DNA of 53,607 nt, taken from assembly GCA_010093605.1 (NCBI GenBank), contig MU004190.1, positions 1,240,001-1,293,607 of the forward strand, in the 5' to 3' direction. The position numbers and the translations under genes are program-made. The notes beneath the pieces are model-generated. The model saw only the letters and a list, made by a program, of their open reading frames with translations. It ran no database searches and was not told where the DNA came from. Positions 1-53,607 of the stretch are shown piece by piece. Position 1 is the stretch's first letter; each line of letters begins with the position of its first letter. The stretch is from Lophium mytilinum. Taxonomy: Eukaryota.

Positions 1-674
1 CATCTTCCTTGCGGGCAAAAGTGACATAGACTCCCACGGAGTTGGAGTGAGCAGTGTCCTTTGCCTTGCTGACCACAATTTTGATGATCTTCCCGTATTG
101 GCCAAAATACTCGTCGCCGCGAAGCATCTCATGGAGGCGGTCGTCTTGTATTGTCGGTGTCAGGCCTGTTACGTAAACGAGGTTCTTCTGCACCACGCGC
201 AGTCCGGCCAAATGTTTTCGGCTCAAGTTGTCGGCTTCGACCTTTTGCTTTTCCTTCTGGCGCAAGGCGGCATTCTTCTTCGCTTTCTGGGCTATCTCGG
301 CCTTGTGCATCGCCAGTCTATTATCATGTTAACAGGTCATGATGCAGGCCGGGCATCGTTGGGGGCTCACTCTTCGGCCGTGACGTTTTTGAATTCGATG
401 CTCTTCTCGTCGTAGGGTCGCCGGCACGCAGGACATAGGCCGTTCATGGTGGTCTTGATATTGTTGTAGCAGAACTGACATATCTAGGGCACCAGGTGAT
501 TAGTGATGGGGCCTAGCTGGGCAGGCCTGATGCCGCAAAAGCGAGGTTGCATACCTGGTAGCCACAAGGACATGGACGGAAGTTCTTGTCGGACAGGTCG
601 AACTCCTCCACGCAGAGCGGGCACACCTCCTCCTCGTCATCATCGACGAACTGGTCCTGTAGTTGTCGCGACAT
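1..674 (-). CDS. NOT4: CCR4-NOT E3 ubiquitin ligase subunit NOT4/MOT2 (5' part; runs off window start)
   Basis: ATG at 674; exon 555-674 encodes MSRQLQDQFVDDDEEEVCPLCVEEFDLSDKNFRPCPCGYQ. Intron 484-554 (GTATGC..CTAATC..TAG). Exon 2 continues ICQFCYNNIKTTMNGLCPACRRPY (C4C4 RING) and then the RRM (VVQKNLVYVTGL...YFGQYGKIIKIVV). Confidence 0.95.
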
Positions 675-1064
675 AGCCGTGGTGTGTGATGGGTATGCGG
701 TGTGAGTTGTTCAAGCGTAGTCGCCGGGTGGCGCACGAAAGGAGAGATGACCACGGAGAGAGGGCAGATGGGGAGGAGAGTGTGGTCTCTGCCGGACGAG
801 AGTGAAGAAGCAAGAGGAGTAGATAGAAGTTTGCCTTGAGGCATAGAAAGAGGTGAGGGAGGGAGGGCGTCGAGGAAGAAAGCGTGAAGGTTCGCGCAGA
901 ACGCTGTTGCCATCCATGGCGCTGCCAAGCCGCTAACTGGTCGAGTCCCGTGACTTTTGCCGACCTCATCAACTCTAGATGATGCGAGAGACGTTCATTT
1001 GCACTGCTCACGATCCTCGCGCGGCCTCACCTCTGCCGCCCTCACACCCATCTCCGCTCCATCG

Positions 1065-2107
1065 ATGGCTCTCCGCCTGTCAGCAAGTCGGCCATTGGCC
1101 GTGGCCGCCCGCTGCGCCGCGAGCTCCAGCGCCTTCGCCCCTCGAGCTTTCACGACCACAATCCTACGAGCAAAAGAAGTGACGGGAGCCTCCGACGCGC
1201 CGAACATGCGGGTACGCGCTCAATTGATCTATTGCGAGCTCGGAGACAGTTCTAATGGATGTAGTTTGCCCCGAGGGACGCACCCGGCAAGCTCAAGGCC
1301 CCGATCGTCAACCCGGCCGACAAGTACGCAGAGAAGGGCGAGGCGCTACACAAATATGGCCAATACGTCATGTCATGTCTGCCGAAATATGTCCAGCAGT
1401 AAGGCGTTCGAAGAGTGCTACATCGCAACGGGAATAACACCTTGACTAGATTCTCTGTGTGGAAGGACGAATTGACTATCTACATCCCTCCATCCGGCGT
1501 CATTCCCGTCTTCACGTTCTTGAAGTACCACACCGCTGCCGAATACACCCAAGTCACCGACATCACAGCTGTTGACTACCCGACGAAGGACCAGCGTTTT
1601 GAGGTCGTTTACAACATGCTCAGCATCCGGCACAACTCGCGCATACGGGTCAAGACATACGCGGACGAAGCAACCCCAGTTCCAAGTATCTGCGATCTGT
1701 ACGACGGAGCCAATTGGTACGAGAGGGAGGTCTACGACCTTTTCGGCGTCTTCTTCGTCGGACACCCGGATTTGAGGCGAATCATGACGGATTACGGCTT
1801 CGACGGACATCCACTACGGAAGGACTTCCCCATGACTGGATATACTGAGATCCGATATGATGAGGAGAAAAAGAGGATTGTTGTAGAGCCTCTGGAAATG
1901 ACTCAGGCATACCGGAACTTCCGCGGCGGTTCCGCCGCGTGGGAACCAGTCGGTCCTGGAGAAGACAGGAAGCCAGATCAGGTACGTGCTAGTTTTCTAG
2001 GACTAGATCTGAACACAACGCCGTCCACCGCTAAAGTAGCTAACTTGACCTAGTTCAAACTGCCGACGCCAAAACCGGAGCCACCAAAGGAGGAGCCGAA
2101 GAAATAG
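1065..2107 (+). CDS. NDUFS3: Mitochondrial NADH:ubiquinone oxidoreductase 30-kDa subunit (NuoC-like)
   Basis: Arg/Ala/Ser-rich presequence [16 protein letters not shown]. Introns 1212-1264, 1399-1449, 1982-2053. Motifs [45 protein letters not shown]. Ends PKEEPKK* at 2107. Confidence 0.96.
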
Positions 2108-2485
2108 TTGAGGTTGCGTCGCATGTACAGTGTAAATATATATCCAATCGACGGTGCCGTGTGCTTCTGGCGAAGACGATCCTGCTCTAGAATGTGAATG
2201 TGCTACGTTTCAGGATGTCAAATGATTCCTGCGTCGTCTTTGCATACAAGCTCTTTCCCCAACTTTCGCTTAACAGGATGCTGCACTTCGCGGTCACCAT
2301 GGTATCCGAAATAGCGTTCAGAGGGATCATTTGCGGCCATAACGTCCTGCCATGAGGGCTACCATGAGTGCTATTATCAGCGCTAGCTTTGATAGCCACA
2401 TCACGCAAGCCGCTTTCGATGCAATGAATTCTTCCCCAAGACTCCCACTCTCATCTCATTCCCTTCCCCTTGCCCAATCTCACAC

Positions 2486-3064
2486 TCATCCAGCTACAAC
2501 TTCCAATCCCTTGAACCCCGCCTCCAATCCCCCTTGCTCTTCCTTCCCCGGGCGTGCTGCATACGCCGCCACACTAATCTCCCACTCCTCCTCTCCCGCA
2601 AAGAACCACGCCACCTCCCTCAACGGCACCTTCTTGCTCCCCTCCACCGCATACACCCACAGCGCCATATCCTCCCTCGCCACCTCGACCGTCGCTTCAA
2701 CCTTCCCCTCCCCCGCTTCCTTGAGAACAGAGAAGGGCACCACGCTCCAATCGGCCCACTGGTCGCATCCCACGGTGCTCACGTAGGGCGAGCCGTTGTA
2801 GAACTCGACGCCGGTTTTGAGCCATTTTTCTGGCGGGCCCGAGGCGGTGGTGCCCTTGCGGGTTAGCGAGAGCAGGAGCCCGGCTTGGTCGTATTGGGTG
2901 AGTTTTGAGGCGGGGGGGAGGGAGAAGGTTAGGCGGGCGGATTTGAAGGTTGAGAGCGGATGGTTGGTGGGAGTGGTGGGGTGGGTGGGCGCGTTGAAGG
3001 CGATGTGGGCGGGGGGTTTGCGCCAGATATCGGTATCCGGGCCGGCGGTGAGGTTGAAAGACAT
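2486..3064 (-). CDS. DUF1349 (REE1-like, concanavalin-like fold) protein, 192 aa
   Basis: Intronless ORF with family motifs TDIWRKPP, YDQAGL, KWLKTGVEFYNG, STVGCDQWADWS, PLREVAWFF, YAARP. Confidence 0.85.
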   Translation of the reverse strand: MSFNLTAGPDTDIWRKPPAHIAFNAPTHPTTPTNHPLSTFKSARLTFSLPPASKLTQYDQAGLLLSLTRKGTTASGPPEKWLKTGVEFYNGSPYVSTVGCDQWADWSVVPFSVLKEAGEGKVEATVEVAREDMALWVYAVEGSKKVPLREVAWFFAGEEEWEISVAAYAARPGKEEQGGLEAGFKGLEVVAG

Positions 3065-4243
3065 GTTGTGTTTTGGGGTTGAGGGTTGGAGTCAAAGAAA
3101 TGGATTGGGAGGTTGAGGTGAGATTGCGATCAGATTTTGATGAGTGGAATATGGAAGAGCTTCAAGAACTGGTGTTCGAGGGGATCATTTAAACAACCTT
3201 AAGGACTAGATCTTATATGGCCTTTCAGATTGGGGTCAGGAGAGCTGACTCCGACCTCCAATATAGCTCTTATGCAGCATGGGCGTGATACTTGGCAGTG
3301 CATGCATACGACACGAAAATTTGCCCTAAGCGGCAACCGAAAAAACAAGACGTAATTTCAGGTTACTCAAGTAGGCAGGAGATTGGGATGCTATCCATGC
3401 ATTTGCGGGGTTCTTGGCCGCATGAACGTTGGTCATAAGATAGATAAACTCCACTATTGTTCTTCAAACCACGGTGATACTTCATTATTAATAATATAGG
3501 AGATTCTTTGTTCAAATACTCCTACCAACTTTCATTTGATGTAACTCTTTGAACGAAATCAGCTATGGTTTTGTGATCGCATTTGTGATCGCATTTGCGT
3601 TCTAGTTAGATAGCGGGGCGGGAGCGTTTCGCTTGACGACAATCTTATCCGTCTACTCCATCCTCAACTAGAAAGCAGCTTCCAGCCAATACACCATCAT
3701 TGGCATATTTCAAGCATCACAGAGTGTTTCTTTCTAATCCTTTGTCCTAGATAAACTGGCACGTGAACTGTCACTGTAGGCTCTGACGTAGCGGTAAAGT
3801 CTGGCACGCGCTGCAGAGGAACCGCTCCTGGGGGCAGTATCAAGAACTTCTTCCATCAAATCCGTTCCGTTTCGCCTCCCTCATATTTTCCTCTGTCCAA
3901 TTCAATACCAGAACAAAGACTTATAGCCTCTGCTCAGTATCGTAGTCGCAACTTGATCTGTTTTTAATTGTCTATAAATTGTGCACATCTTCTCACTGGT
4001 AACTTTGCTCAACATCAGATTGCGATGAATACCCCACTAAATAAAGAGAAGGGCTAGTTTCAACATCTTTCAGACAACCTACCCGGTGTATTTTTCGTAT
4101 CCGCTTGGTCCGCTTTTATTGCCAAAGGTGCCCCAAAACGCTCTCAAGCCTTCTTGAAGAAGAGGGATAGAAAGTTCAATTATTTGGAGCATTCATTCGC
4201 TTTCAGGATCACCTCAGACGACTCCATCTAGATTGTCCTTACC

Positions 4244-5336
4244 ATGGATGCCGAAAAACTCGCATCCGCACTCCCAACCATCGATCTATCTTCTTTCTTC
4301 GACCCTAACTCCTCCAGAAAAGAGCGAGAATCCACCGCCCGCGCCATCGACTCCGCGTGCACCGAATTTGGCTTTTTTTACCTCACCGGACACGGCATTC
4401 CCTCAACCACTACTGAACGCGTCCTCTCCCTCGCGCGCGAATTCTTCTCTCTCCCCAAAGCCGAGAAAGAGAAAATCGCTCGCGCTAAAGATGGATTCCG
4501 CGGCTACCAGGGCCTCGGCGAGAACGTTACCCTCAATGCTCGCGATATGCATGAGGCCGTGGACCTGTATCGCGAAGTCAGCACGATCAATGGACCGCGA
4601 CCGCCATTCGAAGCGCTGCAGGGCATAAATCCATGGCCCAAAGAACCCAAAGAACTTAAAGCCTTCTACGATTCCTACATCCAGGAATGCATGAAAGTCT
4701 GCAGCACCCTACTCGGCGCAATGGGCGTAGCCCTCGACCTCAACCCAACCTCGAACGCAGATGCCCCTGCTAGCACAGAGGATGACGATGTCTTTGTTCG
4801 CAACTCGACGAACTCGTTCTGGATCATGCGTATGATTGGGTATCCACCGTTAGCAAAGCCCCTGAGCCCAGAAAACGGAAATGAAGAGAGCGTGAAAGAG
4901 TTCTCCTGTGGCGAGCACTCGGACTACGGCTGCCTGACCCTTCTCCTCGCCGACCCGACCAAAAACGCGCTTCAAGTCCGGCTCAAATCCGGTGGCTACT
5001 TGAATGTTGACCCAGTTCCAGGCGCTTTTGTCGTGAATATCGGGGATATGGTCGAGCGGTGGACGAATGGACAGTGGCATTCCGTAAGGCACCGGGTGAT
5101 CCATCGCGGAGAGGGGTATCGCGTCAGCGTGCCGTTTTTCTATGAACCGAATTGGGATGCGGTGGTCAAGCCATTGAAGATGTGTGTGGAGAGAGGTGGA
5201 GGCGTGGCGAAGTACGAGGAGGTTATGTACGGGGACCATTTGATGGGGAAGCTACATAACAACTTTTATAGTAAGGTCTTTGGAGAGGAGGAGAGAGGTT
5301 CTATTACTAACATTAATACCAGGTGGTGGGAATTAA
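4244..5336 (+). CDS. 2-oxoglutarate/Fe(II)-dependent oxygenase (isopenicillin N synthase-like, DIOX_N + 2OG-FeII_Oxy)
   Basis: LPTIDLS...ACTEFGFFYLTGHGI; HxD (GEHSDYG), NIGDMVERWTNG, HRV, RxS (RVSVPFF). Probable last intron 5271-5322 (GTAAGG..CTAAC..CAG) gives ...NNFYSGGN* ending at 5336. Confidence 0.9.
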
Positions 5337-6510
5337 GATGGATGGTTTGGGGTGGTAGTGGTTGGAGTGGGAGCTGGGGTTGCATCAGATGGTAGAGTGT
5401 TCGCCAGTATGCGAACTGCTTGAGACCTTGTAGATAAAGGAAGTGACGGGAAGTGCCAGGAAGTAACAGGATTCTCTAGGACGTCAGTGCTCAGTGCTGA
5501 ACCACAGCTCAGTGTCCTCTCTGCTATCCTCAATATCTAATCAGAATCCACATCCCCCTAACATAGCACACTCTTTCCACTCTCCTCGACCCTAAGCCCC
5601 CTCTGCGACACCTCAGAAGAAGCTCTCATTACCCCAGCAATCTACCTACCACCAAGACAACGGTAGCGACCTGAACCATCAATGCACCAGATACGCCTAA
5701 CGAATCGTCGATATCCGACCTCCGCCACACCTTTCCATCACGACTCAGCAACCGCTGTCACATCCCGCTTCTCCCCGATCGACTCGCGAAGCTCAGGTCC
5801 AGAAACAAGCTCGAGGGCCTCGCCGTGCCCAGAACAGATCAACAAGATCGTCAGCGGGAGGACCCAGCTGACATGTCTATCGATGTCTCGTTAGTTCTTG
5901 CATGTAGTGCGGGAGGGACGCAGGTGCCCTGTGGTCTATGCATTCGCTGGAAGGGGTAGAACAGGAGGACGATGTGAGACATGCCTCATCACTTCATCTC
6001 TCTAACAGTTTCAGAGGCGATGAAAGCGACCTCCTTTGGAGCATCCTCATTCATCCTAGATACTGTTAGACTTTCTAAGGTGTACCTATCTCGTAACACT
6101 CCATACTATATATTCCATAGCCCCAACCCAACCGCGCCCTACCGGAATCCTTACCAAACCCAAACTTCCCCAGAGCCGCTAACACACACCTGTTACCTAT
6201 CGTATTCGGCACCGCGCCGCAACTCCGACACGACTAAGCTCATCCGCCGCCTCGCTTAGGCACATGTAGAGTACAGCAACAAGCCACAAGTCTATTCCCA
6301 CCCGTTCATCACCCGCTTGTGGTAACCCCCATAAGGTCCAAACGTCTATGCGCGATGTCAAGTTCCAAGCAGTGCAGACCTAACCGCCGCTTCAATCACT
6401 GCCTATTGGCTACTCCTCTCAGTAGTGTTAAGTGCAAGATTGGAGCCGCACAGCAATAAGTCTGTGTGCCGGGACGGGACACCAAGTACTGCATGTACAT
6501 GTACCACCTA

Positions 6511-9500
6511 CGGAGGTGCTTTACAAAAGTTTTTGCCGCGCTAAAATAGCGTAAAGCCACGGAAACGCCACCGGATAGGCGCTCGTGCCTTACAAGACAC
6601 CTTACACCCGTTTTTTAGTGCACCAACGTCCTCCATGGCATCCTTAAGCCCTAATTTTAATTGTTTAAGGTTGCTAAGCCTTCTAAGTAAGGTAATATTA
6701 CTTAATTCCTTAGTATTATACTTCTAATATATAATAGATCTTAGAATCGCTATTACTACCGCCCTTCTTCTCTCCTTATTAGTTCTCTTTTCTAGGCCCC
6801 TCTCCTCTAGCCTTACTACTACCGAATTAGTTAAAGGCGAAGCTTATATAGAAGCTATTAACTCTATAGAGTAGCTATAAGGTTATAGTAAAGTACTATA
6901 GAAAGCTAGTTAACTAAGTTAAGACTCTAGAGAGGGCTATATTTATATAAAATAGTAAGGCTATATAGTAGACTATATAAAATAGAAAGGCTAAGTAGCT
7001 ATCTATATAGAAGAAGAACTCTACTATACTAAAGGCCCTATTTAATAGCCTAATTATTATAGCTATATATTTAAGCACGCTATTATATAAGCTAAGCTAT
7101 AGTAATATATTAGCCCGAGCTATATAAGTAGGCCTATAGCCTATAACTCTATCTTACGCCTCTATACCTCTATTTCTTTCTTAGCTTTATATTCTTATTA
7201 CTTTTAAATATAAGCCTATTTTCTATATATATTTAAGCCCTAATATAATATAAAGCTTCTTCTAGAGGCTAGAAGTAAATAGGCCTTACCTTAATTTTCT
7301 AGTACCGCTAGACCTTAATAGCTTATAGAGCTACCTTTTAATTACCTTACTACTATAATACCTTATAACTATAATAGATTATAATAAGTAACTAAGCTAG
7401 TACTCTTTAGTAACCTAATTATACCTTATCTTTATATTTATTACTATAAGTAGTACTAAGTAGAACCCGTAGGGTACCTATAGAGTCCCTTATATATTTA
7501 ACTACCTTAGCGCGCTATATAAGCCTAAATAACTATTACCTATACTATACTACGGCCCGTAATAAAGATAAAGCTAGATAAAGAGCTTAGTAATATATTA
7601 GGCTAGAAAGAACTAGAAGAAACTTAATATATATATATAGCTTATTATAGCGCGTATATAGACTATTATAGTAAATAGAAATTAAGCCTTAAAAGAAAAT
7701 AATAAGAAATTAACTCTTTTCCCCTTTTCTATAATATTAAATACCTTATAATTCTTATAATTCTCTTAATAGACTATATCTATTAGCCTACTATTAAAGA
7801 AGCTATAGCTTTTATACTTAAAACTAATAACTTATAACTCTATCTATTACTTATTTAAACGCCCTATATTAATTTCTATAAATTTAAATATTAATAGTCT
7901 ATATATAAGCTACCTAGCTAGCTACTATTTTTAAAGCTACGGCCGTGCTATAGGCTACGCCTATCTATAGCTTAAGCCTTTTAATAATTTCTATTTAATT
8001 TCTATATTAAACGCCTACCTACGCCTATAATCTATACCTATATCTATAACCTACGCCGTGCCTATAACTATGCCTATGCCTGCGTACGTAATACTATATT
8101 AGCTGTAATTCTTACTATAATTATAATAATAAAAGAAAATATAGTATACTATATAGCTCTAGCTTTATCTAGCTCTATTATAGCTAGTACTATAATTACT
8201 ATATAGTAGTATATATATAATTACGCTAGAAATTAGTATATAGTTTAGCTATATATTAAAAATAATACTAATTATTAATTTAGCCCCTTTATAAGCTATA
8301 AGCTATAAGCCTTACTACTTAATATTAATTTAAATACATTTAACTTACCTATCTTACCTAGTATAATAATACTACGGCTACTAGGCCTATATAAATAGAA
8401 GGGAGGACTTCTAGATTTATATATAATTACGGTTTATTATAGCTAGATACCTAGCTAGAAGAAGAGAAAGAGGGGCTTCTTTAAAGAGGGGAGATATATT
8501 ATAGCTATATATTTAAGCACGCTATTATATAAGCTAAGCTATAATAATATATTAGCCTAAGCTATATAAGTAGGCCTATAGCCTATAACTCTATCTTACG
8601 CCTCTATACCTTTATTTCTTTCTTAGCTTTATATTCTTATTACTCTTAAATATAAGCCTATTTTCTATATATATTTAAGCTCTAATACTAATTATATAGA
8701 TTTAGTATAGATTATATCTATATAAATATATTAAGTTATAGCCGCTATTTTTTAAGCTATTTAAGTAGCCGTCTTAAAGCTAATAGCTTAGGTACTAGTT
8801 CTTATAGGCCTACTACCTATTTTTAATACCTAGCCTATTTTAAAAATAGACGGCCTACCTATAGCCTCTTTTTTATTAGCCTTCTTATATTATTATAGCT
8901 ACTACTTCTACTTTAGAGGTATTAGTAATATAGGCTATAGTATTAATTTCTTATTAAGATTCTTCTTATTAGTATTAATATTAATCTAGCTATCTAGAGT
9001 CTATAGGTAGTAAGGTTTCTTATTAGTACCCTCTCTATATTTATTACCCCTATTTAATTTAATAATCTTTTTAATAGTGCGCAGTATTTTTTTAATTTAG
9101 GCCTAATATCTCTATTATTCTATTTCTTTCTAAGCGCCTCTCTATATTCTCTCTACTAGCGCGCTATTCTTAGGGGTACCTTTTCTAGTAGTAACACGCT
9201 TTAAATAGGGCTAGGCCGGCTTAATTATATTAAGATCTAGTAAATTACCTATTTAAAGAAGCTAGATAATATATATAGTATTATAGATCTTAGCCTAGTA
9301 ATAATATATATATACTAGAGCCTTATCTTTCTATATAATAGTATTTAGATAAAATCTAGCATATTTAATAGTAAAAAAAATAAGTAGAGGCTTAAAAATA
9401 TAGATTATATACTAGTACTAATTAACGCCTTTACCTACGCCTTTTATAAGCTTTCTAGTCTCTTTAGTAAACTTCTATTAAGGTTTCTTACTACTATATA

Positions 9501-10495
9501 AGTGTATAATTCTAAGGTATAATATAGAATTAATTAATTTCTACTTAAACTTAGCCTATTTCTCTATTAAATTATTAAGATCTTAAAGCTCTACTATTAT
9601 AGCTTTATACTCTTAAGTAGTTTCTAGGTACTAGATATAGTATAGTTTTTTCCTCTTATAAAAGAAGTAGCCCTAGAATATAAACTCTTAATAGCCCTTT
9701 TATCTCTCTCTTATTATACTCTTTAAGAACCTCTTTTTAAGTATATACTAGATTTAATACCCGCCGTAATAGTATTTAATAATAATAGAAGTTTTATTAC
9801 TCTAAATAATATCTTTCTATTTCTCTAGTATTTAATTTTAGTACTCTAGATACTATTTAAGGTACTTTACCTTTATATACTTTATAAGGCCTAGCTTATA
9901 TATTAGCTTAGTCTTTTTTATATAAAGATAATAGTAGTAGAGAATCCTTTAAATTATTATATTTAATACGCCTATAGCCTTAGTAAGCTATAAGGTATTT
10001 ATCTCTCTACTAGTATAGCTTTTAGTAATAAGGTTATAAATCTTACTAATCTTTCTAGGCGTTTAAATAGTAGGCCGGCTATTATAAGGGGTATTCTATA
10101 TATATATATTAAAAACTTTTAGTAATAAAGAGCTAAATTCTTAGTTAATTACCTTTTTCTATAGTATATAAATAGTGCACTCTATTATATCTATAGTAGT
10201 AATAATTTAGATATTTATTTAGCTATAGGCCTTTATTATAAGGGCCTACGCCCTAGTAGTAATATTATATATTAATCTAGTATTAATATTTAAATTTTTA
10301 ATAAAGTTTTATATATATCTATCTATATAGAAAGCGTAGTATATTTCTAATAGAGTAGTAAAGTTAGTATAAGCCGGTAGAAATTGCGCCAAGAAGCGAG
10401 GCCCGAGGTGGCGCCAGCCAATACGAGGTGGCGTACAGGCCCCCCCTGTCTAGCGTCCTTCTTAGCGCGGCAAAAACTTTTGTAAAGCACCTCCG
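6511..10495 (-). mobile_element. RIP-inactivated Tc1/mariner (DD34E) DNA transposon
   Basis: Perfect 34-bp TIRs CGGAGGTGCTTTACAAAAGTTTTTGCCGCGCTAA at 6511-6544 and 10462-10495, with TA on both outer sides. Reversing RIP transitions on the minus strand restores EFMFWGCFSYERKGPCHIW (~9632-9687), QEDKAPAH (D at 9325-9327) and GNSPDLNMIEPAW (E at 9220-9222). The D and E are 35 codons apart. Confidence 0.92.
7055..8687 (+). mobile_element. Miniature non-autonomous LTR retroelement (TRIM-like) nested in the Tc1 element, RIP-mutated
   Basis: ~191-bp direct repeats at 7055-7245 and 8497-8687 with TATTA...TAATA ends (RIP form of TGTTA...TAACA). 5-bp TSD CTAAT at 7050-7054 and 8688-8692. Polypurine tract AAAGAGGGGAGA immediately before the second LTR. 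Confidence 0.85.
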
Positions 10496-11098
10496 TACGT
10501 ATGAAGGTACCTAGTCCATGCACCTACAAACTTAATTCCCCACCCACCCAAATAGTGAATCATCGGCAGGGGCCGAGGACTAGCAAAGCTCGGCCGACTA
10601 GACTAAAGAAGCCCGTGGTCGGGGCTAGGGAAGGACGGAAGCTCGTTATCTGGTACCGCGCGGGCGGGCCGGGTAGCCTATTGTTGTCAGGGCGCACCCA
10701 GGCGTAAAGAGGCGAGGAGAGGGGCGAGGGCGGTAGGGCCGATAGGAGGAATTGGATCAGGGTGCGGCAAGGGAGGGTCGGGATGGTCCGTCCGGTGGTG
10801 TGAAGGAGGCGAGGATGGAAGTTTAGGTATTTTGGGGAGGTGGCCAAAACTTCATAGTACGTTGATTTTATGCATGTGTAGAGTAGAGCGCGTTCAAATA
10901 GTCATAAAAAAGGCGGATATATTGCGATCCCATCTCAATCCCCCTTCTATATCTCTCACCATGTCGTCGTGTATTAAATAGAATTTATAATGCATTGCAA
11001 GGAAAACTCAAACGCCCGGCCCAAAATTCCGCAGAATAAGCCGCCCTGGATATCAATCATGCACGCACAACATCACACTCCAACCCCCTTTCCCTAAC

Positions 11099-12473
11099 CT
11101 AAAAGTCAGGCTTGTCCATCGACCGCCGACTACTCCGCTCCTCATCCTGACTCCGTCTCTCACTCGCCACCGTTACCGTGACCTCTTGCAGAATTCCGTG
11201 GTAGCTCTGGTAGATATGCTCCTGGCTCTCATTGTCCTCGGGCCCGGTCGCCCGCACGCTCGTGGTCCCATTGGTCGCCCACTTCGACCCCAATCCAGTC
11301 CCAGTCCCGCTCTTGTTGTGCGAAATACTCCCGAGAGGTACGGAATTTTGCTTCGTCTGACGAGATTTGGAGCCGTACTTTGTAGGGCCAGATACGTTGT
11401 AAGAAGAGCCGAGGAGGGTGGGGACGTAGCGGCGGAGGAAGGCCTTGAAGGCGGGCGCGCAGGCGATGAAGATGGCCGTATGGAGTTCCACTATGGACCA
11501 ATTGAGGGGGCTGACGAGGTCTACGGTGCCATTGGTGGAGTGGATTATGGTTTTGAGGGTTGCGAGGCGAACGATGCTGGCAACGCAGACTCTGAGGGGA
11601 AGTTAGTACCAGTTTTCATTAAGAGATAGAGATGATTGGGAGTAAAATGCAGTGAGTGCAAGGGAGTATTGAACGTTGGAAGGATCAAGGACGGTGGGGC
11701 AACGTACAAACTACCAAGTCCAAAGAGCCCGCACAAGCTCATACGCTGTCGGATGGGCATGTGCAAGCCCCAGAGGAACCGCATCGGTAGCAGAAGAATG
11801 CCAACGTCCGTGAGGATGTTCAAAGCCGCGTTGGCGTAGTAGAAATCGATTACTTGGAAACAATGGCCCTTTTGGGTCGGGTTCCAAAGCATAGAAAGCG
11901 GTATACATTGGACAAGTACGGCCACGATACTGCCGATTCCGAAGCCGGTAACGACAAACATGGCTACGTACACCATGATGAGAAAGCTCCGTTCTGGTGA
12001 GAGTCGGGTGTAGAAAGTCAAGAGCGAAAGTTTGATGAACATAGCAGAGAAGCTGTACGACACCGAAGATGTGAGGGTGAGCTAAACGTCGTCAGTGTGT
12101 TGGACTGTGATACTAGCCACGGAGTATACCTTCTGATAGGGTGCGACTTCTTGAGGCAACTGGTCTTTAATGGGGCTTCCCAGGCCATACTTGATCGCTT
12201 CAAATTGTCAGCATATCAAGAGTCGTAAGGGATGCTAGAATGAATATACCTCCTATAGGAGTAGCTGAACAGAGGATTGCAAATATCTGAAGATATATAA
12301 GCCTGGATCACGTCGATTATGGCACAGAGACATACCGCTGCAATGCATATCAAGTAGTCGTCAGGCCCCATGTTCTTCATAAAGACTAGTCGCGTAAAGA
12401 GCCTGCATGCAATACAAAGAACTGTGATCGACATGAACACCGCGGACAGGATGAGGAGCCCTTCTGCCGCCAT
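11099..12473 (-). CDS. PTH11-like (fungal rhodopsin-domain/SAT4 family) integral membrane protein, no CFEM domain
   Basis: Five-exon model starting MAAEGLLILSAVF...RLFTR...MGPDDYL. Motifs YGLG, IKLSLLTFYTRL, QCIPL..W.P..G.C, NILTDVGILLLP, F.LG...C.ASIVRL, WSIVELHTAIFIACAP. Ser/Thr-rich cytosolic tail. Confidence 0.88.
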
Positions 12474-13900
12474 CGTGAAGTGCAATGGGATCGTGGTAAG
12501 CGAAAGACGGCGATCAGAATGAATTGAGACAAAGAGTGAACAGAGCTGGCAGCAGGTCTACCCATATCAAGTACTTATCTGCAAGGAATGCATGCCATTA
12601 ATCGCGTCACCAGCGTCCCTTTCCTCTGGGACGTGCCAAGTGACATGGAAGCAAGAGATTTCGATGCTGGACCCTGTAATTAGGTTTAGGGAAGGCTACA
12701 TCCGGAATTTTAGGGTGCGCATCCAAGGGCTACTGGGTTCGGGGAAGACGGTTCCTCGTGTGCTCCATGGCATCGAAGCTCCCCTACGGCGTTGCAGCAA
12801 CGCCTATCCGAACCACGCAGGCGTGGCTGGAGCAGCTTGCTGTGATTTGAGTACGGTAACGAGGCGCCGGGGATGAAGAATGCATACTTTCGTCCGCCAG
12901 CAGTGGGCGTCGCTAGTGCAGTACAGGATGCCACTGCTACGGCTCGTAGGACCCTGTTGACCCCAGATCTCCCCTCTCTCCCCCAGACATGACTAGCGCA
13001 TGGGTGCTCTGCCGTGTGGGCGTTCTGGGGGCGCCCCGGAAAACCAATCCCAAGCGCACTCTGGCAAGTCGCTTGACTCGACAATCGGGCCGATCTTGCG
13101 CATTTACGGGAATAGCCGACAGTCTGTTCACGCCATGTGAAACGCTTTGCGCTCCTGCAACCCCTGTGCCTGATCCCGCGATTTGCAGTGATGTGAGCGT
13201 GGGTTGAGCGATTTGAACCGGAAAAAGGACTGATAGTCCACAACTTTGGCCACGGCTTGGGTGCCCTGTGCGGAATAGCGTGATACACAACAAAAGTCAA
13301 AAACTGCCCAGACGGCTCGTCTCACCTTACGCAAGTCTAGTCATACATACGAGCTGCTTTCAATATTTGCACTTTCCAAGCTCTTCACTGCCACAGCTCT
13401 GCTCAGCATTTCAACGCGGTAGAAACATGATCAAAAGAGGAAAAAGGCAGACGACGCATAATATCTGTATTCGTACACTAAACAACAGGAAAGATAAGGT
13501 ATATGGTGTATAACTCGTTGGTGCTAAGCATGGGGTCGTGAAAGCATGAGCTCAGAGCTCTGATGGCGAAGTGCGCATCAGTTTCATTGTTACGAAAGGA
13601 ACGGCCCGTTGAAAAGCTAAAGGTCCGCCAACGGCCTCAAACCGTTGATCGTCATGCGTTTTCGACGCGATGCGATCTTGCCAGAGATAGCCACCTCTTG
13701 ATGGCCGAAGCCGTCAAGGAGTATGGCGGAGCGCGGCGTGGTCCCTCTGAGTATGAGCCGAAATCTACGACGGTAGGGTGGCCCAGCGAAATTTCGGATC
13801 GCGCAATATGGTGAACCGACATCGGGGTCGAATCTTCCAAAGGAGCAACAGTGGCAGCACCAGGTCTGCCCTAAAGCTCAAATAAACCGGAAAAAAGTCT

Positions 13901-15181
13901 TCATACTAATACAACAAAATTTCGCCTCGGGGAAGCTGATGCCCAGGCGTCTTCGTGAATGCGAGCAACACCGACCCGTTCGGCCTTGCCGTCCTCCCAT
14001 TTGATTAAGAGGACGTTCAACAAAGCCCAGGGTCCGGCCTTGTATTCCCGCGGGTCGTAATCTACCACGTCTTCATTCCATAAGAATCGTTTGTTCTCCC
14101 AGATTGGTGTTCCTGGAGGATGTATAGTAGGTGTTTTCGATCGCTTTACAGTCGATATCGGCTCCTGAGAAATATTGCGCGAAAGAAGCGCAAACTCGTA
14201 TTTTGCACCAGCATCAAAGTTCGGCAGCGCATGCTCATAGTCCATTACAACTCCGCAATGCTTGCCCTTCGGGTTGACAAGGTGTGAACACGGTATTTGT
14301 CCCTTAGATCGCTTCAGCTGCTCGACCGCCCAACCACGGGCAGATATGGTTTGTGTCCAAAATTGCAGCGTTCCGGAATTCGCATCGACCTCGTCGCTGG
14401 GATCTGATAATGGTTCGTTGTATTCGGGGTATCCGATGCGAAGGTTTGGGTCTTGCGATCGACGGATAGTGTGGGGAGAGGATTCGGAGCCGATGTGAAA
14501 CTCTCGGATTTCTGACTTGAACCAGATTTTGGAATTGCCACCACGGAGATCGGGACAGTTCGTTGGGTCGAACGGGTAGTTCACTTGTCCCAACCAACCT
14601 GCCCAGCTCCAACTTGGAGAGTCATCGTTTCGGACGAGCGGTCCAGCTGGTGCCCAAAGAAGCGCAAGGTCCAGGACGGCTTCGGGAAGGCCATTACAGA
14701 GGTGACCTCCACAGTTATCGCTAATAGTTTCTAGGCGGTTGGAGAACTGTATGAGGGTCTCGACTCGCTCTGGTGTCTTGAAAAGGTTTTGGTCTGTGTA
14801 CATGGTGACTAGCTGGTTGTAACAGTCAAATCCTGGAAGCCACTCGCTGACTCCTTCGATAGTTGGGTCTGGCGTGGGGGTTTCCTGGATTTCATCGCTA
14901 TCCCGGTAGGTTTCACTGGACGTCTCGCTCGACCGCCGGGTGAAGGCCTCCTTTGCGCCGCTGATGGAAGCACTAGAGGAACTTCGCTTCAGCCGGTGGA
15001 AGACGCGCGCGATGGGGCTTTTGCTACGTCGCCTCTCGGGCTTGGAGTCAAGAACATCGAAGACGGGTGCGCCGGACTCGCTGATGGAGCCTTTCCGCTC
15101 TTCGAGGGACTTCTTCTGGCGATGGAATGGATGCGGTACCCAGGACGGGGTCAAGGTCCGTTCAGGGAGAGGAGTAGACAT
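13901..15181 (-). CDS. Hypothetical protein resembling the C-terminal region of HET-domain proteins (426 aa)
   Basis: Intronless ORF with a low-complexity N-terminus, then YNQLVTMYT, GLPEAVLDLALLW, PSWSWAGW and NVLLIKWEDGKAERVGVARI, which are typical of the region after PF06985 HET domains. Confidence 0.65.
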   Translation of the reverse strand: MSTPLPERTLTPSWVPHPFHRQKKSLEERKGSISESGAPVFDVLDSKPERRRSKSPIARVFHRLKRSSSSASISGAKEAFTRRSSETSSETYRDSDEIQETPTPDPTIEGVSEWLPGFDCYNQLVTMYTDQNLFKTPERVETLIQFSNRLETISDNCGGHLCNGLPEAVLDLALLWAPAGPLVRNDDSPSWSWAGWLGQVNYPFDPTNCPDLRGGNSKIWFKSEIREFHIGSESSPHTIRRSQDPNLRIGYPEYNEPLSDPSDEVDANSGTLQFWTQTISARGWAVEQLKRSKGQIPCSHLVNPKGKHCGVVMDYEHALPNFDAGAKYEFALLSRNISQEPISTVKRSKTPTIHPPGTPIWENKRFLWNEDVVDYDPREYKAGPWALLNVLLIKWEDGKAERVGVARIHEDAWASASPRRNFVVLV

Positions 15182-15753
15182 TACAGGAGCAGAAAGTGGT
15201 GAAAGATGAAAGAGAGTAGAGGACGATGAGAAGAGAAAGGGCGACGTAGATATGTTACCTGCGGATTCCCCGGCTCGAAAGGAAAGGAGTCAGAGTGGGC
15301 TATGCTTTCTGCGACTCTGCCTCAGCGTTGCGAGGCACTCTGCGGAGGTTGCGCGCGTATGGAGTGTGGCTGTGCTGGCGGATTATCGCACCTTGTACTG
15401 CCTTTGGCTGGCCACCCGCCCGGGGCCCATATTCCAGATGTACATGGACTGAGACCATGCGTAACGGCGCGTTCACTGGGGCGAATAAAGGGATACCGTA
15501 CCTGAATGAGGCCGCGTGATAGCAGTGAAGGCGCGTCCTCAGCTGGACTCTATAGAGGATCGCCCCTGTGCCCCAGCAAATTCCAATGCTAGCAGTGCCA
15601 AGCACGCCTCACCGCCCAAAATTGTCAGGGACCGACCACGTTTCGCTGCCACGAAACTCAACACCACGCTCACTCCACTGTAGCGCTTAACGACAGCCTC
15701 ACAATACTACCCTCTTCAGTCAACCAATTCACCGTGCACTCGAGACTGCACCC

Positions 15754-17258
15754 ATGGCCTCTCTGCAGCCCCCTTCCCTCCGACCCAAGGGCGGCAATGC
15801 CCCGTCGACCAAAGCAGTGATCTTGGTATTGCCATGTGAAGACACTTTGCAATATGATATTTCTAACACAGCCAGGTTGGCGGGCCTTCCAGAGGTACCC
15901 GCTTCAGGCCCCTGTCTATGGAATTGCCCAAGGTGAGTCAGGGCCTGGAACGCTGTTTTGGAAGCGGAAGTCCAAGTATTATCATGCTAACGTACCACAG
16001 CCGCTATTCCCCGTTGCCGGCCACCCCATAATCGAGCATTGCTTAGTCGCCGTCGCAAAGGTCACGGAAATCAAGGAGGTCTTCATAGTGGGCTACTATG
16101 ACGAGACTGTTTTCCGCGAGTTCATCAACTATGCTTCCAATGCCTTCCCCCAGCTCAGCATAAAATACCTCCGCGAATACCAGGCCCTGGGCACGGCAGG
16201 CGGCCTATACCACTTCAGAGATGTCATTCTAAAGGGAAGACCCGAGAGGTTCTTCGTGTTGAACGCTGACGTCTGCTGTTCATTCCCGCTGCTTGAAATG
16301 CTCAAGCTGTTCGAGGACAAGGAGGCAGAGGCCGTGATGCTAGGCACGCGTGTTGCCAACGAGGCCGCTTCCAACTTTGGATGCATCGTCTCTGACGCAC
16401 ACACCAAGCGAGTGCTCCATTATGTGGAGAAGCCCGAGTCACACATCTCCAACCTCATCAATTGCGGCGTATACCTGTTCTCCACCGAGTGCATTTTCCC
16501 CGCCATCCGCAGTGCTATCAAGCGCCGGACAGAACGCCCCCGATTGCTGTCCTACCCGTCCTCTGAGAACCTCGAGTCCTCCTTCTACCAGGGCGAAGAT
16601 GACGAGGACGAGGAGAAGGAGAACCAGGTCATTCGTCTCGAGCAAGACGTGCTCTCGGATATTGCCGACAGCAAAGAGTTTTTCGTACTGGAGACTAAGG
16701 ACTTCTGGCGCCAGATCAAGACTGCAGGCTCTGCGGTGCCTGCCAATGCCTTGTACCTAATGAAGGCTTTCCAGACCGGCTCAAAAGAACTCGCGACACC
16801 CTCCGCCAACATCATTCCTCCAGTCTTCATTCATCCCTCAGCTCACGTCGATCCGACTGCCAAGCTCGGCCCGAACGTCTCGATTGGCCCACGTGCTCAT
16901 ATCGGGGCTGGTGTTCGCATCAAGGAGTCTATCGTGTTGGAGGATGCCGAGATCAAGCACGACGCTTGCGTGCTGTACACGATCGTTGGCTGGCACAGCA
17001 AGATCGGCTGCTGGGCCCGCGTTGAGGGCACCCCGACGCCCATTACTAGCCACACTACCAGCATCATCAAAAATGGTGTTAAGGTCCAGAGCATCACAAT
17101 TCTAGGTAAAGAGTGCGGAGTCGGCGATGAGGTTCGCGTTCAGAACTGCGTCTGCCTGCCATACAAGGAATTGAAGAGGGTAGATTCACCCCTCATCCAC
17201 AATACTACGAATATTAGCTAACCAGGCCAAGGATGTCGCCAATGAAGTCATTATGTGA
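15754..17258 (+). CDS. Mannose-1-phosphate guanylyltransferase regulatory (alpha, GMPPA/Mpg2-like) subunit
   Basis: Spliced model TKAVIL|VGGPSRGTRFRPLSMELPK|PLFPVAGHP; LGTAGGLYHFRD; YVEKP; hexapeptide-repeat C-terminus; final exon DVANEVIM* ending at 17258. Confidence 0.92.
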
Positions 17259-18090
17259 GTCACGCAAATGTTAGTACGATGATATCACGCAATGGCATAG
17301 GAAAGGAGCTGCATCTTTTGGAATTTTTACGACGGTCTTCATGCTTAGAGCGCGTTGCGGGGTTGCTGGGCTGTGCATTACCGCCACCATAGATGTGGAC
17401 GTGGTATCAAAAAGTCTTGGCATTGCTACACTACGAATCCAAGACAGGATTCCAAATGATACGTACATAACTTGTCACACCCTTTGAATCATACGCCCTG
17501 TCTCGGGTGTCCCTTGTTAGTGAGAGTGACCTGACGTGCTGCCTGAGGCTGGACCGACCGGGGTGCGCGACACGCCCGGGCACCTGGACTTGTGGCTAAT
17601 GCGACTGCGCCACTGAAGCATTTTCTGCGCCACTTCAGGCATCTCCGCGCGCCCCGAGGCTCTGGCCAGGCTTTCTTTGAACGACACTCCTTGCTCCTTG
17701 ATTTGTATCAGGTAGTCTTCTTATCGTGTGTGTTAGGTGTTTGCTTACACAAGGCATCAGATGCAGCCCTGCGGAGCCTTGTAGCTTTGAACTTACCACT
17801 ACTTATCCAAGGAATGTTGGCTACCAGATGCTGGCGCCTGCAACGTTTGCTTCTGCTGCCCAAAGTTCGAAGATAGAGAGCAACATAACAGTAGCCTTTT
17901 TTCTAGTATTCTAATCTCCCTTCAATAAAACACGCGGTGATGTTGAAGTATACATTGTAGATCTACCCTTGTAGCGTGGGGTCGAAAGCGATAGCGTCCG
18001 AGCTCCAGGCACAAACCCAATGACGACGACCAATCCCGACACAAAACAACGTCCCGCACCCCAACTAGCAACACCACACCCCCTCTCAAG

Positions 18091-18820
18091 ATGTCTGGCT
18101 ACGAAGGTATAGAGATCGCTTCTTCAATTTACCGTACTTTCTAATGCGCAAACACAGTCGAACACAACATCTCTACCGCCGAATCCAGGCCAGAAACTCG
18201 ACGCCCCAATCACCGCACCCGTCCCGATCTATCTACCTTTTATTCCACCCTCGATCTCGTCGACACCTCCGACCCAAATACCCACCACAATGTCCACGCC
18301 ATACCGCAGCCCGAAAATATGACCGCCGCATTTCGACTGCTCGCCAACGGCTACCAAATGATACAGGGCGATGGCGGCAGGGGCGCGGGCGGCGACGGCC
18401 CTCCCCTGCTACAGATGATGATAGAAAGCCTTATGCTCTCTGCAGACGACCCGCCACCAACCTTTCAGGGCGTGCCGGATAGTTTCCTAGATGAACTAGA
18501 GCGCGTGCCGAACAAGTCGCTGAAAAAGGATGATGAGTGTCCGATATGCTGCAATCCGTTTCTTGATGGTATGTGGACTTCTTGCGTAAACCGAGTTAGA
18601 AACAACTCCGGAGATACTGATGCTGTAGCGTACAGATGAGTTCCCGCTGGTAGTGCGCCTCCCGTGCCATGAGAACCACCGCTTCGACCTCGACTGCATA
18701 CGCCCGTGGCTGAAGCTCAACGATACCTGTCCGCTGGATCGCAAGCCTCTGATCAAGAAGAAGGAGCCGGTCAAGACTGATGATGACGAGGAGGAAGAGT
18801 GGGATGATCTATATGCTTGA
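18091..18820 (+). CDS. Small RING-H2 finger protein (yeast YBR062C-like putative E3 ligase)
   Basis: MSGYE|VEHN...; GVPDSFLDELERVP; CPICCNPFLD|DEFPLVVRLPCHENHRFDLDCIRPWLKLNDTCPLDR; acidic end EEEEWDDLYA*. Two GT-AG introns with branch sites. Confidence 0.88.
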
Positions 18821-19432
18821 AGCGGGGAACGGGGTTCTGCATATGACGGAGTTCGACGGCGGTGGGTTTTGATGATACTCGGACTGCTTGTCCCTAGCCA
18901 AGCAGTCACTACTATATTATACCAAGGTACCATTCCATGCATTCACAAATCTGAACTTTCTCCGTCCTCATTCCTATTCTGGGGCTCGTAAAAGTCGACT
19001 TTGACACATCGGACTATTCTTGAAGCACCTCCGGGCACATCATCCGCAGACCTTTGATAATCAAGCCTAGTCTGCAGGCTCCAGATCTTAAGACCATATC
19101 ACGTCTTCAAATCGCATTGCCGTCAAAAGCTCGCAAAAGCTACAAGGTTCTTCACTTTGAAGCACTCCTGGCCATTCCAAACTTGACACTTTGCTCGCCT
19201 GCGACTTAATACCTTATTGATAGAGCGTACACAGGCTAGCAAGGCTCGTAAAGCGAACAAATCATTCCATGATCTCGCCATCTACCACAATCAAGTCATT
19301 CACTCCATCCCTTCAAAGTCCCAATCTCCAAAGAATCTCAATCTCCAGTTACCAATCCTACATCTATCTACCTATTCACACTGTCCTCATCCCACAACGC
19401 CCACGGCCCTCCTCCCATCCTTTTGGGTGAAC

Positions 19433-19680
19433 TTAACGTCCATTATAAAAACACTTGTCACACTTAATCGTCCGCCTCGTCTCCTGGTTCCAGCGATGCG
19501 GGCAAGCCTGCATCGCAAAAGTACCTATACACATCATACTGGTCAGATATTACCTGTAAAGTAGAATGGCAACGGTGATTGAGACATGCTGCACGTACCT
19601 CTTCCTCGCATGTTCGGGCAGGGGTGATTTGCCCTCTCCTTGTGGCCGCAAGTCCATTTGATTGTTTCGATAGTGCACAT
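19433..19680 (-). CDS. MC-CGH microprotein A, 57 aa: MCTIETIKWTCGHKERANHPCPNMRGRGTFAMQACPHRWNQETRRTIKCDKCFYNGR
   Basis: Exons 19599-19680 and 19433-19524. Phase-1 intron GTACGT..CTGAC..TAG. Family Cys/His pattern restored on splicing. Confidence 0.8.
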
Positions 19681-19926
19681 CTTGAGGTTGGCAGTATTTG
19701 GTTACTTTGCTAAGTTTCGGTTCAAGGTTGGCCTTCGGGTAATTTCTGTGTCGAGTGTTGAAAGTTGCCGAGTTTGTTAAAGAGCTAAATATTGAGAAAG
19801 ATATCTAGAATTCCGAGCTCCTAAATACTCGCCCACAACGCCGAAGTGAAGTATTGAGACACTAAATACTCTGCTGGCTGCTTCGTTGGAGCGACCAAGT
19901 AGTTTCCACACGCGGTCATCAGTAAG

Positions 19927-20133
19927 TTATCGGCAAGCTGGGCACTTGTACGGGGACGCTATGTTGTTGGTCCATGTCCGAAGACAAAATAATCGAAATC
20001 TGTCTAATGAAGGGATCATGTGTCAACATCGGGTACCAGGAGAGTAATAGAGAAGCATACCTCGCCTAGCGCAGTACTCGTTCACACGCTGCTTGTGACC
20101 GCAGGTAAAGTTCTTGATTTCAATGATGCACAT
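19927..20133 (-). CDS. MC-CGH microprotein B, 49 aa: MCIIEIKNFTCGHKQRVNEYCARRDRFRLFCLRTWTNNIASPYKCPACR
   Basis: Exons 20061-20133 (73 nt) and 19927-20003. Intron GTATGC..TTGAC..TAG. Confidence 0.8.
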
Positions 20134-20349
20134 TATAGGTAGCATCTGACAGGGCTCTTTAAATGTGGGTCTTTTTGTAATTTCGGGTATTTGGAAAGTT
20201 GTTTTGAGAAAGCTGCTAACATAGACAGTAGGAGTCAACAAATTGACATCACCACCCACTGAGTTGGTCCAGCCAACTGGCCTTGACGCTTCTTCATCCA
20301 GGCCTTCACGGTAACTATGGCCCTCCTGAATCCCGTCTATCTAGCGCAT

Positions 20350-20602
20350 CTACCGGAACTCCCACGCTCCTTGATCGAATCGCCTTGGTCTGCAGTCACG
20401 ACACTGCACCGAACACCACCGTTCGCTTCTCTGGGTAAGGGCACACTGGCCCCCCTGGCCACCTATGGAAACAGAAAGGTACGAGTCAGACTGGGTACAA
20501 AGCTATCACGAGAAGCAAGAATTACTTACGGGGATCAGCACAAGGCTTAACCTTCGACTCATTGTGGCCGCAGCTGAATATGGAGACAAAAGTATGACAC
20601 AT
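20350..20602 (-). CDS. MC-CGH microprotein C, 61 aa: MCHTFVSIFSCGHNESKVKPCADPRGQGGQCALTQRSERWCSVQCRDCRPRRFDQGAWEFR
   Basis: Exons 20530-20602 (73 nt) and 20350-20462. Intron GTAAGT..CTGAC..TAG. Confidence 0.82.
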
Positions 20603-20776
20603 TTTGAGGAAGTTTTCACTAATGTGGATATCGAAGATGTCTATCGTAATTATGTTCAAGAGATATAGGTTAAAGAAACTCCGCAGGCCTTTATGAAAGA
20701 CTCCAACCTAGGAAGACACATCACAACCTGCCGCGTTGGCCCAGCCAACTAGCCTCGCCACGCCGCCTTCTCTCTC

Positions 20777-21014
20777 CTACCGGAAGAGCCAGCTCCCTTG
20801 GTCATATCGATACCCTGAACACTGGGTGCAGCGTTCCCGATGCGCTACGCTGCCTATCGATACGCGACACCGCGGCCCACCTATGTAACCGTGAGAAATG
20901 GTCAAGCGTTGATATACGGCAAGCCACAAGAGAGGACTTACCAGGATCATTACAGGGCTGGCTCTTTGGCTGACGGTGGCCGCAGCCGAATATGTGGATG
21001 ATCGTTCCGCACAT
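20777..21014 (-). CDS. MC-CGH microprotein D, 58 aa: MCGTIIHIFGCGHRQPKSQPCNDPGGPRCRVSIGSVAHRERCTQCSGYRYDQGSWLFR
   Basis: Exons 20942-21014 (73 nt) and 20777-20880. Intron GTAAGT..TTGAC..TAG. Confidence 0.82.
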
Positions 21015-21242
21015 TTTGGTTAGTGTTTAAAAGCTCTTTAGTGTGAGTATAGTAATAATCGCAGTTGATGTTCAGAAGCGAGCAAGATTTAGATACTAAT
21101 GGAGATAGACAGGTCCACTCTAAATACTTGGACTGTTCGGACCTCCACGCATTATGGTACCTCACAACCCACTGGCTTTTGCGTTGGTGGTCCAGCCAAC
21201 TACCGCCAACTTTCGCTAACTATCACCGACATGGCATATTCA

Positions 21243-21492
21243 CTAGACCCGCCGACGCGGCCGTTCAAGAGGCGGCATTTGGCAACTGTTACAGCTATGC
21301 GGAAGTCGTTTGCTGCCTCCAATAGGGAATCCGGGGCACCGTCGCCCGCCTAGCGAGGAAGAATGATCAGTCGACCTTGGGCAAATGAAGATGGATCAAC
21401 GCAAGGTCTCAATACTCACGAGGTTCGGCGCACTGTTGAGGTATCTGCTGCTGGTGGCCGCAGCTGAATATGTGGATGATCACTCGGCACAT
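21243..21492 (-). CDS. MC-CGH microprotein E, 59 aa: MCRVIIHIFSCGHQQQIPQQCAEPRGRRCPGFPIGGSKRLPHSCNSCQMPPLERPRRRV
   Basis: Exons 21420-21492 (73 nt) and 21243-21349. Intron GTGAGT..CTGAT..TAG. Confidence 0.82.
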
Positions 21493-22052
21493 GTTGAGCG
21501 TTGGTCAAGGACGCTTGAAAAGTGGTTATCAAGATTGGTGTTGTGAAGCCGAGTCTTGAAGAGAGTCTTCGAAAGGCGGTCGTTGGAGTTATATCCTGAT
21601 GCGGGAGTCGAAGATATAGTAATTAGATGTACGAACTCCAAATTCCACGTCTCAGACAGCTCATCGCCTACTTTGTTCCGCCCGTTTGCGTCACTTATCC
21701 ACCAGCTCTGTAGTTTTACCGATAGTAGCCATTGCCCATCCCCCCGCCACCCTTTCCTATTGGCACGGTGATATCGAATACACGATGCTGAGCTCATATG
21801 TTACATTTCTAGGTGTGCTCTTTCTACTCGGAGGCAATACGAGTTTCATGACACTATGGAGGGGGCCCCGAAACGTTTTGAGAGTCAGATACAAATCTCA
21901 AAATTGTGGTCTAACTCGTTGCTGGATAGTAAAAAAACGCTCTACCGAGTGACCTTTTACGCCGACTCCTCCCAACTCTCGAGACGCCTCACTCCCTAAA
22001 TCCCTATCATTCTAGTTCGACCCGCGAGTCGACCACTACATCTCCTCAGCCG

Positions 22053-22244
22053 CTACCGCCCATCTCGACAGCCAGGACATTCGTAGGGGTACCCTACCTG
22101 AGTTTGATACGCCGGTCCCTTGCAAAAGCAGATCCTATCTCTGTGCAGGGTTCCGCCTGTGAGATAATGATCGCTTCCGCACGTACTAGTGAGGCAATCG
22201 ACATGATGCCCGCAGGCGTATACGTGGATAATGACTTCACACAT
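22053..22244 (-). CDS. MC-CGH microprotein F (intronless), 63 aa: MCEVIIHVYACGHHVDCLTSTCGSDHYLTGGTLHRDRICFCKGPAYQTQVGYPYECPGCRDGR
   Basis: Single exon within track ORF 22053..22289, starting at the internal ATG at 22244. Same MC-x8-CGH...C...CxxC pattern. Confidence 0.8.
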   Translation of the reverse strand: MCEVIIHVYACGHHVDCLTSTCGSDHYLTGGTLHRDRICFCKGPAYQTQVGYPYECPGCRDGR

Positions 22245-22488
22245 CCCCGAGAATTTAGCGGAGAAGCTGGGCGAAGTGGTTAGTTGCAAATCAGCTATTA
22301 TGTTTGGAAGATAGACTCGTGGAAGTAAAGAAAATATATGAGGATTTGAAGGCTGTTATATGATTCAGAGATAGGAAGTCTACATGTTCCGTGCTACCCG
22401 CTAACCTCAGTATACTTCACAACCTGCTGGCTCCTCCGTCTATCTAGCTTACCAATACACCCGCACATGAACACGCTACCGCACTTCC

Positions 22489-22767
22489 TCATCCTGCCAA
22501 GCCAACGGGATCCTTTATCCTGAACTTCGACATGCGGCTTATAGCACAGGTATCGCACTTGTACGGATGTCGCGGCCCGGGTACAATAGGGCCCGGATGT
22601 CCTGGACACGGCGGCGCAATGCGATGAAAGCTTACTATGCATTAGAAAGATTTCGATTAGATTTAGGTCTAGAGTCTAGGCATGCAGCACTTACAGGGAT
22701 TAGCACACTGCTTTATAAGAAATTGGTGGTGGCCGCAGCTGTATGTATGAGCGAGTTGTTGGCACAT
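22489..22767 (-). CDS. MC-CGH microprotein G, 72 aa: MCQQLAHTYSCGHHQFLIKQCANPLSFHRIAPPCPGHPGPIVPGPRHPYKCDTCAISRMSKFRIKDPVGLAG
   Basis: Exons 22695-22767 (73 nt) and 22489-22634. Intron GTAAGT..CTAAT..TAG. Confidence 0.78.
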
Positions 22768-23006
22768 TGTGAGTCTAATCGGTTTGGCAGGAGATTCTGC
22801 GGGTTAGACACCGGGGAATTGCAAGTCGGTTTCTTTGAGCAGTGATATTGATGTAGGAAAGATGATGTCGTATTCAGGAAGCAGAAGTCTAAGATCTAAG
22901 ATCTGAATAGTGAAGTCGACCTGCGCCTCCAACTATTAAGCTACCTCACGACCTGCTGGCTTTTGAGTTAGTCTCAGTAGTTGGCACACTGTTACAACAG
23001 CTACAC

Positions 23007-23313
23007 CTACCTATTCTCTTCCTCCTTCTTCCTCATCTCCTCCATCACTTCATCCATCCGCACAAGCTGACAATTGGGACACTTGTGGGTCTTGGGAGGA
23101 TCAAAATAGATAATCGGATCCCAGGGCGCCGGCAATGGGCGACAGGGAGGCAGATCGCTGCGTTTATTGCCTAGCGAGTAGCAATTCCGGGTCAGTCTTT
23201 CTTTTCTTCTACTTAGGATAAACAACGTTGGGACACCTACCTATGTTGTCGCAGTTGACAATTTCTGGATACTCACACCCGCAGGTCCATTTCTTTTCGA
23301 TTCTCTTGCACAT
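23007..23313 (-). CDS. MC-CGC microprotein H, 78 aa: MCKRIEKKWTCGCEYPEIVNCDNIGNKRSDLPPCRPLPAPWDPIIYFDPPKTHKCPNCQLVRMDEVMEEMRKKEEENR
   Basis: Exons 23241-23313 (73 nt) and 23007-23170. Intron GTAGGT..CTGAC..TAG. TATA-like TATAAATA on the minus strand at ~23504-23511. Confidence 0.8.
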
Positions 23314-24023
23314 CCTGAAAAGTTGCGGCAAGAGTTGAATGAAGTTTCATCAAGTTCGTTTCGTAGGTCGAGGGTTTGCAGCTAGACTATCTGGTAAATG
23401 ATGGAGGCAAGATTGAAGGGATATTCGAGTAGTTTGTTTGATAAGGTCAGGGTTCGTTGCTGGAGCATGGGGAAAGTAGGTCTCTAGAATCGAAAGCAAG
23501 AGGTATTTATATGCCGCCTACTGACGAGGGAGCCAAGACAACGAGAAGGCGGGAGTCAAGGAGGCAAAACCTGAGGCTCAAGAGTCAAGCCGCACGTCGC
23601 ACTCTCAGAACGTTCAACATCCTGCTGCATCGAATCTATCATATAGCATGTCATGATCTCTCGTCCTACTACAGTCATTGCGCTCGAAGGCCTACGCTTC
23701 CCGGAGAGGGTGATTCAATACGTGAGCGCAAGTCGTAGAGTGAACCGCGCTCCGGAGGAGGACTCTTGACAGATACGAAGAAAGATTCACTTGCTACTTG
23801 AATGACTGTTGATGTCGCCGAAGACCAACCCCCCTCATTGAGTAAGCATCAACATGTCAAGAATTTGGGATATCGGGTTGATGCCTGAAAACTGACGTGA
23901 AATTCATGTATTCAGTACCTCAGTACCCCCACCTTACTACAGCGATCCAGCTAGATGCGTATACGCTCACCTTCACTGCCATGCTACTACCTCAAGTACC
24001 GACCAGGACCTAGTTCCTCCGGC

Positions 24024-25991
<1,968 letters not shown>

Positions 25992-27107
25992 GATTGAGAA
26001 ATGGAATCGAGAGAGTATCTTAGAAAGTCACCGAATTCGGTGGAGTTGAGGAATTCAACGAAGCAAAGCTGCTCTGCTGAGCTTGACCAGAGTATGTGAG
26101 AACGCTTCACTCTTTAAATAGAGTTGGACAACTCAAAGATTGCGTTGGCCAACGCTCGCCGCGGCCCGACGTTCGTTCCCTGTATTGGGCTCCGTTGAAG
26201 CTCTTTAACTAGCACGTTGGTGTCGGAAGATGAAGGTGAATTGCAGTGAGGTGATGCAAAGTCGAGTAGGTCCGAATCGGGGTGAAGCCTCATCGGGAAG
26301 GTTGAGCGTGTTTACAGGGTCGACGGCAAGTATAGTCTGCGGCATTTCCTCAATACTGGCTGCAACTCCTCAATATACACAGCGGAGGAAGGTTCGATCA
26401 CGGACTAGCTAAGCAACAGTGATGTGAGAGGCTTGAAGACTATCAGCTGCTTAAGCAAACCCTAGTATCCGAGGCGTTGAACAACGCCCGTCTAGGCGCC
26501 TTTCCTGGTCTCGTTTGCGGGGTATGGATATTAAATCAATGACCGCGGCATGGTTTATATTGAAGTTAGGGAAATATCCATGACATAAACGGCCAAAGGA
26601 CCAAAACGAGCGATCGTCCCGATCGCGTGGAGTCCCCACAGCTGCAAGGCACGGGTCGCTTACCCATCGACAGTGCTTCCAGAAACCTTCCTATAGGGTA
26701 ATGCTATTACCACCAATCGCAAGATAGAAATATTCAAGCACCGAGTCGGTTGTTCAAGCGACGCGTAGCGTGTAGTATGGCCATCAAATTCGTCTTGAGG
26801 CCACGGAACTAGATTTTCAAGGTTAGAGAAAGTTGGCAGCAGCTGCTGCCTTGTAAGGTCCGGCATTCGGTGATTCGTAGACACTCCCTTGAATGGGTGC
26901 ACTAGTAGTCAGGAAGATGAAGATGAAAATTAGTTGTATGGCAATGGTGATTTCAAGTCTATACCGAGAAGTCTGAAGGGTGATCAGGCTTGGCTCCTCC
27001 AAGAGGATTCCTTCTCAAGCCCCAAAGAGTTGCGACCTTTTTCAGATGCATGATGAGATCTTGCTAAGGTTTAGACGTTGGCGAATGTGATATTTCCAAT
27101 CACGTAA

Positions 27108-27346
27108 TGTAAGAATTTAGAGAATAATAGATATTAATTCTATATAGAAATCTAGCTAGTCTATATATATATTAGAGAGGCCTATATAGGCCTTAATTAT
27201 ACTAGATCTATATAGAAAGGTATTTCTATAGTAGATCTATATATTATATATATAATATCTAAATATTAACTATATATTAAGAATTCTATATTCTTCCCTT
27301 CTAGATCTAATTTACTATTAAATTATATTTATAATAGTATATTACA
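27108..27346. mobile_element. Probable LTR of a RIP-degraded retrotransposon whose interior extends toward the gap at 31384
   Basis: The AT-rich block starts exactly with TGTAA, and a matching TTACA lies 239 bp later (TG...CA inverted ends). No partner LTR is seen, and the internal domains could not be decoded. Confidence 0.5.
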
Positions 27347-30300
27347 CTTACTACTTTATACTATATACTATTAGTATATTAGGCTATTAGCTTCTTTTAA
27401 AGCTTTAAAGCTTCTAGGGGTATATAATACTATAAAAGGTATATTAGTAGGTAGTAATATTATAGTAATATACCTAAGAGGGGTTTAGAATTCTTTAGAG
27501 GCCTACTGCTATATTAGTAGAAGAGATAATAAAAGTATTAGAATATTTAATAGCTTAATAATAAGAAAGAATTAGAAGAGATTATAAAGTATTTATAATA
27601 GAGGGAATTATAAAGTAATATAAATATTAGTATACTAGTACGCATTAGGTTCTAATGCGCAATTAGAGCTATAATAGCTAATAATAGGCTTATTAAAGAT
27701 CTTATAAAGTCTCTTATAATATAGTAAAAAGCTTATAATCTTATATAGGTCTAAGAAGCTATTAGTATATTATAGAGTAGTAAGTAGTAATCTAGAAGTA
27801 ATAGATTTAAGAATCTAGAGTATATATAAGGCTTTTTTAATACTCTTATACTCTTTTTTCTATACTTAACTTTCTTCTTTAAGGTTTAAGCTTCTCTTAG
27901 CTTTAAAAGTTTATTAAAGACTCTTATAGCTTCTCTTCTTATTACTATTATCTTTCTTTATTAATTTCTTTATTAGAACTCTCTCTCTCTTAGCTTCTAG
28001 GCTACTTCTTCTTACTCTAAGTTAGTGTTATAATATTACTTAATACCTAGCTAGATTCTATAGCCTCTAGCTTACTCTATAGAAGAGGTAGAGATAATAA
28101 AGGTAATAATTCTTTAGACTCTAGCTATAGTTATAAGGTTCTACACTCTTATAAATACTTAGATATCTTAGCTTATAAAGCCTTATAGGCCTATAGTAAG
28201 TTTCTAATAATAGTTTAGCTCTTTCTTTTAATAAAGCTAATAAGATCTAGTTACTATTATATTTATATTAATTATTAACCTTCTAATAGTCTAGAGGTTC
28301 TATAATCTATACTATATATAGCTAATAGCCTTTAATAACTCTATTCTACTTTCTTAAGCCTTCTAACACTACACTATAGCTTCTAATTATCTAAACTACA
28401 CTAAATACCCCCTAAAGTTTAAAGGTAGTAGTAGAGCTTAAAGAAATATACTACTTTAAGGGTTTCTTAGTAATATTAGAAATAATAAACTAATTTTAAA
28501 TAAGAACTATAGCTATACTTTATACTTTATAGGGCTTCTTAAATAGTATTTAGGCTTAAGAGTAGATTATAGTAAGAATTCTAGAGCTTCTTCTACCTTT
28601 AGAGCCTATAACTACTACTTAAGAATATTCTTAGAAGGCTATTAGTTTAGTAAATATATTTAGGCTTATAATTTAAATAGTTTTTCTTTCTACTAAGGAT
28701 TCTATATAGAATATTATTAGTAGAGTAGTAAGAGGACTTATTTATTCTAAGATAAGTTTAGCTTTACTTTTAGAGTATTTTAGAACTTAGCTAATACCTA
28801 TTATAAAAGGGTAGACTCTAATAGCTTATTAAAAGACTACTAGAGCTTATATTTAATAAGGTTACTATAATATTACTAAGTTTATATCTTCTCTTTATAA
28901 CTAAGAATCTCTTAAGAACCTAGCTAAAAATATAGTATACTTAGCCTTAGCTATATAGCTACTAATAGAATTAATTTAAAGAAAGACTACTATACTACTA
29001 TATAATCTAGATATTCTTTATACTTCTAAATCTCTAATAGCTTAATATTACCTATAGGGCTCTAGTAGTACTTCTAGTTTAGAATCTAGCTTCTAGTAAT
29101 TATCTATAGCTATATTAGGTTTAAAAAATATAGCTACTTTAGGTTCTAGTACTTAAGGTCTAAGATAATACTCTCTAACCTCTTCTACTTAGCCTTTAAC
29201 TTCTCTAACTTCTTTAACCTCTTATTATTCTTCTTTAGGTTCTCTATAGCGCTTTTAAGAGCCTACTCCTAATATACTATTAAGCTGCTACTTATTCTAG
29301 TTATCTATTAGTAATAATAATAACTCTACTAAAGAGACTCCTTTAAACTCTACTTAGTATTAGATAGGCTCTCTAAATACTATTCTCTAGAAGAATAGGG
29401 CTAGTAAGTATAGCTAAAATATATTAACTTAGAGCGCGCCTTTAAAATAGCCTTAGAAGAATAATAATAGCTATTCTAGTAGTAGTAGTAGCTATAAAAG
29501 TCCTAGTAGAAAAAGTTCTAGTAGTAGAATAGCTACCTAGAAGAACTAAGAGTATATTAGCTTAGCTAGTATTAATAGAAAAGCATTAATTTTCCCTCCC
29601 CTTCTAGATATAAAAAGAGTTAAGTATAATAGAAGTATAAGCTTAGCTTAGTTAATCTTTAATATAGATTCTTAAATTTATTATCTTTTTAATTCTCTAA
29701 AGATAAAATATAGCTAAATAAGTAATAATAAAGAATTAAACGCTTAAATCTAAATTAATAAAGAAAATCTAGGTAATAAATATATAGAGTTCTTCTAATA
29801 CTCTATTAGCTTAGAATAGAAGTACTATTTAAGCTCTTTTATACTTTCTTCTATATAACTCTATATTAAGAGCTTAGGTAGGTTATATTATAGGTGTATT
29901 AAAATTACTATTTAAATCTAACTTATAATTACTACTAGTATTCTTATTATCTTTAATATCTATTATACTAGTATTACTGCTAGAGAAGCTCTCTAATTAA
30001 ATATTAGAGTTAGCATTTTTATCTAAGGACTTATTATTTATGCACATTTTAGTATTCTTAGCTCTTAAGTTAATCCCTTTATTCTATAGCTCTGCAGTAT
30101 TATTAGTTTAAATAATAGCATTACCTCTTAGCTATATAATAATAGTATCCCTATTATACTTATTATTATCTTAGTGCGCAGTATTAGGTAATTAAATAGT
30201 AGTATTTATACTCTTAGATATTCTATTACCCTCTTAAGCTATTTCTAATAGTTCCCTATTATTAGTATCTATAGCTAGCACTAATATATTATTAGGTTAT

Positions 30301-31383
30301 CCTGCAGGTACTATATAATTACTAGTTCCCTATAGAATATTAAGCTTATCTTAACTTATCTCTAGCTTATATATATAAACTTTCTAATAGATATTTATAG
30401 TAGTCTTACCTATATCTTTATATTATATAACTATAAAGCTAGTAACCTATACTAGTATAATAGTTAATTAACCCTTTTTAGGTTTCTTTTTCTTAGTAGC
30501 CTATTAGTCTCTCTTAAGAACTCTTTCTTTAAAATCTCTTAGTATTTAATATAGCTTTAGTTTAGGCAGTTTCTAAGCGTTTTTCTTTTTTTTCTAGAAG
30601 AGCTCCGCGCCCTTATGCTGCTATTTTAATTAATACTTAGTAATCTTCTAATTCTATTTTACTTTAGAAATTATAGTAAACTTAGACTATAGCTTTCTAT
30701 TAGCGTTATCTATATTTAATATATCTATAATAGCGTTATTACTAGATTTAACTTCTTCTTAATATATAGCACGCTCTTTATTAGTATTATTAAAATTCTC
30801 TTAGTTTTAAAGTACTTAGTTATCTTCTAATATATTATTAGAATATTCTAAGCTATATTTAGGGTCTTCTTAGTTCTAAAACTTTATATAAGTATTAATG
30901 CGTACATTTACTAACCTATTACTATAAATAAGGTTCTTTAATACTTAATTAGTAGGCGTTTAAAGTATATAGATACTAAAAGGATAAGTAGTAATAATTT
31001 TAAATAGACTAAACTATTTTACTCTAAATTTTCTCTTAACCTTATTTTAAAGAAGTATCTAGAAACTAATCTTCTATTAAGTAACTAAATACTTCTTAGA
31101 TAGAGGTTATAGATTCTATAGATCTACTATAATTACTTTCTTTAGTAGCTAATCTTCTATATTAGAAAAACCTAAAACTATAAAAGTTAGGGCTATTAGT
31201 ACTTAGTAGCGAACGGCGTAAACTTCTAGTAAACTATGTAAATTACGCAACGTCTATATAAACTACTAGCGCAGGTAATATTACTATATAGACTAGTAGT
31301 AGTTTACCTATATACTATATAGCCTAATAATACTTAATTATTATCTATTATTTTAAACTATTAATAATTTAGTTCTATAGTAT

Positions 31384-31623
31384 NNNNNNNNNNNNNNNNN
31401 NNNNNNNNNNNNNNNNNNNNNNNNNNNNNNNNNNNNNNNNNNNNNNNNNNNNNNNNNNNNNNNNNNNNNNNNNNNNNNNNNNNNNNNNNNNNNNNNNNNN
31501 NNNNNNNNNNNNNNNNNNNNNNNNNNNNNNNNNNNNNNNNNNNNNNNNNNNNNNNNNNNNNNNNNNNNNNNNNNNNNNNNNNNNNNNNNNNNNNNNNNNN
31601 NNNNNNNNNNNNNNNNNNNNNNA
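31384..31623. other. Assembly gap (N run)
   Basis: Run of about 240 n. Confidence 0.99.
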
Positions 31624-32414
31624 TATAACTATTCTACTACTAATATAAGCTCTAGTAGTAGTTTCTTATATCTATATTATAGAATAGCCTCTAGTATTAT
31701 AGCTATAACGCTACCGCCTCTATAGCTTCTTCTTTCTATTTACTTCTTCTATATTTCTTATTTCCCTCTATATTAGTACACTTTACTCCTTCTACCTATA
31801 TTTTAGGTTACTGCTCCTCTATTTATAGTCTCTTCTATTATACTTCTAACCTTAAAAGTTAGAATACTATTATTTTATAACCTAGCCTATAGTATACTTA
31901 TATACTAAAAGGTAATAAAAATATATACTCTCTATCTAGCGGGGTAGTTACAGGACCTAAAATATACTTAAAGAAATAGGCTAGAGTCTCTTTTAGAATA
32001 TAAGAATATAGGGGGCACGCTATAATAATTATAGATAATTTTATATAATTCTAAATAATCTTATATAGTACTATAAGAAGAGTTAGAGATATTAAAGTAG
32101 GGGTAGCTTTATTTTCCCTCTCTCTACTACGTTATTATATAGTAGATAGTTATCTATTACTAGTATATATAAGGGCTAGGTTATTTCTATAATACTAGAT
32201 TAAAGTATATCTAGTGCTAGCAATAGAGTATATATTCTATCCGCCCGCTTATTTTCTAAAAAAAGTAGGGCTAGAAAAGTAGTAGTTAGAGTAGAGTTAA
32301 AAGCTAGTAGAAAATATAAATATATAGTTATATATAGTAGTTAGAAAGATTAAGAGCTATATATATAAAAAATTATATTAGAACTAAGGCACTATTATAT
32401 AAAGTAGAGCGGGA

Positions 32415-32533
32415 GGGATAGAGAAACTTAGTAGAAAAAAAATTCTATAGAGTAGAGTAGAAGAAATAGAGAAATCTAGTAGATAAAAAAGCTTATAGAG
32501 TAGAGTAGAAGGGATAGAGAAGCTTAATAGATA
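32415..32533. repeat. Degenerate 48-bp tandem repeat (~2.5 units)
   Basis: Unit approximately GGGATAGAGAAACTTAGTAGAAAAAAAATTCTATAGAGTAGAGTAGAA. Confidence 0.7.
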
Positions 32534-33877
32534 ATATAAGCTAGTAATACTAGAGTATATTATCTTTATCTAATATAGCTCTATAGAACTATGCTAGTCT
32601 AACTACTAACCTAAATATTAGTACGCTATTAGCTTTCTATTATAGTAGATACTATTAGTAAGCTATACCCGCGCACTACCTCTTATTCTCTATATTTTAG
32701 CTTCTTAGATAAGTTTCTACTAGCTTTAGCCTTTACTATAATTTATTAGTATATATAATTTTAATACCTACTATATTTTAAATAGTTAGCCTTAAGTTAA
32801 TCTCTACTATAACTCTTCTACCTTTTTAACTTTTACTACCTTCTACTACTCTATAGTGTAGAGAAAGAAATGCGGGGTAGGCTTTTATACCTATAGAATA
32901 GAGGAGAATAGTTCTATTATATATGCAGGCAGGCGCTAGAAATTTAAGGCTTAGGCGTATATATTTTAACTAATAGTTACTATATACTTTTCTTTTAAGT
33001 ATACTATTAGAATCTTATATAAGTACATCTTTATAGTAGTGCGCTATTATTACTAATAGTTATTTTTAATTAGCCTTAGGTTTAATCCCTTATATTATAG
33101 CTTAACGCGCTAGGTATTATAACTATAGAATATCTCTAAATAGGTATTATAAGACTAGTAGTGTTTTTAAGCGTATATAGTTTAGAGGGTTTATATTAAA
33201 AGTAGGTAGATAAGTAGTTTCTAAGTTAAAGCTTAGAGTAGAAATAGGCTTTAAGATATAAGGTATATATATATACTATATATCTATTAAAAGTTAACTT
33301 AGTAGTAGTATAAGAGTATAGAAAATATATAGAAAGTATATATAGGTAGACTTATATAGTTCTATTTAAGGCTACTTTCTACCTATATATGCGCTAGAAA
33401 ATTAGTAATTTCTTAAGAAGGTACTTATTATACTAAGTGTATACACCTTCTATATCTACTTTTAGGCGTCTCTTAGATAATATTAGAGGAGTAGAAGATA
33501 GTAGAGTTAGTATTCTTCTCTTTATCTTTTACTATATAAGTATATATAATTTCTAAGGCCTTCTTAATACTAGTTTAAGCTATAATTAGGCCTATTTTAG
33601 CCTTATATAAGGCCGCCTCTACTACCTTTAAGCTATCTAGGTCTTCTATAGATAATACCTTCTTTATAGTATTTTCTTTATTCTAGTTAACTTTCTCTAC
33701 CTAGTTTTTTCTATTATTAAAGTAGTATATATTTAATTTATCTTTATCTTCTATAAGGTCTATAGGCTCTAGTTTATTAGGTAGTACTTTATATTTATTC
33801 TTTAAGATTACACCTTAAGTCTCTTATTCTAATACTACTATTTCTAAGTTCTTCTTTTTAGCCTTAGCTATTACTAA

Positions 33878-34033
33878 GGTCTCTAGTAATAATAGCACCT
33901 CTTATATACCTCTAGTCTTCTAGTATATTAAGGTCTATAGCTTATCTATAAAGATATAGGTCTCTAGTAATAATAGCGCCGCTTATATACTTCTAGTCTT
34001 CTAGAATATTAAGATCTATAGCTTAACTATAAG
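33878..34033. repeat. 81-bp-period direct repeat (2 units)
   Basis: GGTCTCTAGTAATAATAGC...CTAGTCTTCTAG...TATTAAG starts at 33878 and again at 33959. Confidence 0.75.
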
Positions 34034-37000
34034 AATATACTTAGTATAAATTTAGACTTCTAGTTAGAGGTTATAGTTATCTTTCTTTCCTTTCTCTCTA
34101 TATATAGCTATATAGTAGCTAATAGCCTTACCTAAGGTAGTATAATTTAAGTAGAATAATATTAGGTTTATAAGGCTAACTTTAAATATAGAACTATCTT
34201 TAGAGTTAATAAAGTAGGCACGCATTAGTAAGAGGACTAAATGCGGGTTAGTAAATATATAATCTTCTTACGTATAGTAGTAGCGTATATTTTAGGTCTT
34301 AGTAGTAGTAAAAGATCTTTTTAATATCTATATTAATAATTATAGATTAGAATATACTTAGTAGAGTAGGTATTAAAGTATAGCTTATATATATAATTAG
34401 TGCTGCGCTACTAGTAATATTAAGTATATTTATAGATATATTAACTTAGAGTCTATAGCCTTTATATAGCTATACTACTATACCTTCTTTACCTCTAGAG
34501 TATTTAAAGCTACTTTTATCTAGAACTACGGGTACTATAAGCTTCTTATACTAGTAAATAGTTAGTAGATATAGATAGGGAAGTAGTAGATAGACTTATA
34601 TAGGCCTAATTCTTAATAAAGAAGCTCTTAGAGCTGTTTCTATAGGCCTTCTTTACTACCTCTAGTATAGTCTTTATCTCTAGCTTATTAGACTAGCCAC
34701 CCTTTATATTATCTAATTTTTAACTTAGAACTAGGTATAGTAAATACTTATATATAGACTAGATAAGTGTATTATATTTAACTTTAAAGTTAGTAATATC
34801 TTTCTAAGGGCGCTAGAGAAATATAGTAGCTTTCTTTAGGTTATTTCTACTATATATAGTATATAGCGCTTTAAAGTAGTCTATATAGCTATTAATATAG
34901 ATAGTAATAGTAAGATCTACTAGTTTATTCTAGTAGACTACTATCTACTCTATTATAGTAGCGGGGTTATAGTAACTTAGGCTATTAAGCTATTAGTAAT
35001 ATAGTAAGAAAGAGTATAGTAAGGCTTATATATAAGAGTAAGATTAAAGTTAAGTTTTACTTGCCGGCCTACTTAGTTATTAGTAGAGGAGGTAAAGGTC
35101 TTTACTAGCTATAATATAACGCGCGCCTGCTAGATAAAGTAGATTTATAGCCTTAGCTTAGGTAATAGATAATACTATATAGCCTAAGAAGTTAGATAGT
35201 TAAAGTAGACTTTATACTATTATAAGAGGGTAATAATCTCTAATTATAATTAATTATATTAAGCGTTAGAGGTAATAGAGTAGAAGCTATAGGCAACACC
35301 GGGCTCTATAAAGGGTGGTCTTCTAGTATTAGGGCCTAAAGGTAAAGAATAATATATACTACTTTAGAATTAGAGAAAGAATTTAGGTCTATTAAACGGG
35401 GTAGTAGGTCTACTAATAGAATACCTCTTAATATTATTAGAAATATAGCCCCTAATATTAGCTACCCTAGGTATTACTTTAAATAGTTTATAGGGCGTAA
35501 ATCTTAACTAGTATAACTAACTTATATATACCTGCGCAGTATTTAAATAAGTAGTAGCCCTGCTTAATAAGAAGGGGTGTAATAAAATTAAGACAGGTAA
35601 GATAATATAAGTAGCGGGCTAACTCTAATTATAAAAGGAAGATATATATAATCTCTAATTATAATTAATAATCTATAAAAGAGAAGAGTTAAGCGCATAG
35701 ATAGTAAGAAAAATTAAATTGCTAGTAATTAACTTATATATTAATATTTTTAAAACCCTATTATACCTTATACTTAAATATAAATACTATTATAGAATAA
35801 ACTACTATATTTAGGGGTCTAGACTAACTATATATACCGCCTACTATATAACTTAAGTATACTTAAGAGAAGCCTTCTACCTACTATTCTCTATCTCTAT
35901 ATTATCTACCTCTATCTCTACTTTAGTATTACCTATCTTACCTACCTCTATCTCTATATTCTTCTTCTCTATATTATCCGCATTAGGCTTAAATTCTAAC
36001 TTAAATACTTTACTTATTTCTAAATTAGTTCTATAGTTAGTAAGTTCTATTATATATAGATTAACTAAGTACTAAAAGTCCTCTAGATTAAAAGGCTTTA
36101 GTAGGTTACAGTCTAACTATTATTTATAATTAATAATATATTACATATAGATATTACTTAAAAGGTTTTAAAGTATTATTAACTAGTTAACTATATTTAG
36201 TTAGAGCAGGTCTAGACTAGTACACTTATCTATAAGGCTAGCAGATCTATAATCTATATATATTATAGTAGAAGATAATAGTTATAGGCTAAAGTATTTA
36301 TTAGTATTTAGGTTTATATAGTAGACGCAACTATATATATAGAAGAATTTTAAAAGGGTAAAGATTAGTATCTTACCTAGTAACGCGTGTATATAAGTAT
36401 TATAGATAATAGAGTTTTAATAGTATTACCTAAATAGCTAGAAAAGGGATATTATATTAGTAGGTATCTATAGAAGAGAGGGTGCTTACTTACCTCTTTA
36501 AGTAGGCTAATACTTGCTAACTCTTCTAGATAATTTATCTTAGTATTATATCTTATAGCGTAGGGCTATAAGAGAATTACATTCTAACTATATATAGATA
36601 GGTGTAGCTTTAATTAATAAAACGCTTATTCTATTAGCTTAGTATTATTAGCTAGGATATTATATAGCTTATAGGTATTAGTTTAATAGAGCTAAAATAT
36701 AGAGTATTATTACTAATATACTTAAAGTTATAGAGGTAGAAGATATTTCCCTTTTTAGATATATACGCTCTAGTAAAGGCGGAGGGTATCTTATAGTTTT
36801 AACCCGGTTTAGAGAGAGGTTTATCTATGTTTAACTAGACTAGAATAGGTAAGTATAGTTTAAGTATATTAAGGTCTATACCTTATACCTCTATCTTATA
36901 GTATTAACCTACTAGAAAGTAGTTTATAATTTAACTATAGCCTAGAACCTCTAGTATAGATAATATACTTACTATAGGCGCTATTTAGAGTTAATTACTA

Positions 37001-37219
37001 TAAAATATTAAGAAAAGAAAGTAATTAGGGGGTAGTAAGTTTAAGTAGCTAGTAAATTTAATTAGGCGGCTGTTATTAGTAAAGGGAAATAGGTAAAGAT
37101 AGCAACATGTAATTTTAAAAAGTAAAGTAAGGTAGTGCTAGCGGGGTATACTAGCGTTACCTAGTATTATAGAAATTATATAGGAAAGTATATAGTTATT
37201 ATCTTATATTAATTAGCCT

Positions 37220-40200
37220 AAAAATATAATGCAATTAAATTTGCAGCACCTTAGAAATATAACCTAAGGAGGGCCCCTAGGGGCTACTTAAGGCCCTATA
37301 AATGTTTGCATGCAGTATTAAAGCTCTATAAGCTGTGCTGGCGGCGTTATAGTAGAATTATATATTGCAACCCCTATTATGCAGTATTCTTAATAATAAT
37401 AACAATAATAATAATACTACTAATAACACTAATAATAACCCTAAAACTAAACCTACTAACTAAAGACTAAGTAGAATATCTACACTAATGTCTAAGTGCT
37501 TATTAAAGAAGCCTATAGTATATAGGACTCCCTATAGAATAAGCCTATATTCTCTAACCCTAAGATAAATAACGCCCTTAAGCACCTCTAGAACTTTACC
37601 GGGCGCGTACTAGCCAGCCTTTCAGGCACTACGGAGGACCTATAATAAACGCCATAGAGGAAGATAATAAAGATAATAAAGGAAATGTAGAAGGGCGTAT
37701 AGGCGCTGTCTGCATAAGAAACAACCTACGCAGTAGTAATAGCGGTAGAAAGAAATAGTAAGACTGCAGGAAATAGAAAGTATATAATATAGACTACCTA
37801 TAAAATTACTATATATATTAAGGATAAGAAGAAATGCGCCGTAATAAATAAGGACTTAAATGCAACTATTACCTATAAGCTCTAAGCGGTAGAAGAGCCT
37901 AATATAATAAAGATCTATAGCGTTAGAAAGCTCTAGAGCGGAGACGTAAAGGCCTATATACTAGATGCAACTGCTAAGAAAGCCCTATTAAAGAAGAAGA
38001 AATAGATAAAGGTTCTAGGCAAAACAGTATAAATCTAACTACCTAAGGTCCTCCTAGAGGTGCACGGAGTACCTAAAGAGATAGACCTAGAGGACCTAAT
38101 GCTATAAAGTAGTATTATATAAGATAATAAGGTACTATACCTAGGCCTAGCTATATATAAGATTACGTGGAAGCACCTAAATTAGATCTAGGCTATTAGA
38201 AATAACTCTAAACGGCGCGCCTTATTAGCTATAGTTACTATAGGCATGGAGGTAATAGTAAATAAGATTATAGATAGCGGGCTAGCATAGAATAGATATA
38301 TACTAGAGGCTGTAAAGTATAAGGTAGGCTTTATAGCTACCTAATACTTTTAATGCCAGGGCTATAGGCACGTCGCTAGATACTATAAGAAGGAGGCGGT
38401 ATACGCAGCGTGCGCAGGAGCTTATAATATAAGATAATGCATGGAGGAGAGCATTAGAAAGTATACTAACTGTAAGAGAAGCTATCTATTATATAGTGCG
38501 GTGTGTACTATAAGGAAGAATACTTAACTAAAAGCTAATATAAAGAGGTAGGCAGTACTAACCTACTATAGGGCTAATAATAGCTCTAATAATAATACTA
38601 ATAATACGCCGGGCATAGTAATATTCTAATCTATAATAGAATTATAAGCTTTTAACGCGGTAAGTAGAAAGAGAAAGGCTACTAAGAATAGTAACGCACT
38701 AGACGGCAGCACCCTAAGAAGAGTAGGACGCCCCCCTATATCCGCTATATTCGCCGCGTATAAGAATCTAAAATAACTAAAGATAAATAGAGTGCTATAG
38801 TCTGCCTATACTACGCAGACTATCTAATTAATGCATACTTCCTATTTAACGCAGCAGCCTAACTATAATAACCTATAGCCTTGCTATAATAGCCCGCAGC
38901 CTTTCTATAGAACCCCGCAGCCTATCTATAAAATGCTATACTACTCTTAGATAATAACCTACAGTAATAACGCCGGACTATTACAATTTAACGTAACTTA
39001 GGTGCCGTCTACCTAGAAAGAAGAGGTAGCAAGCTATTAGCTCTATACTAAGGCTAGCCGGGCTATAATAAATAACTCTAAAGACTCTATAGATACCTAA
39101 TATTAGGGCAACCTAATATACTTACTATTATATAGTATAATATTAATAAGAGCTAAGAGACCTAAAGGGAGTTTCTTAAGAAGGTAGAGGCGGCCTAGCT
39201 CTAGCTATTAGTGCTAGCTATATAAGAACTATAGAAGAATACCTAGGAATACACCTTACTATGCATGAAATTATACTACCTACTGTATAGAGGAAGCCTA
39301 AAAGCTAGAATATATATATATATTAATAAGTGCCTAAACCTAGGCTAATAGACTATAGAGCACTACTTACTAGACCTTATTACTCTCTCTTTCTAGGCTG
39401 GAGGAGAGGATATTTAAATTTATAATATCTATAACCTAAAGCTATATAGAATTATAGCTATGCTGCCCTCTATACTATATAAGAAGGTAGAGTATATACT
39501 TATAGGCGATATAAACCTATACTACCTATTCTAGAAAGGAATATAGATAATTAGTGTAGAAGAGTAAGCTAAGGAGCTTATTTACATTATAACGGAAGTA
39601 GGCCTAACCCTAGCTATAGAGAAGGGCATAGAAATATAGGCGAGAGAAATATAGTAGACTATAATTAACCTTATATTTATATCTAAATAGCTAATAGAAT
39701 ATATAACGTCCTGCATAGTTTAAAAGGAGTAGAACTATTACTTAGACTACTACTCTATATATATAGAATTTAATATTATACTACTACTAGTAACTAAATA
39801 GCCTCTACGCCGGCTATAGAAGAATATTATATAGAAGGATATATAGAAGCACCTTGCAGCCTAGCTAGTTAAGCTAGAAAACTAGAATAACCCCCTAGAT
39901 AATAAAGAAGAAGAAGACTTAGATAACTTTATATGCATTCTCTACTAACTTATTAAAATTACTATTAACGCTATAGTACTAATAGCACAGCCCTTATAGC
40001 ACGCATTACTATTCTAGACTAAGAAGTGCTTAGAGGAGGTATATAAGACTAGGCGGGTGTATAGAATATAGCGCTTATTATACTTTATAGAGGACTAGAT
40101 ATTATACTAGGTCTAGTATAACTGTAAGAAAAGAGCTATATAGAAAGAGAGCACTAAGGCATAGCGCTATATAGTAGAGAAGGTAATAAATAACTCTAAA

Positions 40201-43200
40201 GAGGTATAGAAACTAGCTAAATAGGGCCGCACAGTTAGAAAGGAATTAAGGCCCCCTTCTTAATTTCCCCCCCTTTTCCGGCTAGGTAACTCTACCCTGC
40301 ATGCAGATAATAAGATAAAAGCATGTATACTTGCTAAATAGTTCTTTCCACTACTAGTAGAAGCTAACCTATTTAACCTAGAAGGGTTCTAATACCCGGA
40401 ACTATATACTACCTCTATAGAAGTTACTATAGAAGATATACTCTTAGCACTAATAGAAATTGCGCTAGATAAGGCCTCTAGAATTACAGGAATTATAAAT
40501 AGATTCCTAAAGAAGTGCGAGATATAACTAGTACTAGTGCTTGCCCGCTTCTTTATAAAGTGCCTATATAGAGGATACTACCCCCGCCTATTTAAAGAAT
40601 TAATTATAGTAGTTCTATATAAACCCTAGAAAGCGTTTTATATAATAGCGAAAGCCTATAGGCCTATTACGCTGCTAGAAATAATAGGCAAGCTATTTAA
40701 ATATATTATGGCTAAGAGGCTCTCTAAGATAGTAGAGGAAAAGGGCATACTACTGCCTAGCTAAATAGGGGCACGGCCGGAACGCTCTATATAGATAGCA
40801 CTTAAACTTCTTATAGAATAAATCTATACTATATAGAAAGAAAACCTACAGCTTATAGTATTACTTCTTAGCCTAGATATATTAGAAGCGTTTAATTAAG
40901 TCTTATATAAATAAATAATATATAACTTACAGGTCTAGAGTATACTAGAGTAGATAATAAGGTTTACTAGGTTCTTTTTATAAGACCGCATAACTAGGCT
41001 CTCTATAGAAAGCTATATAGTAGAACTAATTATAGTTACTATAGGTATTCTATAGGGCTCCTTTCTATTACCTATTCTCTTTCTCTTCTTTACTAGTATA
41101 CTACTACTAACTCTTTAAAATAGTAATATAACGGCCTATAGGTTTATAGATAATATAAATATCCTTATATATAGTAGAACTATAGAGGCAAACTATAGAG
41201 CTATTAAGAGAGCCTATAATAGATGCATAGAATAGGTAAAAAAGTATAGTATAGTATTTGCACTAGATAAATATTACCTAATATACTTTATAAGAGCCTA
41301 TAAAGAAGTTAACCTAAGAGCTATAGTTAATATATAAGGCTTTATAGAGGGCCCTATAATAGACTTAAGAGTACTAGAAGTGCAGGTAGATTTAAAGCTT
41401 AAATAGGGCCCGCATATTAGTATTATAAAGAATAAAGCTATAACCTAGATAGGGGCACTTATATAGCTTATAGTATCTACCTAGGGCGCTAGCTTTAGAA
41501 AAGCACGCCTAATATACTTAGTAGTGGTCCGGCCTGCTATTATATATAGATGCACTACCTAGTATACTATACTAGGTATGCTAGAGTAGCTTAGTAAGAT
41601 AAAGATTAAGTAGCTTAAAATAACCTAGAACTAATGCCTCTAGAGGATCTTAGGGGCCTATAAGACTATAAGTACTATAGTACTAGAATATAAAATATTA
41701 TGCCTACTACTCTAGCTAAAACTAAAAAAACTTATAGTGGCTTACGTAGACTATACGCGTAAAGGGCTAGCACGCTAGTATATTAAAATAGCATGCAGTA
41801 ATATATAACAGGAAATCTACACCTACTATAGGCTACTTATAAGGCTAAAGTACGGCCCTAGCTACTATAATATACTCCGCAACCTTATAGTAAAGGCTAT
41901 AAGGTTATATACTAGGTATAAAGATAAATTAGATAAAGCCTATAAGCGCTTAAGGCGATTTATAATTAAATGTAAATATAAAGAAAGGTAGAAGAAGGTA
42001 TAGAAGTCCTTTTATAAAATGGAACAGCGCGGGCTACTAACGCCGGCCCTTAATACTAAATAGAGTAAATAATAGGAGACTATATATAAAGGGCTTATAA
42101 AGGTTAAAAGTACTATTCTTATAAACCTATAAATAGAGTATATAGGGCTTAATAGATACCTATACTATATATAGGTGCTAGGCTACCTAATACTAGCCTA
42201 CCCCTACGGGTACGGCCTCTAATCGCTACGCTATATAGTAATAAACTGCAAGAGGCATATAGAGGGCAGAGGCGAACTATTTAAGGAAGTAAAGACTTAG
42301 ATATATAAAGAAATATATAAAAGTAAAAAGGGACCTAAGGTAGTAGCTAGGTAGTTTCTATAGAAAATAGACCTGCTACCCTACCTCTTAATAGCGAGAG
42401 AGATAGAAAGGGAGTAGACCTAGCCCTCCCGCTTAATACTATAGCCCTGCTATTACCTATAGCCTTACTATAACTAATAGCCTTGCTATAACTAATAGCC
42501 TTGCTATTACTAATAGCCTTACTATTACCTATAGCCTTACTATTACTTATAGCCTTACTATTACCTACAGCTTTACTATTACCTATAGTCTTACTATTAC
42601 CTATAGCCTTACTATTACCTCTAACTATACTACAGCGGGCCTTAGCGCCCCCTTTTAACTAGTACTTAGTATAGATAGTTAGCTTTAGGTCTCTACTATA
42701 TACCCTATAATATATACTTTCTATATACTTTCTATTTCTTATAGCTCTTCTATTTCTAAATAGCCTACCTACTTTATAATAGTATATATACGCGGCTTCC
42801 TCCCTCCCGCTATTAGTTAGTTATACTATAAGAGCTTATACTTGCTATAAGTAGCTATATACTTTCTAATTATAGACTATAAACTATATACTCTATACTT
42901 TTAGCCCTTTTATAGCTATTAGCTATACTATAGAGGCTTATATATGCTACTATAGCTATAAACTCTATATAGCTGCTTGCAGCCCTTCTACTTTTATAGC
43001 CTGCCTATAAACTATATACTTTCTATATACCTCTACTATATACTACCTATATACTATATAGTCTTTCTATCTCTAATAGCCTATATAGCCACTATTTATT
43101 TTACCTTATTACCTTAGATAAAGGCCCCGCAAGCGCACTACTTGCACGCGGGCCCTTATGCTAATTCTATACTAGCCTTACATCTGGATTCTACTTAGCC

Positions 43201-43484
43201 TAAACCTAGAAGGATAATAATAAACCTTTCTAGATAGATATAGGAAGATATATCTTAATAGCTTATTCTATAGTAGTTCTTATAGACCTACTATATGTCC
43301 CCTATAGTAAAATATAAAGAAGAAGGGCGCCTAACGCTAGATATAATAGAGGACAAGGTTTTTACCTAAACGCTACCCGGTAGCAAACAGTTTCCTCTTA
43401 TAAATTAGCCTAGATAGAACAGCTATATAGACCCTAACGGGAGCTATACTAGCGTAATAGAATTTAATAATAATAATAATAATA
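37220..43484 (+). mobile_element. Full-length Tad1-like LINE, copy 1 (RIP-inactivated)
   Basis: 14-bp TSD ATATTAATTAGCCT at 37206-37219 and 43485-43498; (TAA)n tail. De-RIPed motifs: ORF1 CCHC knuckles (~38342-38510), endonuclease GD.NLHHP.W (~39505), RT KAYRPIALLE (~40650) and FVDD (~41143), C-terminal CPCG finger (~42200). Confidence 0.92.
42439..42618 (+). repeat. 18-bp minisatellite, 10 units (CTATAGCCTTACTATTAC), in LINE copy 1
   Basis: Units counted directly. Confidence 0.9.
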
Positions 43485-46230
43485 ATATTAATTAGCCTTA
43501 GAGGTTAATAAAGCTAAATAATACTTAATTATCTCTTAATAGTAGGGAAAAATTAAGAATATCTTTTCTTGCGGCCTTATTTCTATCTACGCTATTACTT
43601 ACTAGTACTATAGCCCCTCTTTACTATACTACTTCTTAGTATTTACTAGCTTAGTTGCGGAAGAGAGGCATTAGTAAGTACTTTTACCCTTACGCGCTTT
43701 ACTAAAATCTTTACTGCGTCTTTAACTCTTAGGGCAGCTTTAATCTCTTTAGTATAACTACTAAGCTAGTACTATCTTATTACCTCTTACGCCTTTATCT
43801 TTTAGTCTTTTATATAAAGTATATTATATTAATCCTAGTTAATATAGTTATTAATAAAAAAATAGGTAGAGTCTAGGCTAGAGGTAGCTAGTATAATATA
43901 TATACTTTAAAGGACTTATAGTAGTAGATAGAATTAATATACTTCTAGCTTTTATTAGTAGCGGCTATTATTAGAAGCCTAAGAAGCTACCTCTACTAGG
44001 CTATAGATATAATATAGCTTTCTATTATTAATTAGCGCTAGAAGGTAAATAAAAACTCTAGAGTATACTACCTATAGAGTATCTTTACCTTTTAGAATAG
44101 AGTCTATAATAGTTACTATAAATTATAGCTACCCTACTAACCTTCTATTAGTAATACTAACGCATGTCTTTCTATTTTTAGTATAGTCTAAGCTATACTC
44201 TTATACCTATAGATAGTTATATTACTATTCTTAGTTCTACTACTTAGAGTTGCACTATAGATTTTCTTTTATAAGGCTTTCTAGGTCCTTACTAGTACCT
44301 AATTACTTCTAATATAAAATACTAGCGTAGAACTTAAGCTAGAGGTAGCTAATTTAGAATAGATTAGGGTTTAATATATCTAGGCTACTAGGCTTAGTAT
44401 ATTAGCCTTAGATCTTACGCCTCTCTTTTTAAATAAATATAGTAGCGGCGGCTATAAAGTTTAGCTTCTAGCTTATATTAGCTATATACTTAATACTTAC
44501 TTTTAAATAGTATACTATTTAGCCTTTATAGAAATTATTATATCTAGGCTATTTAAAGTTTAAGATATTAATACTTCTTAATACTATTATCTATTATATT
44601 AGCATATCTCTTATTACTACTAGTTAAGAATAGTAATATTAGTAGTTTAGTATATTATTTATAGCCTAGTTATTTATAAGTCTCTAGTTTAATTAGTAGA
44701 TCTAGAGTAGAAAGTCCTTATAGTTTATTAACTAATACTATAATTTAACTAGGTATTAGTATTTTACTTTACTATTTAAGCTAGTATTATAGCTATTAAT
44801 GGCGCTAAATTTCTATATAAAATTAACGTAGTACTGCATAATATAGAATTTTAGGTAGTAAAAGGTATAGTTTCTATTCTTATCCCTAGGTCTAAATATT
44901 CTAAATTCTAACTTATATATATTAATTTAAGCTATTACTAGCTCTATATACTTTAGTATAGCCTTATTATATATTTTATACTATACTAGAATAGTAAAAT
45001 TAAGTATTATATAGATAAACTAGAGCGCATTTAGCGCCTTTACTTCTAGTAGCGGTGCTACTACTACTATAAGCTAGCGGGCTATAGACTTTTATTTAGA
45101 GCTAGTATACTATAAGAGTTTACTAAAATTCTTCTTATTAAATATAGATAGACCTAGGAAAGGCGGTATATTCTTAAATTACTTATCTAGCTAAGTTAAG
45201 CCGCTCTTATTTTCTATTAGGATACGGGCATCTTTTCTTTTAATTACTAGGGTGTAGACCTCTACTACTAGTAGCTAGACCTATTTAATAAGGTTGTAAA
45301 TAACGCCCGTAAATAGTTAGTATAGAATATCTATTATTATTATCTAGTAGATATTAGTATAGGGGTGTTTCTAGGTAAAGTTATTTATAGAATATATATA
45401 TAACTCTATATTAAGCTCTATAGCCTCTATATTATATAGCGCTTTATTTAGTAGAAGTTTTAAATACTTTTTATTATTATATTACTATTTAATCTAAATA
45501 ATAGTTAAGTAGTAAGACCTTATAGCGTATTTAGTCTCTAGGTCTTTACATTAATATAATAGTACCTAGTATATAGTATAGTATTTTCTAAATTTAATAC
45601 CTATAAGTAGGCTCTATTTTTTATAATTAGCTATAATTCTATATAATACTAGATAGTACCTTTAATTCTTACTATTTCTATATTCTAGTATAATTCTATT
45701 AGTAGTATATTCTATAATAGCTTATTTTATATTAGAAAACCGCTTAGTATTAGTAAGAATTTTACTAATACCTAAGAATATAGCCTAAAGAGCTATAGTA
45801 TAGCTAATACTTTAGGTAGTCTTCTTTATCTACTATACTTAGTATAAAGCCTAGTAGTAGAGTACTAGGTAATATATTTAAGTGCTGCGTAGTTCTATCT
45901 AGGTTACTAATAGTTAGATAGACTAGCTATGCGCTCTTATTACTATAATATTAAGTAAGCTATATCTTATCTATAGAGAGTAAAATAGGTATTACTATAG
46001 CCCCCGCTAGAAGCTTTAACTAAGTCTACTACTACTAGTCTAATATATATAACTTAGTATATACCTACTAGCCTTCTATATTATAAACTTAAACTAGTAT
46101 AAATATAAGATAATTATAGAAAGAGTAGTATCTAATTAGAAATAATATAGCTACTATTATATTAAAGTAGTATACTAGATACTACTCTCTACTTAAGCTT
46201 TATTTTTTACTTAGGAAATATAGCATCTCT

Positions 46231-46240
46231 NNNNNNNNNN
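46231..46240. other. 10-N scaffold gap flanked by a duplicated ~77-bp overlap
   Basis: 46154-46230 is identical to 46241-46317. Confidence 0.95.
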
Positions 46241-46856
46241 CTATTATATTAAAGTAGTATACTAGATACTACTCTCTACTTAAGCTTTATTTTTTACTTA
46301 GGAAATATAGCATCTCTACTATATAGTTAGTATTACTAATACTATATTTAATTTCCTCTAGTTTACTATTCTATAAATTGCCTAATATAAATATAAAGAA
46401 GTTAAAGAATATACTCTTAAGGTAGATATTATTAAATAGTAGATTAATATTATTCTTAGTATAGCTAATCTACTAAAGCTATAATATAAAAGTATAGTTA
46501 AATACTAATTAGAATAGATAGAAGAGGGATTAGTCTCTATAATAAAGTAATTAGTTAGTAAGCTCTAATACCGCCTTTATAGGCGGGGGGGATAGCGGTT
46601 TCTAATAATACTTACATCTACTATCTAGTATTAGCCTATCTAATAGACGCCCCTGCGGGTATACCTAATTTAGTAGAGGAATATACTTTCTCTTATAGTA
46701 ATAATATAGATAATATTATTAGTTAGCCTTATTAGTGCAGAATATAGAATTTAGTAGCCTCTAGTAGGTTATTATATATTAAGCTTATAGGGCCTCTATT
46801 TATAAAAGGCGGACTCTAGTACTCTTTTAGTTTACTAGAGATATATAGCTCTATTT

Positions 46857-49800
46857 AAAAATATAATATAATTAAATTTATAGCACCTTAGAAATACAAC
46901 CTAAGGAGGGCCCCTAGGGGCTACTTAAGGCCCTATAAATGTTTACATGCAGTATTAGAGCTCTATAAGCCGTGCTGGCGGCGTTATAGTAGAATTACGC
47001 ATCGCAACCCCTATTATGCAGCATTCTTAATAATAATAATAATAATAACAATACTACTAATAACACTAATAATAACCCTAAAACTAAACCTACTAACTAA
47101 AGACTAAGTAGAATATCTACGCTAATATCTAAGCGCTTATTAAAGAAGCCTATAGTATATAGAACTCCCTATAGAATAAGCCTATATCCTCTAACCCTAA
47201 GATAAACAACGCCCTTAAGTACCTCTAGAACTTCGCCGGGCGCATACTAGCTAGCCTCTCGGGCACTGCGGAGGACCTATAATAAACGCCATAGAGGAAA
47301 ATAATAAAGATAATAGAGAAAATATAGAAGGGCGTATAGGCGCTATCTATATAAGGAACAACCTATATAGCGGTAATGGCGGTAGAAAGAAATAGTAAGA
47401 CTGCAGGAAATAGGGAGTATATAATATAGACTACCTATAAAATTACTATATATATTAAGGATAAGGAGAAACACGCTGCAATAAATAAGAACTTAAACGC
47501 AACTATTATCTATAAGCTCTAAGTAGTAGGAGAGCCTAATATAATAAAGATCTATAGCATTAGAAAGCTCTAGAGCGGAGACGTAAAGGCTTATATACTA
47601 GATATAACTACTAAGAAAGCCCTATTAAAGAAGAAGGAATAGATAAAGGTTCTAGGTAAAATAGTATAAATCTAACTACCTAAGGTCCTTCTAGAGGTGC
47701 ACGGAGTACCTAAAGAGATAGACCTAGAGAACCTAATACTATAAAGCAGCATTATATAAGATAATAAGGCACTATACCTAGGCCTAGCTATATATAAGAT
47801 TATATAGAAGCACCTAAATTAGATTTAGGCTATTAGAAATAACCCTAAATAGCGCGCCTTATTAGCTATAGTTACTATAGGCACGGAGGTAATAGTAAAT
47901 AAGATTATAGATAGCGGGCTGGCATAGAATAGATATATACTAGAGGCTATAAAGTATAAGGCAGGCTTTATAGCTACCTAATGCTTTTAATGCTAGGGCT
48001 ATAGGCATGTTACTAGATACTATAAGAAGGAGGCAGTATACGCGGCGTGCGCAGGAGCTTATAATATAAGATAATGCACGGAGAAGAGTATTAGAAAGTG
48101 CGCTAACTATAAGAGAAGCTACTTATTATATAGTGCAGCGTGCACTATAAGAAAGAATACTTAACTAAAAGCTAATATAAAGAGGTAGGCAGCACTAATC
48201 TACTATAGGGCTAATAACAGCCCTAATAATAACACTAATAACACGCCGGGTATAGTAATATTCTAATCTATAATAGAATTATAAGCTCTTAATATAGTAA
48301 GTAGAAAGAGAAAGGCTACTAAGAATAGTAATATACTAGATAGTAGCACCCTAAGAAGAGTAGAACGCCCCTCTATATCTACTATATTTACTGCGCATAA
48401 GGACCTAAAATAACTAAAGATAAATAGAGTACTATAGTCTACCTATGCTACGCAGACTATCTAATTAATATATACTTTCTATTTAACGCAGCAGCCTAAC
48501 TATAATAACCTATAGCCTTACTATAATAGCCCGCAGCCTTTCTATAGAACTCTGCAGCCTACCTATAAAACGCTATACTACTCTTAAATAATAACCTATA
48601 GCGATAATGCTGGACTATTATAATTTAATATAACTTAGGTGCTATCTACCTAGAAAGAAGAGGCAGTAAGCTATTAGCTCTATGCTAAGGCTAGCTAGGC
48701 CGCAATAAATAACTCTAAAGACTCTATAGATACCTAATATTAGGGTAACCTAATATACTTACTATTATATAGTATAATGTTAATAAGAGCTAAGAGACCT
48801 AAAGGGAGTTCCTTAAGAAGGTAAAGGTGGCCTAGCCCTAGCTATTAGTACTAGCTATATAAAAACTATAGAAGAATACCTAGAAATATACCTTATTGCG
48901 CATAAAATTATACTACCTACTGCATAGAGAAAGCCTAAAAGCTAGGATATATATATATATTAATAAGTGCCTAAACCTAGGCTAATAGACTATAGAGTAC
49001 TACTTACTAGACCTTATTACTCTCTCTCTCTAGGCCGGGGGAGAGGATATTTAAATTTATAACATCTATAACCTAAAGCTATATAGAATTATAGCTACGC
49101 TGCCCTCTATACTATATAAGAAGGTAGAGTATATACTTATAGGTAATATAAATCTATACTACCTATTCTAGAGAGAAATATAGGTAATTAGTATAGAAGA
49201 GTAAGCTAAGAAGCTTATTTGCATTATAATAGAAGTAGGCCTAACTCTAGCTATAGAGGAGGGTATAGAAATATAGGTAAGAGAAACATAGTAGACTATA
49301 ATTAACCTTACATTTATATCTAAATAGCTAATAGAACGTATAACGTTCTATATAGTTTAAGAGAAGTAGAACTATTACTTAGACTACTGCCCTATATACA
49401 TGGAATTTAATATTACACTACTACTAGTAACTAAATAGCCTCTACGCCGGCTATAGAAGAATATTATATAAAAGAATATATAGAAGCACCTTACAGCCTA
49501 GCTAGTTAAGCTAGAAAACTAGAATAACCCCCTAGATAATAAAGAAGAAGAAGACCTAGATAACTTTATACGCATTCTCTACTAACTTATTAAAATTACT
49601 ATTAATACTATAGTACTAATAGCACGGCCCTTATAGCACGTATTACTATCCTAGACTAAGAAGTACTTAGAGAAGGTGTATAAAACTAGGCGGGCGTATA
49701 GAATATAGCGCTTATTACGCTCTATAGAGGACTAGATATTATACTAGGTCTAGTATAACCGCAAGAAAAGAGCTATATAGAAAGAGAGTACTAAGGTATA

Positions 49801-52800
49801 GTACTATATAGTAGAGAAGGTAATAAATAACTCTAAAGGGGTATAGAAACTAGCTAAATAGGGCCGTATAGTTAGAAAGGAATTAAGGCCCCCTTCTTAA
49901 TTTCCCCCCCTTTTCTAGCTAGGTAACCCTACCCTGCATGCAGATAATAAGATAAAAGCATGTATACTTACTAAATAGTTCTTTCCACCACCGGTAGAAG
50001 CTAACCTATCTAACCTAGAAGGGTTCTAATACCTAGAACTATATACTACCTCTATAGAAGTTACTATAGAAGATATACTCTTAGTACTAATAGAAATTGC
50101 GCTAGATAAGGCCTCTAGAATTACAGGAATTATAAATAGATTCCTAAAGAAGTGCGAGATGCAACTAGTACTAGTGCTTGCCTGCTTCTTTATAAAGTGC
50201 CTATATAGAGAATACTATCTCTACCTATTTAAAGAATTAATTATAGTAGTTCTATATAAACCCTAGAAAGCGTTCTATATAATAGTAAAAGCCTATAGGC
50301 CTATTACGCTACTAGAAATAATAGGTAAGCTATTTAAACGCATTATAGCTAAGAGGCTCTCTAAGATAGTAGAGGAAAAGGGTATACTACTACCTAGCTA
50401 AATAGGGGCACGGCCGGAACGCTCTATATAGATAGTACTTAAACTTCTTATAGAATAAATCTATACTATATAGAAAGAAAACCTATAGCTTATAGTATTA
50501 CTTCTTAGCCTAGATATATTAGGAGCGTTTAATTAAGTCTTATATAAATAAATAATATATAACCTATAGGTCTAGAGTATACTAGAGTAGATAATAAGGT
50601 TTACTAGGTCCTTTCTATAAAACTGCATAACTAGGCTCTCTATAGAAAGCTATATAGTAGAACTAATTATAGTTACTATGGGCATTCTATAGGGCTTCTC
50701 CCTATTGCCTATTTTCTTTCTCTTCTTTACTAGTATACTACTACTAACTCTTTAGAATAGTAATATAACGGCCTACGGGTTTATAGATAATATAAACATT
50801 CTTATATATAGTAGAACTATAGAGGCGAACTATAGGGCTATTAAGAGAGTCTATAATAGATGCATAGAATAGATAAGAAAGCACAGCGTAGTATTTACAC
50901 TAGATAAATATTACCTAATACACTTTATAAGAGCCTGTAAAGAAGTTAACCTAAGAGCTATAGTTAATATATAAGGCTTTATAGAGGGCCCTATAATAGA
51001 TTTAAGAGTACTAGGGGTGTAGGTAGACTTAAAGCTTAAATAGGGCCTGCATATTAGCATTATAAAGAATAAAGCTATAACCTAGATAGGGGCACTTATA
51101 TAGCTTATAGTATCTACCTAGGGCGCTAGCTTTAGAAAAGCACGCCTAATATACTTAGTAGTAGTCCGGCCTGCTATTATATATAGATGCACTACCTAGT
51201 ATACCGTACTAGGTATACTAGAGCAGCTTAGCAAGATAAAGATTAAGTAGCTTAAAATAACCTAAAACTAATGCCTCTAGAGGATTTTAGGGGCCTATAA
51301 GACTATAAGTACTATAGTACTAGAATATAAAATATTATACCTACTACTCTAGCTAAAACTAGAGGAATTTATAGTGGCTTATGTAGACTATACGCGTAAA
51401 GAGCTAGCACGCTAGTATATTAAAATAGTATGTAGTAATATATAATAGGAAATCTACACCCACTATAGGCTACTTATAAGGCTAAAGTATAGCTCTAGCC
51501 GCTGTAATATACTCCGTAACCTTATAGTAAAGGCTATAAGGTTATATACTAGGTATAAAGATAAATTAGATAAAGCCTATAAGCGCTTAAAGCAATTTAT
51601 AATTAAATGCGAATATAAAGAAAGGTAGGAGAAGGTATAGAAGTCCTTTTATAAAATAGAATAGCGCAGGCTACTAACGCCGGCCCTTAATACTAAATAG
51701 AGTAAATAATAGGAGACTATATATAAAGGGCTTATAAAGGTTAAAAGCACTATTCTTATAAACCTATAAATGGAGCATATAGGGCTTAATAGATACCTGC
51801 ACTATATATAGGTGCTAGGCTACCTAATACTAGCCTGCCCCTGCGGGCACGGCCTCTAATCGCCACGCTATATAGTAATAAACTGTAAGAGGCATATAGA
51901 GAGTAGAGGCAAACTATTTAAGAAAGTAAAGACTTAGATGTATAAGGAAATATATAAAAGTAAAAAGGAACCTAAGGTAGTAGCTAGGTAGTTTCTATAG
52001 AAAATAGACCTGCTACCCTACCTCTTAATAGCAAGAGAGATAGAAAGAAAGTAGATCTAGCCCTCCCACTTAATACTATAGCCCTACTATTACCTACAGC
52101 CTTACTATAACTAATAGCCTTACTATAACTAATAGTCTTACTATTACTAATAGCCTTACTATTACCTATAGCCTTGCTATTACCTATAGCCTTACTATTA
52201 CCTATAGCCTTACTATTACCTATAGCCTTACTATTACCTATAGCCTTACTATTACCTACAGCCTTACTATTACCTATAGCCTTACTATTACCTATAGCCT
52301 TACTATTACCCCCGACTATACTATAGCGGGCCTTAGCGCCCCCTCTTAACTAGTACTTAGTATAGATAGTTAGCTTTAGGTTTCTACTATATACTCTATA
52401 ATATATACTTTCTATATACTTTCTATTTCTTATAGCCCTCCTATTTCTAAACAGCCTACCTATTTTATAATAGTATATACACGCGGCTCCCTTTCTTCTA
52501 CTATTAGTTAGTTATATTATAAGGGCTTATACTTACTATAAGTAGCTATATACTTTCTAATTATAGACTATAAACTATATACTCTATACTTTTAGCCCTT
52601 CTATAGCTATTAGCTATGCTATAGAGGCTTATATATACTACTATAGCTATAAACTCTATATAGCTACTTACAGCTCTTCTACTCTTATAGCCTGCCTATA
52701 AACTATATACTTTCTATATACCTCTGCTATATACTACCTATATACTACGCAGCCTTTCTATCTTTAATAGCCTATACGGCTACTATTTATTTTACCTTAT

Positions 52801-53166
52801 TACCTTAGATAAAGGCCCCGCGAGCGCACTACTTATACGCGGGCCCTTACGCTAATTCTATACTAGCCTCGCATCCGGATTCCACTTAGCCCGAACCTAG
52901 GAGGACGATAATAAACCTTCCTGGATAGATATAGAAAGACGCATTTTAATAGCTTATTCTATAGTAGTTCTTATAGACCTACTACATATCCCCTATAGTA
53001 AAATATAAAGGAGAAAGGCGCCTAACGCTAGATATAATAGAGGACGAGGTTTTTACCTAAACGCTGCCCGGTAGTAAACAGTTTCCCCTTATAAATTAGC
53101 CTAGATAGAACAGCTATATAGACCCTAACGGGAGCTACACTAGTATAATAGAATTTAATAATAATA
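46857..53166 (+). mobile_element. Full-length Tad1-like LINE, copy 2 (RIP-inactivated)
   Basis: Collinear with copy 1 wherever compared, differing mostly by transitions. TSD ATATAGCTCTATT(T/C) at 46843-46856 and 53167-53180; (TAA)n tail. TGCCCCTGCGGG (CPCG) is intact at ~51836. Confidence 0.92.
52076..52309 (+). repeat. 18-bp minisatellite, 13 units, in LINE copy 2
   Basis: Units counted directly. Confidence 0.9.
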
Positions 53167-53607
53167 ATATAGCTCTATTCTATTTATTTTATACTCTATC
53201 TTATTATAGGGATTAGCTAGTAGGGGTAGACTTACTAGTAGTAATCTAGGCATTCTAAATAATATTCTATCTATTATTTAAATAATATAGAGCATGTAAG
53301 ACTAGATTATAGATCTAGTAGTTCTAGTATTAGTAAGTAGAACCTACTATAGCGTTTTAAGAAGCTTTTTATAGTATAGTATATATTTATTTAGGGCGCT
53401 AAGTATTTAGAATAACTTATAGTAGTATCTATATTTAGTAGAAGGTATATACTCTATTTCTAGTTAAATTTAGTTAGCCCTATATAGAAACTTATAGATT
53501 ATAAGTAATTATTATAGATTATATTAAATTATAGGCTAGTATATAGTATTTATTATTCTTTAATAGTATGCAACGCGTTCTAATAGGGGGCGGGCTATTT
53601 TATTAGC

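Follow-up and report, generated by a model that had tools for sequence, protein, structure and literature searches.

In a filamentous ascomycete, the minus strand of the analysed window, by which we mean the whole stretch of 53,607 nucleotides, carries what are probably eight genuine protein-coding genes. They would form an old tandem family, and their products would be small, non-secreted proteins of the zinc-knuckle type. If these genes are translated, all eight were missed by an ORF-based reading of this DNA, and they would constitute a new small metal-binding domain family with no relative in Pfam or the PDB. The locus shows how short, intron-split fungal genes evade annotation. Its combination of a rigid ligand frame, a near-random remainder and an overlapping spliced antisense RNA provides a tractable case for microprotein diversification and regulation.

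Architecture of the array

The start motif ATG-TGY-N24-TGY-GGN-YRY matched eight times in the window, always on the minus strand and between 19642 and 23313. The chance expectation is 0.01 matches per window, and eight matches were reached in none of 100 shuffles. Left unspliced, the ORFs opening at these ATGs measure 34, 32, 63, 27, 70 (wrong frame), 26, 36 and 45 aa in genes A to H, labelled from high to low coordinate. One intron per gene brings back a terminal CxxC in seven of the eight, leading to the following gene models (the copy called F in the original prediction is gene C here):

23007..23313 (-), gene A, 78 aa: exon 1 23241-23313, intron 23171-23240 (70 nt, GTAGGT..TAG), exon 2 23007-23170 including stop
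22489..22767 (-), gene B, 72 aa: exon 1 22695-22767, intron 22635-22694 (60 nt, GTAAGT..TAG), exon 2 22489-22634
22053..22244 (-), gene C, 63 aa: the sole copy with an unbroken ORF
21243..21492 (-), gene D, 59 aa: exon 1 21420-21492, intron 21350-21419 (70 nt, GTGAGT..TAG), exon 2 21243-21349
20777..21014 (-), gene E, 58 aa: exon 1 20942-21014, intron 20881-20941 (61 nt, GTAAGT..TAG), exon 2 20777-20880
20350..20602 (-), gene F, 61 aa: exon 1 20530-20602, intron 20463-20529 (67 nt, GTAAGT..TAG), exon 2 20350-20462
19927..20133 (-), gene G, 49 aa: exon 1 20061-20133, intron 20004-20060 (57 nt, GTATGC..TAG), exon 2 19927-20003
19433..19680 (-), gene H, 57 aa: exon 1 19599-19680 (82 nt), intron 19525-19598 (74 nt, GTACGT..TAG), exon 2 19433-19524

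The motif count and these products bear out the original prediction of eight co-oriented minus-strand genes of 49-78 aa. The same applies to its claim that seven of them are hidden as complete ORFs by an intron: each spliced copy has a single intron of 57-74 nt, in phase 1 and at the same position throughout. Exon 1 measures 73 nt in six of the seven, gene H being the exception. The donors and the acceptors, which end in TAG in all seven introns, are consensus-like by the fungal splice consensus, and a purine occupies position -3 of the ATG in all eight copies. Gene G has a further in-frame ATG at 20145, 12 nt upstream, which would lengthen its product by four residues. The extra residues of gene C sit exactly at the intron site of the other copies, and its in-frame, intron-like stretch of 48 nt (22139-22186, GTACGT..AG) is possibly a retained or exonised intron.

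Five of the seven spacers share a non-coding block, located 44-89 nt past a stop codon and 113-176 nt ahead of the next ATG:

20243..22962 (-), conserved 23-mer (core CAGYRGGTNGTGANGT): 22940-22962, 22411-22433, 21156-21178, 20715-20737, 20243-20265

This block may act as a promoter element for the copy that follows or belong to the 3'UTR of the copy before it. A GTTGG-N5-CCAAC palindrome precedes the block in D, E, F and G, and the position matrix of the block matches just its own five training sites. That blocks upstream and downstream are common to the copies suggests common regulation.

A fixed Cys/His frame in highly diverged copies

M1, C2, C11 and G12 are kept in all eight products, and position 9 is aromatic in every one of them. 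H13 is found in seven (Cys in gene A), as is C21, which is replaced by Cys22 in gene C. The middle Cys stands at position 34, 34, 41, 29, 29, 31, 31 and 35 in A to H, and the terminal CxxC begins 13-21 positions past it (middle Cys-x12-20-C). Apart from these eight near-invariant columns and the middle Cys, the columns are 16% identical, and the copies share 18-41% identity pairwise. The earlier description of a fixed Cys/His scaffold with a variable remainder thus agrees with the alignment, in which seven Cys/His positions are kept. Net charge is basic (+4 to +8) in six of the eight products, and gene A has a long, charged tail. A profile built from seven members found the eighth with E values of 1e-9 to 3e-3 in six of eight cases at the scale of 1.84e9 sequences, the values for A and C being 2.2 and 32.

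The family is of great age. Synonymous difference amounts to 0.76 uncorrected and is saturated, compared with a non-synonymous difference of 0.50; pN is below pS in all 28 pairs, and conserved Cys codons alternate between TGC and TGT from copy to copy. Despite the saturation of silent sites, frames, starts and splice sites are intact in all eight copies. Eight intact ORFs with conserved ATG, Cys and His codons, splice signals and intron phase would otherwise be very unlikely at such sites, which argues for selection on the minus-strand protein.

Transcription of the locus

RNA evidence came from one transcriptome-like run, X1, at contig level; this run is not on record as RNA. It has no cover over genes A, B, C and G, a gap to which we give no weight as evidence on expression. 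A contig of depth 506 crosses the intron of H unspliced. The contig that covers D, E and F shows plus-strand splicing, with the introns predicted for D and E retained:

20153..21607 (+), spliced plus-strand RNA, antisense to genes F, E and D; introns 20165-20231, 20479-20538 and 21019-21112

All three introns are bounded by GT..AG on the plus strand and have CTAAC-like branch sites; the one at 20165-20231 was deduced from a loose end of 12 nt. The original prediction had tied its gene models to spliced reads at the predicted junctions and to purifying selection on the Cys/His codons of orthologous loci. As to the latter, conservation of these codons is strong when the paralogues are compared. 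As to the former, none of the predicted minus-strand junctions occurs in run X1, which shows opposite-strand splicing instead; this evidence is weak because it is contig-level and derives from one sample. The best reading is that the array genes are silent or low in the sampled transcriptome.

Since all RNA seen is plus-strand, the working product could also be non-coding: the spliced RNA or the repeat itself would matter, and the minus-strand ORFs would be untranslated relics or by-products. The canonical introns with their branch sites fit this alternative, and so may codon usage, which does not appear gene-like on the sense strand (log-likelihood vs flanking genes of -52 bits for the sense frame and -46 bits for antisense frame 0, the sense frame not being favoured). 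The antisense frame is open in five of the eight copies, and the non-coding 23-mer is conserved better than most of the coding sequence. We nevertheless regard a non-coding product as unlikely. The longest listed ATG-initiated ORF of the plus-strand RNA is 79 aa, and its introns do not recur at matching positions of each unit. The eight intact minus-strand ORFs at saturated silent sites speak, moreover, for selection on their protein, and the protein module is also present in an unrelated database protein, P0003, described below.

Relation to known families

The original prediction could not assign the genes to any characterised family. The searches led to the same outcome: with exon pieces as queries, no member had a Pfam hit at the gathering cut-off, and PDB sequence searches returned no relative. 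Neither gene C nor the N-terminal alignment brought up a candidate in word-index protein searches, metagenome scans found no relative, and Rfam had no match over 19000-23700. Gene C is absent from a collection of 5.8 billion proteins and is therefore predicted by no gene caller on record. Among titles and abstract openings in the literature, none dealt with a family of this kind.

A profile search of 1.84 billion representatives returned three hits. The profile was weaker than ideal, since it had been assembled from pieces of exons and since MAFFT wrongly aligns Cys21 with the middle Cys. P0001 and P0002 were rejected as relatives because their scores add up over internal repeats. The one credible relative is P0003, a hypothetical protein of 143 aa (JGI source) on one 3743-nt contig, with an E value of 6.7e-4 on the whole library. 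Its residues 1-43 show all seven ligands in the pattern of the array products, and a further module, C-G-H ... CxxC, occupies residues 88-141; compared with a profile of the seven spliced members, the two score 28.2 and 13.7 bits. Unlike the array products, P0003 thereby holds two modules in one chain, with a helix predicted in between. As P0003 carries the module twice, the module represents a discrete domain. P0003 is the sole member of its cluster, and a word-index protein search with it returned only itself. In its best reading the family is lineage-restricted, and the lineage may be a narrow one.

Several known zinc-binding architectures share parts of the pattern. RING-type domains (zf-C3HC4, zf-RING_2) resemble the array in a C-x-H followed by a terminal C-P-x-C knuckle, often with Trp between, as in the second zinc site of RING. 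The RING consensus comprises eight ligands, C-x2-C ... C-x-H-x2-3-C-x2-C ... C-x2-C, whereas the array has a single Cys for each of the N-terminal and central CxxC pairs, keeps seven ligands and separates the His from the next Cys by seven residues instead of two to three; its sole conserved CxxC is C-terminal. Hits to RING models (zf-C3HC4, zf-RING_2 and zf-rbx1 being the families considered) came from exon 2 of gene G alone. They are weak, at 14.9 bits for a cut-off of 21, 14.1 for 31 and 15.8 for 25, those of 14.9 and 15.8 bits falling at the ends of the models, and no member attained the Pfam gathering score.

The only Pfam model touching the N-terminal segment is DUF7682 (PF24730, "zinc-binding domain of unknown function"), which shares an x-F-x-C-G-H-x segment. 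Residues 7-14 from exon 1 of gene G align with profile positions 3-10 of 23 (E 0.036) at 14 bits, compared with a cut-off of 27 bits, and the N-terminal pieces of the other seven members gave nothing. The literature search found no mention of DUF7682.

At the C-terminus, P-Y-K-C-P-x-C resembles the linker and knuckle of a C2H2 finger, and the best PDB sequence match (1mey, E 0.038) covers the knuckle only. C2H2 fingers consist of C-x2-4-C and, about 12 residues later, H-x3-5-H. A C2H2 fold is impossible in the array because no member has a His pair past the CxxC, where the tails comprise some 10-20 residues in A, B, D, E and F and 1-5 in C, G and H. Twin Cx9C (CHCH) proteins are characterized by two C-x9-C pairs; here just C11-x9-C21 fits, the second pair being middle Cys-x12-20-C, and a match to a complex I CHCH subunit had an E value of 0.28.

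Proposed module and function

AlphaFold2 models were unusable for gene C alone (mean pLDDT 44) and for P0003 with an alignment (mean pLDDT 50.5). Within its modules, the low-confidence P0003 model reaches moderate confidence only in the beta strands (E4-11, E91-98 plus E103-109, pLDDT about 70) that flank the C-G-H turn. The two-zinc fold suggested in the original prediction is a hypothesis from ligand counting alone, and the roles it suggested (adaptor, inhibitor, allorecognition, toxin-antidote) are conjectural. Seven ligands are one short of two standard four-ligand sites.

Under our favoured reading of eight translated genes, each product would be built around one Cys6His module of about 45 residues, M-C-x8-C-G-H-x7-C ... 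C ... C-x2-C, that binds zinc. One Cys3His site, resembling the second zinc site of RING fingers, would be made up of the C-G-H turn, which comes after a beta strand, and the CxxC knuckle at the end. A second site would have three ligands, namely Cys2, Cys21 and the middle Cys, and would be completed by water, by a residue that varies between copies or by a partner module. The loops and tails, diverged almost to randomness, may serve as specificity surfaces, making the eight proteins a panel of small protein or nucleic-acid binders, encoded by an array that would be silent or low in the sampled transcriptome and overlaid by the spliced antisense RNA.

A bolder version of this proposal, which we consider quite unlikely, describes an undescribed Cys6His metal-binding fold and the array as a combinatorial intracellular recognition repertoire. 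Modules would pair via the incomplete three-Cys site, as hinted by P0003, and use their hypervariable surfaces to recognise proteins or nucleic acids in processes of genome conflict or of self/non-self distinction, and the spliced antisense RNA would keep the array off outside a particular life stage.

Export of the products, be it as unconventionally secreted effector-like peptides or as precursors of processed peptides, appears improbable. Many effector families are small, Cys-rich, hypervariable and tandem, and the array resembles small secreted Cys-rich fungal families in size, tandem arrangement, extreme divergence around a Cys frame and adjoining RIP-affected DNA, an AT-rich block of >27 kb with strong RIP-type indices lying 3 kb away. 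In contrast to such families, the array products contain a conserved His, which favours metal binding over disulfides, and by inspection of the sequences only, none has an obvious signal peptide, in line with the original prediction: no hydrophobic stretch exceeds six residues before Cys11, and Cys2, the first Cys, and Cys11 occupy the region expected for a signal peptide. Neither repeated cores nor dibasic processing sites are present, and the neighbouring genes are of housekeeping type (GH15 glucoamylase, nucleotidyl transferase, RING-H2) and not a biosynthetic cluster.

Least probable of all is a role as metal buffers resembling metallothioneins, with tandem copies raising the dosage as in yeast CUP1: the genes are small, Cys-containing, tandem and without an obvious signal peptide, but metallothioneins have very high Cys contents with C-x-C and C-C clusters, whereas these runs are absent or rare here, Cys accounts for just 8-13% of residues (6-8 in 49-78) and the dispersed ligands keep a fixed spacing in the style of a folded domain. 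With only 18-41% identity between copies, the array does not represent dosage amplification.

Eight predicted Cys/His genes on one strand, seven of them intron-split

Reading the minus strand of 19200-23600, with every ATG ORF listed, revealed eight ORF starts that have in common ATG-TGY, eight codons and TGY-GGN-CAY (gene A has TGT at the last codon). The pattern ATGTGY-N24-TGYGGNYRY matches eight times in the 53,607-base window, always on the minus strand and within 19642-23313, compared with a chance expectation of 0.01; none of 100 shuffles gave eight matches. This confirms the eight-gene array of the original prediction. Genes are lettered A-H from high to low coordinate, and the earlier "F" is C here. 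We consider the array to be probably a lineage-restricted family of real genes, encoding small, non-secreted, mostly basic proteins (net charge +4 to +8 in six of the eight products) on a metal-binding Cys6His module, the metal most likely being zinc.

Genes of the array, all on the minus strand (codons after which the unspliced ORF ends; product length; position of the middle Cys; leave-one-out E scaled to 1.84e9 sequences)
A, 23007-23313: 34 codons; 78 aa; Cys34; E 2.2
B, 22489-22767: 32 codons; 72 aa; Cys34; E 1.3e-9
C, 22053-22244: 63 codons; 63 aa; Cys41; E 32
D, 21243-21492: 27 codons; 59 aa; Cys29; E 1.6e-8
E, 20777-21014: 70 codons (out of frame); 58 aa; Cys29; E 2.8e-4
F, 20350-20602: 26 codons; 61 aa; Cys31; E 2.9e-3
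G, 19927-20133: 36 codons; 49 aa; Cys31; E 4.7e-4
H, 19433-19680: 45 codons; 57 aa; Cys35; E 2.8e-6

Introns were sought by script as all GT..AG intervals of 40-130 nt. For every gene except C, a single interval combines a consensus-like donor (GTAGGT, GTAAGT in three genes, GTGAGT, GTATGC, GTACGT), a TAG acceptor (seven of seven) and a frame restored to the terminal CxxC. These introns are 57-74 nt long and uniformly of phase 1, with a CTGAC, CTAAT, CTGAT or TTGAC motif ahead of the acceptor; the exon 1 before them measures exactly 73 nt in six genes and 82 nt in H. The splice signals match those of fungal introns. The claim that introns hide most of the genes thus holds for seven of the eight copies, each needing one. 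Gene C has no intron and contains additional residues exactly at the intron site of its paralogues:

22139-22186, minus strand: intron-like in-frame stretch of gene C (48 nt, GTACGT..AG) at the intron position of the seven paralogues

Judged by its sequence, this stretch may be a retained, optionally retained or exonised intron. Aligned to a profile built from the seven spliced members, C has Cys22 in the place of Cys21 and Cys41 in that of the middle Cys. A second in-frame ATG of gene G, at 20145 (minus strand), lies 12 nt before the ATG-TGC start typical of the family and would lengthen the product by four residues. The sequence context of this ATG, with C at -3, is weak.

Conserved ligands and divergent remainder

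Across the eight aligned products, M1, C2, C11, G12, C21/22 and the two CxxC cysteines never vary. Every product also has a middle Cys and, at position 9, an aromatic residue; H13 is found in seven. Pairwise identity averages 29% (range 18-41%), falling to 16% once the eight near-invariant columns are removed, in agreement with the proposed fixed Cys/His scaffold with a variable remainder. Profiles that each leave out one member find it again, with scaled E below 0.01 for all but A and C (list above). At the conserved Cys positions, the codon switches between TGC and TGT from copy to copy. Over all 28 gene pairs, the uncorrected synonymous difference (mean 0.76) is saturated, and the array duplicates are therefore old; the non-synonymous difference averages 0.50, with pN < pS in every pair. 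That start, frame, splice signals and ligands are kept in all eight genes despite this saturation is taken as a sign of selection on the predicted minus-strand protein. A codon-usage likelihood with six flanking ORFs as its training set scored the sense frame at -52 bits and antisense frame 0 at -46 bits, and the antisense frame is stop-free in five of the eight copies; this is expected for short Cys/His/Arg-rich products, yet gives no support for sense coding.

RNA at the locus

The public sequencing run X1 contains 35% of the words sampled from the stretch; it is RNA by our guess, and represents one sample, condition not given, in the form of contigs only. Two of its contigs lie on the locus with zero mismatches. 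Contig 2 (1234 nt, depth 9.8) spans 20232-21607 and skips 20479-20538 and 21019-21112, both with GT start and AG end on the plus strand. Its loose end of 12 nt matches 20153-20164, implying a third, putative plus-strand GT..AG intron with a GCTAAC branch motif. Its three canonical introns therefore mark contig 2 as cDNA from an RNA of the plus strand, antisense to genes F, E and D:

20153-21607, plus strand: spliced antisense RNA (X1 contig 2), introns 20165-20231, 20479-20538 and 21019-21112

It retains the introns predicted for D and E, and the longest ATG-initiated ORF listed by script is 79 aa. CTAAC-like branch motifs accompany its introns, and the middle one mirrors the minus-strand intron of gene F. 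Contig 1 (depth 506) is unbroken over 19300-19652, unspliced across the H intron, and continues toward a gene convergent with H:

18145-18820, plus strand: RING-H2 finger gene, zf-rbx1 and zf-RING_2 matches

Most simply, contig 1 is the long 3' end of this gene; this end would probably be about 0.8 kb long and overlap H in antisense. None of the predicted minus-strand junctions, by which the original prediction was to be confirmed, appears among the X1 contigs over the locus (one sample; contigs drop rare forms), where splicing is found on the plus strand instead; this weakens the expression claim without refuting it. The earlier interpretation is supported in part, in its array, scaffold and introns as read from the genome. 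A non-coding working product would suit the antisense RNA and the codon-usage result; set against the ligands kept in all copies, it is unlikely.

Relatives and proposed function

By sequence comparison, none of the known families accepts these proteins. Neither gene C, nor any of the seven exon-1 and seven exon-2 pieces, nor the database protein P0003 reached a Pfam cut-off; G exon 1 scores 14 bits against DUF7682 (cut-off 27) and G exon 2 scores 14-16 bits against RING models (cut-offs 21-31). Among PDB sequences, the profile's only match was a C2H2-like P-Y-K-C-P-x-C knuckle (E 0.038), and gene C alone and P0003 alone had no match. A word-index search of 5.8 billion proteins gave no match to gene C or to the N-terminal alignment, so that gene C itself is absent from the annotated proteins of that collection. 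Profile A6, pieced together from window fragments and weaker than a full-length profile, found three proteins at E <= 0.001 among 1.84 billion representatives. P0001 (13 stretches) and P0002 (5 stretches) were rejected as repeat proteins scoring by summation. The remaining one, P0003 (143 aa, E 6.7e-4), is the only outside relative; it begins M-C-x8-C-G-H-x7-C-x4-C-x13-C-x2-C and repeats a C-G-H ... CxxC module in the same chain (28.2 and 13.7 bits against the profile of the seven spliced members). It is a singleton labelled "hypothetical protein", encoded on a single 3743-nt contig. Metagenome scans gave no relative. Since the true members A and C would themselves score E >1 at this scale, the few matches are no evidence of a rare family.

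AlphaFold2 models of gene C alone (mean pLDDT 44) and of P0003 with a shallow alignment (50.5) are unfit for fold comparison. The only moderately confident module parts in the P0003 model are beta strands 4-11 and 91-98 with 103-109 (pLDDT about 70), which flank the C-G-H turn on either side; the linker between the modules is modelled as helix 45-63. The modelled strands fit, weakly, a knuckle at a hairpin turn.

By analogy with site 2 of RING fingers, C11-x-H13 and the terminal CxxC would form one metal site, and C2, C21 and the middle Cys a second, incomplete one. That P0003 carries two modules suggests that they could act pairwise, and the target of each copy in the array would be set by its variable loops and tails. 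As kinds, both small metal-binding Cys/His modules and tandem families of diverged, tiny Cys-rich genes are known already. Exported or processed products, as small Cys-rich proteins might suggest, are improbable for a family read as non-secreted, and metallothionein-like buffering, which small Cys-containing tandem genes would suit and the fixed ligand spacing would not, is more improbable still.

A shared intergenic block

Five of the seven spacers contain a 23-nt block with the core CAGYRGGTNGTGANGT, always on the minus strand; the five copies (0.01 expected by chance) are confined to the array:

20243-20265, minus strand: 23-nt block
20715-20737, minus strand: 23-nt block
21156-21178, minus strand: 23-nt block
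22411-22433, minus strand: 23-nt block
22940-22962, minus strand: 23-nt block

Matrix scores are 25-30 bits at these sites versus <=12.7 elsewhere. Around the block, 47 nt are 79% identical between A and D while silent coding sites are saturated, and the block is therefore under constraint; it is better conserved than most coding sequence. The block sits 44-89 nt past the stop codon in A, B, D, E and F and 113-176 nt ahead of the start codon in B, C, E, F and G. We lean toward a shared promoter element, but with five of eight genes either way the counts suit a 3'UTR element just as well. A GTTGG-N5-CCAAC palindrome precedes the block in D, E, F and G, and about 45 nt downstream several spacers have a TATA-like T-A-T-T-T-A-G or A-T-A-A-A-G.

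Genomic neighbourhood

The array lies inside a 16-kb GC-normal island, with no biosynthetic cluster around it. Its neighbours, besides the RING-H2 gene, and three further long open frames of the island are:

24024-25733: GH15+CBM20 glucoamylase, nearest solved relative 6frv
15821-17221: nucleotidyl transferase
neighbour of the array: fungal rhodopsin-domain gene
13901-15289, minus strand: open frame, 462 aa, same island, no Pfam match at E 0.001
12710-13321, minus strand: open frame, 203 aa, same island, no Pfam match at E 0.001
10991-11629, plus strand: open frame, 212 aa, same island, no Pfam match at E 0.001

AT-rich blocks (GC 0.28-0.31) lie on both sides, at about 6.2-10 kb and 26.5-53.6 kb; they are almost without ORFs, and a run of 249 N begins at 31384. 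Their TpA/ApT of 1.65-1.84 and (CpA+TpG)/(ApC+GpT) of 0.25-0.32 are far beyond the usual RIP index thresholds. The array itself is unaffected, with values of 0.91 and 1.12, respectively.
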